From a virus (Duplodnaviria; Heunggongvirae; Uroviricota; Caudoviricetes): a stretch of 41,744 bases of DNA. The number at the start of each line of letters is the position of its first letter. Positions within the stretch are counted from its first letter, which is position 1. The stretch lies in the IMG/VR virus record IMGVR_UViG_2563366971_000005, one strand, 5' to 3'. The notes under the pieces were generated by a model. It was not told where the DNA came from. It made no database searches and saw only the letters and a list, made by a program, of their open reading frames with translations. Positions 1 through 41,744 of this stretch are shown here, piece after piece. Both the position numbers and the translations under genes were made by a program.

Positions 1-342
1 CCTTATCCCGCGGCGTTACATGGTCAATTTGATTCCATTTCCATGTTTTACCTTCTTCACTGCCTGCCTGGAAATATATCTACAAAAAGCTGTGTAATAC
101 GCAATGCGGCGCAGGCCTTAACTGACGATGGAACTCTATACGGAGCCACAATTCTTGGCGATGGAGTTGTGCACAATAGCTTCGGTCAAAAACTGATGCG
201 CATTTACAATCAGAAAGGCATCTTTTCAAACACAAAAGATTCCGAAGAAGGCTTAACACATATACTCTCAGAGCATTTCGAGAATGTTAAAACCAAGGTT
301 CAAGGTACTGTAGTAATGTTTTCCGCTTCAGGGAAAAAATAG
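1..342 (+). CDS. Hypothetical protein, 5' end open at window edge (partial CDS)
   Basis: Frame of ORF 43..342 has no stop back to position 1, so the CDS may begin upstream of the window; no family recognised. Confidence 0.3.
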   Translation, partial: PYPAALHGQFDSISMFYLLHCLPGNISTKSCVIRNAAQALTDDGTLYGATILGDGVVHNSFGQKLMRIYNQKGIFSNTKDSEEGLTHILSEHFENVKTKVQGTVVMFSASGKK

Positions 343-544
343 CATCCAACCGCAGCACGTTCTTGCTTAAGACGTGCTGCGGCATAATCCCAATGATTAC
401 TCCCTGACAGGGTTCGTAGGCCACTCAATATCAGGTGCAGTTGATGTATCAACACGGTTCAGCAACACCCTGCATGCCTTCCATGCCGCCAGCAATGATG
501 TTTCCTCCTTCGTTGCATATACTGCTCACCTTTTTCACCCACGA

Positions 545-766
545 TTAACCAACAGCCAGATTCGCAGGCACGCCCCACCACGGCATATTCATACGCTTGC
601 CATGCCCGAACATTTCAATCCAGCGATATTCTGCCTGGGTGTGTTCACGCGCAATGAAGAACGTACAACCGGCTATCGCCCCGTAAGCCCAGTTTCCGGT
701 AAAAAGACCAGCCAGTACCTGCACCGCCACGGCACAAAGCGCATGAAGTATCGACGTGATATCCAT
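545..766 (-). CDS. Small hydrophobic protein, unknown function
   Basis: 73-aa ORF with ATG start and upstream AAGGA; hydrophobic N-terminal half; lies 9 nt downstream of the acidic ORF 776..1054. Confidence 0.4.
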   Translation of the reverse strand: MDITSILHALCAVAVQVLAGLFTGNWAYGAIAGCTFFIAREHTQAEYRWIEMFGHGKRMNMPWWGVPANLAVG

Positions 767-775
767 CTGCTATCC

Positions 776-1054
776 TTAAAACCACTCCCTGAGCGGGCGC
801 TCTGGTGTAACCACCCACTCACGGAACACGGAATCATCAAATCCATCGTCAAGAAGACGGATATTAACAAAGTACCCTTCGTTTCGCGTGTATTCTGGTT
901 CTCCGTCATCAGAAACATCTGTCTCCCTGAACGTAAAACCAATCTCATCAACCAGAACGGCATTCTGCAGCTCTTCGTCCTCTTCCCAGTTAAGTTTCCT
1001 GAGAAATGCCCTGAAATCTGCTTTATCACTGAAACGCAACGTGAAATCTCTCAC
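776..1054 (-). CDS. Small acidic protein translationally coupled to tail fibre gene (possible fibre chaperone or DNA-mimic-like protein)
   Basis: 92-aa ORF, about 24 Asp/Glu, no internal Met; GTG start overlaps the stf stop (GTGA) and is preceded by GGGGAGG. Confidence 0.45.
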   Translation of the reverse strand: MRDFTLRFSDKADFRAFLRKLNWEEDEELQNAVLVDEIGFTFRETDVSDDGEPEYTRNEGYFVNIRLLDDGFDDSVFREWVVTPERPLREWF

Positions 1055-3114
1055 TCCACAACCTCCCCAAGCTGCGCATCTGTTAGCTCTTTATGCCAGA
1101 GACGAAAATTCCTCACATGCCCAAATAAATGGCGTAATCCTGCTGTAGTTTGTCCACCAATGCGAATGGTTGCTGTACTCCGGATATATTCCCATTTGGT
1201 TTTAGTTTCGCTGCTTAACTTACCGTTACTGACTACACATGTGGACCGTTCGGACTTTACCCGCATACCAATAAGCATTTTTTTCAGCCCGGCATTTTCA
1301 TTTATTCGTCGGTTTGAACCACCAATATCACAATACGGAAAACCGTCGTACCCACCTGATGAACCAAACCCCATTACGATCCCCGCATCTGCCTGATGCC
1401 GGTATGTGTCAAAAACACGTGGCGCTGCATTTGGCGTTTTATACCAGTTCTTATGTACCTCACAAAGAACCGTAAAAGGAAGATTATAAAGATTATTCTT
1501 AATCGGAACTGTAACCATATCGCTTGCCCGCGTTACCGGTGCCGTCCCCGTAACAATAAAAGATGATGCGCCTGTACCAGCCTCAATCTGTGGAGTGGTT
1601 ACATCGAGATAATCCCTTGATGCAACCATCTGCCCTGTATCCGGAGAATACTGGACAAAACCGCCAACCGTATTTTCTGTTGTATCTGCTTTTAATGTAG
1701 CCTCAAAAAATATCCAGCCAGTTGCATCATCCTTAACAGACCTTGCTGTAACACGGCTTGTCTGACCTGTCTTGCTAATTATGCGGGTGGTAAGGTTCAG
1801 GCTTGCTGCTCCTATTGATGTCCTTACCTCCCCATCATAATGTTCAAATAAAATACGAACGGCGATATTATCAACTTCACTTTTTACCCGACAGGATATA
1901 GTTACATACTTTTCGTCCCCTGAAGTATCAACCCCTCCGGTACTCGAATACAGTCCGATAATGGTATGCGCTTTACTTGTACCAACAATCGAATCCTGTA
2001 CGACAAACCGGCCATAATTAAACCCGAAACTATCTGTGCCTGTTTCTGTAACGTCCAGTGAAGTTGACTTATTCCACTTCGAAGGGTCTGTACTGTTCGG
2101 GAAGAAGTTCGTTCTTTGCCCCTCAATAAGCAGGCCATCACACTCAAATCGTGGCTCATTAATTTCCGCCGTTTTCAGTTCGCCAGATTTGTTGATATAT
2201 GTTGCCGTTGATGCGCGACTGAAATTAACCTGTTTATCACTGGCAACCTGAACCACATTATCACCAATCTTCACTTTTTTATAACCCGGAGAATAGCCCG
2301 TAATCATATCCAGCGAATCATTAAAGGGTATCCACACATCCGGCAGCGGCTGTAAAACATATCTGTACGGCTCTGCTGTCTGGTTTGCGTATTCTCTGGC
2401 AGCATCTTCACTTGCTTTTGCTGCCGTCTGGCTTGCTGCCGATGCTTTCGCCGAGTTCGCCGCCGCTGTTTCGCTCACCTTTGCGTTGGCTTCACTGTCT
2501 TTGGCATTCGTCTCACTGGTTTTCGCTGCCGTCTGGCTGGATTTTGCGTTTTTTTCGCTGGCCTTTGTGGCTGTCTCGCTATTTTTCGCGTTGGTTTCTG
2601 ATTTTTTGGCTGCTGTCGCGGAGTTTGCCGATGCAGTCTGCGAGGCCGCTGCCGCCTGTGCGCTGTTAGCTGCATTCGTTTCTGAGGTTTTCGCCGCATT
2701 CTTCGATGAGGCTGCTGCCGTTTCGGATTTCTTTGCCGCCGCTGCACTCTGTGATGACGCTCCGGCATGACGTGCCACTTCATTCACCATCAGCTCAAAA
2801 CGGCGCAGTGCCTCCGGACGAACATCATCCTCCGTCATGGCACCGAGAAAATCATTCAGCGTACCTGGTCTGGAACCTTCATAGACGGTAATGGTCCCGG
2901 CATGTGAAGGCGGAAAACCTTCAACCAGCAGGATGACGCTGTACTGGCCATACTCAACATCCATGCTGTAACGCCCGGCTTCATCCGGATTTTCAGAGGC
3001 CACCGTGTTCACCACCACCGTGCTGCTGGTCCGTCTGGCCTTCAGCACAATGGTGCAGTTCTGTACTGGTTTTCCTGTGCCATCTTTAAGCACGCCAGAA
3101 ATTTTTACTGTCAT
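1051..3114 (-). CDS. stf: Side tail fibre protein (lambda Stf-like N-terminus, divergent C-terminal domain)
   Basis: N-terminus MTVKISGVLKDGTGKPVQNCTI... matches lambda Stf; Ala/Ser/Thr-rich KxSETNA repeats; divergent C-terminal region. Confidence 0.9.
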   Translation of the reverse strand: MTVKISGVLKDGTGKPVQNCTIVLKARRTSSTVVVNTVASENPDEAGRYSMDVEYGQYSVILLVEGFPPSHAGTITVYEGSRPGTLNDFLGAMTEDDVRPEALRRFELMVNEVARHAGASSQSAAAAKKSETAAASSKNAAKTSETNAANSAQAAAASQTASANSATAAKKSETNAKNSETATKASEKNAKSSQTAAKTSETNAKDSEANAKVSETAAANSAKASAASQTAAKASEDAAREYANQTAEPYRYVLQPLPDVWIPFNDSLDMITGYSPGYKKVKIGDNVVQVASDKQVNFSRASTATYINKSGELKTAEINEPRFECDGLLIEGQRTNFFPNSTDPSKWNKSTSLDVTETGTDSFGFNYGRFVVQDSIVGTSKAHTIIGLYSSTGGVDTSGDEKYVTISCRVKSEVDNIAVRILFEHYDGEVRTSIGAASLNLTTRIISKTGQTSRVTARSVKDDATGWIFFEATLKADTTENTVGGFVQYSPDTGQMVASRDYLDVTTPQIEAGTGASSFIVTGTAPVTRASDMVTVPIKNNLYNLPFTVLCEVHKNWYKTPNAAPRVFDTYRHQADAGIVMGFGSSGGYDGFPYCDIGGSNRRINENAGLKKMLIGMRVKSERSTCVVSNGKLSSETKTKWEYIRSTATIRIGGQTTAGLRHLFGHVRNFRLWHKELTDAQLGEVVE

Positions 3115-3126
3115 ACTTTTCCACCA

Positions 3127-3161
3127 ATAAAAAAAGCCCGCAGCAGTGACGCCACGGGCTT
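3127..3161 (-). terminator. Intrinsic terminator candidate downstream of lom
   Basis: Stem aagcccg/cgggctt with 14-nt loop, followed on the - strand by a T-run (A-run 3127..3135 on +). Confidence 0.45.
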
Positions 3162-3265
3162 CAGGACAGTGTAACTTTACGTTTCCTCAAACGCAGTTCA
3201 CCCCATAAGGCGGATGAACCTGCGTATCATAACAATATTTACAGAAGATAAATCGGCGTCTGTTG

Positions 3266-3865
3266 TCAGAAACGGTATCCGATACCAACAATAAATGCAT
3301 CCGTTCGCCAGTCGCCACTGCCGGAGCCTTCATAAGCAATATCAATGGCCACGGATTCGGTCGGGTTAAACTGCACGCCAGCTCCCCACGCCAGAGAGGT
3401 ATTGCTGTGGCGACCGTCATCACTTCCGGTCAGCACGTCGTGCGTTTTCCCCTTGTTGTCAGTTACGCGGAGATAATCCCCGGAGAAAGTCGACACACGG
3501 CTGTAAGCCACACCTGCCATCGCATAAGCACTGAACCATTCATTCACGCGCACAGACGGCCCCGCCATTACGCTGAACCAGCGGTTACGCACGGAATCTT
3601 CATGCCAGCGGGTATCGCTGTAATGCGTTTTTTGCTCATCTTTGGCATTGGCATAACTGAATGACGTCACCAGCCCCAGCGTGTCCGTAAACTCATAACG
3701 GTATTTCACGTTAATCCCGTTCAGATCATCGCTGCCAGGCATATCAGTATGGGTCTGAAGATACCCGGCGCTTAGTGTGGACTGATGCTCTGCTGCGCTC
3801 GCTGGCGTACCAGCGGCAACCAGCCAGACTACTGCGGACAGAATAACAGCACATAATTTACGCAT
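3266..3865 (-). CDS. lom: Outer membrane protein Lom (Ail/Lom family beta-barrel)
   Basis: 199-aa ORF with signal peptide; C-terminus ...AYEGSGSGDWRTDAFIVGIGYRF matches lambda Lom. Confidence 0.9.
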   Translation of the reverse strand: MRKLCAVILSAVVWLVAAGTPASAAEHQSTLSAGYLQTHTDMPGSDDLNGINVKYRYEFTDTLGLVTSFSYANAKDEQKTHYSDTRWHEDSVRNRWFSVMAGPSVRVNEWFSAYAMAGVAYSRVSTFSGDYLRVTDNKGKTHDVLTGSDDGRHSNTSLAWGAGVQFNPTESVAIDIAYEGSGSGDWRTDAFIVGIGYRF

Positions 3866-3887
3866 AATTACCTCTCGCTTTTCTGCA

Positions 3888-3913
3888 ATAAAAAAGGCAC
3901 CATTTCTGGCGCC
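3888..3913 (-). terminator. Weak hairpin plus T-run between J and lom
   Basis: Imperfect stem ggcacc/ggcgcc followed on - strand by TTTTTT; one mismatch in stem. Confidence 0.3.
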
Positions 3914-3932
3914 CGTATTGGGGTTATAAAAT

Positions 3933-6900
3933 TCAGCTAATCGTGATGCCTGCAGTGGCTTTCTTCATCACAACAACCAGCAAATCGCTGATACTTGCTG
4001 TGGGATACCAGCCATTTACCCACCATGCTGATACAGAAAACTCCAGCGTCATGTGACCGCGACCAGCAGGCATATCAATAACACCACTGTAAACCAGCGT
4101 ATTATCCAGCGCGGTACGGTTATAAATTTCAGCACCGTTTTTCTTCACTATCAGGCGGCATGACGAATAAGTATCGCTGTTCTCCCGCTCATGTCTGGCA
4201 CCGCTGAAAGCCACCGCCGGAATAACAATCTGCCGGTTAAACGGCTGATCGTCATAAACCCTGACGGTAATGGTTCCTGATGGCCAACGCTTCGGTGCAC
4301 GGGAGTCACGGGGGAAAGCCTTACCCACTGTTTTAACGAGATCGCCTTCAATCTGGTTTGCAGACAGTTTCCCTCTGATGACACAGTTCTCGTTAATGGT
4401 GACATTATTGAGCGTGCCGGTATTCGCCGTGATGGCTCCACTGATATCCGCATTGCGGGCTGTCAGCCTGCCATCCGGCGTCAGGGAAAACGTCGGAGGA
4501 TTGCCGGATGACGTGATGCTCACCGCAAACAGTCGCTTCAGGAACACGTCGTTCATGAACAGCTGATTCCCCTGCGCCACAAACAGCGGCGTGGTGTTGC
4601 CGTTCTCCGGGGTAATCATCGCAATGCGATCGGCCTGCAGCAGAATGTTACTCAGGGTCTGATCATCAACATCCTCAATCCCCGCGCCAATCCCGGCCAC
4701 ATAGGGAATACCGTTTTTTGTTTTCTGCACCTTCAGCATATACATGGCATTCAGCTCATTGCGCGTGTCTGACTGAACCCGCTGGATTTGCTGTATGGTC
4801 ACGGCCTGGTCACCCAGCTTTTTATCCGTGGTCGAGGTAATTTCACTCCCTTTTTTATCCACGTACTGGCGGACCTGTGCTATCTGTCGGGCGTTTTCTG
4901 ACTGCCCCTGGCTGACAGTCTGTGAGATTTCACTGCTCACCCGGTCCACTTTCTGGCTCACCTGCGCGATGGCCAGTGTCTGGTCCTCATTCTTTTTCGC
5001 AACCAGCTGCGTGAGGCTGTTTTCCGCCTTCCCGATTTTCCGGGTCACTTCTGCGATATCCGTGTCCATCCGCTGACGGATATCTTCTTCCAGTTGCGTG
5101 ACCTCCGTACGCAGCGCTGAAGCATCAATGCGCTCTTTCAGTGCCTGACCCAGAAGCGTCTCATCTATCAGCCCCCGGAAAATTTCCAGATACCCTTCAC
5201 CATCATTGCTGGGCTGCCCGCTGGCTTCCACAAAAGCAGATTTCCCCACCAGGTTGACGCTGCGCACGTAAAACCAGAAATCCGTCCCCGGCTTAATCCG
5301 GCTCCCCTGGACAGTCCACTGACTGCCGGTCCCCAGATAACGGGCAGATTTTTCCACCTGTGCCGTGTTCGTGATGCGTTTTTCTGAGAACCAGAATTCA
5401 AACTGTACCGTCGGGTCATACACCGCAAGACGCGGGACCGCCGTTATCTGAAAATACCCCGGCGTCAGCTCAATGGTGGCGGGTTTTGCAGGTGCGTTAA
5501 TCCGGAAGGTGGTGGTGGCAGGTTCACCCTGCTGGCCATAACTGTTTATCGCCCGCACCGTCAGGGTGTATTCCCCCAGTGGCAGGCCACTGAAACGGTG
5601 CTCCGTGTCTGCGGTGATGGCGGTGGTCACCAGTCTGGCATCCGTTCCCTTACCACTGGTCAGGCGCAGACTGAAGCGCACGCCCTTCACCACCCGCGGC
5701 GTGTCCCATTTAGCCTGCGCCAGATACTGGCCGTCAGCTGCGCTCACCTCCACCGTCAGGTGCTGTACTGCCGGTGGGATGACGCTGTTCAGGGAGCCTG
5801 ACTGCGGCTCAAAGCGGGCACCGTTATCCACGATGGCTTCTTTTTCCGGTACGTGCTGCACCGCCGTGATGGCAAAGGTGCCGTCCGTGTTTTCCCGGAT
5901 GGAGACACAGCGGAACAGGCGACGGCGCAGTGACGGCAGGGAGAGTCCCCACACACCGTATGTCTCCACACCATCCGGCAGGGTGCTGACCTGTATCCGG
6001 TCAGGCGCGGGGTGTGCGGTGATGGCCACGCTCGCCGGCTTACCGCTGCCGTTAATCAGATTAACAGTGGCCGTGCCGGTCTCCGGCAGTGTCACCTCCC
6101 GGTCCAGCGTCAGGGTACGGCTGGCGGCATCGATGGACAGGACACGTCCGCCGGTCATGGTCCCGGCATAGTCGTTATCACAGATTTCAATGATGTCACC
6201 GGGTGTGTGCCGCAGCCCCTGAGACCCGAGCGTGAAATCCACCGTCTGCGTTTCCAGCAGTTCGGTCTTTATCACCCACAGCCCGGCACGGTGGGCCTGA
6301 CCGCGGCTGGTACAGCCGAACGCGTCCATCTTCAGCAGGTTGCGTCCGTAGCGCAGTATGGCTTCCGGGTCTTCCACCAGTTCCGTGGAGGTCTGCCAGC
6401 CGTTCTGCGGGTCGGTGTAATTCACCTCCACCGCCGTGTGCCGGTCCTTCAGGGCACTGAAGCTGTAGCGGAACCCCACGCCGTTATCATCCACCACCAC
6501 ATCGCTGTTGGTGTACGGCCACACCACATCCGACGGGCGGTCCTGAACGAACGTCAGCGTCTGACCGTTCCATACCGGCATACAGCGCATCGCAGAGCAG
6601 AAATCACTGAGAACGTCCCACGCCTTACGCTGTTGTGCCAGGTACGCATTAAAGGTCATCCGCGGCTCGGTCCCCCCGAAACCATCCGGGACCGTCTGGT
6701 CGCAGTACTGCCCGATGGCATACAGCGCCCACTTGTCCACATCCGCCGCCCCCAGACGTTTTCCCATGCCGTAGCGCGGGTGAGTCAGCATGTCCCACAG
6801 GCACCAGGCCGGGTTGTTGCTGTATGCCGGTTTCAGACTGCCGTCCCAGATACCACTGTACGTGCGTTTTTCCGGGTCATAGTTTGACGGCACCTGGATG

Positions 6901-7625
6901 ATGCGACCGCGGATATGGTAGTTCACCGTCATCTGCTGGCCGCCGAACTGCTCCGCATCCACCTGCAGCCCCACAATGGCCGTGTTCGGGTAGCACTGTT
7001 TCACATCGATGATTTCGGTGTATGACGACCACAGCGTCTTATTCTGCAGCTGGTCCGTGGTGCTGTCCGCCGTCTCCCTGACCATCCGGATGTTAAAGGG
7101 CCGGGGAGGCAGATTATCCAGAATCACCGAGGCCAGGAACTGTGAGGTGGTCTTGCCGTTAATGGTGACGTCCTTTTCCGTCACCCAGCGGCCATTACGC
7201 TGTAACTGAATCAGAATCCGGACAGAGGAAGGATTACGGTCGCCCTTTGACGTGGTCTGCACCAGTGACTGCACCCCGAAGGTAACCCGCAGGCGGTCAA
7301 TGTTCGCGGACGTAATGGTGCGCGTCACCGGTTTTGCCTTCGTCACTTCCACGCCCAGTCCGGTTTCAGCTCCGGAGGACTCAAAGCCTTCCGGTGGTGT
7401 CTGCTCCTGCTCCCCGGCACGCCAGACCGCGGTCACACCGTGTATCACGGGATTACCGTCCGTGTCCGTCAGCGGGGTTTTGTTCACCAGGATACTCTGC
7501 AGTCCCTTCACCGGACCTTCTATCGGTCCCTCACCAATCGCATCAATCACACTCATCATCTGCGTGGATTTGAGATTATCCTTCGCCTCACGAGGCGTGT
7601 GTGCCTTACCGCCACCTTTTCCCAT
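3933..7625 (-). CDS. J: Tail tip / host specificity protein J
   Basis: 1230-aa ORF; N-terminus [22 protein letters not shown]... and much of the length match lambda gpJ. Confidence 0.95.
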
Positions 7626-7731
7626 ACAGCCTTCCCCTGAATAAATTAACCGCCACTTGCCATTCCGTACAGAAGTCGGATATCCTTCGCCCGAAAAGCA
7701 TGAAACACATTTCTGCCATGCTAAAGAGAAA

Positions 7732-7764
7732 CCCCGGTATCAGCAGATACCGGGGTTTTCTTTC
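7732..7764. terminator. Perfect 10-bp hairpin flanked by T-rich sequence on both strands (bidirectional terminator candidate)
   Basis: ccccggtatc / gataccgggg stem with 4-nt loop, then ttttctttc on +. Confidence 0.5.
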
Positions 7765-7821
7765 ATGCCCACCGATAATCCTGTTGGTTAAAACCGGTAA
7801 TGGCATAAAAATTCTGAATAT

Positions 7822-7858
7822 CTTCACATTTTCACAAAATCCCTGTGGCACTTATAAT
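7822..7858 (+). promoter_or_regulatory. Sigma70-like promoter candidate in I-J intergenic region
   Basis: ttcaca (7831..7836), 16-nt spacer, tataat (7853..7858). Confidence 0.4.
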
Positions 7859-7865
7859 TTCTCTG

Positions 7866-7957
7866 CGTTAATTTTTTTTGTCGTGACATAAGAATAATTA
7901 TCTATAGTTGATCTTCGTAACGCTCCCGCAGCTCCGCAACTCTGCGGGATTTTTTTA
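7866..7957 (+). ncRNA. Candidate small RNA (about 90 nt) between promoter and intrinsic terminator, antisense orientation to the late operon
   Basis: Promoter-like element upstream, no credible ORF, ends at hairpin 7924..7948 followed by 7 T. Confidence 0.35.
7924..7956 (+). terminator. Intrinsic terminator (+ strand)
   Basis: Stem tcccgcag/ctgcggga, 10-nt loop, followed by ttttttt. Confidence 0.55.
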
Positions 7958-7963
7958 TTCTTT

Positions 7964-8644
7964 TTACCCCTGCCGCCCGATAACCACGACCTTTCCGCCC
8001 CCGCCTTCATCACGGGTGCTGATGTCCTGGGATATACGGCGGGAGCCAACCAGCATTTCCCCGTAAGGCACCGGCATCGGGTTCCCCTGGGCAATCATGT
8101 TATCCAGCGAGGAAAAGTACGTGTTCTGTCTGCCGTTATCCGTTACGCGGTAATCCGGTGTTTTTGCCTTCGGGGCCAGCATCTGTGCCACACCGCCCAG
8201 TATCATGCTGGCCCCCAGTGAAAACAGCATCGTGGTGGCAGAAAAACCACCGGCTGCCAGGGCTGAACCCCATAACGCCATCGAGGCACCGGCCGTGAAG
8301 AAAGAGCCCACGATGGCTGCCGCCCCCAGCACAATCTGCAGTCCGCCCTTTCCGGCTCCGGCCAGTCGCGGCACAATGTGGATGACCGTTCCCTCACCCA
8401 GCTGTTCGTGAAGACGGGCGTACACCGCCTCCGGTGCCGTGTCATCACCGGCAATACGTATCTGGTACCAGCCTTCGTTCATCTGACGGCGAAAGCCCGG
8501 CACCTGTAACGACAGGGCACGGATGGCTTCCGCTGCCGTGTTCACATACAGGCTGAGGCGGCGGCCAAATCGTTGCAAATCCCCGTGAAGGCAGATGCGT
8601 GCCAGTGGCGGTGACGCCAGACAGAATGCGTTCGTCGTTGCCAT
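7964..8644 (-). CDS. I: Tail assembly protein I
   Basis: 226-aa ORF matching lambda gpI (…ARICLHGDLQRFGRR…); overlaps K 3' end as in lambda. Confidence 0.9.
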   Translation of the reverse strand: MATTNAFCLASPPLARICLHGDLQRFGRRLSLYVNTAAEAIRALSLQVPGFRRQMNEGWYQIRIAGDDTAPEAVYARLHEQLGEGTVIHIVPRLAGAGKGGLQIVLGAAAIVGSFFTAGASMALWGSALAAGGFSATTMLFSLGASMILGGVAQMLAPKAKTPDYRVTDNGRQNTYFSSLDNMIAQGNPMPVPYGEMLVGSRRISQDISTRDEGGGGKVVVIGRQG

Positions 8645-9285
8645 TTTTCGGAATACCTCTCCCGTTTACTCAGTTGTTCAGGCAGATGGTGAAGCAGCTC
8701 ACCGTTGCCGCAGTAAATGGCGGCATGGTTCGGTACCGAAGCACCAAAGCAGCACAGCAGAATATCGCCCGCCTGTGCAGAGGACAGGGGCACCCGGTAA
8801 AAGCCGGTGACCGCCATATTGTCCAGGTAAAGGTTCTGACCGTTGCGCCACCAGTCATCCTCGCGATGAAAATCCGGCATTTCAGTCCCCGCCAGATGGT
8901 ATGCATCCCGGAACAGGGTGTAACAGTCCGTCACCCCGTGCTCAAAGCGCCGTCCCGTCAGGTGCGGCACGCAGCGGAATTTGTGAATGTCACCCCGGCA
9001 GACCAGCCACCAGGGCAGTGCGCTCTTTATCTGCAGCCGCCGGTCCGCCTCGCTCAGCCAGGGCAGACCACCGGGATGACTGTGGACCAGCGCCACAATC
9101 TCCCCCTGCATCTCTGCCCGCAGCCAGTCTTCCGGTGCGATACGAAAATACGCCTCCGGCTCTGCGGAAATATTCACACAAGGGATATACCGCTCCCCCT
9201 CCGGCGTGCTTATCACGAAGCCGCACGACTCCGCAGGCGCACACCGCCGGGCATGCGCCAGAATCGCTGATTCAGTCTGTGTCAT
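8542..9285 (-). CDS. K: Tail assembly protein K (NlpC/P60 + JAB/MPN-like)
   Basis: Start chosen at MTQTESAILAHARRC (ATG 9285), matching lambda gpK; HSHP motif; long ORF 8542..9546 is an upstream extension. Confidence 0.88.
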   Translation of the reverse strand: MTQTESAILAHARRCAPAESCGFVISTPEGERYIPCVNISAEPEAYFRIAPEDWLRAEMQGEIVALVHSHPGGLPWLSEADRRLQIKSALPWWLVCRGDIHKFRCVPHLTGRRFEHGVTDCYTLFRDAYHLAGTEMPDFHREDDWWRNGQNLYLDNMAVTGFYRVPLSSAQAGDILLCCFGASVPNHAAIYCGNGELLHHLPEQLSKRERYSEKWQRRTHSVWRHRHWHASAFTGICNDLAAASACM

Positions 9286-9295
9286 AAACCGGGAT

Positions 9296-9994
9296 TTACT
9301 GCGAAAGTTTATTAATGGAAAGGAAACCGCCAAAATTGCCGACATTCCTGCGCAGTTCACACCCGCGCATGCACTTGCTGCATCTGTCCTTACGGATATC
9401 CGTGGTGGGTTTATCGAACTCATCCGCCACTGCCCCGCCCGTGTAACCACACTCATCAGAGCGGTAGGTCCACATACAGGTGTTCGCCAGCATGATACGA
9501 CCGGGAAACAGCGCCCCGTCCGTCTCGGTCGGTGTGGCCAGCACAAACGAGGCCGTCATGGCTGTCAGCTGCGACATCTGCTCCACCACCCAGCGGTCAC
9601 TCAGCTCCTGCTCCGGGTCCGCCTCCGGATTGCCCGCAACGAAATTCACCGCATCCAGAAAACGGGCATACACCCGGCGGCGGACCACCGTGGCCCCCAC
9701 CAGACTCTGCAGGTCTTCCGCCATCCCGGTGACCAGACCGAACAGATTGGACACCGTCAGCGACGGTCTGGCACTGCTGCCCTTCCCGCTCATCTCAAAA
9801 CCGCTGCCGTCAATCGGGTATGCCTCATACTTACGCCCCTGCCAGGTGACCGGCTCCCCTTTTTCATTCAGCTCATTACAGAAAAAATACCGCTCACCGC
9901 CCTGTACCGTCAGGTCGATTTCCCAGAGTACCACCCGCGGTGACGGCTCTGATTTAACCGACTCGTTCAGACTTTCTTCGTGAATATCCTGCAT
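9296..9994 (-). CDS. L: Minor tail protein L
   Basis: 232-aa ORF, lambda gpL-like, position between M and K. Confidence 0.9.
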   Translation of the reverse strand: MQDIHEESLNESVKSEPSPRVVLWEIDLTVQGGERYFFCNELNEKGEPVTWQGRKYEAYPIDGSGFEMSGKGSSARPSLTVSNLFGLVTGMAEDLQSLVGATVVRRRVYARFLDAVNFVAGNPEADPEQELSDRWVVEQMSQLTAMTASFVLATPTETDGALFPGRIMLANTCMWTYRSDECGYTGGAVADEFDKPTTDIRKDRCSKCMRGCELRRNVGNFGGFLSINKLSQ

Positions 9995-10323
9995 CAGTTC
10001 ACCACCTGCTTAAACTCCGCGCTGAACTCAACGCGCAACATCCCGACCCGCGCAGACCACCCGGCACAGGTCACCTTTATCTGCCGGTATGCATAGGGTG
10101 GCTTCCACAAAAATGCCTTCCAGCCCCCGTGCTCTGCCAGGAACGCTTCCAGATGCCGGGCCTCCTCCCGGGTCACGGAAAGCGTCACCCTGTATGTTTT
10201 CAGGTCAGCATTCAGCCCTGCCGCCATACGCTGTGAGTACCCGTCACCAAAACGCACTTCACGCACCGATGGCTGCGAGTTCACCTCCATATCCGGCTTC
10301 ACTTTCCAGCGAAAGGTTTTCAT
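9994..10323 (-). CDS. M: Minor tail protein M
   Basis: 109-aa ORF, lambda gpM-like. Confidence 0.9.
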   Translation of the reverse strand: MKTFRWKVKPDMEVNSQPSVREVRFGDGYSQRMAAGLNADLKTYRVTLSVTREEARHLEAFLAEHGGWKAFLWKPPYAYRQIKVTCAGWSARVGMLRVEFSAEFKQVVN

Positions 10324-12899
10324 CGACCGCTCCCTGATAACAGACCGCCATCACGCAACTGCAGCCGGAGTTCATCCTGTGCCCCCTTGCGGGCCATGTC
10401 ATACACCGCCTTCATCAGCTGCGACCCCGCCTGTCCGTTGATACCGTCGTTCTGAATCACCACGTGATTGTTCTGATTAAAATTAATGCCTTCGGCCCGC
10501 CGCATCTGCGCCGGACTTCCGGCAGCACCCACATACCCCCCTTCCGCATAGCCCCGCATCAGGCGGTACAGGTTCCCGACACCAATCCGGCTGGTTGCCT
10601 CCTTCGTGAAGACAAACTCCCCGCGGTGGACAATCCCCGCTGGCTCATATTTGCCACCGGTTCCCGTAAATCCCCCGGTCGCGAAATGGAAGTTCGCCGC
10701 CGCAGCCTGAATGGCCGTCCCCGTGGAGGCAGACGCACCACCACCGAAAGCACCGCCAATGGCGCTGCCGATACGCCCGACTATCCCCACCATCGCCTGC
10801 TTCAGAAAAATCTCTGTCAGCATGGACAGCACAGAACGGGTGAAGCTGCGCCAGTTCTGCTCACTGCCGGTCAGCATCGCTGCCATATTCTGTGCAATAC
10901 CGTCAAAGGTCTGCGTGGCCGCGCTTTTAACCTGCGAAAAACTGTCCGTCGCACTTTCCGCCCACTCTCCCCAGCCGGACTTCATCCCGGCCATCCAGCT
11001 TCCACGAAGCTGGTCTTCAGCCGCCCAGGTCTTTTTCTGCTCTGACATGACGTTATTCAGCGCCAGCGGATTATCGCCATACTGTTCCTTCAGGCGCTGT
11101 TCCGTGGCTTCCCGTTCTGCCTGCCGGTCAGTCAGCCCCCGGCTTTTCGCATCAATGGCGGCCCGTTTTGCCCGTTGCTGCTGTGCGAATTTATCCGCCT
11201 GCTGCGCCAGCGCGTTCAGGCGCTCCTGATACGTAACCTTGTCGCCAAGTGCAGCCAGCTGGCGTTTGTACTCCAGCGTCTCATCTTTATGCGCCAGCAG
11301 GGATTTCTCCTGTGCAGACAGCTGGCGACGTTGCGCCGCCTCCTCCAGTACCGCGAACTGACTCTCCGCCTTCCACAAATCCCGGCGCTGCTGGCTGATT
11401 TTCTCATTTGCTCCGGCATGCTTCTCCAGCGTCCGGAGTTCAGCCTGAAGCGTCAGCAGGGCAGCATGAGCACTGTCTTCCTGACGATCGCCCGCAGACA
11501 CCTTCACGCCGGACTGTTTCGGCTTTTTCAGCGTCGCTTCATAGTCCTTTTTCGCCGCCGCCATCAGCGTGTTGTAATCCGCCTGCAGGATTTTCCCGTC
11601 TTTCAGGGCCTTATTCAGCTCTTCCTGCCGGTCAGTATATTTCTCCAGTGGCGTCAGCAGACGCTCATACGCCTTCTGCGCCTCTCCGGTATACTTCAGC
11701 TGTGACGCCTCACGCTCAGCCCGGTCCCTTGCCGCCAGTTCACCGGCTTTTTCCATATCCGACTGCAGCGTGGCCGCTGCCAGACCCAGACGGGCATTTT
11801 CCCGGTCATCCCATGCCCCCTGAAGGTTCGCACGAAAAGAGGAGGTCTTTCCCCGGCGCTGGCTCCGGCTCTGGTACCACTGCCATTTTTTATCCGCCTC
11901 ATCAAATGCCTTCTGCGCACTGGCGAGCATATCCGCTGAGGATTCCGGACGACCGATATCCAGAATGGCATCCCACATCGATTTGAATGCCTTCCCTGTT
12001 TTATCCGCCCAGGTCTCCAGTGTTCCCATGTTTTCTTTCAGGCGACGGGTCTGCTCATCAAAGCCTTTCGTGGCGATATCGTTCGCCGCCTGTAAGGCTC
12101 CGGCCTCGTCTCCGGAACGCTGCAGTTGTGCAACATACGCAATCTGCTCTGCCGTCACGTTACGAAACTGGCGCGCCATCGCCATCAGTCCCGACGTCGG
12201 GTCAGTGGTCAGCTTCCCGAAGGCTTCAGCGACTTTATCCACCTCCACACCGGATGCAGACGCAAAACGCGCGACACTCTGGTTGATGGCATCAAACTGT
12301 TCACCACCACGCACACCGGCATTCACCAGGGCTGCCAGTGACTCTCTCGCCTGGTTAAACGTCAGCCCTGCTGCCTGCCCGGCTCTTGAGAGAGTCAGCA
12401 TACGATCGGCAGTCAGTCCGGACTGATTACCGGAAAGAACCAGGGTTTTATTAAACGCTGAAAGCGTGGAATCTCCCTGGTACCAGGCGTACACCAGCGC
12501 ACCTGTCGCCACCGCCAGCGAGGTGACCCCGACCATCGGCAGGGTGATCGCACCGGCAAGCCCCCTGAACATGGGGATCATCCCGCCGAAGGAGTCCTTC
12601 ACCTGACCGCCCTGTTGCAGCAGGATCAGCCAGGGATTCTGACCACCGGCAAGCTGCGTGGCGATATCCGTAAACTGTGCGGGCAGGGTTCGCATGGCCG
12701 CTTTATACTGCCCGACGGAAATCCCGGCTTTTTGTGCAGCCAGCGCCTGGCGGCTCAGGCCCTGTTCAACAGCACTGGCGGTTTTTCTGGCGTCGGTATC
12801 CAGACCTGAAAAATGACGCCTTACCCGGCTCATCTGCTCATCGAAACGGACAGCATCCAGACTAAGGTCAATAACAAGATCACCAACCGGCTGGGACAT
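10320..12899 (-). CDS. H: Tail tape measure protein H
   Basis: 859-aa ORF, N-terminus MSQPVGDLVIDLSLDAVRFDEQ... lambda gpH-like. Confidence 0.95.
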   Translation of the reverse strand: MSQPVGDLVIDLSLDAVRFDEQMSRVRRHFSGLDTDARKTASAVEQGLSRQALAAQKAGISVGQYKAAMRTLPAQFTDIATQLAGGQNPWLILLQQGGQVKDSFGGMIPMFRGLAGAITLPMVGVTSLAVATGALVYAWYQGDSTLSAFNKTLVLSGNQSGLTADRMLTLSRAGQAAGLTFNQARESLAALVNAGVRGGEQFDAINQSVARFASASGVEVDKVAEAFGKLTTDPTSGLMAMARQFRNVTAEQIAYVAQLQRSGDEAGALQAANDIATKGFDEQTRRLKENMGTLETWADKTGKAFKSMWDAILDIGRPESSADMLASAQKAFDEADKKWQWYQSRSQRRGKTSSFRANLQGAWDDRENARLGLAAATLQSDMEKAGELAARDRAEREASQLKYTGEAQKAYERLLTPLEKYTDRQEELNKALKDGKILQADYNTLMAAAKKDYEATLKKPKQSGVKVSAGDRQEDSAHAALLTLQAELRTLEKHAGANEKISQQRRDLWKAESQFAVLEEAAQRRQLSAQEKSLLAHKDETLEYKRQLAALGDKVTYQERLNALAQQADKFAQQQRAKRAAIDAKSRGLTDRQAEREATEQRLKEQYGDNPLALNNVMSEQKKTWAAEDQLRGSWMAGMKSGWGEWAESATDSFSQVKSAATQTFDGIAQNMAAMLTGSEQNWRSFTRSVLSMLTEIFLKQAMVGIVGRIGSAIGGAFGGGASASTGTAIQAAAANFHFATGGFTGTGGKYEPAGIVHRGEFVFTKEATSRIGVGNLYRLMRGYAEGGYVGAAGSPAQMRRAEGINFNQNNHVVIQNDGINGQAGSQLMKAVYDMARKGAQDELRLQLRDGGLLSGSGR

Positions 12900-13751
12900 A
12901 TCTCACACCTCCCGGAATCCCCGCTGAAGCCATCATTAATGCGGCATCATCCACCATGACATCCGCCACATCCGCAGACGATAAAATATCGCGCCCTCCG
13001 TCCCCACCGAACCGGACGCCTCCGGCAAGTCCTGCCGCTTTCTGCATCAGCATTTTGTCCTCATCCGGCCTCTCCACCTGCTCTTCCTCATGCCGGGGGA
13101 CAAGCAGACTGAAATCAGAGGGATGCATATCCGGATCGCAAAAAAACAGGCTGAGTACAGCGTACGTCAGCCCGGAAAAATGCATATCCAGCTGGGTATC
13201 CTGAAAATAATGCGTGCGGTAAAAACGGTGCCAGTCGGCATATTCGGTGGATGTCATCCCGGCAAGCATGGCGCGCCAGTCGGGTCTCCCCATCTCACGC
13301 GCCAGTCTGAGGGCAAAGTTCAGCTCGCCGTCGAAGACTTTCCCGCAGAAAAATCATCATCAGTCAGCGTGTTATTTTTCGCCACTTCAGTAATATCAGT
13401 ATCCGGACGAACAGCTTCGATCATCCCGGACAGGCACAACACCACGTCTTCCGCCCGGGCAATGGCATCGGCAGGCCAGGTAGTGAGCACTTCCTGCTCT
13501 ATCTTCATCACGGCCTCATTCATTGACGGTGACTGCGTTTTCTGTGGATGGTTATGCCACAGGGACATCGCCACCAGAAACGCGCCGGTTCTGACGAGAT
13601 CTTCCACACTTACCTGCAGGTTGCCGCTGGATTCTGCCTGTTCTGCACGCCGTTTCAGGAGGGCAAGATGCTCGATACGCTGCAGCGCAGACAATTCGGA
13701 AAGCGTGACAGACACACCGTTATATTCAAATTGTTCTGTTTTCAGAAACAT
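12880..13751 (-). CDS. T: Tail assembly chaperone G-T fusion made by -1 programmed frameshift (T part = ORF 12880..13293 frame)
   Basis: T-frame ORF is in the -1 frame relative to G and overlaps its 3' end; canonical slippery heptamer present. Confidence 0.8.
13320..13751 (-). CDS. G: Tail assembly chaperone G
   Basis: 143-aa ORF lambda gpG-like; ends ...SAGKSSTAS just after slippery site. Confidence 0.9.
   Translation of the reverse strand: MFLKTEQFEYNGVSVTLSELSALQRIEHLALLKRRAEQAESSGNLQVSVEDLVRTGAFLVAMSLWHNHPQKTQSPSMNEAVMKIEQEVLTTWPADAIARAEDVVLCLSGMIEAVRPDTDITEVAKNNTLTDDDFSAGKSSTAS
13338..13344 (-). other. Slippery heptamer G GGA AAG for -1 frameshift (G to G-T)
   Basis: + strand ctttccc at 13338..13344 = GGGAAAG on - strand, in zero frame G.GGA.AAG of gene G. 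Confidence 0.8.
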
Positions 13752-13764
13752 GTATTACCTCCGT

Positions 13765-14517
13765 TTACCCTGCAGCGCCCGCTTCAGTAACGGTGACTTC
13801 AGCCACTGCGGCGAACTGACCATTTCCGCTCACCACAGAGATCTGCACCTTACCTGTCGCCACGCCGTTTACCGTAATTGTCATATCTTTCACACTAATG
13901 GTGGCTTTCGACGGATCGGCGGAAACCGCTCTGAACGTCTTGTCGGTTGCACTTTCCGGCTCAAAAGAAACCGTCAGGGTGGTTGTTTTCCCTTTTGCCA
14001 CCGTACCGGATGTCGGCGTCACCTTAATCGCACTGACCGGCGTAATTTTGCTGCGTTCTTCCGCTACAGAAGGTTTACCCACGTTAGTGACTTTCACCGT
14101 GCGGGTGATCACTTCTTTCGCCGTCACGGCCTTACCGATACTGCTGACCCAGCCACGAAACACATCCACCGTGCCATTCGGAAAACGGATTTTATAGGCC
14201 CGGACATCGCCGCTTTCAAACCAGCCTATAAGCCCTTTCTGGCCTTCCTCTCCCGGTTTCCAGGCCAGCGTAAAACTGGTATCACCTGCAGATTTCTGTC
14301 CCTGCCCGGTCGCGGTCCAGTCCGCGTCTTCATCATCCAGGTAGTTATCATCGTAGGATTCTGCCGTCATCTCGCCCGGCGTCAGATCCTTCACCTTAGC
14401 CAGTCGCTGCCAGTCATCGTCTGACAACGGGTTTGCATAAGCATCACCCTTGCCGTTGTAAACCCACAGAGTGGTACCGGCACCTTTTACCGGCTCAAGG
14501 GGATTTGGTGTTGCCAT
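13765..14517 (-). CDS. V: Major tail protein V (with C-terminal Ig-like domain)
   Basis: 250-aa ORF lambda gpV-like. Confidence 0.95.
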
Positions 14518-14524
14518 ATCGTCC

Positions 14525-14920
14525 TCACATCTCGTATGTAATGGAATAAGTCAGATCTGCAGAACTCCATAACGCCATATCGTCATCACGACGATACTCA
14601 TAGCCCTGCGTAACCATCGTGGTAATCAGTCCTGCCAGTGCCGGGATCGCGGTCATCGCCGGGTAAATCCGGCTTTCCATCCACTGATCAAGCTCTGAAT
14701 CCGGTACCTGTGCCGGTAAAAACACCTCAATATGCAGCGTGGCCCGCCAGGTATCTGCATCCAGCTCTTCACCGGTATACTCTGCATCCGTCAGATAAAC
14801 CGCGATCGCAGGAAAATCCTCTTCGTCAAAAACAACGGGGCGACCATCAAACAGCGTCGCCCCGTGTTCATGCTGCTCGAGTGCATCCAGCACTGCGGCA
14901 CGAATGTCAGTGTGTTTCAT
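14525..14920 (-). CDS. U: Tail terminator protein U
   Basis: 131-aa ORF lambda gpU-like; ATGA overlap with Z stop. Confidence 0.9.
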
Positions 14921-15450
14921 CGTTTTATTGCAATCCTCAGTTGTTGTTTCAGCGCGGATGCCAGTTCTTTAGGCAGGCGTTCACGCCGGATACGGTCAAC
15001 ATTCTCATCAAATGCCTGTTTCAGTGGGGCCGCCATCGGGATTTTCACCACATCAATGGGGTAACGGTTTTTCCCGGCCACACGCTGCATGACATGCCAG
15101 CGACCATTTTTTAATCGCTGAATAAATGCCCGCTGATACCGATGCTGACCGGCTTTAAGTATGCTGTTCGGGCGACGCCCCAGCATCCTGATCCCCAGCT
15201 TAATCACAGGGAGATCACCGCGGTTAACGATAATTCTGGCATTCGGATTTCTGACCGTGGCCAGTTTCAGTCTGGACCGTTCCTTAACCAGTTTCCGGCG
15301 TACCTTTGTCTCCCGGGCAACCTGTGATGAAGACTGATTAATCGCCGTTGTGGCCACGCGGTTAATCGTCATTGCTGAAGCCGCCGGAATGGCGTTTTTA
15401 CGAACCCGGCTCAGATTGTCAATCGCCTGATCAAGCCCTTTTATCGCCAT
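14917..15450 (-). CDS. Z: Tail completion protein Z
   Basis: 177-aa ORF lambda gpZ-like (…NGRWHVMQRVAGKNRYPIDVVKIPMA…). Confidence 0.85.
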   Translation of the reverse strand: MAIKGLDQAIDNLSRVRKNAIPAASAMTINRVATTAINQSSSQVARETKVRRKLVKERSRLKLATVRNPNARIIVNRGDLPVIKLGIRMLGRRPNSILKAGQHRYQRAFIQRLKNGRWHVMQRVAGKNRYPIDVVKIPMAAPLKQAFDENVDRIRRERLPKELASALKQQLRIAIKR

Positions 15451-15465
15451 AATTTCACCCTGCGT

Positions 15466-15819
15466 TTATCGTCGCCGGTTAACTGCGGGTGGTTGACCAC
15501 GGTTGAGCCAGAGATAACAGCTGCCCCCGTCATCCGGAGAAACACGATCCACCCAGAACATCTCGCCGTTAATGGTCAGCGTGTCACCACGCCGCACGGC
15601 ACGCACCGTATCCGTCCGCACAAATAATGACGGGCTGCTTCCTTCAATACGGACCCCGCCACCGGCAAAACCCAGCGACTCCGGATCGTCAAAAACCCCC
15701 TGAACTTCGCCGCCACGTTGTGCTCCGGAGGTGAACTGCGCACAGAGCCCCATCACTTCAACGATCGTACTGTCCACCCCGGCGAGGGCAGCATCAAAGG
15801 CATTCTGAAAATCACGCAT
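15466..15819 (-). CDS. FII: Head-tail joining protein FII
   Basis: 117-aa ORF, lambda gpFII size and position. Confidence 0.85.
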   Translation of the reverse strand: MRDFQNAFDAALAGVDSTIVEVMGLCAQFTSGAQRGGEVQGVFDDPESLGFAGGGVRIEGSSPSLFVRTDTVRAVRRGDTLTINGEMFWVDRVSPDDGGSCYLWLNRGQPPAVNRRR

Positions 15820-16195
15820 ATTCAGCCGTTCCGTGCTGTATCATGTCCGTTGCCAGTGATGATGGCACCAGAACACGCATACCCCGTAACGCCAGCTCAA
15901 CGGGACGACCTGTCTCCGGGCAATACCCCATTACTTGCAGGCACTTCCGTCCCCGGACGGCTTTAACATCATCCGGAGCATCCGTGTTGTTCAACTGCTC
16001 ACCATCGTCTGTGTGATTTTGATCAGCCCCGCTCTCATCAGAGTGCATAATGCCCTCCGGGGAAACAGCAAGCTCCTCTTCCCACTCAGACACACGTTGA
16101 GCAATATCCGCAGCACTCCCCGACATATCCGCCTCGCGCCCCAGCAGGCCAGCCAGTTGACGAAGACGATTCAGATTTTCTTCTTTTGTTGCCAT
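15812..16195 (-). CDS. FI: DNA packaging protein FI
   Basis: Start placed at MATKEENL (ATG 16195) with AGGAGG 5 nt upstream; acidic protein in FI position; upstream extension to 16228 would run into the hairpin. Confidence 0.7.
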   Translation of the reverse strand: MATKEENLNRLRQLAGLLGREADMSGSAADIAQRVSEWEEELAVSPEGIMHSDESGADQNHTDDGEQLNNTDAPDDVKAVRGRKCLQVMGYCPETGRPVELALRGMRVLVPSSLATDMIQHGTAEYA

Positions 16196-16209
16196 CTCAG
16201 CCTCCTGTG

Positions 16210-16237
16210 AAAAAAGACACGGGGGCATTTCGCCCCC
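16210..16237 (-). terminator. Intrinsic terminator-like hairpin immediately downstream of major capsid gene E
   Basis: gggggc/gccccc stem with 5-nt loop, followed on - strand by 6 T. Confidence 0.5.
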
Positions 16238-16246
16238 ACTCCCGGA

Positions 16247-17275
16247 TTATTTCACCTGTACCACCACAAACTCATCCGGATCCAGCAGCACCATCAGCGG
16301 TGCGGACTGCGTCATGGTGAATTCACGGGCCGGATCGCCCACAGTCAGCCAGTGTTTCGGATAACGGGAAGAGGCCACCACACCTTCGGACAACGCCTGC
16401 GCATCCTGAATGGCACCATAGCAACGAATGCCCTCTGCTGCCGTATTCCCCAGGACCAGTGTGCCCTCCGGCAGATAACGTTTTTCGGTACCGTCCTCTG
16501 CCACATAAGACGTTTTCGCCACCACAATGGCCAGATCGCCGTAATACCCCTTGAAGGACACCACTGCGCCCAGATCTTTCACTGCCGTTTCGAGTTGTGA
16601 ATTTGAGCCGCGACGGGTATCCAGTTTTTCGCGGAACAGCTTAAAGCCATTCAGCAGACGCCAGACCGTACCGTCCATAATGGCGATATTCACAAGGCCG
16701 CTGGCCTGATCGCAGTAGAGGTCAATATCATGCGTCGGATCAAACGTATCACGGTCCTGCTCAGACCATTTTTTACCGTCAGCCTGCTCAATGTTATTTC
16801 CTTCAGAGCGCCCGAAATCCACCTCGACAGTATCAAACTGATCCCCTTCCATGGTGTATTTGCCATACAGCACGGCATTCACCGCCTGCATTTCTTCCAC
16901 CTGGACAATGGCGTGCTCTTCCTGTTTGAGGTTATCGGTAATGATACGCAGACGACGGTAGGCTGGGTCGTTCAGCTGAGCCGGATCTTCACCAGGAAGG
17001 CGCTCAACCGCCTGCTGGTAATTAAATTCGTGTTTGGGCTTGACGTAGCCCGGACGTAACACGCGGGTTTCACCACCGCGATGGCGAAGCACTTTTCCTT
17101 CAACGATCGGGGAGACATAGGCCGCCACCGGCGTTTTTCCGGTAATTTTGTCCAGCATCACCTCTTCGGTGTGGAAATTCACCGTACGGCGGAAAAACAG
17201 CTCCAGAAACAGCGCACGGAATTTAACTTTTTGTTCGGTATAACCGAGTAACTGGCGGGTCGTAAACAATCCCAT
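16247..17275 (-). CDS. E: Major capsid protein E
   Basis: 342-aa ORF, strong match to lambda gpE along the length. Confidence 0.95.
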   Translation of the reverse strand: MGLFTTRQLLGYTEQKVKFRALFLELFFRRTVNFHTEEVMLDKITGKTPVAAYVSPIVEGKVLRHRGGETRVLRPGYVKPKHEFNYQQAVERLPGEDPAQLNDPAYRRLRIITDNLKQEEHAIVQVEEMQAVNAVLYGKYTMEGDQFDTVEVDFGRSEGNNIEQADGKKWSEQDRDTFDPTHDIDLYCDQASGLVNIAIMDGTVWRLLNGFKLFREKLDTRRGSNSQLETAVKDLGAVVSFKGYYGDLAIVVAKTSYVAEDGTEKRYLPEGTLVLGNTAAEGIRCYGAIQDAQALSEGVVASSRYPKHWLTVGDPAREFTMTQSAPLMVLLDPDEFVVVQVK

Positions 17276-17332
17276 AAATCAGTTCCTTTCATTCAGAAAT
17301 CAGTCAGGCCACCATGGTGGCCTGATAACGTG

Positions 17333-17680
17333 TTACGGCAGAGCCGCGTGACTCAGGGCTGTACCGGCAAAGGCATTTGCCTTTTTGTGTTCATCCACAC
17401 TGTCAGGCCAGCGGATTGCCTCCGTCGCAAAGGTCCCCGACTTGTAATAGGTCAGCACCGTCTCTGTGCCTTCAAGCGGCAGTACCAGTATGCCAACCGC
17501 ACTACCGGCTTTCTGTCCATCCCAGACAACCAGTTTCCCGCTGGCTTCATCCAGCATCAGGGGCGTCAGTGCCGGTGTTGCCTGAGAAATCCCGCTGCTG
17601 CCTGTGGCGGTATGAGCCGGATCATTACCGGCAAAAATACGTACTTCTGCACGTTGTTCAGTGATGGTTTTCGTTACCAT
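17333..17680 (-). CDS. D: Head decoration protein D
   Basis: 115-aa ORF lambda gpD-like. Confidence 0.9.
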   Translation of the reverse strand: MVTKTITEQRAEVRIFAGNDPAHTATGSSGISQATPALTPLMLDEASGKLVVWDGQKAGSAVGILVLPLEGTETVLTYYKSGTFATEAIRWPDSVDEHKKANAFAGTALSHAALP

Positions 17681-17716
17681 ATTGTAAAAACCTCATATTG
17701 ATGGTCAGCACTGACT

Positions 17717-19222
17717 TCATGGCATGGCCATGAGCATTTTCACGTCCGCATCACCGTCTGCTGACGTCTGTGACACGCCACCCCGCACCGCTGCCGGTGA
17801 ATGATTCGCCATGAAATGTTCAAACAGGGCGGTTGTGGATGCAGAGACCGGTTCTGCTTTATCCGGCGATGAGGACAGAATGTCGCGGGCAGCCTCCACC
17901 GTCATTCCGGGAAACGCCGCCAGTTTTTCAGCCTGCGCCTCAGCCCCTTTTGCCTCATCCAGAGCCATGATCTGATCACGGAGTGAGGGTCCGGCATCCG
18001 CCAGTGGTGCAGCCGCCAGGATCGGGCGGGCTTTTTCCACCGTCATCTCCGGCATCGCCGCCAGCGTTGCCGCCAGTTGTTCACGACCTTTAGCCTCTTC
18101 ACACGCCATAATGCGATCGGCTTCACTCTGCGTGGATGCCACCGGCTGCTGTGGTGCTGCCGCGGTCAGAATCGCCCGGGCCTGTTCAACGCTCATGCCC
18201 TGTTGTCCTGCCAGCATCGTGGCAAGGTGTTCACGTCCTTTCGCTTCCTGACACGTCAGGATCCCCATCACTCGCTGGTTCTCCTGCGCGGCAGCTTCCG
18301 TTGCAGTTAATTGCGGCATAGTGCCTCCTGTATCATGTGTGTTCAGCGCCGCAGCCATCACGCTGATGGCATCCGACGCATTGATTAATTCATCCGCCAG
18401 CCCGGCCTCAATGCCGGACTGACCTTCAAAAACGGCGGCCTCTGTTCCCGTGACTGCATCAACAGACAGACCGGTATACATCGCCACTTTTTCGGCAAAC
18501 ATCCGGCGCGCCGCATCAATCCGCTGCTGCATGTCCTGGCGAACCTCTTCCGGCAACGCTTCAAACTGATTGCCATCCACCTTGTGCGCCCCTGAGTAAA
18601 TCAGCGTGATATCCACACCGGCCTGCGCCAGATGACCGGCATAGCTGACATGGCTCATCATCACGCCAATGGAGCCGATACGGGATGTCTGGGTAACCAG
18701 CCGTCGGGAGCAGGCCGACGCCAGCAGCATGGCTGCAGAACAGGCCGTGTCATTGCACAGTGCCCAGACCGGCTTCTGCTGACGGAGTCGGTAAATCATG
18801 TCAGCACAGTCAAACGCACCGGCGGCCTGCCCGCCCGGACTGTCAATGTCCAGCAGTACACCCCGCACCTGGCTATCCGCCATTGCCTGCTGAAGACAGG
18901 CGACAATGCCGTCATAGCCTGTCATTCCGGAAAATGGCCGCATACCCCCCAGCCGGTGCACCAGCGTGCCTGTCACCGGCAGTACAGCAATACCGTTCAC
19001 CACCCGGTAAACACGGGCCGGTCGTTTACCTCCGGCCATGTACTCGTCCGTTTCAGCCAGCATTCCGGGAGCATCAAGCTGTACCTGCTGTTGTGGTACC
19101 GAAAGACTTGCTGCCCCCATCTCGCGCCCGAGCGCGCAAAAGAAAACCCGCGCATAGGCGGGCTCCAGAAGCAGCGGTTCATTGAATGCTGCTGCAATAA
19201 TGTGTGAAAGATTACGTCTCAC
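17717..19222 (-). CDS. C: Head maturation protease C (S49/ClpP-like) with nested scaffold (Nu3-like) C-terminal region
   Basis: 501-aa ORF lambda gpC-like; C-terminal third has three tandem ~47-50-aa repeats. Confidence 0.9.
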   Translation of the reverse strand: MRRNLSHIIAAAFNEPLLLEPAYARVFFCALGREMGAASLSVPQQQVQLDAPGMLAETDEYMAGGKRPARVYRVVNGIAVLPVTGTLVHRLGGMRPFSGMTGYDGIVACLQQAMADSQVRGVLLDIDSPGGQAAGAFDCADMIYRLRQQKPVWALCNDTACSAAMLLASACSRRLVTQTSRIGSIGVMMSHVSYAGHLAQAGVDITLIYSGAHKVDGNQFEALPEEVRQDMQQRIDAARRMFAEKVAMYTGLSVDAVTGTEAAVFEGQSGIEAGLADELINASDAISVMAAALNTHDTGGTMPQLTATEAAAQENQRVMGILTCQEAKGREHLATMLAGQQGMSVEQARAILTAAAPQQPVASTQSEADRIMACEEAKGREQLAATLAAMPEMTVEKARPILAAAPLADAGPSLRDQIMALDEAKGAEAQAEKLAAFPGMTVEAARDILSSSPDKAEPVSASTTALFEHFMANHSPAAVRGGVSQTSADGDADVKMLMAMP

Positions 19223-20804
19223 GTGGTGTTGTCTCCTCTTCCGGCCTGCGACTCTCCGCTATCTGCTGCTGATACGCCTGCGCTATCCACACCGGACGTG
19301 AGAGTCCGGCTTTTTCCCGCTCTGCAGATTCCCTGACCTGCTGGCGGAAAATGTCCTGATAATCCTCGCCCATCAGCGCCAGCTCTTTCTCATACGTGCT
19401 CAGTCCGGAATCAATACGCATCACCGATTCCTGAACCTCCTTGAGCCCGTCAATGGCCATTCTTCCGGCACCAATCCACTCAGCCCGTGACCAGGCTGAA
19501 CGCGCCTGATAAAAATCAAAACGTGCCCGTGGCGGACGAATAATCCCCCGAAGAAGTGCCTCTTCCAGCCAGCAGGAAAACATCTGCGTGGCCAGCCGGG
19601 ACGCAATAAATTTTCGTCGTCCCATAAAATAGCGCCACGACTCATTGGCGGAGGCGCGGGCACTTGAATAACTGACCTTCGAGTAATCACGGGACAACTG
19701 TTCGTAGGAAACACCAAGACCGGCGGCGATATACCGCAGCAGCGCCTGTTCAAGCGCCGAAAATCCATTGTCTGAATCCTGCGCGGTCTGCAGTTTCAGA
19801 TCATCACCAGGGAAAAGGTGCGGAATTTTGACACCGCCCAGCGTCACGTTATTCGTGTCATACCAGCTGGAGAACTTCTCCAGAATATTAATAAGCGGAT
19901 TATCCTTCTGCCCCTGCGGCGCACCGGCGATATATTCAAAGGCCTTTTCGGTATCCAGTTCACTTTCAATTGTCGCTGCATACATCGCCTTGACAATGGC
20001 CGACTGAAGCTGTGTTGCCTGCAGGGAATCGAGCATCTTCAGCCGTTCCATGACGCTGTAAAACTGGTTGGCCCCACGGGTCTGCCCGTCCTCCACCGGC
20101 TCGAAAATATGCAGCATGGCCGGACGCCCGGTGGGAAGTTCACGCGGGATCCGTTCCCATCGTCCACTCCCGGAGCGAGGAAAATCATCCTCACAGATAT
20201 GGTACGCAACGGCACGACCATATCGATCGACCTCCACCCCGGCCCGCAGAAAACGGTTCCCGATACCATGTCCTGGCGTGTCCACCCGTTTCGGACTCAC
20301 GGCTTTAAAACGCGTACGAAACAGTTGCGTGCTCTCCGTATCCCAGACCGGCTGCACAAAGATTTCGCCGTTAAACGCATGAACGCCCACACCTTCACGG
20401 ATAAATTCCGTAAACGTGCGTTTCCCTTCCACGTCGATCTCACCAAACATCCCTTCTGCGTATTCTGACCAGGCCGCCTCCACCTCATCGACAAAACTTT
20501 TTGTCGCGGTCTCCCGCATCCCCAGCCAGCGCCAGTTCGGGCGGTAGCTGATAAGAAACATATGCCCGACAATGTGATCCTTATGCAGGGCCACCGCATT
20601 GGCCGCTATCCCGTTATTGCGCACCAGATCATCTGCCCGGGCATTCCCCAGACGCAACGCGGGCAGCAGGGCCGCATCGGCACTCTGCGCCGGTGGCAAC
20701 CACTCCGCCATTTGCCCGCCAAATCCTGCGCCGCCCCCGTTGTAGCTGAGGCTCTCCCGAAGCGGAACGCCGTTCACATCAATCAGGACAGGCGTTCGTT
20801 TCAT
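19212..20804 (-). CDS. B: Portal protein B
   Basis: 530-aa ORF lambda gpB-like. Confidence 0.95.
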   Translation of the reverse strand: MKRTPVLIDVNGVPLRESLSYNGGGAGFGGQMAEWLPPAQSADAALLPALRLGNARADDLVRNNGIAANAVALHKDHIVGHMFLISYRPNWRWLGMRETATKSFVDEVEAAWSEYAEGMFGEIDVEGKRTFTEFIREGVGVHAFNGEIFVQPVWDTESTQLFRTRFKAVSPKRVDTPGHGIGNRFLRAGVEVDRYGRAVAYHICEDDFPRSGSGRWERIPRELPTGRPAMLHIFEPVEDGQTRGANQFYSVMERLKMLDSLQATQLQSAIVKAMYAATIESELDTEKAFEYIAGAPQGQKDNPLINILEKFSSWYDTNNVTLGGVKIPHLFPGDDLKLQTAQDSDNGFSALEQALLRYIAAGLGVSYEQLSRDYSKVSYSSARASANESWRYFMGRRKFIASRLATQMFSCWLEEALLRGIIRPPRARFDFYQARSAWSRAEWIGAGRMAIDGLKEVQESVMRIDSGLSTYEKELALMGEDYQDIFRQQVRESAEREKAGLSRPVWIAQAYQQQIAESRRPEEETTPRET

Positions 20805-29165: not shown

Positions 29166-30133
29166 TACGCAACCGCCTTTTTCTTATGGAAAACCAGCTC
29201 TCGAACCTGATCACCGTTCATGAGCATATTGTTGAAATCATCGTGATCCGGCCAGTACACGCTCACGCGCTGCAGGTCATTCTTTGCCATCAGATTGGCA
29301 TGAGCACATTCGCAAGCCGCAGCCAGCCCGGTGGCGCTGTTCTCGTCACGGTCAGCAAAAATAATCAGATGCAGAACACCAGCTGGTACACGGAACTTTT
29401 TCATAAAGCCGCTGTTAATGGTTGCCCAGGTGTTCACGTTATAAATCTGGTGCGCTGACAGCGCTGTTTCGATGCCTTCGGCGATACCCAGAGTGCTGGC
29501 GACAGGAAACATGCGGATAGCTACAGAACGAGCGTGATCCAAATAGTTATCTTCCTGCAGGGATTTGAGGCGCTTTGCACTGCTACCGATATCTGCTTTT
29601 TTATCACCATCAAGCAGAGTCTGGTGCAGATAGCACAACTCCCCTTTATCGTCCGTAGCAAGTGAATAAAGAGACTGGAACACACTCCCGTTGTGTCTCT
29701 GCCTGGCATTGAACCGGATCGCCTCAGCAGGAAGACTGAATATTCCACGAGAATTAAGATACGCTGCGCCGGATGTACCACGCAGTGCCTCCAGTTTTGA
29801 AAACTTGCTCAATACCCGTTTGCGTAAGCTGGTGGCGCTGCTGGTTACCGGGATTTTAACCCGTTGGTAATCATTACCGATCAGGCGGTCTATTTCGGTA
29901 CAAATCTCGTTAAATGGCTTCGCCTGTGTCAGGGTGACAAGTTTCATACCATCGCCACTACCACATACACAGATCCACGTTCCTGCACCGTCGCGGTCAT
30001 CAATTCGGAACTTGCCACGTGCACCGCATACCGGGCATTCACCCTTGAAGTGATTTTTTCCGGTTATCGGCGGCAGACCGAAGTGCTCTAATATTTCAGG
30101 CCAGCGGCCTTTCGCTGCATCTGCTGTTTTCAT
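29165..30133 (-). CDS. DNA primase-like protein (zinc-binding N-terminus + Toprim-like core)
   Basis: 322-aa ORF; CPVCGARGKFRIDDRDGAGTWICVCG zinc motif; acidic Toprim-like segments. Confidence 0.7.
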   Translation of the reverse strand: MKTADAAKGRWPEILEHFGLPPITGKNHFKGECPVCGARGKFRIDDRDGAGTWICVCGSGDGMKLVTLTQAKPFNEICTEIDRLIGNDYQRVKIPVTSSATSLRKRVLSKFSKLEALRGTSGAAYLNSRGIFSLPAEAIRFNARQRHNGSVFQSLYSLATDDKGELCYLHQTLLDGDKKADIGSSAKRLKSLQEDNYLDHARSVAIRMFPVASTLGIAEGIETALSAHQIYNVNTWATINSGFMKKFRVPAGVLHLIIFADRDENSATGLAAACECAHANLMAKNDLQRVSVYWPDHDDFNNMLMNGDQVRELVFHKKKAVA

Positions 30134-30134
30134 C

Positions 30135-31793
30135 TTACTGACTCAGACTGTTTATATTTTTCTGGAGTTGGTGCTTTGCCTGCATGATGCGCCAGGCCTC
30201 ACTGCCTGCCGGTATCTCACGTCGTTCATCACGTTCCTGAGATAAATCAATCGTTGTTTGTGCGTTTTCAGTGACCTTCTGAACCCGCTGGTGGCCTTTG
30301 GCAAACCGGATCAGTTTGTGTCTGATGTAGTTATTTACCTCAGGGGTAATTTCCATCGGAAAGTTACTCAGTCCGTCAGGCCACTCGCCGAACTTTTCCC
30401 GGAAAGTGTGAGCACACCATCCGTCACTGACTGGACGCCCCAGCGAAGCACGCTGGCGCTGATAAAATTTGATCTGACTCCACCAGGACTGTTTCTCTGC
30501 CTTCGTCGACTGATGCTGATTTTTACCCAGCTTATTAAGTTTGCGGCTAGTGTCAGTATCAACGTCTTCACCTCGCAGCGGCTTGTGTCCACATTTCGGG
30601 CAAACATAGACGCCTGCTGGCTTCATGTAGTGGCATTGAGGGCATTCATGTGGCAGTTTTTCGGCCCGTTCCTCAACTGCCCGGCGCACGCTTTCCTCCA
30701 TGCCGTCAGACTTACCGGGAAGCTCGTCGTACTCGATTGAATCCGGATAACCCAAACGGTGCACGGTGCCGCTGTGATCGAAGATAAGGCAGGACGCTTT
30801 ACCCGGTGCGGTGCGCAGCCCACGCCCGAGTGCCTGCAACCAGCGAATTTCGCTTTTTGTTGGCCTGGCGTAGATGATGCAACGAACGTCACTATCGAAT
30901 CCGGCTACCAGAACGCCCACACTAACGATGATTTTCGTTGCACCGGTTTCAAAGCGGTGAATGATGGTCTGGCGCTCATCTACCGGAGTGTCGGCGGTCA
31001 TTACCTCAGCGTTAACACCCGCCAGGTTAAACTGGATTGTCAGGTAATTGGCGTGGGCTACGTTGACGCAGAAAGCGATGGTAGGTAGATCCCGACCATT
31101 CTCCAGCCAGTTCTGTACAATGTCGCCCACCAGCGTAGAGCCGCACATGATTTCAGCCAGCTGTGTTTCGTTGTAATCGCGGCCGTACTCAAGCGAAGAT
31201 GTGGTTTTAACACCTTTCAGATCCGGCTTAGTTGGCGCGTAAAATTCGTATTTACTCAGATCGCCACGCTGGATTAACTCGCCGATGGTGGTCGGTTTAA
31301 TCAGTCGGTCATAGTATTTGCCCAGGAACGGGGAAAACGGAGTACCCGACAGGCCAATCACCTTTACGCCTTTGCCGCGCAGACGTTCGATATCCTTCAG
31401 GATGCGTTTTTTACGCAGGTGCGCTTCGTCGATAATCAGCAGATCGATATTTTCAGGAAAAACACGACGAATAAGCGTATCAGCGCTGGCAATCTGAATT
31501 TTCCGGTCCGGATCGTAGTTCGGGTGATCCGCCCAGATATAACCGATTTCATCTCCAGGTAAACCATACTGCACGAACCGATTAGCCGTCTGACCAATCA
31601 GGATGGTGTACGGAACACAGAACAGAGCGCGCATACCACGGCTGACAAAACCAGCAACTATGAAGGCTGCCAGACCCGTTTTACCGCTACCTGTTGGCGA
31701 ATACACCATGAAGGTGTCGTTTGCCTTCCAGTCACGGCGCAACATGTTTAGCGCTCGTTCCTGTGCAAAATTCGGCGTGATCGTCAGCTCCAT
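30135..31793 (-). CDS. SF2 DEAD/DEAH-box helicase with C-terminal zinc ribbon
   Basis: 552-aa ORF; Walker A PTGSGKT, DEAH box (IIDEAHL), C-terminal CPQC…CPKC. Confidence 0.8.
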   Translation of the reverse strand: MELTITPNFAQERALNMLRRDWKANDTFMVYSPTGSGKTGLAAFIVAGFVSRGMRALFCVPYTILIGQTANRFVQYGLPGDEIGYIWADHPNYDPDRKIQIASADTLIRRVFPENIDLLIIDEAHLRKKRILKDIERLRGKGVKVIGLSGTPFSPFLGKYYDRLIKPTTIGELIQRGDLSKYEFYAPTKPDLKGVKTTSSLEYGRDYNETQLAEIMCGSTLVGDIVQNWLENGRDLPTIAFCVNVAHANYLTIQFNLAGVNAEVMTADTPVDERQTIIHRFETGATKIIVSVGVLVAGFDSDVRCIIYARPTKSEIRWLQALGRGLRTAPGKASCLIFDHSGTVHRLGYPDSIEYDELPGKSDGMEESVRRAVEERAEKLPHECPQCHYMKPAGVYVCPKCGHKPLRGEDVDTDTSRKLNKLGKNQHQSTKAEKQSWWSQIKFYQRQRASLGRPVSDGWCAHTFREKFGEWPDGLSNFPMEITPEVNNYIRHKLIRFAKGHQRVQKVTENAQTTIDLSQERDERREIPAGSEAWRIMQAKHQLQKNINSLSQ

Positions 31794-31904
31794 TGTGCAG
31801 CTCCCGTGCTGATGAGATAATAATTTTGTGATGTGGTTTTCATGGATTCCCCCTCACATGGCTGGTGGCCTCCCCAAAGGCTGCCAGCCCCCTTCCGAAT
31901 CAAC

Positions 31905-32279
31905 TCACTTAAATTTCGTCGCACGAATAACGTCAATTCCGTTCTCGCTATATCGAAGAGGGTGCTTACCGTCCCTGAGCAGGACAAAACCTGACATCCC
32001 CTCAGGTAGCTGAGCCAGCTTCATCAATGAACGGTTGCGGGGAGACTTCTTATCGACCTCAATGGCACACTGCTGGCCGTCTGATGATGTAACCAGGCAA
32101 CCAATAAACCCTTTACGACCACCGCTGATGCTGATGCTGATGCTGAAATTGCGTTGCAGGTGGTATCCCTGAGACTTGATTTTTTTCTGCATCACATAAT
32201 CGAAAACAACTTTGTCATCGGAGCGAATGAATTGCTCTTCCAGAAGAGCGATTAAATTTTGCTTCAGGTCTTCACTCAT
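31905..32279 (-). CDS. Hypothetical protein
   Basis: 124-aa ORF in early-right operon; no family recognised. Confidence 0.45.
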   Translation of the reverse strand: MSEDLKQNLIALLEEQFIRSDDKVVFDYVMQKKIKSQGYHLQRNFSISISISGGRKGFIGCLVTSSDGQQCAIEVDKKSPRNRSLMKLAQLPEGMSGFVLLRDGKHPLRYSENGIDVIRATKFK

Positions 32280-32527
32280 ACTTTTTATCCATCTTGTACT
32301 AGCTTTCTGGTACAGCCGTTTTTTCAGGGGTATCCCCCTTTAGATCGAGATCTACCTAACCTATGTACCCGTCTGTTGGAAAAGCCTGTTCCAGTGCTTC
32401 GCACTAACACACGGGCACTCCTCCCCCTCCCCTCCTCTCGTTGAATTTTCTACGTACCCTTTAACTAGTACAAAAATGCAATGAGATTTGGGATTCAGCC
32501 ACCGGACACCTTTAAGCCCGGTACCAA

Positions 32528-32821
32528 TCAGGAGCGCGATTGCGTTCCTGCCAGGGGCGGCTGAGTTGTATACCCCTGTAAAGCTCTGCCCTGATTTCTC
32601 ACAAACAAGCGGAGCCTTGTGTTTGCTTCGTGCCTTGCTCTGTTCTCCTTGCGGAATGAAACAGGCTCAGCGTCAAAAGTGATTTCGTATACCTCCGCAT
32701 ATTTCAGGGCGACCTTCCGTCTCAGTGACGGAGGCAGCCCCTGTAACTGCTGCTGAATCCACTCTTCGTCTGCCTGGCAGTACCTAGATGGCATCTCTGT
32801 CTGAACGTAATTCTGGGACAT
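32528..32821 (-). CDS. Hypothetical protein (cII-position)
   Basis: 97-aa ORF; overlaps upstream ORF by 38 nt, so start may be the internal Met. Confidence 0.4.
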   Translation of the reverse strand: MSQNYVQTEMPSRYCQADEEWIQQQLQGLPPSLRRKVALKYAEVYEITFDAEPVSFRKENRARHEANTRLRLFVRNQGRALQGYTTQPPLAGTQSRS

Positions 32822-33035
32822 ACAAGCCCTTCACCTCTCCCGTGCGCGCTAAGCTTGGATGTGTATATGGAATGTTCGGATCCAGATGGCAGAGAATGGC
32901 AACATCCTCCGGAACGCCCCGCGTTTTCCACTTTCCAACTCCCTGACTACCACGAGGCCTTCCTTTCTTTGGGAACCTGCGGCCAATAGCGGCATTGGTC
33001 TTAAATTGAGTTTTTAATATTTCATAAAGGGTCAT
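32784..33035 (-). CDS. Small basic protein with AT-hook-like KKGRPRG motif in cro-position
   Basis: 83-aa ORF divergent from the repressor gene; weak RBS; no canonical HTH recognised. Confidence 0.4.
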   Translation of the reverse strand: MTLYEILKTQFKTNAAIGRRFPKKGRPRGSQGVGKWKTRGVPEDVAILCHLDPNIPYTHPSLARTGEVKGLYVPELRSDRDAI

Positions 33036-33146
33036 TCTTTAGCCTCACACCGGATACTCTGTTATCCAAGAATGTTAAACACGAGAATCCAAAGTATCAA
33101 GAAATTCTGTTACTTTAGTATCAGCAGCCATGAAAGGAGAAGAAAA
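33036..33146. promoter_or_regulatory. Divergent promoter/operator region (OR-like) with RGTATCA-type repeats
   Basis: ggatact (33053..33059, inverted), aaagtatcaa (33091..33100), ttagtatcag (33115..33124) between divergent genes. Confidence 0.45.
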
Positions 33147-33803
33147 ATGAAATCTTTAGGTGAACGCCTCATCAACGCACGACAAAAAGCTGGGTTAACG
33201 CAAGATGCGTTGGCTAAAAAAGCAGGGGTCACCAGAGTTGCAATCAGTAAAGCCGAGCAAGGCCTTACAAAAAGTTTCAACGGTGACACCCTTTTTAAAG
33301 TCGCAGCTGCACTGCAGTGTTCACCGCAGTGGCTTCAGAACGGAGATGAAAAAGATAAGCATTGGGAAAATAATGTTAAGAGCTGCCCACAGAGAGACAC
33401 AGCACACTCTTACCCTGTAATTAACTGGGTTCAGGCAGGATTATTCGCAACTGCTGGTGATGACTACAACATGTATGATCAGGATAATTGGAGGCATTCT
33501 GTAAAATACGCTGGTGAGAGGGGGTTCTGGCTGGAAGTGCACGGAGACTCAATGACTTCGCCCGTAGGAATAACATTTCCTGAAGGAATGTCGATCCTTG
33601 TCAACCCAGATAAAGAAGTTTTTTCAGGGTGTTACGTCATCGCCAGAAAAAAATCTACCAATGAAGCAACATTCAAAAAATATATTTCTGAAATGGGAAA
33701 GGCGTTTCTAAAGCCCCTTAATCCACAATATCCAATCATAGAAATGGACAATGATTGCGAAATAGTAGGTGTTGTGGTTGATGCCAGGTGGGATATTTTC
33801 TGA
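33147..33803 (+). CDS. CI-like prophage repressor (N-terminal HTH, C-terminal S24 LexA-like peptidase domain)
   Basis: Start at MKSLGERLINARQKAGLTQ (ATG 33147) after AGGAGAAG; HTH_XRE-like N-terminus; GDSM Ser and downstream Lys of S24 autocleavage fold. Confidence 0.85.
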   Translation: MKSLGERLINARQKAGLTQDALAKKAGVTRVAISKAEQGLTKSFNGDTLFKVAAALQCSPQWLQNGDEKDKHWENNVKSCPQRDTAHSYPVINWVQAGLFATAGDDYNMYDQDNWRHSVKYAGERGFWLEVHGDSMTSPVGITFPEGMSILVNPDKEVFSGCYVIARKKSTNEATFKKYISEMGKAFLKPLNPQYPIIEMDNDCEIVGVVVDARWDIF

Positions 33804-33899
33804 CCAGACACAAAAAGAAACCAAAGTATCAAAAATCACTTGCCACACCTTGATACCTTAGTTACCATGAAGCAAAGTTCGTAACTGAGGTATCATCTC
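33804..33899 (+). promoter_or_regulatory. OL-like operator region with RGTATCA repeats and a 14-bp inverted repeat
   Basis: ccaaagtatcaa (33821..33832); inverted repeat gataccttagttac (33852..33865) / gtaactgaggtatc (33881..33894). Confidence 0.4.
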
Positions 33900-34316
33900 A
33901 TGATCAATAAAGCTACAACTCTTGACTGTCTCGAAGAACTGAAAAACCTCGGCAGCCTCATTACACTAATAGCAAAAGCAACACCAGATGCTACGCTCTC
34001 TAGCGATATAGAGTCATGCGCAGGACTGGCATGGGATATGACAAATAGCATATCCAGAAAGCTATCGTCAGCAATGCTTTTACAGAACAAAAATTCTGCA
34101 ATCAACAACAGTCTTCGCACCCAACGCGAAGACTGCGGCTTAACAACAGCCGAACTCGCCAGACTGCTCGATCTCGATGAAGAAATTATCATCCAGTGGG
34201 AGAGCGGAGAGTACGAACCAACCATCAGCATGCTTATCCCTCTGGCTAATGTTCTTGGCTGTGATCCAATGTTGTTATTGACTGATGCTTATAAACAAAA
34301 TCAGGAGGAAGCATAA
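33900..34316 (+). CDS. HTH (XRE-family) DNA-binding protein with unknown N-terminal domain
   Basis: 138-aa ORF; C-terminal GLTTAELARLLDLDEEIIIQWESGEYEP helix-turn-helix. Confidence 0.6.
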   Translation: MINKATTLDCLEELKNLGSLITLIAKATPDATLSSDIESCAGLAWDMTNSISRKLSSAMLLQNKNSAINNSLRTQREDCGLTTAELARLLDLDEEIIIQWESGEYEPTISMLIPLANVLGCDPMLLLTDAYKQNQEEA

Positions 34317-34317
34317 G

Positions 34318-34509
34318 ATGAAAATGTTCAAAGGCCTCACCAACGAACCGGAAACAGCTTTTCATCACATTGCCGTACTGCTTGAAGCGGGGTTAATCAT
34401 TTCGGCTTCCGGTGATGAAGAATGTGATGAACTTTCGGATGATATCTTTTTACTGGCACAACAATACGCCAGAAGCGCATGCGATGCATTTAAGGAGCAA
34501 AGAACATGA
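34318..34509 (+). CDS. Hypothetical small acidic protein
   Basis: 63-aa ORF starting 2 nt after previous stop. Confidence 0.4.
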   Translation: MKMFKGLTNEPETAFHHIAVLLEAGLIISASGDEECDELSDDIFLLAQQYARSACDAFKEQRT

Positions 34510-34697
34510 TAACTCCATTAAATATTCTTGAGGAAGTGGCAGCACAAATAAAAGAGAATACATCCATGCTTGAATTTATATTTAAGAATTCGCCTGATTC
34601 AGGAGAGACAGACGATTATTTATGTTGCCTCATTCGCTCCATGAATAAAACCTGTGAAATGGCTTACGCGTATATCGACACACTGCGCAACGAATAA
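34506..34697 (+). CDS. Hypothetical small protein
   Basis: 63-aa ORF with ATGA overlap on previous stop. Confidence 0.4.
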   Translation: MITPLNILEEVAAQIKENTSMLEFIFKNSPDSGETDDYLCCLIRSMNKTCEMAYAYIDTLRNE

Positions 34698-34779
34698 AGA
34701 AAACTCAATAAACAATCACCCATAAAAACATAACGGCCTCTGGTCGGGAATTTCCACAACCTGAAAATGGTGGTGATGC

Positions 34780-34878
34780 ATGAAAAACAGAAGTGCTTAT
34801 AAAACCGCATTATTAATGGCTAATGCAGGATACTGGTCAGTTGCAATACTGTTTCTCAGGAAAGCATACGGGAAATAA
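34780..34878 (+). CDS. Candidate 32-aa peptide
   Basis: Hand-translated MKNRSAYKTALLMANAGYWSVAILFLRKAYGK; ends 3 nt before next gene; low confidence. Confidence 0.2.
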   Translation: MKNRSAYKTALLMANAGYWSVAILFLRKAYGK

Positions 34879-34881
34879 CAA

Positions 34882-35241
34882 ATGACACATGAACCCATTA
34901 ATACATATCGTCGCCGTATAGCTGTTGCGGCACTCCATCGAATAAAACGTAAAACAGGTGGTAATCTGCTTATTGTTGACCTTCCGGATGGGAACATTAC
35001 GACCATAGAAATAACTGAACAGTTTATAAACCAGTTGCTGTTACGCTTCGAAGGTATTACCCGTGGTGAATTGGGCCGGGTGGAGGGTGAAACCGAAATC
35101 CACACTGCATACCAGAATGCTATCGGGATTAATCAACATACTGAATACCTGACTGAAACCGGAAAGTTAATTATAGACAACCTTTTTCAAGAGGTTATTG
35201 ATTACGCGAAAGAAAAATATATCAGCGGAGGAATTAACTGA
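34882..35241 (+). CDS. Hypothetical protein
   Basis: 119-aa ORF, no family recognised. Confidence 0.4.
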   Translation: MTHEPINTYRRRIAVAALHRIKRKTGGNLLIVDLPDGNITTIEITEQFINQLLLRFEGITRGELGRVEGETEIHTAYQNAIGINQHTEYLTETGKLIIDNLFQEVIDYAKEKYISGGIN

Positions 35242-35456
35242 TGGCTAATTTATCCCCTGTATCTGTTGTGCACGAAAAAGTGCAGATCGTTATGACAATT
35301 GAAAATGGCCAAGTCACAGGTGTCTGCAAAGTCCGCGATGGCGAGCTGATTGCCAGCATGGATACATTCATACGGCTGGCAGAAAGAGCGGGGTATCAGA
35401 TAACAGCACCTGCTCAGGAGGAAACCGGTGGCATTAACAGCAACACGCATTCCTGA
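35241..35456 (+). CDS. Hypothetical protein
   Basis: 71-aa ORF, TGATG overlap with previous gene. Confidence 0.4.
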   Translation: MANLSPVSVVHEKVQIVMTIENGQVTGVCKVRDGELIASMDTFIRLAERAGYQITAPAQEETGGINSNTHS

Positions 35457-35642
35457 GCGGATCCACCGGCAGGCATTGCAGGTCCTGTTGTTGTACCGAT
35501 GCCGACGGATATTTCCGCATCGGATACAGCGCACCGGATATCTCAGTCTGAAGGTTAACCGTCGCTGGCGGCTGTTATCGAAAGACGACGGCCGGAACTG
35601 GGAAGTAATGAGTCATGAACGTTATTCGGGAGAAATAAAGAA

Positions 35643-36035
35643 ATGATCGACAACCGCACCGCCAGCGCCATTGACCAGGCATTACAGAAACATGATACAC
35701 CCGTCGGCCCGTTATTTTTTGTAACACGCCACGGAAGAACAAAAAAATGCCTCACCCGAAAAACGGCAATTCGTTACCTGGCATTCTTTATGACCACCCG
35801 CGCTTTTGAACGTTCAGGATTCCGACAACGCTATCCTGACAAGCGTTTTATCTTCAACAGGAATGAGATATGGAAACGTGGAGAATCAACCACAGAGTAT
35901 ACCCGCGCACACCAGCGAACAATCAGACGACTGCGCAGACTCATCGCCAGGAAACAGTATACAGAAAAATGGTTCAGAAAATATGACACATGGAGCGCCG
36001 GATATTACGAACTGATGGCAACAAAACCATTCTGA
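35643..36035 (+). CDS. Hypothetical basic protein
   Basis: 130-aa Arg/Lys-rich ORF. Confidence 0.4.
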   Translation: MIDNRTASAIDQALQKHDTPVGPLFFVTRHGRTKKCLTRKTAIRYLAFFMTTRAFERSGFRQRYPDKRFIFNRNEIWKRGESTTEYTRAHQRTIRRLRRLIARKQYTEKWFRKYDTWSAGYYELMATKPF

Positions 36036-36095
36036 CGTAAACGAAATTAACCATGACGCAATTAAATAAGGCAAGCCGAATACATCAGGAGGACC

Positions 36096-36284
36096 ATGAA
36101 CATTTATTTCAGAATAGTTATATCACTGGCAATTATCACATGTATTTACGGATTAATCGTTCCGGCCCTCATATCAATGAAGGATACGGTAGCAGTGATT
36201 TCTGGCTTTGCTCTGGCGTGTCTGACCCCGCCCTGCATTTATGCCATTTATAAGGGTCTTTCTTTTTCTAAGGATAAAAGATGA
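36096..36284 (+). CDS. Small two-helix membrane protein coupled to SPFH lipoprotein
   Basis: 62-aa ORF, AGGAGGA upstream, two hydrophobic segments; stop overlaps next start (ATGA). Confidence 0.5.
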   Translation: MNIYFRIVISLAIITCIYGLIVPALISMKDTVAVISGFALACLTPPCIYAIYKGLSFSKDKR

Positions 36285-37108
36285 AAAAATTACTTTTTGC
36301 TTTAGCCCTTGTTCTGCCGACCATTGGCCTTGTCGGTTGCGATCGCGTTGAGCCTGGTAATGTGGGCATCAAAGTAAACAAACTGGGCGACGATAAAGGC
36401 GTCGGTGAAGTGGTCGGTGTTGGGCGCTACTGGACGGGATGGAACACTGAGGTTTACATCTTCCCGACCTTTAAGCAGATGAAGACCTACGATGATCCAT
36501 TCAGTTTCCAGATGAGTGACGGTACAACCATCGGCTATCACATCGGCGTGGCCTACAAAGTTGATCCATCCAAAGTTACCACAGTCTTTCAGACCTACCG
36601 CAAAGGCGTGGACGACATTACCGACACCGACCTGCGCCAGAAGATAGCCGACGCACTCAACCGACTGGCCAGCAAAATGACCACCGACAAATTTATCGAC
36701 GGCGGCAAGTCTGAGCTGCTGGATGCAGCTCTTAAAGACATTCAGGAAGAAATGACGCCCATCGGTATTCAGGTAATGAGCCTCTCATATGTGGGTAAGC
36801 CGGAGTACCCGCCTACTGTTATCGACAGCATTAATGCCAAAGTCACGGCCAACCAGAAAACCCTGCAACGCGAGCAGGAAGTCAAGCAACGCGAAGCAGA
36901 GGCAAACATGCTGCGCGCGGAAGCTGCCGGACAGGCTGATGCGATTCGCACAAAAGCCCAGGCCGAAGCCGACGCTATTCGTTTACGCGGTGAAGCTCTG
37001 CGCCAGAACCCAAACGTTATGGAGCTGGAAGCCATCAACAAGTGGAACGGTACACTGCCGCAATACATGACCAGCGGTGCCAACACACCATTTATTCAGG
37101 TCAAGTAA
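36281..37108 (+). CDS. SPFH/Band 7 (prohibitin-like) lipoprotein
   Basis: 275-aa ORF; lipobox LVGC in MKKLLFALALVLPTIGLVGC; Band-7-like core and C-terminal Ala/Glu-rich coiled coil. Confidence 0.7.
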   Translation: MKKLLFALALVLPTIGLVGCDRVEPGNVGIKVNKLGDDKGVGEVVGVGRYWTGWNTEVYIFPTFKQMKTYDDPFSFQMSDGTTIGYHIGVAYKVDPSKVTTVFQTYRKGVDDITDTDLRQKIADALNRLASKMTTDKFIDGGKSELLDAALKDIQEEMTPIGIQVMSLSYVGKPEYPPTVIDSINAKVTANQKTLQREQEVKQREAEANMLRAEAAGQADAIRTKAQAEADAIRLRGEALRQNPNVMELEAINKWNGTLPQYMTSGANTPFIQVK

Positions 37109-37151
37109 TACATATGCCCGGTATTACACGCAGGGCTGTCTGGAGATAAAA

Positions 37152-37901
37152 ATGAATACTGTAACCATCAACAACAAACAGTTTCCGGTAATCGAATATC
37201 GCAGTCAGCGTGTTGTGACATTTGCAATAATTGATGACGTCCACCAGCGCCCGGAAGGTACCGCCCGTGCTGCGTTTAACCGCAACCGTTCTCACTTTAT
37301 CGAAGGGGTGGATTTTCTTGAAATGACTGCGGACGTAATACGTACGGAGTCACTTTCTGATGCCTTTGCCGCGCGAACTGCCAAAGGGATCATTCTTTTC
37401 GAGTCTGGTTACCTGATGTTGACGAAGCCTTTTAACGATGCTCTTGCATGGCAGGTTCAGCGCGAACTGGTTAACAGTTATTTCCGAACTCACGCGCCGC
37501 TGACGGAAATGGAGATGATCGCTGCAATGGCCGCCGATGCCGTTCGCCAGCAGAAGCGCCTGAGTCATGTTGAAGAGAAGATCGAAACGGTCACCAAAGC
37601 TGTGGAGAACATCAAACGCGGCACAATGCGCACCGGATATGTCGGTTACCGCCAGGTGGTAGCCAAAAGCGGAATGAGTGACGCCAAGTGTCGGAATCTG
37701 GTCAACGCCTACCACATCCCTACCGACACGCACGAATTTATGACTCCGGACGGTCTGTTGTCTCGCAGGGCTGTCGTCGAGCTTGAGACATTTATGGTGG
37801 TGTTCCACCAAATGATGTCAGAGGCTGAACCACGCGGCACACGCTGGTATCACCCGAAGATGGGGCTTTTCCAGGTAATCGGATGGGAGGATAAAGCATG
37901 A
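37152..37901 (+). CDS. ORF6N-domain protein (antirepressor-like)
   Basis: Start at MNTVTINNK (ATG 37152) after GGAG; EYRSQRVVT…AAFNRNRSHFIEGVDF…NSYFR resembles ORF6N domain. Confidence 0.55.
   Translation: MNTVTINNKQFPVIEYRSQRVVTFAIIDDVHQRPEGTARAAFNRNRSHFIEGVDFLEMTADVIRTESLSDAFAARTAKGIILFESGYLMLTKPFNDALAWQVQRELVNSYFRTHAPLTEMEMIAAMAADAVRQQKRLSHVEEKIETVTKAVENIKRGTMRTGYVGYRQVVAKSGMSDAKCRNLVNAYHIPTDTHEFMTPDGLLSRRAVVELETFMVVFHQMMSEAEPRGTRWYHPKMGLFQVIGWEDKA

Positions 37902-41744: not shown

Follow-up and report, generated by a model that had tools for sequence, protein, structure and literature searches.

A small acidic protein gene coupled to lectin-like side tail fibre tips, and a decayed membrane protein gene, at the distal end of a lambdoid prophage tail operon

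Introduction

In lambda and in Mu-type phages, the gene directly after the fibre gene is tfa (Caudo_TAP, PF02413), which is co-expressed with the fibre and whose product is presumed to aid the distal receptor-binding domain. Receptor-blocking or exclusion genes also lie next to receptor-binding genes, as with llp of T5, cor of phi80 and N15, and gp15 of HK97. For the DNA beyond a tail operon, a useful reference is prophage DLP12 of Escherichia coli K-12, whose gene order is tfaD-ybcY-tfaX ... ompT. Alteromonas phages V22 and A5 offer a further comparison, in that their separately encoded fibre chaperones are reported to act as transient 'caps' and to resemble the intramolecular chaperone domains of other receptor-binding proteins (PMC10579305).

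Here we analyze the end of the tail region in a window of 41,744 nucleotides (IMG/VR record IMGVR_UViG_2563366971_000005), a lambdoid prophage of extraintestinal E. coli. Bases 1-1100 match, at 100% identity, the chromosome of the bloodstream isolate E. coli MS20657, in which the prophage adjoins yecD. A sequence-only reading of this DNA had pointed to two small genes behind the side tail fibre gene stf, a hairpin, and an open reading frame running off the window edge, and had proposed that these occupy a cargo hotspot and might belong to a system continuing to the left. All of the features it described exist where it placed them (Table 1), with the qualifications that the 73-amino-acid (aa) ORF is not a native gene product, that the hairpin lacks a T-run, and that a remnant of tfa had been overlooked. 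The joint explanation that we favor, at somewhat better than an even chance, is that the region combines the distal end of a lambdoid late tail operon, an older recombination scar, and unrelated cargo, and that the 92-aa product of the gene after stf, here called p92, is a dedicated partner of a lectin-like fibre tip.

Table 1. Features at the distal end of the tail operon, in window coordinates
Feature	Position	Strand	Remarks
Edge ORF, C-terminal 113 codons of a 222-aa YbcY-type class I SAM methyltransferase	1..342	+	phrog_2132
Hairpin, perfect 11-bp stem (arms 350-360 and 372-382), 11-nt loop	350..382	.	Inverted repeat, 100% complementary
tfa 3' remnant, lambda-type, 39 codons	397..516	-	Pfam Caudo_TAP, E 2.9e-14, profile positions 95-130 of 131
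73-aa ORF, truncated and frameshifted p97 (phrog_1443) allele	545..766	-	Starts 9 nt after the p92 stop; deletion junction near 570/571
p92, 92 aa, acidic, GTG start	776..1054	-	phrog_1361; overlaps stf stop
Stop/start overlap GTGA, stf TGA (1051-1053) and p92 GTG	1051..1054	-	Read from sequence
stf, side tail fibre, 687 aa	1051..3114	-	Pfam phage_tail_N, NCBIfam GTA_spike_fiber, PDB sequence matches
stf tip, last ~148 codons, basic, Laminin_G_3-like (ConA-like lectin), proposed p92 binding partner	1054..1497	-	Sub-threshold Pfam match, charge
Intrinsic terminator between lom and stf	3133..3162	-	13-bp stem, then T-run (terminator scan)
lom	3266-3865	-	Late tail gene
J	3933-7625	-	Late tail gene

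Results

An uncharacterised family of small acidic proteins

The protein p92 carries a net charge of -12 (pI 4.26) and matches phrog_1361 over its full length (E 1.1e-40, residues 1-92 on profile positions 1-92 of 92), an uncharacterised family for which Pfam has no model. Searches of Pfam, NCBIfam, and PADLOC found no family for p92, PHROGs returned only phrog_1361 (function unknown), and not one of 88 family members matched any Pfam family. An exhaustive phmmer search with p92 recovered 56 representative clusters and a profile search 297, mostly from Escherichia, Leclercia, and Enterobacter, all of them annotated as hypothetical. At 95% identity or more, the gene is present in 365 of 5426 complete E. 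coli genomes. Eleven positions are invariant across the family (M1, D3, L6, F8, D36, G60, N64, R66, P87, R89, and W91), the last three of them lying in a conserved P-x-R-x-W motif within the final ten residues.

An AF2 model (pLDDT 91.7) predicts a compact, small alpha+beta domain, with a mean pLDDT of 63 over those final ten residues, and a search of the predicted fold against solved chains gave no match at a significant score. Giant PKD-repeat proteins, which phmmer had linked to p92 through many weak stretches, were rejected as kin, as no family member matches the PKD models and the predicted fold has three helices. Literature searches by accession, PHROG identifier, phage names, LamG combined with tail fibre, and genes after tailspikes found no characterisation of phrog_1361 or of phrog_1443, the family of the neighboring ORF.

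The fibre that precedes p92

The N-terminus of stf is a lambda-type anchor (Pfam phage_tail_N, E 1.8e-68). Its middle domain resembles the head-spike fibre of a GTA, with residues 329-530 matching NCBIfam GTA_spike_fiber, and sequence matches in the PDB were to 9e7m, a 'Tail fiber protein', for residues 1-94 and to the RcGTA head spike fibre 6tb9 for residues 298-545. Residues 252-682 share 29-30% identity (E 1e-30 to 1e-43) with the Laminin_G_3 proteins encoded directly ahead of p92 homologues elsewhere. The window's own stf scores 17.1 bits (E 0.0064) against Laminin_G_3 (PF13385), under the gathering cut-off of 27.6 bits, and three of the four homologues scanned exceed the threshold, at 36.9-44.8 bits, over the equivalent C-terminal ~150 aa. 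The tip has a net charge of +8 and a pI of 9.6. Among E. coli prophages the middle domain of the fibre occurs as two alleles (100% versus about 61%), and p92 stays unchanged. Upstream of stf, phage 21 has an annotated terminator at the place equivalent to the one between lom and stf.

Coupling of p92 to LamG-type receptor-binding proteins

The GTGA overlap between the stf stop and the p92 start, noticed in the sequence-only reading, has counterparts across the p92 family. In 46 of 47 distinct p92 variants, drawn from 96 loci, the upstream stop codon overlaps the p92 start, either by 1 nt (TAATG or TGATG) or by 4 nt (ATGA or GTGA); in the window, GGAGG lies 7 nt upstream of the GTG. The upstream partner is a LamG-type receptor-binding protein in lambdoid, Mu-like, and P1-like tails. 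A Mu-like Leclercia prophage encodes a 498-aa Laminin_G_3 protein and a 94-aa p92 homologue between its DNA-circulation and baseplate-hub genes, a lambdoid Leclercia prophage encodes a 560-aa protein and a 100-aa homologue after gpJ, and a P1-like contig holds two tandem pairs, of 730 aa plus 94 aa and then 437 aa plus 95 aa. A scan of genome contigs yielded only three loci. Searching in the reverse direction, among viral contigs with a homologue of the fibre distal region and enough downstream sequence, we found p92 directly after that homologue in every one of 70 loci.

Across 44 distinct pairs, p92 always has a net charge between -6 and -14 (pI 4.1-4.6) and the last 150 aa of the partner always one between +3 and +8 (pI 9.1-10.5), the middle domain of the partner being acidic; these pairs are mutually homologous, and the pattern does not amount to 44 independent observations. 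An all-pairs analysis found 104 pairs in which p92 is at least 85% identical and the tip is below 60%, and a single pair with the opposite relation; in Leclercia prophages the tip falls to 40-50% identity and p92 is still near 90%. A specific co-variation of p92 with the last 150 aa of stf, suggested by E. coli prophages and phage 21, was weakened by this analysis, p92 being simply the more conserved of the two.

From its context across phages, p92 travels with the fibre tip and is therefore part of a portable two-gene module rather than cargo. The earlier view of the 92-aa gene as a passenger of the hotspot downstream of the fibre is not supported, the gene going with the tip and not with the cargo region.

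A truncated copy of a widespread membrane protein gene

The ORF after p92 begins at the spacing given by the sequence-only reading, which took it for a gene for a 73-aa hydrophobic protein, but it is a decayed copy and not an intact gene. Only its residues 1-65 match phrog_1443 (profile positions 1-65 of 97), and relative to ev243, phage 21, and S88 the locus has a 62-bp deletion that shifts the frame. The MPWWGGFD motif of the family is cut after MPWWG, the invariant residues D79 and P83 are gone, and a full-length match to phrog_1443 that includes the third helix fails; PGAP also annotates the locus as a pseudogene. Of 5426 complete E. coli genomes, 47 have the same deletion junction, and these are of varied types; the ORF is therefore a dead allele in circulation and not an error of sequencing.

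The intact protein, p97 (97 aa), is modelled with a pLDDT of 91.7 as a three-helix membrane protein. It has an invariant polar motif (H8, Q16, R40-E41, Q44-I50, R58, M61-P62, G65-F67, W72, D79, and P83) that includes the stretches REHTQAEYRWI ... MPWWGGFD. The family comprises 571 clusters and extends to Salmonella, Enterobacter, Leclercia, Aeromonas, and Comamonas. We found no match to p97 in Pfam, NCBIfam, or PADLOC and none in a fold search, and PHROGs returned only phrog_1443, function unknown.

Where the two genes occur together, p97 comes after p92 and never between the receptor-binding gene and p92; among close E. coli relatives it follows p92 in 78 of 80 loci. In a set of diverse viral loci, 48 of 79 have neither p92 nor a LamG-type protein upstream of p97. 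In loci lacking p92, p97 lies within 102 nt downstream of an ORF of 392-1309 aa in 45 of 49 occurrences, and all ten of the upstream ORFs that were sampled are receptor-binding proteins, of differing architecture: P22-type head-binding plus S74, TSP1/Gp66-type spikes, a GDSL esterase spike, P2-type fibres, and gpJ-like proteins. One contig carries two pairs of receptor-binding gene and p97, and an Aeromonas chromosome has a stand-alone copy. Its placement across such different kinds of receptor-binding protein indicates that p97 is an independent gene placed after receptor-binding modules. As for its role, our guess would be superinfection exclusion or modification of the envelope.

A recombination scar and a hairpin between convergent genes

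Downstream of the 73-aa ORF lies the 3' end of a lambda-type tfa, which PGAP annotates as a pseudogene (397-516). The 92-aa gene does sit where lambda has tfa, as the sequence-only reading stated. Phage PhiR26_1 has the same DNA as 397-516, there as the terminal part of an intact tfa located after an ordinary stf, and the PhiR26_1 DNA that matches window positions 1-516 consists of a gene annotated as YbcY together with this tfa 3' end. Taken with the remnant, the PhiR26_1 layout indicates that an stf-p92-p97 cassette replaced an stf-tfa cassette, with the joint near 517.

The hairpin that the sequence-only reading had reported as perfect is indeed so over all 11 bp. It folds with -23.9 kcal/mol (z = -5.6), a value reached by none of 200 shuffled sequences, and lies within the 54 nt that separate the convergent stop codons at 342 (+) and 397 (-). 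Mosaic joints bracket it, matches to other phages either ending at 382 or beginning at 343. Whether the hairpin functions as a transcription terminator in both directions, as opposed to being a chance inverted repeat or only a recombination joint, is in our view an even question. Its G+C-rich stem-loop is of the kind expected of an intrinsic terminator, and the strong stem lies exactly between the convergent stops and is common to the different modules that meet at 343 and 382. Against this, a T-run directly after the stem is lacking on either strand, the loop is 11 nt long, the terminator scan did not call it, and the window contains several other perfect inverted repeats of 11-13 bp. In appearance it is a bidirectional terminator as well as a module boundary, and it probably ends both convergent transcription units.

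The edge ORF and the cargo to the left

The plus-strand ORF was correctly read as open to position 1, its frame running from base 1 to a TAG at 340-342. It matches phrog_2132 with an E value of 1.4e-78 over profile positions 106-218, and the homologue in PhiR26_1 is the one annotated as YbcY. The SAM-binding N-terminal half lies outside the window, and the full-length gene was found in the source genome and in ev243. Its complete 222-aa product matches Methyltransf_12, 23, 25, and 11 (37.6 bits for Methyltransf_12, with a cut-off of 30).

Extending the sequence leftward, as had been suggested, reveals a second tfa remnant, an alpha/beta hydrolase, ompT, an HTH protein, an acetyltransferase, and a DinI-like gene, followed by yecD. 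Cargo thus does continue beyond the window, as the sequence-only reading anticipated, but not as one system that includes the small genes: the edge ORF is on the opposite strand, the tfa remnant and the hairpin lie in between, and the two sides have different mosaic histories. A multi-gene system spanning the region is not supported. The edge ORF is part of a DLP12-like block of cargo, separate from p92 and p97, and nothing ties it to them functionally.

Discussion

For the locus itself, this analysis is mostly clarifying, leaving one gene intact and linked to the fibre, one dead, and the rest as recombination scar and known DLP12-type cargo. Homologues place neither small gene in a known fibre-assembly family, nor is the edge ORF a housekeeping gene. 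The pairing of p92 with the tip and the placement of p97, in contrast to these local details, are general and testable patterns.

Most likely, p92 serves the lectin-like tip as a dedicated chaperone of assembly or as a cap, and would fill the role that Tfa has in lambda. Stop/start coupling would cause p92 to be made in step with the fibre. Its acidic surface, as linkage and charge suggest, could then bind the basic tip electrostatically, and bound p92 may aid the folding or trimerisation of the tip. Alternatively, p92 might cap the tip and prevent it from sticking to anionic cell components before release. That p92 is more conserved than the tip fits a chaperone better than an adhesin that determines specificity. 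The Leclercia prophages, where the tip diverges and p92 stays conserved, imply either that the contact uses conserved features of the tip or that p92 acts on something else. Co-occurrence by itself could be explained by linkage, the genes being adjacent.

A wider version of this proposal seems to us rather unlikely, yet worth setting out. It holds that p92 represents a new class of fibre accessory that mimics an anionic receptor surface and caps the basic tip until release, moving with the tip as a portable module among siphovirus, Mu-like, and P1-like tails, and that intact p97 acts widely, behind every kind of receptor-binding gene, as a factor not recognised before, such as a new class of superinfection exclusion at the inner membrane.

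A rival reading makes p92 a structural subunit of the virion, one that either stays on the tip as a distal adaptor or adhesin, like gp38 of T2-type phages, or provides a branch point to which another receptor-binding protein attaches. The evidence from linkage, coupling, and charge applies to it as well, and branched fibres would suit both the locus in which a second fibre gene (Peptidase_S74) follows p92 and the one with two tandem pairs of receptor-binding gene and p92. We nevertheless think a structural role unlikely, in that p92 is far more conserved than the tip, unlike adhesins that determine specificity, and that neither the window nor phage 21 has a further fibre gene after p92. Lower still is the probability we give to p92 and p97 forming a two-gene exclusion or receptor-masking module, cargo that hitch-hikes behind the fibre gene in the manner of cor or llp. 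The region between fibre and att is a known site for genes of the cor, lom, and bor types, p92 precedes p97 in 78 of the 80 p97 loci of E. coli lambdoid prophages, and the two are also together in two P1-like contigs. Each family, however, is common without the other. Leclercia lambdoid and Mu-like prophages have p92 without p97, including inside a baseplate cluster, and 48 of 79 diverse p97 loci have neither p92 nor a LamG-type receptor-binding protein upstream; where p92 is missing, p97 sits no more than 102 nt after a large ORF in 45 of 49 cases, with ten of ten sampled ORFs being tailspikes or fibres. In the window p97 is broken and p92 intact, and PADLOC gives no match.

The sequence-only reading had also raised anti-restriction activity, for which only the acidity (net charge -12, pI 4.26) and small size of p92 speak. 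We regard an acidic DNA mimic or anti-restriction protein as very improbable. The gene is found in late or structural operons, invariably coupled to the receptor-binding gene of a tail, including the baseplate cluster of a Mu-like prophage, and its acidity is paired with a basic domain in the partner. Resemblance to Ocr or ArdA mimics or to anti-defence profiles was sought by sequence, by fold, and with PADLOC and was not found; the compact alpha+beta fold predicted for p92 has no significant match among solved chains and hence gives no structural support for an Ocr- or ArdA-like mimic.

Receptor-binding modules are the parts that are swapped to retarget phages, tailocins, and DNA-delivery particles, and a swap does not succeed if an accessory gene on which the module depends is not moved with it. 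Should p92 be an obligatory partner of Laminin_G_3-tipped fibres, it must accompany the tip in engineering. Pairs of p92 and tip are also found in Leclercia and in P1-like and Mu-like elements. For annotation pipelines, p92 would also put a name to a frequent 'hypothetical protein'. The findings on p97, for their part, point to a small, conserved membrane protein associated with receptor-binding genes in different types of tail.

Compared with the Tfa proteins of lambda and Mu-type phages, p92 is alike in being encoded directly after the fibre gene, in being co-expressed with it, and in its presumed aid to the distal receptor-binding domain. Against Caudo_TAP, p92 has no match at E <= 1 and none of the 88 family members has one at E <= 0.1; p92 is about half as large as Tfa, its compact alpha+beta fold is a prediction without a significant solved-chain match, and its partner ends in a Laminin_G_3-like jelly roll, whereas the lambda and Mu partner has another type of fibre tip. 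By sequence or by predicted fold, p92 is not a Tfa. The fibre chaperones of V22 and A5 form with their fibres the same kind of arrangement, a fibre and a small cognate protein encoded downstream, common to morphologically different phages and with a distal cap proposed in both cases. Unlike those chaperones, with their reported resemblance to intramolecular chaperone domains, p92 has a predicted fold that matches no solved chain significantly.

The intact p97 gene shares with llp, cor, and gp15 a position directly after receptor-binding genes at the end of a tail operon. It differs in encoding a polytopic three-helix protein, placed in the inner membrane, that belongs to no known family and is kept whatever receptor-binding protein lies upstream, and in this prophage it is truncated. 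The segment at and to the left of the window edge, finally, has the same content as DLP12, namely two tfa remnants with a YbcY-type methyltransferase between them and, farther along, ompT; in contrast to DLP12, the methyltransferase here is intact, at 222 aa, and the tail module is complete.

Apparent domain exchange and predicted transcription of the tail fibre genes

Among E. coli prophages that are near-identical in the N-terminus and last 150 aa of the side tail fibre (stf) and in p92, the 92-aa acidic protein encoded after it, the GTA head-spike-fibre-like middle domain of the fibre falls into two alleles, one ~100% and the other ~61% identical to that of the window. This pattern indicates swapping at the domain level within the fibre. 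In the window a strong intrinsic terminator separates lom from stf, and phage 21 has a terminator annotated at the same place, so the genes for stf, p92 and p97 (a three-helix membrane protein family) would be reachable only by antiterminated late transcription.

Features discussed here (positions in the window unless a locus is named)
Feature	Position	Strand	Remarks
Hypothetical protein WP_001309429.1	287-424	-	45 aa; RefSeq annotation
p97 deletion	~559-571		62 bp
p92	776-1054	-	
stf middle domain	1498-2343		residues ~257-537
Intrinsic terminator	3133-3162	-	strong; 13-bp stem and T-run; between lom and stf
stf-p92-p97 and sitABCD, phage 21	L002 507-3956		
Cargo block, strain MS20657	L003 5897-11524		left of window, from window edge to yecD
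p97 homologue, Aeromonas rivipollensis CP149130	L005 6001-6309		
Paired p97 genes, IMGVR_UViG_3300045988_107072	L192 2905-8324		

The proteins encoded downstream of the fibre

In phmmer searches, p92 matched giant PKD-repeat proteins (P0152, P0163, P0165 and others) in many weak, repeated stretches covering its beta-strand region. This likeness is probably similarity at the level of motifs, because no member of the p92 family matched the Pfam PKD models.

The p97 gene of the window carries a deletion shared by 47 complete E. coli genomes, ETEC and ST95 strains among them. In the intact allele the missing segment is bracketed by CGCCACCACCGGCA and CGCCCCACCACGGCA, short sequences that resemble each other, suggesting that the deletion arose by slippage or by recombination at imperfect direct repeats. 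The small ORF annotated as WP_001309429.1 spans the hairpin and extends into the terminal part of the methyltransferase gene; its annotation is probably spurious.

Elsewhere, one viral sequence encodes a receptor-binding protein and p97 pair twice in succession: in the first pair a 693-aa Tail_spike_N protein precedes a p97 of 99 aa, and in the second an 814-aa GDSL-esterase protein precedes one of 97 aa. In the Aeromonas rivipollensis chromosome a p97 homologue stands alone between a pirin gene and a RIO1-kinase gene, in surroundings that contain no phage genes, so the family is not carried exclusively by phages.

Cargo adjoining the fibre genes

In strain MS20657, the cargo block comprises a second tfa remnant, an alpha/beta hydrolase (494 aa, TAP-like at its C-terminus), ompT, genes for an HTH protein and an acetyltransferase, and a DinI-like gene; no integrase was found on this side between the window edge and yecD. 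Phage 21 carries the same stf-p92-p97 trio, but there the genes of the sitABCD iron/manganese transporter come next, in place of the YbcY/ompT block; the cargo adjoining the trio is therefore interchangeable.

Follow-up and report, generated by a model that had tools for sequence, protein, structure and literature searches.

The locus described here raises the question of what occupies the gap between the tail genes I and J in a 41,744-nucleotide stretch of caudoviral DNA (IMG/VR virus record IMGVR_UViG_2563366971_000005), the whole of which we call the window. In the ORF list, gene I, encoding a tail assembly function (PGAP name in ABU 83972, "tail assembly protein"), runs from 7964 to 8644 on the minus strand and gene J, encoding the 1,230-aa tail tip and host specificity protein (annotated as gpJ in a 98.9% identical segment of ABU 83972), from 3933 to 7625 on the same strand. 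Between the stop codon of I (7964 to 7966) and the start of J (7625) lie 338 bp (7626 to 7963). The initial annotation had contrasted this length with roughly 60 bp in lambda, and the coordinates bear out both figures, the lambda gap being 60 bp (15445 to 15504). The equivalent gaps of E2348/69 and Sakai are roughly 240 bp, and that of the window reaches 338 bp because it contains a segment of roughly 160 bp that we call module A (7646 to 7805). Among the matches listed, no E. coli RefSeq record carries an annotated feature under the gap, which E. coli ABU 83972 shares at 100% identity. As for the surroundings, the ABU 83972 prophage matches the window at 98.9% identity only in the tail-tip module, from the tail fibre through L (571 to 10010); outside this module, the compared ABU 83972 stretch gave just two short matches, one of 156 bp (85%) and one of 849 bp (95%), and the prophage is therefore a mosaic. 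Relative to PPompW-type phages, one mosaic junction falls within the promoter of the small RNA (sRNA) gene described below.

One answer would be that the gap encodes a small protein, for example from the 66-aa minus-strand ORF at 7606 to 7806, which exists and was annotated by one depositor as a hypothetical protein in phage ASU11. However, none of the three gap ORFs matched Pfam or PHROG (zero hits in each for 7606 to 7806), no clear Shine-Dalgarno sequence was seen upstream of this ORF, which crosses a strong hairpin and overlaps the start of J out of frame, and RefSeq PGAP places no annotation at its site in the E. coli records listed. Furthermore, alleles of the cassette region that adjoins it are distinguished by indels of lengths not divisible by three. 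The gap is thus not conserved as protein-coding sequence (such conservation would, in the initial annotation, have counted against an RNA), and we regard a protein product as extremely improbable.

The alternative put forward in the initial annotation was an RNA. On the plus strand, antisense to the late operon, it had noted a promoter-like element, TTCACA-16-TATAAT (7831 to 7858), and a hairpin followed by seven T residues (7924 to 7956), and it had predicted from them an RNA of roughly 90 nt (7866 to 7957). Our scans recovered both elements. The putative sigma-70 promoter (−35 at 7831 to 7836, −10 at 7853 to 7858) agrees with the consensus at 11 of 12 positions, and the scan and folding identified a Rho-independent terminator in which an 8-bp stem (UCCCGCAG at 7924 to 7931 and CUGCGGGA at 7942 to 7949) encloses a 10-nt loop and is followed by T7 (7950 to 7956), a predicted Hfq-binding 3′ end. 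Consensus matches of this kind are weak evidence by themselves because such sites are also expected by chance (over 1.6 kb, three promoter-like sites against 0.9 expected and three terminator-like sites against 1.6). What is real evidence is the conservation of promoter, sequence box and terminator across about 50 divergent alleles.

The initial annotation had suggested a search of Rfam and had pointed to the sRNAs known from prophage tail regions in pathogenic E. coli. Neither a permissive scan of 7300 to 8300 (E up to 10) nor a scan of the whole window at gathering scores gave anything meaningful in Rfam, and it was the literature that led to a named family, PasB. PasB came to light in EPEC E2348/69 through RIL-seq, with northern blotting as confirmation (Pearl Mizrahi et al. 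2021, PMC8550237); it is an 83-nt RNA encoded in prophage PP6 (NC_011601, 1466343 to 1466261, minus strand), its level falls by a log2 value of 6.8 (−6.8) in an hfq deletion mutant, and it takes part in 37 RIL-seq interactions. We found that it is flanked by the tail assembly gene and gpJ and runs antisense to both, with its terminator abutting the stop codon of I, which is the position and orientation of the RNA predicted in the window. Homologues therefore do make plus-strand transcripts from this site, and the family to which the predicted RNA corresponds, PasB/EcOnc22, has been detected by northern blotting, RNA-seq, RIL-seq and Hfq-CRAC in EPEC and EHEC.

To avoid circularity, we built a covariance model, R2, from ten alleles (E2348-type, Sakai-type and related) that excluded the window allele and its near relatives. 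When run on the window, R2 gave a single significant match, at 7865 to 7956 on the plus strand (66.6 bits, E = 2.2e-10), the next score being 14 bits. Alignment with E2348/69 PasB showed a conserved promoter, ATCTTC box and terminator and a divergent 5′ body, and of the 23 positions of the published PasB northern probe, 20 agree with the window. The two RNAs have in common the I-J site, the antisense orientation, the promoter block, the UURAUCUUC box, the terminator stem with U7, a body that is single-stranded up to the terminator hairpin, and a similar length (83 nt, against 78 to 92 nt for the window RNA). They differ in that overall identity is 72%, with a longest shared word of 15 nt, that the 5′ A-rich segment reads AUAAGAAUAAUUAUCUAUAG in the window and GUAACAAAAACAACUCCUUCACA in E2348/69, and that the upstream spacer is of type A (about 176 nt) in the window and of type B (about 80 nt) in E2348/69. 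The published census (Zhu, Shabalina and Storz 2026, bioRxiv 10.64898/2026.05.13.724894) used blastn with a word size of 28 and more than 75% query coverage; it would have missed the window allele because no exact word longer than 15 nt is shared, so that at 72% identity the allele falls outside the census definition, which is a limit of the search and not a biological criterion. The family's fixed site is kept in the window (the I-J gap, the opposite strand, a terminator 8 nt from the I stop). The feature thus adds a divergent member to an sRNA family that is already known and has been validated by experiment. From these comparisons, we consider it very probable that positions 7810 to 7956 (plus strand) form one PasB-family sRNA gene cassette, the product of which, in the best explanation, would act in trans and depend on Hfq. 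In this respect, the initial reading, made from the sequence alone, had recovered a real sRNA gene of a kind already demonstrated by experiment.

We then asked which parts of the RNA are constrained. If transcription starts 7 nt after the −10 hexamer, the PasB-family RNA delimited by the covariance model and the alignment is 92 nt long (7865 to 7956, plus strand), whereas the published, coverage-based 5′ end of E2348/69 PasB maps to window position 7879, giving 78 nt. A run of 5 to 9 T residues, its length depending on the allele, directly follows a conserved GCGTTA (the run occupies 7871 to 7879 in the window), and it is to the final T of this run that the published E2348/69 end maps, 14 nt downstream of where the −10 predicts the start. 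Processing, imprecise mapping of coverage, or slippage at the T run could account for the mismatch. Downstream, the allele scan identified an (ARN)3 motif, AAGAAUAAU, at 7890 to 7898 (plus strand), a candidate site for the distal face of Hfq; a run of at least three ARN units occurs at this fixed position in 42 of 46 alleles but in only 4.5% of shuffled sequences. At 7908 to 7916 (plus strand) lies the conserved single-stranded box UUGAUCUUC (UURAUCUUC in the family; majority fraction, 0.92), which has been proposed as the seed (Zhu et al. 2026, bioRxiv 10.64898/2026.05.13.724894). The CUCC found just upstream of this box in most alleles is absent from the window allele. The remaining conserved elements of the family are the −10 hexamer and the GCGUUA leader followed by the U run of variable length, and the consensus structure is a single-stranded body followed by the terminator hairpin and the U tail, whose T run ends at 7956, 8 nt before the I stop codon (7964).

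The invariance of the ATCTTC sequence within the box and of the terminator stem is in part ascertainment, because the pattern with which homologues were collected demanded both. No covariation was seen in the terminator stem across the alleles, since the stem is invariant and partly fixed by that same pattern. When we scanned 334 translation start regions in the window with RNAduplex, no target scored better than it did with shuffled PasB. Elsewhere in the window, an intrinsic terminator on the minus strand (3126 to 3165), located between a lom-like gene (3266 to 3865) and the tail-fibre gene (1051 to 3114), has a 3′ arm and T run, CTGCGGGCTTTTTTTATT, that agree with the PasB terminator at 17 of 18 bases.

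The most conserved block of the promoter (majority fraction, 0.95) proved to lie just upstream of the hexamer that the initial annotation had chosen as the −35, which is the less conserved of two TTCACA repeats. Comparison of alleles revealed a dyad, TCTGA-N6-TCACA, with an A/T-rich flank (7810 to 7831, plus strand; half-sites at 7813 to 7817 and 7824 to 7828). Its half-sites are invariant in all 57 unique cassettes, while the N6 spacer occurs in seven variants; the −10 column reads TATAAT, AATAAT or TATCAT in 45 of 50 alleles. The class II CRP promoter consensus has a TGTGA-N6-TCACA dyad centred near −41.5. The dyad of the cassette agrees with the textbook CRP consensus at 9 of 10 core positions, and its centre (7820.5), 32.5 bp before the −10, corresponds to about −44.5 rather than the canonical −41.5. 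We regard it as a candidate activator site resembling CRP half-sites. PasB levels are higher in overnight LB than in DMEM, in which Spot 42 is high; this is consistent with activation by cAMP-CRP, though it is not specific to CRP, and stationary phase or low oxygen would account for the expression data equally well.

These features also bear on whether the window copy might be an inactive relic, PasB-like in sequence but unexpressed or stripped of its function. The allele is rare (at least 99% identical sequences occur in only 28 of 20,395 records), it lacks the CUCC of most alleles, and promoter-destroyed copies exist beside sodC in other phages. Against this, the promoter match of the window copy is the best of the family (11 of 12, with a TATAAT −10), and the dyad, (ARN)3 motif, box, terminator and U7 tail of this copy are all intact, so that decay appears to us very unlikely and an active PasB-family gene remains our preferred reading.

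PasB was described in EPEC, and we wondered whether the EHEC sRNAs EcOnc22, EcOnc23 and EcOnc24 might belong with it. These were reported as Hfq-CRAC peaks in Sakai prophages Sp15, Sp14 and Sp11, respectively, as mutually homologous, and as giving a northern band of about 85 nt that is destabilised without Hfq (Tree et al. 2014, PMC4104026, Table S2). In Sakai the peaks map to I-J gaps and are antisense to the tail genes. We calibrated the old-assembly Sakai coordinates with AgvB1, which gave an offset of +137 to +146 in agreement with EcOnc42 (2.92 Mb), and with an offset of about +140 all three peaks land on the body of a PasB-type RNA. The window RNA and the Sp15 allele share 75% identity, and the latter is matched by the same covariance model, although it is another allele than that of the window. 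By position and sequence, EcOnc22/23/24 and PasB appear to be the same family. The equivalence rests on our coordinate inference because it is stated in neither paper: Table S6 gives no EHEC homologue in its PasB row, and Zhu et al. make no mention of EcOnc. The targets of EcOnc22 were listed as unknown in a 2021 review.

Does the gap encode a second sRNA? The initial annotation had also pointed out a perfect 10-bp hairpin with a T tract (7732 to 7764) and a weak upstream site, TTGCCA-18-TATCCT, and had raised the possibility of another RNA of about 70 nt ending at the hairpin. Both elements are present. The stem of this structure, hairpin 1, consists of CCCCGGTATC (7732 to 7741) and GATACCGGGG (7746 to 7755) around the loop AGCA and grows to 12 bp (7730 to 7757) through two A-T pairs; an A tract, AAAGAGAAA, precedes it and a T tract, TTTTCTTTC, follows it, the whole spanning 7723 to 7764. 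Its fold z-scores are −6.1 on the plus strand and −5.2 on the minus strand, and none of 200 shuffles was equally stable. The terminator scan did not include hairpin 1 among its hits. In our reading, the A tract pairs with the T tract. The TTGCCA-18-TATCCT site, found in the promoter scan at 7657 to 7686 (plus strand), agrees with the consensus at 9 of 12 positions.

An RNA of about 75 nt (roughly 7693 to 7768, plus strand) running from this site to hairpin 1 would draw on a very stable fold with a plus-strand T tract and a suitably spaced promoter-like sequence, and other phages do hold two to four sRNA cassettes in the I-J gap. Yet nothing that we found supports its existence. The promoter is weak, one such site being expected by chance in the stretch; hairpin 1 is deleted in one natural variant; and module A, in which it lies, bears no detectable relation to the cassette family by nhmmer, by the covariance model and by shuffle-controlled alignment, and has no Rfam match at or near any gathering score. 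In particular, module A could not be recognised as a decayed PasB cassette: nhmmer at maximum sensitivity matched only the real cassette, the best global alignment was equalled by 6 of 200 shuffles and is not significant, and 3 of 300 shuffles gave a local match as good as the best one, of 16 nt. In 1,442 E. coli records module A is at least 99% identical, and it gives no protein-family signal. The collections searched contained no diverged relative.

A clue to the role of hairpin 1 comes from other phages. The shorter, type B I-J gaps contain an unrelated hairpin at the equivalent place, ACAGGCACCC-UCCG-GGGUGCCUGU followed by UGUUUUU, on the sense strand of the tail operon only; examples are found in Sakai Sp15 (locus L006, 3237 to 3262), in E2348/69 (locus L001, about 5430 to 5455) and at many IMG/VR loci. 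In 15 loci a C:G pair of this hairpin is replaced by U:A in a compensatory change, and both single-change intermediates are present. The type B hairpin looks like an intrinsic terminator within the late operon just before J. Because its U tract lies on the sense strand only, opposite to that needed for a second sRNA, it argues against hairpin 1 as the end of such an RNA and favours hairpin 1 as a terminator or insulator in the sense direction, perhaps in the antisense direction too. Hairpin 1 itself fits the shape of a bidirectional intrinsic terminator, each strand presenting a hairpin and then a U run. We conclude that it is most likely a bidirectional intrinsic terminator and probably not the end of a second sRNA, which we consider distinctly unlikely. 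It may insulate the cassette and J from transcription that has not been modified by an antiterminator.

To place the window allele in its family, we scanned IMG/VR contigs and reference loci with a sequence pattern, obtaining 131 matches that represent about 46 RNA alleles. Homologues of both I and J flank 122 of the 131, and in nearly all loci the match ends 10 to 15 nt before the last codon of I. Cassettes are present in 1,842 of 5,426 complete E. coli genomes (34%), in up to nine places per genome. No covariance-model match lay beside the distant I homologues (33 to 44% identity) of Enterobacter, Pseudocitrobacter, Rahnella and Pantoea, and model matches in "other" taxa came from contaminating contigs only. 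The contigs in question, from Streptomyces flavalbus (NZ_JBHTEB010000006.1, L133), Parendozoicomonas haliclonae (NZ_FWPT01000051.1, L135) and a Clostridiales MAG (SFGJ01000116.1, L142), are short, come from genomes chosen to represent species of unrelated taxa, and carry an E. coli phage gene I at 91 to 99% identity together with a PasB cassette scoring 84 to 98 bits; they are almost certainly assembly contamination. PasB-type cassettes are thus far more common and more varied than would appear from the published BLAST census. Since the site is unannotated in the RefSeq records listed and lacks an Rfam model, an Rfam family would close a gap, and the allelic series, in which the frame is kept and the 5′ segment varies, offers a natural experiment for finding the seed.

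Some I-J gaps hold more than one gene. PasB-type cassettes stand in tandem, two to four to a gap and each with a dyad promoter and a terminator to itself, at L055 (322 to 1084, minus strand), L046 (4418 to 4980, minus strand), L050 (174 to 704, plus strand), L061 and L023, and include a paralogue with a different terminator stem, CUCCCGU...ACGGGAG; we did not find a description of such arrays in the PasB papers. At 12 loci, sodC, encoding Cu,Zn superoxide dismutase, lies in the gap on the PasB strand with its own terminator, as at 1050 to 1763 of IMG/VR contig IMGVR_UViG_2526164688_000038 (L010). The PasB body that follows sodC has had its promoter (dyad, −35 and −10) replaced or mutated and still scores 84 bits; it may be a relic or may be produced by read-through from sodC.

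How might the window RNA act? In lysogens, homologues give an RNA of roughly 80 to 85 nt whose accumulation is Hfq-dependent and which forms Hfq-bound chimeras with about 37 core and accessory partners. For an ExPEC or UPEC carrier we found no evidence of transcripts. By extension to the window allele, the sigma-70 promoter would fire against the late operon while that operon is silent in the lysogen, possibly with the aid of an activator that binds the invariant TCTGA-N6-TCACA dyad. The RNA would then bind Hfq through its U7 tail, terminator hairpin and (ARN)3 stretch, leaving the unstructured 5′ two-thirds, comprising the variable segment and the UUGAUCUUC box, to base-pair in trans with host or prophage mRNAs. 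The variable 5′ segment would set the target range, and the target set of the window allele probably differs from that of the type PasB because its 5′ part is strongly unlike it (72% identity overall).

The RNA is also fully complementary to the late I-J mRNA, and a cis-antisense role is therefore possible after induction. If PasB acted mainly in cis at the I-J junction of the late tail mRNA, to which it is perfectly complementary, a duplex of ~90 bp formed after induction might lead to RNase III cleavage, altered J expression, or titration of PasB by the abundant late mRNA. The fixed geometry, with the RNA antisense between I and J in 122 of 131 loci, and the convergence of cassette transcription on the late operon fit such a role, which is compatible with one in trans. 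Nevertheless, RIL-seq in uninduced EPEC turned up numerous partners in trans, the RNA is detected in lysogens, where the late operon is silent, and some phages hold two to four cassettes, or sodC, at the site, which suggests a cargo slot rather than dedicated antisense control. A mainly cis-acting PasB accordingly strikes us as unlikely, with a low though real probability, and regulation in trans with Hfq remains the favoured account.

The same observations allow a broader proposal, which we offer tentatively and regard as rather unlikely: in lambdoid phages of Escherichia, the gap between I and J may serve as a slot dedicated to sRNA cassettes that are exchanged as cargo, in which case PasB and EcOnc22-24 would constitute one family and the window allele a retargeted member. 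If so, each cassette would combine a fixed promoter bearing a CRP-like dyad, an Hfq-binding frame (ARN motif, terminator and U tail) and a targeting segment shuffled by recombination. Individual phages have one to four cassettes, drawn from at least about 46 alleles, and roughly a third of complete E. coli genomes contain one or more. Having lost the CUCC of most alleles, the window allele would on this view guide Hfq to another set of targets in lysogens of the ExPEC type, and its RNA might act on the late I-J mRNA in cis as well.

Several known phage-borne RNAs invite comparison. The lambda OOP and P22 sar RNAs are likewise short, terminated transcripts antisense to a phage operon, and their action in cis is demonstrated; they differ from PasB, for which cis action is only possible, in that they target early or immunity genes. 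HnrS (EcOnc10/11/12; PMC13502914), an hha-repressing sRNA that prophages carry in multiple copies, resembles the PasB family in being encoded in the late region of prophages, in associating with Hfq, and in having a copy number that scales with that of the lambdoid prophages. It is not the window RNA: the locus is another one and so is the RNA (66 nt; EcOnc10-12 rather than EcOnc22-24). Nor is the window RNA AgvB or AsxR, because it has no sequence similarity to them, the Rfam models RF02702 and RF02703 gave no match at E up to 10 in 7300 to 8300 or at gathering score anywhere in the window, and locus and length differ; as a control, the same Rfam scan found AgvB in Sakai at 96.5 bits. AgvB and AsxR are 51 to 60 nt long and are encoded as a convergent sRNA pair at the PR′ moron site by the lysis genes, whereas the window RNA is 78 to 92 nt long and lies in the I-J gap, and they are sponges of GcvB and FnrS, whereas no sponge target has been reported for PasB. 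In design they are alike: prophage-borne, Hfq-binding RNAs that occur as several alleles and join a conserved 3′ terminator module to a variable, ARN-bearing 5′ targeting segment.

Follow-up and report, generated by a model that had tools for sequence, protein, structure and literature searches.

Cro orthology between proteins without direct sequence similarity has been assigned from genomic position, transitive homology and structural similarity (PMC6649833), and the YdaS proteins of the Rac and CP-933P prophages (PF15943) have been shown or argued to be Cro analogues (PMC8630535). In phage phiP27, protein L12 was called ‘Cro12’, by position, when Stx phages were compared in 2012 (Smith et al., PMC3430580); the degenerate primers used there encode the two ends of L12, MTLYEI and GKQSEV. 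L12 is still hypothetical in GenBank and RefSeq. Since L12 has carried this name from 2012 onwards, a Cro label given by position is not new. What we add is a predicted helix-turn-helix (HTH) of the P22 Cro type with an enlarged basic turn, a definition of the candidate operators, and a probable explanation of a variable protein tail and of a gene overlap.

The protein considered here has 83 residues and is encoded in a stretch of 41,744 nucleotides from a virus of the Caudoviricetes (IMG/VR record IMGVR_UViG_2563366971_000005), the whole of which we call the window. L12 is 88.6% identical to it over residues 1–70 and has the same CI and the same candidate operators, but L12 is 75 residues long, ends in a different tail and is followed by a different gene. 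The orthologues in Stx phages are also 75 residues long, with other tails and downstream genes. Judging from comparative analysis and a structure model, the 83-codon gene very probably codes for the lytic repressor, Cro, of an E. coli prophage whose immunity region is of the phiP27 type.

A conserved gene divergent from the repressor

Positions 32300..34400 of the window match several E. coli chromosomes at 100% identity, and the window is therefore an E. coli prophage. The cro-type gene (83 codons and a stop, 32784..33035, minus strand) is delimited by the list of open reading frames, by PHROG 4749, by conservation of its frame and by a RefSeq coding sequence; RefSeq/PGAP gives the product at 32784..33035 as WP_001553024.1, ‘hypothetical protein’. 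In the identical chromosomes PGAP annotates both this gene and the one that it overlaps as hypothetical, beside a ‘LexA family protein’. PHROG 4749, itself of unknown function, covers residues 1–68 (E 1e-47), and the family has no functional label in Pfam, NCBIfam, PHROGs, GenBank or RefSeq. The protein, MTLYEILKTQFKTNAAIGRRFPKKGRPRGSQGVGKWKTRGVPEDVAILCHLDPNIPYTHPSLARTGEVKGLYVPELRSDRDAI, is basic, as the first-pass annotation had said (pI 10.0; 15 lysines and arginines against 8 aspartates and glutamates), and residues 19–39 have a pI of 12. We collected 44 homologues, from Escherichia, Klebsiella/Raoultella, Yersinia, Kosakonia, Citrobacter, Salmonella, Photorhabdus, Xenorhabdus and Providencia, and genome loci of the family extend this range to Proteus, Pantoea and Phytobacter.

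Selection on the reading frame was assessed over 14 loci, made up of the window, phiP27, an Stx1 phage and 11 genome loci, among which codons 1–60 align without gaps. Pairwise differences at codon positions 1, 2 and 3 number 1210, 963 and 3036, and the mean pS of 0.80 and mean pN of 0.19 give a pN/pS of 0.23; for the close pair of window and phiP27, pS is 0.42 and pN 0.02. The two shifted sense frames have pN above pS. The cro frame is the sole one free of stops in all 14 loci, all five alternative frames being interrupted in most of them and none being open throughout. On these comparisons the reading frame is a real gene under purifying selection. The first-pass annotation had named a different conserved frame among homologues as the observation that would speak against its gene; no such frame was found, and because the noted frame alone is open in the homologues (14/14 loci) while the shifted frames show pN above pS, that comparison leaves the gene standing. 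Neither the whole window at gathering thresholds nor 32200..33200 at E values up to 1 matched any Rfam family, so nothing points to an RNA gene here.

The 5′ end of the gene is equally well defined. The ATG at 33035 is the earliest possible start of the reading frame, and the homologues all begin M-x-L-Y. A Shine–Dalgarno sequence, GAGG, can be read at 33043..33046 (minus strand), 7 nt 5′ of the ATG, and purine-rich motifs of this kind precede the start in 14 of 14 orthologous loci. The ribosome-binding site, described earlier as weak, is adequate by this reading, and the doubt cast on the gene structure as a whole can be narrowed to the C-terminal tail, since start and frame are conserved and only the tail varies.

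The reported divergent arrangement is correct: the minus-strand gene with its ATG start faces a CI-type repressor of 218 residues (33147..33803, plus strand) that contains HTH_3 and Peptidase_S24 domains and is the ‘LexA family protein’ of PGAP. The two genes lie about 100–110 nt apart. The term ‘Cro-position gene’ is borne out beyond the window: in all 14 related loci, and at one locus of an insert-less relative described below, an S24 repressor is divergent from cro, and cro is the first gene to be transcribed in the direction away from it, with a conserved region of three operator-like sites between the genes. A homologous CI (42–72% identity) is divergent from cro in all 11 genome loci as well as in phiP27 and the Stx1 and Stx2 phages. 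Across genera (loci L004–L014 against the window) the Cro core, at 63–77% identity, is better conserved than the paired CI, at 42–72%; where Cro and CI have been compared, it is usually Cro that diverges more.

A consensus scan places a PR-like promoter of the sigma-70 kind at 33072..33100 (minus strand), reading leftward into cro as its first gene, with a −35 element TTGATA (33100..33095), a spacer of 17 nt and a −10 element TAACAT (33077..33072), and the same layout is readable in the orthologous intergenic regions. Candidate operators were assigned by the pattern of a 14-bp palindrome, GAWAC-N4-GTWTC. The one nearest cro, GATACTCTGTTATC (33053..33066), lies just downstream of the −10 element; the middle one, GAATCCAAAGTATC (33085..33098), overlaps the −35 element of PR; and the one nearest cI, GTTACTTTAGTATC (33109..33122), would be the analogue of OR3. 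Read with cro to the right they are GATACTAAAGTAAC (33109..33122), GATACTTTGGATTC (33085..33098) and GATAACAGAGTATC (33053..33066), and their centres and flanks are fairly rich in A and T. Three such sites are found in 14 of 14 loci with start-to-start spacings of 24 nt and 32 nt (the second being 35 nt in one locus), at −81 to −92, −57 to −68 and −25 to −33 from the cro ATG.

A second cluster of three operator-like sites, a putative OL/PL analogue, occupies 33817..33894, between the cI stop and the next gene on the plus strand, which encodes a 138-residue HTH protein (33900..34316; PHROG 4739). Its palindromes GAAACCAAAGTATC, GATACCTTAGTTAC and GTAACTGAGGTATC start at 33817, 33852 and 33881, only about 700 bp from OR, and similar pairs or triplets 3′ of cI are present in most orthologous loci, among them L004–L009. 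Of the 18 matches to the palindrome pattern in the window, six are packed into 842 bp, against an expectation of 0.23 (P about 2e-7). At the level of sequence, the layout is classically lambdoid, with a tripartite candidate operator overlapped by the PR-like promoter. Further along the early-left operon downstream of cI, at about 35428..35646 (plus strand), PGAP annotates a ‘ParE family toxin-like protein’ in the identical E. coli region (locus L015, 4629..4847); it is preceded by a small reading frame at 35241..35456, an arrangement that recalls the paaA2-parE2 module of the CP-933P immunity region.

A predicted helix-turn-helix with a lengthened basic turn

Direct searches with the protein are uninformative. 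The window protein matches no Pfam family at E values up to 1 and no NCBIfam model; Pfam scans of the 44 homologues returned nothing relevant, P22_Cro being matched by none of them; and the family profile, run against PDB sequences, found nothing beyond chance resemblances to Ran-binding domains (E 0.17 or worse). The statement that the protein has no obvious HTH therefore holds for direct Pfam and NCBIfam scans, but an HTH does emerge from structure prediction and from transitive profile comparison.

An AlphaFold2 model, built on the alignment of 44 sequences, has 54 residues with pLDDT of 90 or more. It predicts a folded DNA-binding domain at residues 1–60 (32856..33035, minus strand) with helices at 3–11, 14–20, 30–39 and 43–51. 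The second helix of the predicted HTH, NAAIGRR at residues 14–20 (32976..32996, minus strand; DSSP on the model), aligns with helix 2 of P22 Cro, QRAVAKAL, and the presumed recognition helix, SQGVGKWKTR at residues 30–39 (32919..32948, minus strand), aligns with DAAVSQWK of P22 Cro. In the model this last stretch consists of helices 30–34 and 36–39 with a kink at residue 35, and Q31, V33, G34, K35 and W36 are each at least 90% conserved in the family. The HTH is followed by a C-terminal family motif, VPEDVAILCHLDxxIPYxHP. The predicted structure is thus a helical repressor fold containing an HTH, and it has no C-terminal beta-hairpin of the lambda Cro type replacing helices 4 and 5. Foldseek ranked Xfaso-1 Cro and the hybrid XPH1 first in the PDB and Cro/YdaS-like proteins first in BFVD, where the top entry is a protein named YdaS antitoxin; the E values are non-significant in both searches.

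The link to P22 Cro runs through relatives that lack part of the turn. A search with the family profile over 1.84 billion representative proteins gave 16 hits in all, of which ten (P0049–P0058; E 3e-11 to 8e-4) are without the basic segment and read ...FGVTRQAVSKWK..GVPE.IALLCHLS..IPY.Y.P. Aligned by hhalign, the family and these insert-less relatives match with a probability of 99.6% (E 1e-24) and one clean gap of five residues. Seven of the ten match the Pfam P22_Cro model, one of them, P0054, above the gathering score (31.2 bits against 30.2), and their profile finds P22 Cro in the PDB (1rzs) with an E value of 3.6e-5. A profile combining both groups aligns to P22 Cro with a probability of 95.6% (E 1e-8) and the same five-residue gap, whereas the family profile by itself gives a weak and non-significant match (E 0.026, probability 1.9%); the bridge between the family and P22 Cro consists of ten sequences. 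The gene for P0054 (locus L018) is also divergent from an S24 repressor. We infer that the 83-residue protein carries an HTH of the P22 Cro type hidden by a basic insertion of five residues in its turn, and that profile scans missed the HTH because of this short insertion.

In the alignment of the combined profile, helix 2 corresponds to N14–F21 and the recognition helix to S30–K37, and the insertion PKKGR, at residues 22–26 in the HTH turn, stretches that turn from about four residues to nine. The basic loop as a whole, PKKGRPRG (residues 22–29; 32949..32972, minus strand), is marked out by the five-column gap against the insert-less relatives and P22 Cro. It contains the motif KKGRPRG (residues 23–29, 32949..32969), which the first-pass annotation noted and described as AT-hook-like. 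The description does not survive comparison across the family. Residues 25–27 read GKP in 17 of the 44 members, GKA in nine, GRP in five, GRA in five and GSA in two, with single cases of GTP, GNS, GRT, GKS, GRS and GKV; the five carriers of GRP are all close relatives of the window protein, and RGRP occurs in none of the 44, so that the defining feature of an AT-hook is not conserved. None of the 44 members matched Pfam AT_hook at E values up to 10, a model whose shortness limits its sensitivity. What the family does share is [FY]-P-[KRL]-[KR]-G-[KR]-[PA]-R-[SG]-[SG]-Q, with a core of P-x-[KR]-G-[KR]-x-R, in which G25 and R28 are invariant and positions 23, 24 and 26 are mostly lysine or arginine; basic residues do therefore flank the core, as they do in an AT-hook. 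Residues 21–29 are modelled as an ordered loop (block pLDDT about 94) between helices 2 and 3. From these alignments, the family has a basic loop of its own, and the window protein, with its GRP, shows one of the variants.

The C-terminal tail and the downstream gene

Residues 61–83 and the stop codon (32784..32855, minus strand) form a tail that is predicted to be disordered (pLDDT 48–56). Tails vary in length and sequence across the family, reaching about 25 residues. The last part of the tail overlaps the start of the next gene by 38 nt (32784..32821, minus strand), and this overlap with the reading frame at 32528..32821, read from the list of open reading frames, is real as reported, since PGAP annotates both coding sequences in the identical E. 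coli chromosomes.

Megablast ranges and DNA alignment place a mosaic joint inside the 3′ end of cro, at 32828..32833. To the right of about 32828 the window is a phiP27-like immunity module (95.6% identity); to the left of about 32833, where the 97-residue downstream protein and the replication module are encoded, it resembles phi467 and Fels-1 (98.8% and 90.9%). The window is the same as phi467 from TGAAGGGCTTGTATG onward. The stop codon of the cro gene of phi467 itself, a TGA just before the TGAAGGGCTTGTATG stretch, is missing from the window, and the TGA that opens the shared stretch is out of frame in the cro of the window, where it is read as GTG AAG; translation therefore continues to the TAG at 32784. 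A YdaS-type Cro protein encoded next to a different repressor (P0044, locus L017) ends in an identical 25-residue tail, HPSLxRTGEVKGLYVPELRSDRDAI, and there too the overlap is 38 nt. As the identical tail stands behind an unrelated Cro, it belongs to the left edge of the module that carries the 97-codon gene. In other genera, Cro tails overlap homologues of this gene by 11–32 nt. By these alignments the overlap is a by-product of mosaic joining, and the functional unit is residues 1–60.

Joints in the cro family recur right after ‘...IPYxHP’ (in P0005, P0044 and P0007, and at 32828..32833 in the window). The tails that follow this motif come from phiP27-like, phi467-like and DUF968-containing modules, and the YdaS-type Cro has the same tail as the window protein. 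The repeated joints after IPYxHP suggest that the 3′ end of cro is a preferred module boundary.

The downstream gene (97 codons, 32528..32821, minus strand) occupies the cII position and belongs to PHROG 852, of unknown function. Its product matches no Pfam family, and its 479 homologues are all hypothetical; it contains a strongly conserved motif, EPVSYRKENRARHEANxRLRxFV...GYTxxPPLAG, and AlphaFold2 models it as three helices, though the confidence is only moderate (mean pLDDT 66.7). The cro genes that precede it are of at least two types unrelated to each other, the present family and the YdaS type, and the cro tail frequently overlaps it. A start further in, at Met10, would leave an overlap of just 11 nt and is the less likely choice: most homologues keep an N-terminal extension, M-x-x-x-Y-V-Q-x-E, ahead of the conserved MP, and AAGGG lies 5 nt 5′ of the first ATG, whereas Met10 has no suitably spaced Shine–Dalgarno sequence. 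The conservation of this nine-residue extension supports the first ATG.

A noncoding gap of about 250 nt (32280..32527) separates the 97-codon gene from a gene for a 124-residue protein (31905..32279, minus strand), a member of PHROG 1347 with no function assigned there, and is conserved in phi467 and Fels-1. It contains perfect 9-bp inverted arms, TTGTACTAG (32294) and CTAGTACAA (32465), with about 160 nt between them; near 32421..32442 there is also a pyrimidine tract, CTCCTCCCCCTCCCCTCCTCTC. The gap has no match to Rfam; an internal promoter, an operator or an origin element are all possibilities. Within the 124-codon gene, at about 32128..32151, four tandem GCTGAT hexamers encode an SISISI run.

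Proposed role and comparison with known systems

If the gene is cro, its action can be pictured along the lines of lambda and P22. Residues 1–60 would form an all-alpha domain like that of P22 and N15 Cro, to which both the model and the transitive homology point, and its HTH would consist of helix 2 (14–20) and recognition helix 3 (30–39), joined by a basic loop that the PKKGR insertion lengthens to nine residues, where three or four are usual. Following the lambda/P22 paradigm, Cro dimers would bind the same palindromes as CI, occupying the cI-proximal site first and so turning off cI transcription, and would later damp both PR and PL. In such a dimer, G25, R28 and the flanking lysines and arginines of the loop would lie beside the DNA backbone, on the outer side of each half-site. 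From the geometry of HTH complexes, it is most likely that the basic loop adds phosphate contacts there, or possibly minor-groove contacts. The tail (61–83) would be a product of the recombination joint, its frame running 38 nt into the next gene.

A larger role for the insertion can be envisaged, in which it serves as a second DNA-reading element, an ordered AT-hook-like arm, with its G25 and R28, that makes contacts beyond the 14-bp palindrome, either in the minor groove or with the flanking backbone. We regard this as rather unlikely. Were it true, recognition would be bipartite, through the major and minor grooves, and the footprint would be larger than that of the paired CI. To our knowledge, bipartite recognition of this kind has not been described for Cro proteins.

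It is improbable that the protein binds DNA through its HTH in some capacity other than that of Cro, as a CII-like activator or as a component of a YdaS-like toxin/antitoxin pair. YdaS-family proteins do hold the same position in related prophages, the tail of P0044 is identical, and the top BFVD match, albeit non-significant, bears the name YdaS antitoxin; the window protein itself gave no profile or structure match to YdaS (PF15943). Very improbable, too, is a small regulatory protein with no operator binding of its own, for instance an antirepressor or a partner of CI or of the 97-residue protein. The enlarged turn could disrupt canonical HTH docking, and the overlap with the 97-codon gene in several lineages may reflect translational coupling, but fold and transitive homology both point to DNA-binding Cro proteins, and the most conserved residues are those of the presumed recognition helix and the loop. 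Moreover, cro co-occurs strictly with one family of CI and one type of operator, and in phiP27 and the Stx phages it stands beside unrelated downstream genes and so does not depend on the 97-residue partner. It is extremely improbable that the protein lacks an HTH and binds the minor groove in the manner of an AT-hook, with KKGRPRG inserted into AT-rich DNA as in HMGA proteins. The window protein does have G-R-P between basic residues in a very basic segment (residues 19–39), and the operator centres and flanks are fairly A/T-rich, but the tripeptide is confined to five of the 44 members, RGRP and Pfam AT_hook matches are absent, the model shows the segment ordered, as a loop connecting two helices of a Cro-like fold, and the insert-less relatives retain the rest of the domain.

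Reading the protein as a Cro of the P22 type would provide a functional label for a family left hypothetical in the sequence databases, one that spans the phiP27-type immunity regions of Stx1-, Stx2a- and Stx2e-converting phages and of many Enterobacterales prophages. It comes with a candidate operator set for phiP27-type immunity, with a clear case of an HTH that escapes profile detection through a short insertion in its turn, and with a module boundary at which recombination makes overlapping genes. The general picture of lambdoid switches is unchanged by all of these findings.

The closest kin of the family are P22 Cro and the all-alpha Cro lineage (PF14549; 1rzs, P22 Cro; 2hin, N15 Cro; 3bd1, Xfaso-1 Cro), from which it is set apart by the nine-residue connection between helices 2 and 3 with its five-residue basic insertion, by its own C-terminal motif and variable tail, and, in the case of the window protein, by scores below every Pfam threshold. 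YdaS resembles it in holding the same position in related mosaic prophages, as P0044 does upstream of the same 97-codon gene. The likeness to the AT-hook (HMGA type; PF02178) lies in a short basic peptide containing glycine and proline, with the GRP tripeptide in the window protein, but the segment is predicted to be embedded and ordered within a folded HTH and not to be a free-standing disordered peptide. A lengthened turn has precedents in the POU-specific and CUT domains, members of the lambda-repressor-like superfamily in which the connection between helices 2 and 3 is extended; these domains are eukaryotic, unrelated in sequence to the present family, and ranked below the Cro proteins. 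Among these known systems, the 83-residue family would appear to be an ordinary Cro subfamily with an unusual turn.

Follow-up and report, generated by a model that had tools for sequence, protein, structure and literature searches.

The region at positions 33,036 to 33,899 of the viral DNA studied here (the window, a single stretch of 41,744 nucleotides) holds a predicted repressor gene that is accompanied on both sides by repeated short motifs and is followed by a palindrome. It raises the question whether it is a phage immunity region, as the initial annotation proposed, and, if so, which protein would read the motifs and what the palindrome is. In our analysis the region most probably switches a phiP27-type lambdoid E. 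coli prophage between lysis and lysogeny, and it is built as in lambda. Judged by its sequence, it is a lambda-CI-type repressor gene placed between two sets of three candidate 14-bp binding boxes and an ordinary member of a well-known kind; apart from the operator map, its architecture is textbook.

Gene Order and Distribution of the Region

A Cro-like gene on the minus strand, the divergent repressor gene on the plus strand and, on the same strand as the latter, an early operon that leads toward int and ends there follow one another in the order known from lambda (Table 1). The cI-cro spacer is 111 bp long and contains three 14-bp boxes, as it does in every lineage examined; the spacer 3' of the repressor gene is 96 bp long, and its three boxes bracket the sequence TTGCCA-N17-TACCAT. 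A longer ORF of 243 aa, starting from 33072, was rejected as the repressor: the ATG at 33147 has the AAAGGAG Shine-Dalgarno sequence and agrees with phiP27 and the Stx phages, where the protein is annotated with 218 aa.

The region is carried by 195 of the 5426 complete E. coli genomes (3.6%) in one copy per genome, which fits an immunity determinant, and phiP27 and several Stx1/Stx2 phages possess a switch identical in kind. A scan of genome contigs recovered distant relatives only (identity ≤51%), because the species-representative E. coli genome is without this prophage. The synteny of the Cro-like gene is kept in six further genera. An Rfam search of 32700-34400, with E up to 1, gave no match.

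The 83-aa divergent ORF gave no hits in Pfam, NCBIfam or PDB profile searches, and fold comparison grouped it with the all-alpha helix-turn-helix (HTH) Cro proteins, the class of P22 Cro and N15 Cro; the putative DNA-reading helix of its family, SQ[GA]VGKW, is nearly invariant. The first gene of the PL-type operon encodes a 138-aa protein with Pfam HTH_3 at residues 72-123, which matches PHROG 4739 (unknown function) and PHROG 4836 ('CII-like regulator') and is annotated in Stx phages as 'transcriptional regulator'.

Operator-Like Boxes and Promoter Candidates

The initial annotation counted at least six copies of AGTATCA/GGTATCA, three on each side of the repressor gene. The copies do flank both sides of the gene, but only five exact RGTATCA heptamers occur in the two spacers: three downstream, as claimed (33825-33831 and 33889-33895 on the plus strand, 33851-33857 on the minus strand), and two upstream (33093-33099 and 33117-33123, both on the plus strand), where the third copy is the one-mismatch AGTATCC (33052-33058, minus strand) within a degenerate box. 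RGTATCA is the well-conserved half-site of a larger unit, a 14-bp pseudo-palindrome with the consensus GATACTTTAGTATC, whose dyad symmetry is explicit in relatives, namely as GATACTTAAGTATC in Stx2 phage 12E129 and as GATACTTTAGTATC in the related phage L069.

The heptamer was observed 20 times in the whole window against 6.7 expected from shuffles, and five times in the 207 bp of both spacers against 0.03 expected (Poisson p = 3e-10); none of the 100 shuffles matched the observed counts of either RGTATCA or the 14-bp pattern. With at most one mismatch, the pattern GWWACNNNRGTATC has six sites in the 207-bp spacers and occurs at four other places in the remaining 41.5 kb. Near-matches at 7728-7759 were rejected as operators because they form the stem of an ordinary terminator hairpin. 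When a weight matrix built out-of-sample, that is from the six sites of the different phage L069 only, was applied to the whole window, its top five sites were five of the six boxes. The remaining one, OR1, ranked only 8th; it agrees with the consensus at 11/14 positions, is degenerate in this lineage and, being a poor match, may be weak or non-functional. At the same position Stx2 phage 12E129 has its perfect palindrome. By comparison, OR3 agrees with the consensus at 13/14 positions, and the near-perfect palindrome of L069 stands at OL1.

Table 1. Features of the predicted switch region (positions of the window; sequence is that of the box or hexamers)
Feature	Position	Strand	Sequence	Remarks
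Primase gene	29165-30133			PR-type operon
Helicase gene	30135-31793			552 aa; PR-type operon
Cro-like gene	32784-33035	-		83 aa; first in PR-type operon
OR1 (candidate)	33053-33066		GATACTCTGTTATC	cro-proximal; one mismatch to GWWACNNNRGTATC
PR-like promoter (predicted)	33072-33100	-	TTGATA, TAACAT	-35 at 33100-33095, 17-nt spacer, -10 at 33077-33072; toward Cro-like gene
OR2 (candidate)	33085-33098		GAATCCAAAGTATC	5th best site in window
OR3 (candidate)	33109-33122		GTTACTTTAGTATC	repressor-proximal; top-scoring site in window; 24 bp from OR2
Repressor gene	33147-33803	+		218 aa; AAAGGAG Shine-Dalgarno at 33133-33139
OL1 (candidate)	33817-33830		GAAACCAAAGTATC	14 bp past repressor stop codon; exact pattern match; 4th best site
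PL-like promoter (predicted)	33840-33868	+	TTGCCA, TACCAT	-35 at 33840-33845, 17-nt spacer, -10 at 33863-33868
Palindrome (OL2 + OL3)	33851-33895	+		15-bp arms 33851-33865 and 33881-33895
OL2 (candidate)	33852-33865		GATACCTTAGTTAC	between PL -35 and -10; left arm of palindrome; 2nd best site
OL3 (candidate)	33881-33894		GTAACTGAGGTATC	about +7 to +20 of PL; right arm of palindrome; 3rd best site
First PL-type operon gene	33900-34316	+		138 aa; HTH_3 at C-terminal part

Both candidate promoters reached 9/12 in the consensus scan, with predicted starts at about 33065, within OR1, for the PR-like one and at about 33875 for the PL-like one. Both are placed by consensus matches, and their hexamers are kept in relatives: the PR-like -35, which overlaps OR2, is invariant across 24 variants, and the PL layout of -35, box and -10 recurs in Serratia, Klebsiella, Photorhabdus and group-B relatives. 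In both cases the promoter-like hexamers overlap the boxes at classical repressing positions. For the repressor gene itself the consensus scan yielded nothing convincing. A weak candidate, GTATCA-N16-TAGTAT (33094-33121), which overlaps OR3, was read by eye and is absent from the scan output; it puts OR2 about 5 bp nearer to the -10 than in lambda PRM.

The Repressor and the Proposed Switch

The repressor combines a P22-C2/434-type HTH domain at its N-terminus with a lambda-CI-type S24 domain at its C-terminus. Pfam recognized HTH_3 in residues 10-63 (E 1e-14) and Peptidase_S24 over the full profile (E 1e-22), and profile comparison with structures aligned residues 12-215 with lambda repressor 3bdn (E 2e-33) and residues 4-68 with P22 C2 (E 3e-9), followed by 434 Cro (8e-9), with the N-terminal domain of the 434 repressor also among the matches. 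The homologous proteins of phiP27 and the Stx phages are annotated as CI. The GDSM Ser and the Lys of the autocleavage fold, noticed earlier, were confirmed in the 3bdn alignment, where Ser135 (GDSM) and Lys177 (FKK) fall opposite EGNSMT and FTFKK of lambda CI; in addition, Ala97-Gly98 (VQAGLF) aligns with the lambda CI cleavage site VQAGMF. The lambda CI equivalents are A111-G112, S149 and K192. This agreement supports a repressor that would be equipped for autocleavage and suggests that the prophage may be SOS-inducible.

Most likely, the CI-type repressor would bind the six operators GATACTTTAGTATC as a dimer. OR1-OR3 would cover the leftward PR-like promoter, with OR2 over the -35 and OR1 over the start site, and OL1-OL3 would bracket the rightward PL-like promoter, with OL2 between the -35 and -10 and OL3 just past the start; the latter promoter presumably drives the early operon toward int. 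In the lysogen, the repressor sitting on the boxes would shut both early operons. When DNA is damaged, self-cleavage of the repressor at Ala97-Gly98, stimulated by RecA and carried out by the Ser135/Lys177 dyad, would release them, after which the Cro-like protein may take over at OR. That the repressor is the box-binding protein, and that it may bind cooperatively, we infer from the sequence; cooperativity of the lambda style cannot be assumed, since the centre-to-centre distances between the boxes (32 and 24 bp in OR, 35 and 29 bp in OL) are unlike those of lambda.

Conservation of the Boxes and Their Co-variation With the Recognition Helix

The search for the motifs in homologous phages, which the initial annotation had suggested as a check, found the boxes at the same positions in related immunity regions and across genera. 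In 24 OR and 28 OL sequence variants, 12 of the 60 half-site columns are variable as compared with 102 of the 140 columns outside the boxes (Fisher p = 4e-12, a comparison of column classes within one alignment of sequences related by descent, which falls short of full independence). The right half of OR2 is unchanged across the 24 OR variants, and among the 28 OL variants OL2 has two and OL3 one variable column of 14. In L069, whose repressor is 87% identical and has an unchanged recognition helix, all six boxes are retained while the spacers diverged, the OL2-OL3 distance being 3 bp shorter. OR distances of 32 and 24 bp are also found in Klebsiella L120 and group-B L131, the two relatives in which they were counted; the number of OL boxes in relatives is two or three.

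In relatives with a changed recognition helix the boxes are correspondingly changed and their positions are not. The helix (T/S)RVAISKAE goes with GATAC..GTATC boxes (E. coli, Klebsiella, Citrobacter, Yersinia and Photorhabdus), SRVTISKIE with GAAAC..GTTTC boxes and SRMAISKIE with TAAAC..GTTTA boxes. The reading of the locus as an immunity region, in which an S24/LexA-type repressor is flanked by OR-like and OL-like operator sets, is well borne out by the gene order, by three boxes on each side that are confined to the two spacers and overlap promoter-like hexamers, by their conservation and by the way they track the recognition helix.

The Palindrome Downstream of the Repressor Gene

The 14-bp inverted repeat with one mismatch reported at this place is real and one base longer: its 15-nt arms are complementary at 14/15 positions (93%) and stand 15 nt apart, and the right arm includes the GAGG Shine-Dalgarno sequence (33887-33890) of the gene at 33900, as had been stated. 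The repeat does lie just upstream of that gene, but the description of the gene as leftward holds only by analogy with lambda, the gene being on the plus strand. Nor is the large palindrome, although present, an element separate from the operators: it is OL2 and OL3 mirrored and flanking the PL-like -10, and it arises because these two are nearly identical boxes in opposite orientation. The idea that OL2 and OL3 are unusually alike for two boxes was rejected, as OR2 and OL1 are equally alike (13/14). An intrinsic terminator was rejected too, as the terminator scan of 32900-34000 found no terminator-like site; the A+T-rich stem of the palindrome is followed by CAUCUCAUG, with no U-tract, and lacks the form of such a terminator.

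A possible, though rather doubtful, explanation is that the palindrome was selected also, or instead, as an RNA hairpin. The repressor gene is not separated from the next one by a terminator, so transcripts of the repressor gene would read through; the hairpin would then mask the Shine-Dalgarno of the 33900 gene and leave the early operon untranslated in the lysogen, whereas PL transcripts, starting at about 33875, would be without the left arm and hence translated. The fold is stable (-21.6 kcal/mol, z -4.3) and does bury this Shine-Dalgarno, and the lone DNA mismatch, T33859/G33887, becomes a G-U wobble in plus-strand RNA. What speaks for it further is the distribution of terminators. All seven terminator-less loci (the window, L002, L003, L069, L126, L131 and L204) have a mirrored OL2/OL3 palindrome over the Shine-Dalgarno of the next gene, with -14.5 to -21.6 kcal/mol, while none of the ten terminator-bearing ones (L071, L120, L124, L128, L130, L133, L202, L206, L212 and L214) has a palindrome covering it, and OL3 is missing from most relatives with a terminator 3' of the repressor gene. 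The association is seen within both operator-specificity groups; in group B, moreover, a CTC/GAG extension of the arms past the 14-bp boxes pairs with the Shine-Dalgarno and is conserved while the remaining promoter spacer varies.

On the other hand, partial complementarity is expected between any two pseudo-palindromic boxes, and the pair OR2 and OL1, a direct repeat over a distance of 732 bp from which no hairpin can form, is as similar (13/14) as OL2 and OL3. The terminator-less loci represent only about two lineages, so that the module as a whole may merely have been passed on by descent; in Photorhabdus L124 a terminator and an OL3-like box occur together, and a repressor roadblock at OL3 would account for the association of terminator and palindrome too. 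Compensatory changes number zero among eight variants (12 pairs constant, two changed on one side, one broken), so that covariation speaks neither for nor against an RNA role. Since the palindrome covers the ribosome-binding site of the following gene in all terminator-less lineages, it may also act as a read-through RNA hairpin. Still more tentatively, one could suppose that in phiP27-type phages the terminator which normally stands between the repressor gene and the early left operon was replaced by a dual-use element, serving as mirrored operators in DNA and as an RBS-masking hairpin in read-through RNA. If this were true, PL transcripts would start in the loop and escape, and translation of the 33900 gene would be set by the promoter of origin. 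We favor the reading of the palindrome as two mirrored operators.

Other Candidates for Binding to the Boxes

Genes for three HTH proteins surround the boxes, and it could be argued that the boxes are bound only by the Cro-like protein or the 138-aa product of 33900-34316, and not by the S24 repressor. In favor of this, the Cro-like helix is nearly invariant, and a common frame, G...C....G...C, underlies the boxes in every specificity group. Yet the boxes change with the recognition helix of the repressor and not with the Cro-like protein, and Klebsiella, Citrobacter and Yersinia relatives have no member of the 138-aa family downstream but nevertheless retain OR1-3, OL1 and OL2; we therefore regard exclusive binding by another protein as highly improbable. 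In all characterised lambdoid switches known to us CI and Cro use the same operators, so binding of Cro is to be expected besides, and not in place of, that of the repressor, which we still take to be the probable ligand of the boxes. The notion that the repeated motif and the palindrome arose by chance in AT-rich spacers, for which one could cite the four other near-matches to the 14-bp pattern (one pair of which is the terminator hairpin mentioned above), is already refuted by the heptamer and shuffle counts together with the comparative data, that is the conservation of the boxes against diverging spacers and their positions kept across genera, and has practically no probability left.

Comparison With Known Immunity Systems

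With lambda the region shares the gene order and strands, the N-terminal HTH and the C-terminal domain of the repressor (E 2e-33), including the Ala-Gly and the Ser/Lys, as well as three predicted operators between divergent cI and cro and three before the int-ward early operon, both sets overlapping promoter-like hexamers. It differs from lambda in the P22-C2/434 type of the N-terminal domain, in operators of 14 bp (GATACTTTAGTATC) as compared with 17 bp and their spacings, in a repressor gene with a leader and a strong Shine-Dalgarno, in the all-alpha Cro-like protein and in having neither rexAB nor a terminator between cI and OL/PL. For phiP27 itself, the lack of an N homolog has been reported (PMC3430580).

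The five-helix XRE-type N-terminal domain and the short dyad operators are shared with P22 c2 and 434 cI, and the all-alpha Cro partner resembles P22 Cro. The 434 operators are also 14 bp long. In contrast, the recognition helix of P22 C2 is SNVAISQWER as compared with TRVAISKAEQ here, and P22-type relatives have TTAAG/CTTAA-type boxes. The same query recovered IMG/VR loci L072-L079, which encode P22-C2-like repressors.

The closest counterparts are the L11/L12 region of phiP27 (NC_003356), 95% identical over 32828-34284 of the window, and Stx1a/Stx2a phages (e.g., LC567842, LC567819), 85% identical, both sharing the genes and all six boxes. The window, phiP27 and these Stx phages represent one immunity type. 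The flanks are mosaic: the PR operon carries Ant genes in phiP27 and O/helicase in the Stx phages as compared with the 552-aa helicase and the primase in the window, the C-terminal tail of the Cro-like protein differs (83 aa in the window as compared with 75 aa), and the product of the first PL gene, 138 aa long in the window, has 215 aa in the Stx phages. Full-text literature on the phiP27 operators and repressor, a search to which the original phiP27 genome paper was external, yielded no operator mapping, and literature on mitomycin induction of phiP27 yielded no direct statement. The present work accordingly supplies a concrete operator map (a 14-bp consensus, six candidate sites and their promoter overlaps) for an immunity type for which we found no experimental characterisation in the literature and which is common to the Stx2e phage phiP27, several Stx1a/Stx2a phages and 3.6% of complete E. 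coli genomes.

In Stx phages the number and strength of operators are thought to affect spontaneous induction and hence toxin release; 933W has three operators at OR and two at OL, and H-19B has four at OR (PMC8065619). These two phages likewise have lambdoid CI/operator switches of E. coli prophages with a variable operator number, but are of unrelated immunity types, with presumably different repressor and operator sequences. The weak cro-proximal box of the phiP27 lineage, as opposed to the perfect palindrome in Stx1/Stx2 phages, may matter for induction and toxin release. Finally, the GATAC, GAAAC and TAAAC half-site groups, which are set apart by one to three recognition-helix changes, make a compact natural series for the divergence of immunity specificity.

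Organization of the immunity region

The window (41.7 kb) represents a lambda-like siphovirus prophage. Encoded on its minus strand are a gpA-type terminase, a portal of the lambda family, the major capsid protein E, a tape-measure protein and the tip attachment protein J. The segment 32828-34284 matches the Stx2e phage phiP27 at 95% identity and several Stx1a and Stx2a phages at about 85%, and the central gene of the segment is annotated as CI or lambda-type repressor in the phiP27 and Stx phage records. A Cro-like ORF diverges from this repressor gene, with 111 bp between them; small ORFs and the genes of a 552-aa DEAD/ResIII helicase and a Toprim primase come next on the minus strand. On the other side, 96 bp after the repressor gene and on the same strand, a 138-aa gene begins an operon that runs on to xis and int in relatives. 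This is the layout of lambda: cro is grouped with the replication genes on one flank, and on the other cI leads into the 'leftward' early operon.

Features of the immunity region and early operon in the window
Feature	Coordinates	Strand	Details
Cro-like ORF	32784-33035	-	83 aa
OR1	33053-33066		GATACTCTGTTATC
PR-like site	-35 33100-33095; -10 to 33072	-	TTGATA, 17 nt, TAACAT
OR2	33085-33098		GAATCCAAAGTATC
OR3	33109-33122		GTTACTTTAGTATC
Repressor gene	33147-33803	+	218 aa; AAAGGAG Shine-Dalgarno ahead of start
OL1	33817-33830		GAAACCAAAGTATC
PL-like site	-35 33840; -10 to 33868	+	TTGCCA, 17 nt, TACCAT
OL2	33852-33865		GATACCTTAGTTAC
OL3	33881-33894		GTAACTGAGGTATC
First PL gene	33900-34316	+	138 aa; C-terminal HTH_3 domain
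SPFH/Band 7 gene	36281-37108	+	E 8e-31
Tyrosine integrase gene	40431-41744	+	runs off + end of window

The ends of the phiP27 match are mosaic joints: the similarity begins within the 3' end of the Cro-like gene and extends to where the 138-aa gene ends. The Cro-like protein has 75 aa in phiP27, and its ORF in the window overlaps the next one (32528-32821) by 38 nt. The replication-side operon contains the helicase and primase in the window, Ant genes in phiP27 and O/helicase genes in Stx phages. Located between int and the immunity region, the early-operon gene of the SPFH/Band 7 family may serve lysogenic conversion or exclusion.

Putative operator boxes and promoter-like sites

Exact copies of RGTATCA number 20 in the window, against 6.7 expected, and five of them fall within the two spacers flanking the repressor gene (207 bp, 0.03 expected, Poisson p = 3e-10), at 33093 and 33117 upstream and at 33825, 33851 (minus strand) and 33889 downstream. 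The initial annotation had counted at least six, three per side; the downstream three stand, while upstream only two are exact and the sixth is AGTATCC, with one mismatch. Alignment with relatives revealed the heptamer to be half of a 14-bp dyad, which reads GATACTTTAGTATC in the first box after the repressor gene of the IMG/VR locus L069. The pattern GWWACNNNRGTATC, at one mismatch or fewer, is found at six sites in the two spacers (OR1-3 and OL1-3) and at only four further positions across the other 41.5 kb. Since this pattern was derived from the window's own sites, the second scan used a weight matrix from the six sites of L069 alone: the five top-scoring sites in 41.7 kb were five of the six boxes, and OR1 ranked eighth, the cro-proximal box being therefore degenerate in this lineage.

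A consensus scan, the hits of which are consensus matches and not mapped promoters, placed a PR-like site facing the Cro-like gene and a PL-like site facing the 138-aa gene, both named by analogy with lambda. OR2 overlaps the -35 of the former, and its predicted start lies within OR1; in the latter, OL2 fills the spacer and the beginning of the -10, with OL1 a short way upstream and OL3 covering about +7 to +20. Serratia, Klebsiella, Photorhabdus and group-B relatives (a specificity group apart from that of phiP27) share this order of -35, box and -10. The scan gave no confident placement of the repressor gene's own promoter.

In the phiP27 lineage the degenerate cro-proximal box (window 33053-33066, compared with 4200-4220 of locus L002) reads GATACTCTGTTATC or GATACTTTGTTATC; it is a near-perfect palindrome, GACACTTAAGTATC, in Stx1a phages and a perfect one, GATACTTAAGTATC, in the Stx2a phage 12E129. 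Such degeneracy might alter PR repression and the rate of spontaneous induction. Two or three off-target matches to the box pattern, at 7728-7759, are arms of an ordinary terminator hairpin, G+C-rich and with a T-run (GAAACCCCGGTATC-AGCA-GATACCGGGGTTTT, then CTTTC), which separates the gpJ gene from the tail gene after it.

Conservation of the boxes and co-variation with the repressor

Comparison of phiP27, two Stx phages and 67 IMG/VR loci yielded 24 distinct OR and 28 distinct OL spacers, in which 12 of the 60 half-site columns (box positions 1-5 and 10-14) are variable versus 102 of 140 outside the boxes (Fisher p = 4e-12). The central four positions vary more than the half-sites (10/24 columns), as expected for bases without contact. 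In L069, whose repressor is 87% identical and has the same recognition helix, the six boxes are kept while the spacers have diverged, and the OL2-OL3 distance is 3 bp shorter.

Further lineages, reached via the Cro-like protein family, belong to Klebsiella, Citrobacter, Yersinia, Photorhabdus, Salmonella and Providencia. In all of them a spacer of about 105-115 bp, containing three 14-bp boxes, separates the Cro-like gene from a divergent HTH_3+S24 repressor gene; where counted (the Klebsiella locus L120 and the group-B locus L131), the boxes are spaced by 32 and 24 bp as in the window. The recognition helix (T/S)RVAISKAE goes with half-sites GATAC..GTATC, SRVTISKIE with GAAAC..GTTTC, and SRMAISKIE, in Serratia, with TAAAC..GTTTA. 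The operator-like motifs proposed initially are thus conserved across related phages and co-vary with the recognition helix, which supports their being bound by the repressor.

Repressor, Cro-like protein and the proposed switch

The repressor comprises HTH_3 (E 1e-14) and complete Peptidase_S24 (E 1e-22) domains. Among solved structures, intact lambda repressor (3bdn) is its best match (E 2e-33, residues 12-215), and over its first 68 residues it also aligns with P22 C2 and 434 Cro. VQA97-G98 aligns onto the scissile Ala-Gly motif of lambda repressor, Ser135 (GDSM) and Lys177 (FKK) onto the motifs of its catalytic Ser and Lys, so that the autocleavage residues had been correctly recognized. 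In the Providencia alcalifaciens locus L129 (1733-2200) the called repressor has 155 aa and the S24 domain only, while the otherwise matching contig L130 (1733-2389) has the full 218-aa repressor; this suggests that the repressor gene of a resident prophage has been disrupted.

Sequence searches of Pfam, NCBIfam and PDB gave no match for the Cro-like ORF, one of a family of Enterobacterales proteins, roughly 70 aa long and annotated 'hypothetical', that has no Pfam or NCBIfam model. A conserved basic insertion of nine residues, FPKKGRPRG, separates the second and third helices of the protein. In the family alignment (A3) this insertion, FP[KR]KG[KR]PR, lies between HTH helices 2 and 3, has invariant P22, G25 and R28, and resembles an AT-hook core. 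The putative reading helix, SQ[GA]VGKW, is nearly invariant, though the relatives' repressor helices and operator classes differ. The first PL-operon protein matches PHROG 4836 'CII-like regulator' and, weakly, DicA; it has 138 aa also in phiP27 and 215-216 aa in Stx phages, and unrelated 65-71-aa proteins take its place in Klebsiella, Citrobacter and Yersinia relatives.

A lambda-type switch is the best-supported interpretation of the region. In the lysogen, repressor dimers would occupy OR and OL, perhaps cooperatively, and hold PR and PL off; DNA damage would cause RecA-stimulated self-cleavage of the repressor and release both promoters, after which the Cro-like protein would act at OR. 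The original reading as an immunity region is essentially right, refined by the 14-bp boxes, the five exact copies and the two-box nature of the palindrome.

The OL2/OL3 palindrome

The 'large palindrome' of the initial annotation exists, with arms 33851-33865 and 33881-33895 (14/15 complementary, 15 nt between), and its right arm does contain the GAGG Shine-Dalgarno of the 138-aa gene; yet it is not a separate element, being OL2 and OL3 in mirror orientation. OL2 and reversed OL3 share 13 of 14 positions, and the same degree of likeness is seen between OR2 and OL1, which are direct repeats at a distance of 732 bp.

As RNA, 33851-33895 would form a hairpin of 15 bp (-21.6 kcal/mol, z -4.3) burying the Shine-Dalgarno. 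The left arm precedes the predicted PL start, so that this fold is open only to RNAs reading through from the repressor gene, and no terminator was found between the repressor gene and the 138-aa gene, although most relatives have one. We compared 17 loci, the window and relatives including L071, L120, L124, L126, L128, L130, L131, L133 and L202-L214. In each of the seven loci without a terminator such a palindrome covers the Shine-Dalgarno (-14.5 to -21.6 kcal/mol), and all ten with a terminator lack it, an association present in both specificity groups. However, the terminator-less loci represent about two lineages, compensatory changes are none, the Photorhabdus locus L124 combines a terminator with an OL3-like box, and a repressor roadblock at OL3 explains the association equally well. 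It seems rather unlikely that the palindrome, in addition to its proposed operator role, masks the Shine-Dalgarno as RNA; this dual DNA/RNA use is the sole part of the system that might be new. The distance from the repressor gene to the one after it is 85-101 nt in the seven loci without an intrinsic terminator and 125-186 nt in the ten with one, L124 excluded for its unreliable next-gene call.

Relation to known switches and distribution

With an autocleaving CI repressor and a tripartite-operator switch recognizable at the sequence level, the operator-repressor system is predicted to work like those of lambda, P22 and 434, as an uncharacterised example of a very well-known type. It differs from them in operator sequence and length, in box spacings, in a repressor joining a P22-type N-terminal to a lambda-type C-terminal domain, in a leadered repressor mRNA, and in having neither rex genes nor a terminator. 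The cI and cro of phiP27 are listed as own variants, and N and cII are noted as absent from this phage (PMC3430580, PMC8065619); neither source contains a map of its operators.

The 921-bp immunity region is found in 195 of 5426 complete E. coli genomes, always chromosomal and once in each, as expected if it confers superinfection immunity; there it is annotated as 'LexA family protein / hypothetical protein / helix-turn-helix'.

Follow-up and report, generated by a model that had tools for sequence, protein, structure and literature searches.

An early-operon gene behind the cI repressor of a phiP27-type prophage encodes an immunity-linked helical hairpin fused to an acidic XRE-type domain

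The window, that is, the whole stretch of 41,744 nucleotides that was analysed, is a phiP27-type lambdoid prophage of Escherichia coli. The open reading frame at 33900-34316 is a real, conserved gene for a 138-aa protein, starting with ATG and preceded by GAGG 9 nt upstream. The profile phrog_4739 covers the protein over its full length (E 8.5e-83), and 152 homologues were found. The dN/dS values ranged from 0.11 to 0.22 in the N-terminal part and from 0.08 to 0.18 in the helix-turn-helix (HTH) part; set beside 0.03-0.05 for cI, the N-module gave 0.16-0.22. A 3.1-kb region was matched in 325 of 5426 complete E. coli genomes, and a scan of species-representative genomes found no relative. Family members are labelled as hypothetical or generic HTH proteins in all database sources, and searches of the literature for phiP27 L10, for Fels-1 and Sakai locus tags, and for "downstream of cI" found no study of the gene. 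A "bully phage" preprint was rejected as a source on the protein, its subject being Cro. An initial sequence-only reading had taken the gene as the first of a leftward operon. The gene does head the CI-controlled early operon, but because it follows cI on the same strand, "leftward" here means the + strand of the window. The features of the locus are as follows.

32784..33035, - strand: Cro-position gene, 83 aa, divergent from cI (phrog_4749)
33052-33067, 33085-33099, 33109-33123, no strand assigned: OR-side operator copies between the cro-like gene and cI (repeat and motif search)
33147..33803, + strand: cI-type repressor with HTH_3 and Peptidase_S24 domains, 100% identical to the phiP27 L11 protein (Pfam, sequence comparison)
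33804..33899, + strand: OL/PL-like control region, 96 nt (repeat search, promoter scan, motif search, conservation in L006)
33817-33831, 33851-33865 (inverted), 33881-33895, + strand: candidate operator copies in the gap (motif search)
33840-33845, 33863-33868, + strand: promoter-like hexamers (promoter scan)
33851..33895, + strand: "large inverted repeat", two operator copies in opposed orientation (repeat and motif search)
33887-33890, + strand: Shine-Dalgarno GAGG, inside the third operator copy
33900..34316, + strand: coding sequence of the 138-aa protein, the phiP27 L10 homologue WP_001553026.1 (open reading frame list, annotation in an identical E. coli chromosome, Pfam and PHROG matches, dN/dS <0.25)
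33900..34097, + strand: N-terminal two-helix hairpin module, aa 1-66, type A (AlphaFold2, free-standing homologues)
34113..34268, + strand: XRE-type HTH_3 domain, aa 72-123, canonical fold, strongly acidic (Pfam PF01381, Foldseek)
34318..34509, + strand: ORF2, free-standing hairpin gene, 63 aa, net charge -7, starting 2 nt after the stop of the 138-aa gene (phrog_4587)
34506..34697, + strand: ORF3, free-standing hairpin gene, 63 aa, net charge -6, its start overlapping the ORF2 stop (ATGA) (phrog_6882)

In the whole 41.7 kb, the motif GTWAC-N4-GTATCA occurs with 0 mismatches only at 33109, in the cI-cro gap, and at 33851 and 33881, in front of the 138-aa gene; variants with one and two mismatches lie at 33817 and 33085, respectively. 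The large inverted repeat noticed in the sequence-only reading is real. Its arms (33851-33865 and 33881-33895) measure 15 nt each, are 93% complementary with a spacing of 15 nt, and end 4 nt before the start codon. The promoter scan detected TTGCCA-17-TACCAT at 33840-33868, although with 6 sites against 4.5 expected this hit alone does not exceed chance; an 85% identical relative (L006) has kept both hexamers unchanged. The combination of a promoter-like site with an operator motif common to the cI-cro region supports the earlier placement of the gene where lambda has N, as the first gene after an OL/PL-like control region. RNA folding of 33845-33910 gave -21.6 kcal/mol (z -5.3), with the Shine-Dalgarno buried in a hairpin. 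Folding of 33875-33940, for a transcript start at ~33875, gave -6.4 kcal/mol (z +1.2) and no hairpin burying the Shine-Dalgarno. According to these models, burial would occur only if the transcript begins upstream of 33851. Comparable leader hairpins are present in immunity types A, D, G, and H, and absent in types B, C, E, and F. The repeats of the promoter region vary with immunity type while the HTH is constant; those of type A are CI operators, and no common motif was found among the control regions of the eight types compared.

The 138-aa gene shares with lambda N its position downstream of a left operator and promoter, as well as an N-terminal part linked to immunity and a C-terminal part that is common. 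In contrast to N, it encodes an HTH fold rather than a disordered RNA-binding peptide, has no arginine-rich motif, and shows no similarity in sequence or fold. The Rfam search of 32000-37000 found no RNA family and no nut-like site. With one Arg in aa 1-70, no nut-like site in this interval, and the operator inverted repeat as the only leader structure, an N-type antiterminator was rejected.

The C-terminal XRE-type HTH proposed earlier was confirmed by Pfam, in which PF01381 matched aa 72-123 (E 1.6e-10; 41.3 bits vs. a cut-off of 23; profile positions 1-52 of 55). The part in front of it belongs to no family, as also proposed, but is ~70 rather than ~80 residues long, and no clear match of the protein to a known non-regulatory family was obtained. 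AlphaFold2 predicted HTH helices at residues 83-89, 94-102, 109-119, and 123-127 after a helix ending at 78, which corresponds to the five-helix lambda-repressor-like fold. Foldseek superposed the domain on the N-terminal domain of P22 c2 (rmsd 0.8-0.9 Å over 61 residues; target-normalised TM 0.87-0.89), and the HTH was the sole part of the full model to be matched in the PDB. The domain is thus like the XRE/Cro-CI family (HTH_3; P22 c2, 434 repressor) in profile score and in fold. It differs in being C-terminal to an extra hairpin and in being the same across phages with different operators, and therefore is not an immunity determinant. It also differs in charge: classical repressor domains carry +4 to +6, whereas the HTH of the 138-aa protein carries -9 (pI 4.1), with D93-E94-E95 opening the recognition helix. 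Repressor HTH domains encoded at the same loci carry +1 to +5 in 11 of 12 cases and -1 in the other. The acidity extends to a divergent Salmonella homologue (-8), and every HTH1 examined had a net charge of -7 to -9, with E85 and D91 invariant and D93, E94, E101, and E106 nearly invariant. The recognition-helix residues Q99, W100, and E101 are kept. No conserved palindrome or inverted repeat that might serve as an operator for this HTH was found in the downstream intergenic regions. The HTH fold is thus present, but the second regulator suggested earlier is no more than putative, as is DNA binding by an HTH half of such unusual acidity.

A Cro-like second repressor, which had also been suggested, was excluded. 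HTH domains ~90% identical to each other stand behind at least eight repressor types that lack a common control-region motif, and a domain that is constant across immunity types with unrelated control regions cannot read immunity-specific operators. The 138-aa gene is, moreover, co-directional with and downstream of cI, and it is not the Cro analogue because the Cro slot is filled by the separate gene at 32784-33035 on the - strand; the Cro-position genes of related loci match PF15943 or P22_Cro. Assignment as a DicA-type repressor (NF007257) was rejected as well, since this model scored 36 bits against a cut-off of 101, aligned with aa 64-134 only, and met an HTH that is C-terminal; the "DicA" label in phi467 is not backed. 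HTH-only database entries (P0037, P0119, and others) proved to be annotation variants or fragments rather than separate genes. A hairpin within the coding sequence at 34110-34136 (z -4.2) was dismissed as an element, its long stem being limited to three loci. The core of this hairpin is a by-product of the R-T-Q-R-E codons, and synonymous changes break it elsewhere.

The N-terminal part was modelled by AlphaFold2 as two helices (residues 2-27 and 31-78; pLDDT ~90 for aa 11-50). Hairpin modules had no match in Pfam, NCBIfam, or PADLOC, and the only solved structures retrieved with the hairpin profile (A2) were designed helical repeat proteins, an artefact of composition. A search of 1.8 billion proteins, however, recovered free-standing homologues of 65-72 aa (P0182-P0184; E 1.2e-6 to 8.7e-4). 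Their genes lie directly 3' of a cI of 74% identity, and they contain no HTH. These free type A modules are followed by ORF2 homologues (44-61% identity) and, in one array (L101), by an ORF3 homologue as the third gene (59% identity), in the same order as in the window; Fels-1 carries a similar hairpin array without an HTH. Residues 1-65 thus form an autonomous module that is a separate gene in the equivalent slot of related phages. Since the hairpin is kept without any HTH in these phages, its function is independent of the HTH. Its shape suggests that it may self-associate. P0181 (1299 aa, nine matching stretches) was rejected as a relative, being a Cys-rich repeat of other character.

Two further hairpin genes follow. 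ORF2 was predicted as a hairpin with helices at 11-29 and 34-62 (pLDDT 90), and shares 36% identity with the N-module that P0101 and other type E regulators carry in fused form (E 1.3e-8, in a small database). Comparison of its model with BFVD and PDB folds gave nothing below E 0.6. The nearest solved folds included variants of ColE1 Rop (63 aa), which is a helix-loop-helix protein of similar size (63-67 aa), but these matches are not significant (E >3), concern shape only, and are accompanied by no evident basic RNA-binding face. ORF3 is 33% identical to the fused N-module of the type F regulator P0100 (E 2e-9) and also belongs to phrog_27579 (positions 1-63 of a 138-position profile). In hhalign comparisons between hairpin types, the sole supported link was that of C/E/ORF2 with D (86.6% probability). 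The alignment of A/B with F/ORF3 was in register but not significant (P 0.014), and no relationship was found between A/B and C/D/E or between type A and the ORF2 family (0.22). Types A to F, ORF2, and ORF3 sort into {A,B}, {F,ORF3}, and {C,D,E,ORF2}, sequence groups between which no link was supported. No homology is claimed between the N-module of the 138-aa protein and ORF2 or ORF3 because hhalign did not support it, and an impression gained by eye was dropped. A helix-loop-helix protein or domain of ~60-70 aa within the first genes after the repressor is the trait common to PHROGs 4739 (N-terminal part), 4587, and 6882. It is shown that this phage group encodes a set of such hairpins, ~60-70 aa and mostly acidic, serially right behind the repressor gene.

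Comparison of 101 loci with the same synteny revealed how the two parts of the protein are combined. A near-invariant HTH (residues 70-130 in the 138-aa protein), in one copy or two in tandem, is fused to at least eight unrelated hairpin types. Each of the eight repressor clusters in these 101 loci maps to a single N-module cluster, whereas the number of HTH copies and the genes downstream show independent variation. Synonymous divergence (dS) is similar for the N-module and cI, and lower for the HTH. In the window itself, DNA like that of phiP27 extends up to 34284 and DNA like that of phi467 begins at 34116, which marks a mosaic joint. The hairpin type always travels with the repressor type; the HTH and the genes downstream of it are freely reshuffled through a recombination joint located where the HTH begins.

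In the preferred reading, given a probability of roughly 0.4, the 138-aa protein is a hairpin-XRE fusion made immediate-early under CI control and serves as a regulator or adaptor, its target being common to these phages or belonging to their host. In a lysogen, the repressor bound to the three candidate operators would keep the gene off, and in transcripts reading through from cI the ribosome-binding site would additionally be hidden in the inverted-repeat hairpin. Upon derepression or infection, the 138-aa protein would be the first protein made. Its hairpin, with hydrophobic stripes that would be unburied in a monomer, may associate with itself or with a partner, and the invariant XRE domain would deliver a common output on a target of all these phages or the host, rather than on immunity operators. 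The output would be regulatory, by binding either a common DNA site or a common, probably basic, protein partner.

Several other explanations were weighed against this regulator or adaptor reading. The protein may be an early effector rather than a transcription regulator, its acidic XRE domain having lost DNA binding and offering instead a surface that binds proteins or mimics DNA, directed at a conserved basic protein of host or phage, with the hairpins as sister effectors of host take-over or anti-defence in a locus resembling an anti-defence island. The uniformly negative charge and conserved acidic residues of HTH1 would fit such a role, as would the lack of a conserved operator candidate in control and downstream intergenic regions, the small acidic free hairpin proteins (-6 to -7) in cassettes that differ between otherwise similar phages, the occurrence of hairpin arrays without any HTH, and a slot right behind the early promoter that allows the earliest possible expression. 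We nevertheless consider it somewhat unlikely, as the fold is that of a textbook DNA-binding XRE domain with Q99, W100, and E101 kept, many relatives carry the HTH as a tandem duplicate, as would be expected for the reading of a two-part DNA site, no PADLOC, Pfam, or solved anti-defence protein matched, and the order of modules A-2-3 is kept across deep divergence, unlike fast-turnover anti-defence cassettes. Operons of acr-aca type likewise place one constant HTH amid variable small acidic genes behind a strong early promoter (PMC13551039; PMC8633003). However, Aca proteins bind to inverted repeats within the promoter that drives them, whereas here the promoter regions differ wholly between types while the HTH is constant and fused, and no defence or anti-CRISPR model matched. 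An immunity-specific antirepressor or modulator of the phage's own CI, with the hairpin binding the cognate repressor in a positive feedback once the early promoter fires, would agree with the strict pairing of hairpin and repressor types across the 101 loci and eight clusters and with the position next to cI. Small repressor-specific antirepressors are known from other phages (PMC10432266; bioRxiv 10.1101/2025.11.23.689978), and the small cI-inactivating proteins of TF-smORF modules, or AimX, offer an analogy. The antirepressor named in the sequence-only reading is thus possible but improbable: physical linkage also explains the pairing, with no conserved DNA between cI and the HTH for recombination and a module dS equal to that of cI, and a CI-repressed gene cannot start induction. 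Families that supply the first module in some immunity types are found as free downstream genes in others, which speaks against a family dedicated to binding repressors. Mimicry of the repressor by the first module was rejected, the module showing no similarity to its cognate repressor (mean Smith-Waterman score 26.2 for cognate vs. 26.0 for non-cognate pairs). TF-smORF modules (Silpe et al. 2023, PMC10432266) also combine an XRE-type protein with very small, diverse, homologue-less proteins near lysis-lysogeny control, and the cI of the same phage is the specific target of their small protein (PMC10432266). There, however, the smORF is activated by the TF, is divergent from it, and has another location, in phages that are linear and plasmid-like. 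At the locus described here, the small genes run co-directionally in one CI-controlled operon and the first module is fused, so that the locus was not counted among TF-smORF modules.

The union of an XRE HTH with a helical oligomerisation element, and with related small helical proteins nearby, also recalls SinR-SinI of B. subtilis and AimC-AimX (PMC3163267; bioRxiv 10.1101/2025.11.23.689978). In a circuit of this kind, the principle of which is established for SinR-SinI (PMC3163267), the hairpin would be the oligomerisation domain of the HTH regulator, and ORF2 and ORF3 would titrate it through mixed oligomers. Hairpin-only genes do follow right downstream with coupled start and stop codons, and free modules are true homologues of fused modules in other family members. 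Yet the neighbouring free modules belong to other sequence families than the hairpin of the 138-aa protein (hhalign P 0.014 and 0.22), hairpin type and free-module type vary independently, and free-module arrays persist in phages with no HTH protein to titrate; the hairpin, moreover, is N-terminal rather than C-terminal and without sequence similarity to those systems. Such a circuit is accordingly very improbable. The idea of a type II antitoxin, either MqsA-like with an N-terminal toxin-binding part in front of the HTH or HipB-like, is close to refuted. The NCBIfam matches TIGR03070 (Y4mF/HipB-type, 26.2 bits) and TIGR03830 (MqsA-type, 25.4 bits) are far below their cut-offs of 71.65 and 61.8 and reflect a generic HTH only, and the zinc-ribbon CxxC motifs of MqsA are absent. 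A ParE-like toxin domain does lie 1.1 kb downstream, but it has its own overlapping upstream partner at 35241-35456, and the genes adjacent to the 138-aa gene are cI and acidic hairpin genes rather than a toxin gene. In a broader and speculative proposal, which we also regard as improbable, the hairpin modules would constitute a previously unrecognised immediate-early family acting on repressors or early regulators per immunity type. The fused first module would act on the phage's own immunity, the free modules, whose families are first modules elsewhere, on co-resident or competing prophages, and the acidic XRE domain would provide a DNA-mimicking or docking output.

The free-standing hairpin module, the presence on one HTH of at least eight hairpin types, each tied to one repressor type, and the acidity of this HTH are new here. 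The gene family heads the early operon of widespread prophages of E. coli, Shigella, and Salmonella. Among these are phiP27 and many phages that convert their host to Stx1 or Stx2, as well as prophages from bloodstream and meningitis isolates. The 138-aa gene should not be annotated as DicA, as a CII-like protein, or as a repressor. If the broader proposal of repressor-directed hairpin modules were true, these genes would form a modular system through which lambdoid prophages, Stx phages among them, communicate with or fight one another in polylysogenic E. coli. With its recognition as a portable, immunity-tied hairpin joined to an invariant acidic HTH, what has been a "hypothetical HTH protein" becomes experimentally addressable.

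The window is an E. coli lambdoid prophage. Several chromosomes contain its segment 33000-36100 at 100% identity, and 325 of 5426 complete genomes give a match to this segment, 49 of them covering 80% or more of its length. Its immunity region is 96% identical to that of the Stx2e phage phiP27, in which L10 ('hypothetical') is the counterpart of the 138-aa gene and L11 that of the repressor. Helicase, primase and Q are encoded on the minus strand. The "leftward operon" of the sequence-only reading corresponds to the plus strand of the window, which carries cI, the 138-aa gene, several small genes in a row, xis and int. The genes around the regulator are:

32784-33035, minus strand, gene in the Cro position
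33147-33803, plus strand, cI, with HTH_3 and Peptidase_S24 domains
33900-34316, plus strand, 138-aa gene, with GAGG 9 nt upstream of the ATG

Residues 72-123 of the 138-aa protein match Pfam HTH_3 (E 1.6e-10; 41.3 bits, cut-off 23), phrog_4739 (function unknown) matches the full length (E 8.5e-83), the protein database contains 152 homologues, and dN/dS between relatives is 0.11-0.22 in the N-terminal part and 0.08-0.18 in the HTH part; the ORF is therefore a real gene, located and sized as the sequence-only reading had proposed. That reading also left about 80 N-terminal residues unassigned; the stretch for which Pfam, NCBIfam and PADLOC gave no match is about 70 residues long. An antisense ORF at 33893-34231 (minus strand, 112 aa) covers most of the gene and is probably spurious; selection on the plus frame is clear. 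AlphaFold2, using a 29-sequence alignment, predicted a helix at residues 2-27, a loop and a second helix at 31-78, followed by the short helices that make up an XRE domain (mean pLDDT 76; about 90 for residues 11-50). In a Foldseek search of the PDB, only the HTH part was matched, for example by the N-terminal domain of P22 c2 (rmsd 0.8-0.9 A over 61 residues).

Among homologues, the HTH is near-invariant and occurs as one copy or as two in tandem; at least eight types of N-terminal part can be told apart (A, that of the window, to H), with little or no mutual similarity. The loci examined, 101 in total, came from 80 viral contigs as well as from phage records and assemblies; in all of them, the regulator gene comes directly after the prophage repressor and is co-directional with it. 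This repressor is in some loci a CI carrying an S24 peptidase domain and in the others a short HTH repressor of 126-151 aa. At a threshold of at least 65% identity, the repressors form eight clusters, each paired with a single N-type cluster, and physical linkage is enough to explain this pairing. HTH copy number, C-terminal tail and downstream genes combine freely across loci. The window itself contains a mosaic joint within the HTH, with phiP27-like DNA up to 34284 and phi467-like DNA from 34116. Synonymous sites have diverged as much in the N-terminal part as in cI (0.6-1.8) and less in the HTH (0.13-0.56 in the type-D group). The type B and G repressors (L013 2476-2856 and L015 2433-2888) are 126-151 aa long and consist of an HTH only, without an S24 domain; therefore, they would not undergo self-cleavage on SOS, and induction must proceed in another way.

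The front end of the window protein is an autonomous hairpin module. Searching residues 1-66 against 1.8 billion representative proteins retrieved free-standing proteins of 65-72 aa (P0182-P0184; 37-42% identity, E 1.2e-6 to 8.7e-4); a 1299-aa repeat protein among the matches was rejected as a false positive. The free genes are directly preceded by a cI with 74% identity to that of the window and stand behind the same operator motifs. In one such locus (L101), the free hairpin gene is followed by ORF2-like (44% identity) and ORF3-like (59%) genes in the order of the window, and in another (L103) an ORF2-like gene (61%) is second and the later modules have no BLAST match to ORF3. Additional small helical genes are present in both loci, neither of which encodes an HTH at any position, and a similar array without an HTH was found in Salmonella phage Fels-1. 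Right behind cI, L101 (3864-4000) and L103 (3861-4000) carry a GC-rich hairpin and T-run resembling a terminator, unlike window 33804-33899. The next two window genes are homologous to the fused front ends of other family members:

34318-34509, ORF2, free-standing hairpin gene similar to the type E front end (36% identity, E 1.3e-8)
34506-34697, ORF3, free-standing hairpin gene similar to the type F front end (33% identity, E 2e-9)

Similarity to type D was found in a 66-aa gene behind the two-HTH relatives and in the C-terminus of phiP27 L08. L08 (L002 6901-7266) and its homologues (121-127 aa, in many loci) combine this C-terminal D-type hairpin with an unrelated 60-aa N-terminal part; thus, hairpin modules are also fused to non-HTH partners. 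The ORF2 model is a hairpin (helices 11-29 and 34-62, pLDDT 90), and profile comparison linked the C/E/ORF2 group to D (86.6% probability). Sequence comparison could not unite {A,B}, {F,ORF3} and {C,D,E,ORF2} (P 0.014, 0.22 and 0.7); we call these groups a single family solely on the grounds of shape, size and position. Searches of Pfam, PADLOC, PDB and BFVD gave no match to the modules, the nearest shapes being generic hairpins such as ROP variants. The window-type module is under purifying selection (dN/dS 0.16-0.22), yet evolves 4-5 times faster than cI.

The 96-nt gap between cI and the 138-aa gene (33804-33899) holds a promoter-like TTGCCA-17-TACCAT at 33840-33868, both hexamers of which are unchanged in an 85%-identical relative; the promoter scan by itself was at chance level (6 sites found vs. 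4.5 expected). The motif GTWAC-N4-GTATCA occurs without mismatch at only three sites in the 41.7-kb window (33109-33123, in the cro-cI interval; 33851-33865, in inverted orientation; and 33881-33895), with one mismatch at 33817 and with two at 33085, giving three putative operator copies on either side of cI, an arrangement like that of lambda. The large inverted repeat that had been noticed just before the gene (15-nt arms, 93% complementary) corresponds to the second and third copies of the putative left operator (33851-33865 and 33881-33895), which are mutually inverted. The Shine-Dalgarno sequence lies inside the third copy. RNA folding indicated that 33845-33910 forms a hairpin burying the Shine-Dalgarno sequence (-21.6 kcal/mol, z -5.3), that a transcript beginning near 33875 does not (-6.4 kcal/mol, z +1.2), and no terminator-like site was found between cI and the 138-aa gene. 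On these grounds, we infer that cI read-through RNA would be translationally silent and early-promoter RNA translated. In types A, D, G and H, the regulator start is preceded by a strong hairpin (energy between -17 and -25 kcal/mol, z between -4.6 and -7.7) in which 8-10 of the 10 bases surrounding the first early gene's Shine-Dalgarno sequence are paired. Nothing comparable was found in types B, C, E and F; as a design, the hairpin recurs but is not universal. Its positions are:

window 33845-33900, and related loci L003, L004, L006, L015, L017 and L018, just upstream of the regulator start, Shine-Dalgarno hairpin

By analogy with fold-back inhibition in IS10, the hairpins of these four types could block translation on read-through transcripts.

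The HTH domain (58 residues) has a net charge of -9 and a pI of 4.1. Its charge is -7 to -9 across all 12 loci tabulated, at which the repressor HTH domains carry +1 to +5 in 11 cases and -1 in one; a divergent Salmonella homologue has -8, and the second HTH of the long relatives -3 to -5. The recognition helix starts D-E-E-I-I-I-Q-W-E, with acidic residues invariant or nearly so; in P22 c2 and 434 repressor, the equivalent positions, judged from the alignment made here and from established structures, hold polar, base-contacting residues. This HTH stays the same behind control regions without a common motif between types; it therefore cannot read immunity-specific operators, and a Cro- or CI-like role is excluded. 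The proposed "second regulator" is partly supported: the XRE domain is present, the Cro-like form is excluded, and the HTH is oddly acidic. No inverted repeat serving as a shared HTH site was found in downstream intergenic regions. A palindrome within the coding sequence (TTCGC-N7-GCGAA) was dismissed as a shared site, being a codon by-product that is not maintained. A perfect 10-bp hairpin in the coding sequence at the N-module/HTH joint (34110-34136, plus strand; -17.4 kcal/mol, z -4.2) is probably incidental; its long stem occurs in only 3 of the 101 loci, and synonymous changes break its core in other types.

The gene thus lies behind a control region with CI-operator motifs, fuses an autonomous hairpin to an HTH, is linked to immunity type and is under purifying selection. 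Our leading reading, at a probability of roughly 0.4, is a CI-controlled early gene that combines association through the hairpin with an XRE output common to these phages. CI would keep the gene off, and upon derepression its protein would be the first product; the hairpin would mediate self-association or association with a partner, and the XRE domain would act on DNA or protein shared by all these phages. A somewhat less probable alternative is an early effector whose acidic XRE surface does not bind DNA. That the protein is an antirepressor of its cognate CI appears unlikely: its sole support is the pairing of hairpin and repressor, and the module does not resemble that repressor. Titration by ORF2 and ORF3 in the manner of SinR/SinI is more doubtful still, as co-variation is lacking and hairpin arrays exist without any HTH, and a function as antitoxin is very improbable, given scores far below the cut-offs and no adjoining toxin gene.

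Several other genes were noticed in the window:

27002-27790, minus strand, 262-aa ADP-ribosyltransferase, pertussis-toxin-S1/scabin-like (PF02917 E 1.4e-15; PF22596 E 2.7e-8)
35241-35456, plus strand, 71-aa gene (phrog_340), overlapping the following gene by 29 nt
35428-35646, plus strand, 72-aa protein with ParE-like toxin domain (PF24732 E 3.3e-17)
36096-36284, plus strand, 62-aa protein with two hydrophobic, probably membrane-spanning stretches
36281-37108, plus strand, SPFH/Band_7 protein with a lipoprotein-like signal (LVGC), its start overlapping the stop of the 62-aa gene

The first, named 'scabin-related ADP-ribosyltransferase' in RefSeq, is directly downstream of Q (27961-28308, minus strand), in the slot of stx in Stx phages, and is possibly a toxin cargo gene under late-promoter control. 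The second and third possibly form a toxin-antitoxin pair within the early operon. The last two are kept together in most related loci, and the phiP27 homologue of the SPFH/Band_7 protein is annotated as 'putative serine protease'.

By sequence and fold, the 138-aa protein belongs to the XRE/HTH_3 superfamily, and tests for DicA, MqsA antitoxin, HipB antitoxin, Cro and lambda N were negative. SinR-SinI and AimC-AimX (PMC3163267; bioRxiv 10.1101/2025.11.23.689978), phage TF-smORF modules (PMC10432266) and acr-aca operons (PMC13551039, PMC8633003) are the nearest systems in logic, from each of which the gene differs in a defining feature. The literature search found no paper on the gene or its relatives. 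The gene encodes an uncharacterised phage protein with an XRE domain, whose modular make-up is unusual and well documented and whose acidic HTH is unexplained; if the hairpin modules prove to act on the repressors of the same or competing prophages, its significance would rise sharply.

What the first reader, a model, noticed from the sequence alone, without database searches (positions are those of the whole stretch)
36096..37108. Small membrane protein coupled to an SPFH lipoprotein in the early-left operon
A 62-aa two-helix membrane protein with strong SD overlaps (ATGA) the start of a 275-aa lipoprotein that has a lipobox, a Band 7/SPFH-like core and a C-terminal coiled coil. Lambdoid early-left operons typically hold exclusion and host-takeover genes (sieB, rex, kil), and lipoproteins often mediate superinfection exclusion. 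This pair may be an uncharacterised exclusion or abortive-infection module.
Basis: inference. Interest (0 to 1): 0.6.

Follow-up and report, generated by a model that had tools for sequence, protein, structure and literature searches.

The report
Phage SPFH lipoprotein with membrane partner
An E. coli prophage carries a translationally coupled pair of genes, a tiny two-helix membrane protein and a lipid-anchored SPFH (prohibitin/HflK-like) scaffold protein; the same pair turns up in hundreds of virulent and temperate phages, so it looks like a widespread, still uncharacterised device for remodelling the host inner membrane rather than a lysogen-specific anti-phage system.

Summary
Confirmed. 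At 36096-37108 (+), a 62-aa two-helix membrane protein gene overlaps by ATGA a 275-aa lipoprotein gene. The lipoprotein has lipobox LVGC with Asp at +2, a Band 7/SPFH domain (Pfam E 8e-31) and a 65-residue helix. The window is a phiP27-like lambdoid E. coli prophage, and the pair sits in the early-left operon.

The pair is a conserved cassette (PHROG 1130 + PHROG 200):
- The partner lies directly upstream in 81 of 82 close loci.
- It is also there in 14-17 of 21 divergent phage lineages, against 3.6% of control ORFs (p 2e-11).
- About 20 of the 142 full-length cluster representatives carry both as one ORF.

The SPFH protein occurs in 434 phage records. The sampled records are mostly strictly virulent phages (N4-like, Vequintavirinae, Ounavirinae, Bruynoghevirus, phiCbK-like, crAss-like, Lak). 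It also occurs in P1-/SSU5-like phage-plasmids, including Y. pestis pMT1. Nothing matches a known defence system.

A lysogen-specific exclusion or abortive-infection role is therefore unsupported. The most likely reading is a periplasm-facing, prohibitin/HflKC-like cage on the inner membrane, built with its partner during lytic development to corral membrane clients; FtsH is the leading candidate. No experiment exists, and superinfection exclusion remains possible. The family is already annotated; the conserved partner and the fusions appear to be new. Interest is moderate.

The parts
36087..36092 (+). Shine-Dalgarno AGGAGG for the small membrane protein gene, 3-nt spacer to the ATG
   Evidence: Read directly from the sequence.
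36096..36284 (+). 62-aa two-helix (hairpin) inner-membrane protein, predicted N-in/C-in, with a conserved short periplasmic turn (VPALISMKDT)
   Evidence: ORF. Hydrophobic segments at residues 1-29 and 31-51. Charge distribution. PHROG 1130, E 1.5e-23. No Pfam, NCBIfam or PADLOC hit. Loop motif P-x-L-[ILV]-S-x-x-D-[TS] shared with partners from distant phages.
36281..36284 (+). ATGA start/stop overlap, implying translational coupling of the two genes
   Evidence: The same 4-nt overlap is seen in 68 of 82 close loci. It is also seen in P88, Fraca, phiE125, Hali and several IMG/VR lineages.
36281..36340 (+). Signal peptide with lipobox L-V-G-C (lipidated Cys20 codon at 36338-36340); the next residue is Asp21, the inner-membrane retention residue under the +2 rule
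   Evidence: The Cys aligns in 91% of 143 family sequences. D-R at +2/+3 in 87 of the 87 close homologues whose N-terminus could be parsed; 33 of the 120 did not match the pattern.
36344..36904 (+). SPFH/Band 7 domain (residues 22-208)
   Evidence: Pfam PF01145, E 8e-31. AlphaFold2 alpha/beta core. Foldseek top hits are HflC/HflK, prohibitin, erlin and stomatin, E 6e-14 to 1e-11.
36812..37006 (+). Single long helix (residues 178-242, Ala/Glu/Gln/Arg-rich), equivalent to the coiled-coil wall helix of SPFH cages
   Evidence: AlphaFold2 secondary structure. It aligns to the coiled-coil region of HflK (residues 114-241) and of prohibitin.
37010..37108 (+). Conserved C-terminal tail (residues 244-275, motif I-N-K-W-N-G-T-L-P) plus stop codon; probably an oligomerisation or cap segment
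   Evidence: W255 and G257 are invariant and P260 is at least 90% conserved among 75 sequences at 32-61% identity. It is disordered in the monomer model, pLDDT below 50.

Best explanation
The two genes form one conserved phage cassette. After Sec export and lipidation of Cys20, the 275-aa protein is tethered to the periplasmic face of the inner membrane; Asp at +2 retains it there. Like its closest structural relatives (prohibitin, HflK/C, stomatin, QmcA), it is expected to assemble through its long helix and conserved C-terminal tail into a ring or cage over a patch of membrane. The 62-aa hairpin protein is made in fixed proportion by translational coupling. It sits in the same membrane with its conserved turn facing the SPFH domain, as co-scaffold, fence or adaptor.

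The cassette is transcribed as part of the early (lytic) programme and acts on the infected or induced cell. It compartmentalises inner-membrane components for the benefit of phage development. The leading candidate client is the FtsH-type membrane protease that the prohibitin/HflKC clade controls.

Shown here: gene structure, family, fold, signal peptide and lipobox, conservation of the pair and its fusions, and its distribution.

Inferred: inner-membrane location, cage assembly, early timing, and the client.

My estimates: scaffold at the periplasmic face of the inner membrane about 0.75; role in lytic development rather than lysogen defence about 0.65; FtsH as the client about 0.25-0.3.
For: Family and fold:
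- Band_7, E 8e-31.
- AlphaFold2 SPFH core plus a 65-residue helix.
- Foldseek hits are all cage-forming SPFH proteins: HflC/HflK 6e-14, prohibitin, erlin, stomatin, flotillin, QmcA-YbbJ.
- The family profile matches prohibitin-1 best (7e-10), then HflK, QmcA and HflC.
- From established knowledge: HflK/C and prohibitins face the periplasm or intermembrane space and partner with FtsH-family proteases.

Topology and location:
- Signal peptide and lipobox; the Cys is conserved in 91% of the family.
- D-R at +2/+3 in 87 of 87 parsable close homologues.
- Cys-less relatives carry an uncleaved N-terminal TM anchor instead and still keep the partner (L148, L155, L158, L167). This places the working site at the inner membrane.

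Coupling:
- ATGA overlap.
- Partner present in 81 of 82 close loci.
- PHROG 1130 partners in P88, N4-like S6, GAP31 and Hali.
- 14 of 21 against 5 of 139, p 2e-11.
- One-ORF fusions of 2TM, signal peptide, lipobox and SPFH in about 20 of the 142 full-length cluster representatives. Their linkers are positively charged, as expected for a cytoplasmic loop.
- The fusion P0002 is seen in two independent assemblies.

Lytic-phase role:
- 434 phage records; the 60-row spread sample is dominated by strictly virulent groups.
- The gene lies in early or middle gene blocks of virulent phages. In TL it follows an annotated sigma-70 promoter.
- In P88 it lies in the early lytic operon, and here inside the early-left operon, with no promoter or terminator excess.
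Against: - There is no experimental datum for any member in the searchable literature.
- No multimer modelling was possible, so cage formation rests on homology at 14-18% identity.
- The +2 residue varies across the wider family (Thr and Ser are commonest), so inner-membrane retention is not shown for all members. Arg at +3 might weaken the Asp signal (my own recollection, not checked).
- A possibly related prophage protein, PM0222 of Pasteurella multocida, was found in outer-membrane vesicles and was expressed in the lysogen (PMC9872710).
- Expression timing is inferred from gene position only.
- Homologues in haloarchaeal viruses infect hosts that, from general knowledge, lack FtsH, which argues against FtsH as a universal client.
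- Some lineages lack the partner, for example phiEa21-4.
Confidence: 0.5

Rival explanations
1. Superinfection exclusion or abortive infection. The lipoprotein and membrane protein alter the envelope so that other phages cannot inject DNA, or they kill the cell on infection. They would be expressed either from the prophage or early in infection, as with T4 Imm/Sp or T5 Llp.
For: - Envelope location, with a lipobox and a 2-TM partner.
- Patchy, accessory distribution with extensive horizontal spread among unrelated phages, as is typical of competition genes.
- Early expression in virulent phages is compatible with exclusion of secondary infections.
- In one P1-like element the neighbouring gene is Tad2-like, i.e. 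it sits in a conflict-gene neighbourhood.
Against: - No PADLOC hit and no PHROG exclusion family.
- Known exclusion proteins are narrow, phage-specific families. This one spans phages of Proteobacteria and Bacteroidota, and archaeal viruses.
- It sits inside an early lytic operon with no detectable promoter of its own.
- In PhiSH19 the adjacent gene annotated 'superinfection exclusion protein' is a soluble acidic protein unrelated to the partner.
Confidence: 0.2
2. A dedicated lysis-lysogeny regulator. A phage-made HflK/C mimic tunes FtsH degradation of a cII-like activator, as lambda cIII does. This is the speculation found in several genome papers.
For: - HflK is the best single-sequence match among solved structures.
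- Topology is the same as HflK/C.
- Position in the early-left operon, where lambda keeps cIII (lambda map from established knowledge).
- The idea is raised in PMC8540360, PMC10269572 and PMC4936722.
Against: - Most carriers sampled are strictly virulent phages with no lysogeny decision.
- HflK/HflC equivalog models score 24-26 bits against cut-offs of 134-159.
- It is a single SPFH species with a lipid anchor, not an HflK-HflC TM-anchored pair.
- No cII homologue was identified in the window (no Pfam hit for 31905-32279).
Confidence: 0.12
3. Lysogenic-conversion or virulence lipoprotein. It would be expressed from the prophage, exported to the outer membrane or vesicles, and act on the animal host, as reported for the prophage HflK/C-like protein PM0222 of Pasteurella multocida.
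For: - PMC9872710 reports PM0222 in outer-membrane vesicles, TLR1/2 activation and an attenuated deletion mutant.
- The window's prophage also carries a pertussis-like toxin.
- 100%-identical copies occur in urine and cerebrospinal-fluid isolates.
Against:
- Asp at +2 predicts inner-membrane retention.
- The family is common in virulent phages of plant, soil and aquatic bacteria.
- The conserved inner-membrane partner has no role in such a model.
Confidence: 0.06
4. Lysis-timing device or spanin-like complex. An inner-membrane protein plus a lipoprotein with a periplasmic coiled coil would regulate holin triggering or disrupt the envelope at lysis.
For: - Superficial resemblance to two-component spanins: membrane protein, lipoprotein, coiled coil.
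- In PhiCrAssBcn2 the gene lies two genes upstream of a peptidoglycan hydrolase.
Against: - The window has its own complete lysis cassette about 11 kb away on the other strand: holin 25728-26003, M15 endolysin 25348-25725, Rz 24838-25332 with embedded Rz1 24927-25112.
- The small protein has no periplasmic domain.
- In most phages the pair lies among early or nucleotide-metabolism genes.
Confidence: 0.05

Closest known systems
HflK/HflC-FtsH complex of E. coli and the mitochondrial prohibitin (PHB1/2)-m-AAA protease complex
   Same: SPFH domain followed by a long coiled-coil helix. The domain sits on the periplasmic (intermembrane-space) side of the energy-transducing membrane. These are the best sequence and structure matches: HflK 2e-4, prohibitin-1 7e-10 and HflK 2e-6 with the family profile, Foldseek 6e-14 to 1e-13. 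They work as cages that corral a membrane protease.
   Different: Only 14-18% identity. The HflK/HflC equivalog HMMs are far below cut-off. There is one SPFH gene, not a heteromeric pair. The anchor is a lipid (lipobox) instead of an N-terminal TM helix. It has its own conserved 2-TM partner. It is encoded by phages. Binding to FtsH is untested.
SPFH-NfeD operons (QmcA-YbbJ, YqiK-YqiJ, archaeal stomatin-STOPP)
   Same: A two-gene, co-directional unit of an SPFH scaffold and a small integral membrane protein. QmcA-YbbJ is among the structural matches (8z5g; QmcA 5e-6). Occasional fusion of the two parts.
   Different: The partner has no NfeD OB-fold domain and no Pfam NfeD hit; it is only a 49-90-aa hairpin. 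From established knowledge, the SPFH domain of QmcA/YqiK faces the cytoplasm, whereas here it is exported.
Phage early envelope proteins that exclude superinfection (T5 Llp lipoprotein, phi80 Cor, T4 Imm and Sp)
   Same: Phage-encoded small membrane protein and/or lipoprotein, made early and acting on the cell envelope.
   Different: No detectable sequence or fold relationship. PHROG and PADLOC give no such assignment. Those proteins are small receptor or injection blockers, not SPFH scaffolds, and they are restricted to narrow phage groups.
PM0222 (Pmorf0222), HflK/C-like protein of a lambda-like prophage of Pasteurella multocida (PMC9872710)
   Same: Prophage-encoded SPFH/HflK/C-like protein of about 25-35 kDa. 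To my knowledge from the searches, it is the only phage-borne SPFH protein with experimental data.
   Different: It was reported as a vesicle-associated virulence factor acting on macrophages. Its sequence could not be compared here, so membership of the same subfamily is unverified.

Membership tests
SPFH / Band 7 superfamily (Pfam PF01145) | Sequence match above the curated gathering score | tested here: met
   107.9 bits against a cut-off of 23.6, E 8e-31, residues 22-208.
SPFH / Band 7 superfamily (Pfam PF01145) | Alpha/beta SPFH fold followed by a long coiled-coil helix | tested here: met
   AlphaFold2 model with pLDDT 76 and a helix at 178-242. Foldseek hits to HflK/C, prohibitin, erlin, stomatin, flotillin and QmcA, all with probability 1.00.
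SPFH / Band 7 superfamily (Pfam PF01145) | Assembly into a large ring or cage on a membrane | not testable with these tools
   Only single-chain prediction was available. The conserved C-terminal KW.G.LP tail is disordered in the monomer model.
HflK / HflC (FtsH modulators; TIGR01933, TIGR01932) | Equivalog HMM score above cut-off | tested here: not met
   hflC 26.0 bits against 134.4; hflK 23.6 bits against 159.4.
HflK / HflC (FtsH modulators; TIGR01933, TIGR01932) | Periplasm-facing SPFH domain | tested here: met
   A Sec-type signal peptide with lipobox precedes the domain. This is a sequence-based inference only.
HflK / HflC (FtsH modulators; TIGR01933, TIGR01932) | Two paralogous TM-anchored subunits encoded side by side | tested here: not met
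   There is a single SPFH gene with a lipid anchor. The neighbour is a 62-aa hairpin protein, not an SPFH paralogue.
HflK / HflC (FtsH modulators; TIGR01933, TIGR01932) | Physical association with FtsH | not testable with these tools
   Needs co-purification or structure determination.
SPFH-NfeD operon | Adjacent co-directional gene for a small membrane protein | tested here: met
   ATGA overlap. The arrangement is conserved in 81 of 82 close loci and 14-17 of 21 divergent lineages.
SPFH-NfeD operon | Partner carries the NfeD (OB-fold) domain, PF01957 | tested here: not met
   No Pfam hit for the window protein at E<=0.1. No NfeD hit appears among the families listed for the 18 diverse partners at E<=10; 25 of 43 families were shown.
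Bacterial lipoprotein (Lgt/LspA/Lnt substrate) | Signal peptide ending in a lipobox [LVI][ASTVI][GAS]C | tested here: met
   L17-V-G-C20. The Cys is conserved in 91% of 143 family sequences.
Bacterial lipoprotein (Lgt/LspA/Lnt substrate) | Inner-membrane retention signal (Asp at +2) in Enterobacterales | tested here: met
   D21-R22. D-R occurs in 87 of 87 parsable close homologues. The actual sorting is untested.
Known anti-phage defence systems (PADLOC-DB v2.0.0) | Match to any defence-system protein model | tested here: not met
   No families at E<=0.1 for either protein or for the three neighbouring proteins.
   The PHROG hits are phrog_200 'lipoprotein', phrog_1130 'membrane protein' and a few weaker or partial families. 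None is an exclusion family.
   The promoter scan shows no excess of sites. RNA and plating assays are needed.
Two-component spanin (Rz/Rz1 type) | Located in the lysis cassette; inner-membrane subunit with a periplasmic coiled coil plus a small outer-membrane lipoprotein | tested here: not met
   The window has its own Rz (PF03245, E 6e-52, 24838-25332) with embedded Rz1 (24927-25112), next to the holin and endolysin. The 62-aa protein has no periplasmic domain.
PHROG 200 (lipoprotein) + PHROG 1130 (membrane protein) | Profile match to the phage orthologous groups | tested here: met
   E 2.3e-115 and 1.5e-23. Partners from P88, S6, GAP31 and Hali, and the N-terminal parts of natural fusions, also hit PHROG 1130.

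The most novel reading that the evidence does not exclude
Phages of many unrelated lineages share a portable two-part nanocage: a lipid-anchored, periplasm-facing SPFH shell plus a dedicated 2-TM subunit. The lineages include temperate lambdoid, P2-like and P1-like phages and virulent N4-like, Felix-O1-like and crAss-like phages. The phages deploy the cage early to fence off part of the host inner membrane. It could sequester FtsH or another quality-control or defence component, or shield the membrane against secondary injection or membrane-targeting abortive-infection effectors. That would be a previously undescribed class of viral host-membrane takeover device, and the first function for an exported, lipoprotein-type SPFH protein.
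Probability: 0.3. Interest if true: 0.7.

Novelty: new variant of a known kind. Interest (0 to 1): 0.45.

Why it matters
SPFH cages (HflK/C, prohibitin, stomatin, flotillin, erlin) have become a major theme in membrane biology since 2022. What viral versions do is unknown. The only statements I could find in the literature are annotation-level guesses, or that the reason for its presence 'remains unclear' (PMC13239085, PMC8540360, PMC10269572).

This work shows four things about the phage version:
- It is a distinct exported, lipid-anchored subfamily.
- It comes with a conserved hairpin partner and is sometimes fused to it.
- It is spread over hundreds of virulent and temperate phages and phage-plasmids, including Y. 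pestis pMT1.
- It is therefore unlikely to be about lysogeny or lysogen defence alone.

This gives a compact two-gene system that can be tested in E. coli. It could reveal how phages manipulate inner-membrane organisation or FtsH-type proteolysis. It could also serve as a minimal model for SPFH cage assembly.

Tried and rejected
- PADLOC scan of both proteins and three neighbours: nothing.
- NCBIfam: only sub-threshold HflK/HflC/FloT hits.
- NfeD, T4 Imm-type or holin identity for the small protein: Pfam scans of the window protein and of 18 diverse partners gave only scattered chance-level hits. A profile search of solved structures found nothing.
- Own promoter or terminator for the pair: the consensus scan gave fewer promoter-like sites than shuffles and nothing flanking the pair.
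- Spanin idea: rejected, because the window has its own Rz/Rz1 cassette.
- 'Superinfection exclusion protein' next to the SPFH gene of PhiSH19 (PMC3220722): inspected and found to be a soluble acidic protein unrelated to the partner, so it gives no support.
- Literature: eight full-text searches (SPFH with prophage, anti-phage, phage defense, superinfection exclusion, phage-encoded or abortive infection; 'band 7'; stomatin/prohibitin) returned no functional study of a phage SPFH lipoprotein. The 'band 7' hit in the phiCbK paper refers to gel bands.
- PM0222 could not be compared because only its accession is given.
- IMG/VR scans with the window protein returned only near-identical loci. Divergent queries were needed to reach other lineages.
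- I did not run the genome contigs or metagenome scans, the third large protein search or a second structure prediction. They would not have discriminated between the functional hypotheses.
Full report
**Observation.**
- The window holds an ORF at 36096-36284 (+, 62 aa) and an ORF at 36281-37108 (+, 275 aa). They overlap in the sequence ATGA.
- The first ORF is preceded by AGGAGG at 36087-36092, with a 3-nt spacer.
- The 62-aa product has two hydrophobic stretches, residues 1-29 and 31-51. It has a neutral five-to-six-residue turn and a +3 C-terminus. This makes it an N-in/C-in hairpin under the positive-inside rule.
- The 275-aa product starts with a signal peptide ending in the lipobox LVGC (Cys20), followed by Asp-Arg.
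- It matches Pfam Band_7/SPFH at E 8e-31 over residues 22-208.
- An AlphaFold2 model (30-sequence alignment, mean pLDDT 76) shows the SPFH alpha/beta core, one uninterrupted helix at 178-242 and a low-confidence tail.

**Context.**
- The region is 100% identical to prophages in several E. coli chromosomes, for example strain Combat2C1.
- The RefSeq annotation places the pair in a co-directional array. The array runs from a LexA-family repressor through small accessory genes to excisionase and integrase, next to yecN/cmoA.
- The element is phiP27-like. phiP27 L05 is 97.5% identical, and the small ORF is present there but unannotated.
- A consensus scan gives no promoter or terminator flanking the pair and no excess over shuffles. 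On present evidence the pair is simply part of the early-left transcription unit.

**The pair is a conserved cassette.**
- The two proteins belong to PHROG 1130 ('membrane protein', E 1.5e-23) and PHROG 200 ('lipoprotein', E 2.3e-115).
- Among 82 close loci the small gene lies directly upstream in 81. The exception is a contig that begins at the SPFH gene.
- PHROG 1130 partners also precede the SPFH gene in P2-like P88, the N4-like Erwinia phage S6 and the Pseudomonas phage Hali. In the Vequintavirinae phage GAP31 the partner is one ORF removed.
- phiE125, Y. pestis pMT1 and Fraca have equivalent small ORFs.
- I clustered the SPFH proteins of all fetched loci at 80% identity, giving 21 clusters. 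An ORF of at most 140 aa with at least two predicted TM helices ended within -350 to +90 nt of the SPFH start in 14 clusters. The same was true for 5 of 139 other long ORFs in the same loci (Fisher p 2e-11).
- By inspection 17 of 21 clusters have the partner. These include an unannotated 71-aa ORF in a crAss-like phage.
- The partners share a turn motif, P-x-L-[ILV]-S-x-x-D-[TS].
- About 20 of the 142 full-length 50%-identity cluster representatives are single ORFs of 320-390 aa. They consist of the 2-TM module, a positively charged linker, a signal-peptide-like helix with lipobox, and the SPFH protein. The N-terminal parts of two that I tested hit PHROG 1130, at 1e-12 and 7e-9.
- One such fusion, P0002, occurs in two independent assemblies.
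- These fusions support functional coupling. They also fit the predicted topology: in-out-in for the hairpin, then out for the SPFH domain.

**Distribution.**
- tblastn finds the SPFH protein in 434 of 50,697 phage records.
- The spread sample includes many strictly virulent groups: Schitoviridae (S6, Pylas, MY01), Vequintavirinae (GAP31, KpS8), Ounavirinae (phiEa21-4), Bruynoghevirus (TL), phiCbK-like Caulobacter phages, crAss-like phages, Lak megaphages and jumbo phages. More distant relatives occur in haloarchaeal viruses.
- It also occurs in 630 plasmid records. Of these, 599 are non-mobilisable, and the sampled ones are mostly 90-115 kb. I read them as P1-like and SSU5/pHCM2/pMT1-like phage-plasmids, and they include Y. 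pestis CO92 pMT1.
- It is present in 542 of 5426 complete E. coli genomes.
- In the 1.84-billion-protein representative library there are 230 clusters at E<1e-30 and 978 at E<1e-10.
- In virulent phages the gene lies among early or middle genes. In TL it sits downstream of an annotated sigma-70 promoter. In others it sits among nucleotide-metabolism or replication genes.

**Family features.**
- Across 143 sequences the lipobox Cys aligns in 91%. The motifs FPTF, YR.G..EIT and a C-terminal KW.G.LP are conserved. W255 and G257 are invariant among 75 sequences at 32-61% identity.
- The residue after the Cys varies in the wider family. It is Asp-Arg in all 87 close enterobacterial homologues that could be parsed.
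- Some distant relatives lack the Cys and have an uncleaved N-terminal TM helix, yet they still keep the 2-TM partner. This has two consequences. The site of action is the outer face of the inner membrane. The partner is more than a substitute anchor.

**Relationship to known proteins.**
- Foldseek against the PDB returns only cage-forming SPFH proteins: HflC/HflK (6e-14), prohibitin, erlin, stomatin, flotillin, QmcA-YbbJ and the major vault protein shoulder.
- By sequence, the single protein matches only HflK (2e-4). The family profile matches prohibitin-1 best (7e-10), followed by HflK, QmcA and HflC.
- The HflK/HflC equivalog models are far below threshold.
- The partner matches no Pfam family consistently, including NfeD, and no solved structure.
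- No PADLOC defence model matches either protein.

**Literature.** Eight full-text searches found no experimental study of a phage SPFH lipoprotein.
- Genome papers either call its role unclear (PMC13239085; PMC8540360) or speculate on an HflK/C-like effect on lysogeny (PMC8540360, PMC10269572, PMC4936722).
- The one experimental paper concerns PM0222, an HflK/C-like protein of a Pasteurella multocida prophage. It is found in outer-membrane vesicles and contributes to virulence (PMC9872710). I could not verify that it belongs to this subfamily.

**Interpretation.** The well-supported layer is structural. This is an exported, lipid-anchored, prohibitin/HflKC-like SPFH protein made together with a dedicated hairpin membrane protein.
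- By homology it should form a ring or cage on the periplasmic face of the inner membrane.
- Its abundance in strictly virulent phages, and its position in early lytic operons of temperate ones, indicate a role in the infected or induced cell. They argue against protection of a lysogen.
- The client is unknown. From established knowledge, the two relatives that share its topology, HflK/C and prohibitins, both control FtsH-family proteases. This makes FtsH the leading candidate, at about 0.25-0.3.
- General stabilisation or insulation of the inner membrane, and early superinfection exclusion, remain open.
- Against FtsH as a universal client: homologues exist in archaeal viruses.
- Against exclusion: the family's breadth, and the absence of any relationship to known exclusion or defence proteins.
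- The spanin and lysis idea is rejected. The window has its own holin, M15 endolysin and Rz/Rz1 cassette at 24838-26003 on the other strand.

**Verdict.**
- The exclusion or abortive-infection interpretation is not supported as stated, although early superinfection exclusion cannot be excluded.
- The proteins are already annotated and grouped in public resources, so the feature itself is not new.
- As far as the searchable literature shows, three points are new: the conserved two-gene (and fused) architecture, the exported lipoprotein-type anchoring, and the predominance in virulent phages.
- I rate it a new variant of a known kind, of moderate interest (0.45). It is a compact and experimentally tractable candidate for a viral membrane-scaffolding function.

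Noticed in passing
window 26444-27790 (- strand), just downstream of the Q antiterminator gene 27961-28308: Toxin cargo at the position where Stx phages carry stx. It consists of a 262-aa ADP-ribosyltransferase (Pfam Pertussis_S1 E 1.4e-15, Scabin-like 2.7e-8) and a 141-aa ORF that RefSeq annotates as a subtilase-family AB5 toxin binding subunit. This looks like a pertussis-like AB5 toxin prophage. Identical prophage segments occur in urine and cerebrospinal-fluid isolates.
   Followed up: partly
window 37898-38467 (+): A 189-aa protein two genes downstream of the pair resembles half a DNA polymerase III beta sliding clamp (Pfam DNA_pol3_beta_2 E 0.005; TIGR00663 dnaN E 2e-4; some RefSeq genomes call it 'beta clamp domain-containing protein'). 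Its best PHROG (3007) is labelled 'RusA-like Holliday junction resolvase', which looks like an inconsistent annotation.
   Followed up: no
window 35428-35646 (+): A 72-aa ORF with a ParE-like toxin domain (Pfam PF24732, E 3e-17) lies in the early-left operon, overlapping the next gene (35643-36035, PHROG 1886, unknown function). No antitoxin was identified.
   Followed up: no
L090 2284-2499 (Bacteroides phage PhiCrAssBcn2); L002 4006-4194 (phiP27); L171 about 2435-2640, - strand (Salmonella phage PhiSH19): Small two-helix membrane ORFs directly upstream of the SPFH gene are missing from the deposited annotations of these phages. The PhiSH19 ORF has a strongly basic loop and may belong to a different family or be spurious.
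   Followed up: partly
P0002 (L169 4001-5044) and about 20 of the cluster representatives P0152-P0296: Natural single-ORF fusions of the 2-TM partner, a signal peptide with lipobox, and the SPFH protein. If the lipobox is still processed, one translation product would be cleaved into the two usual proteins.
   Followed up: partly
L169 5729-6304: In a P1-like 94-kb element, the next called gene downstream of the fused SPFH gene (about 0.7 kb away) has a Tad2-like domain (PF11195; Tad2 is a Thoeris anti-defence protein). This hints that the cassette can sit in conflict-gene neighbourhoods.
   Followed up: no
L095 2797-3831 (Yersinia pestis CO92 plasmid pMT1): The plague plasmid pMT1 carries the same pair: a 66-aa ORF followed by an SPFH protein 80% identical to the window's. 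It lies among recombinase and exonuclease genes of its phage-plasmid backbone.
   Followed up: no
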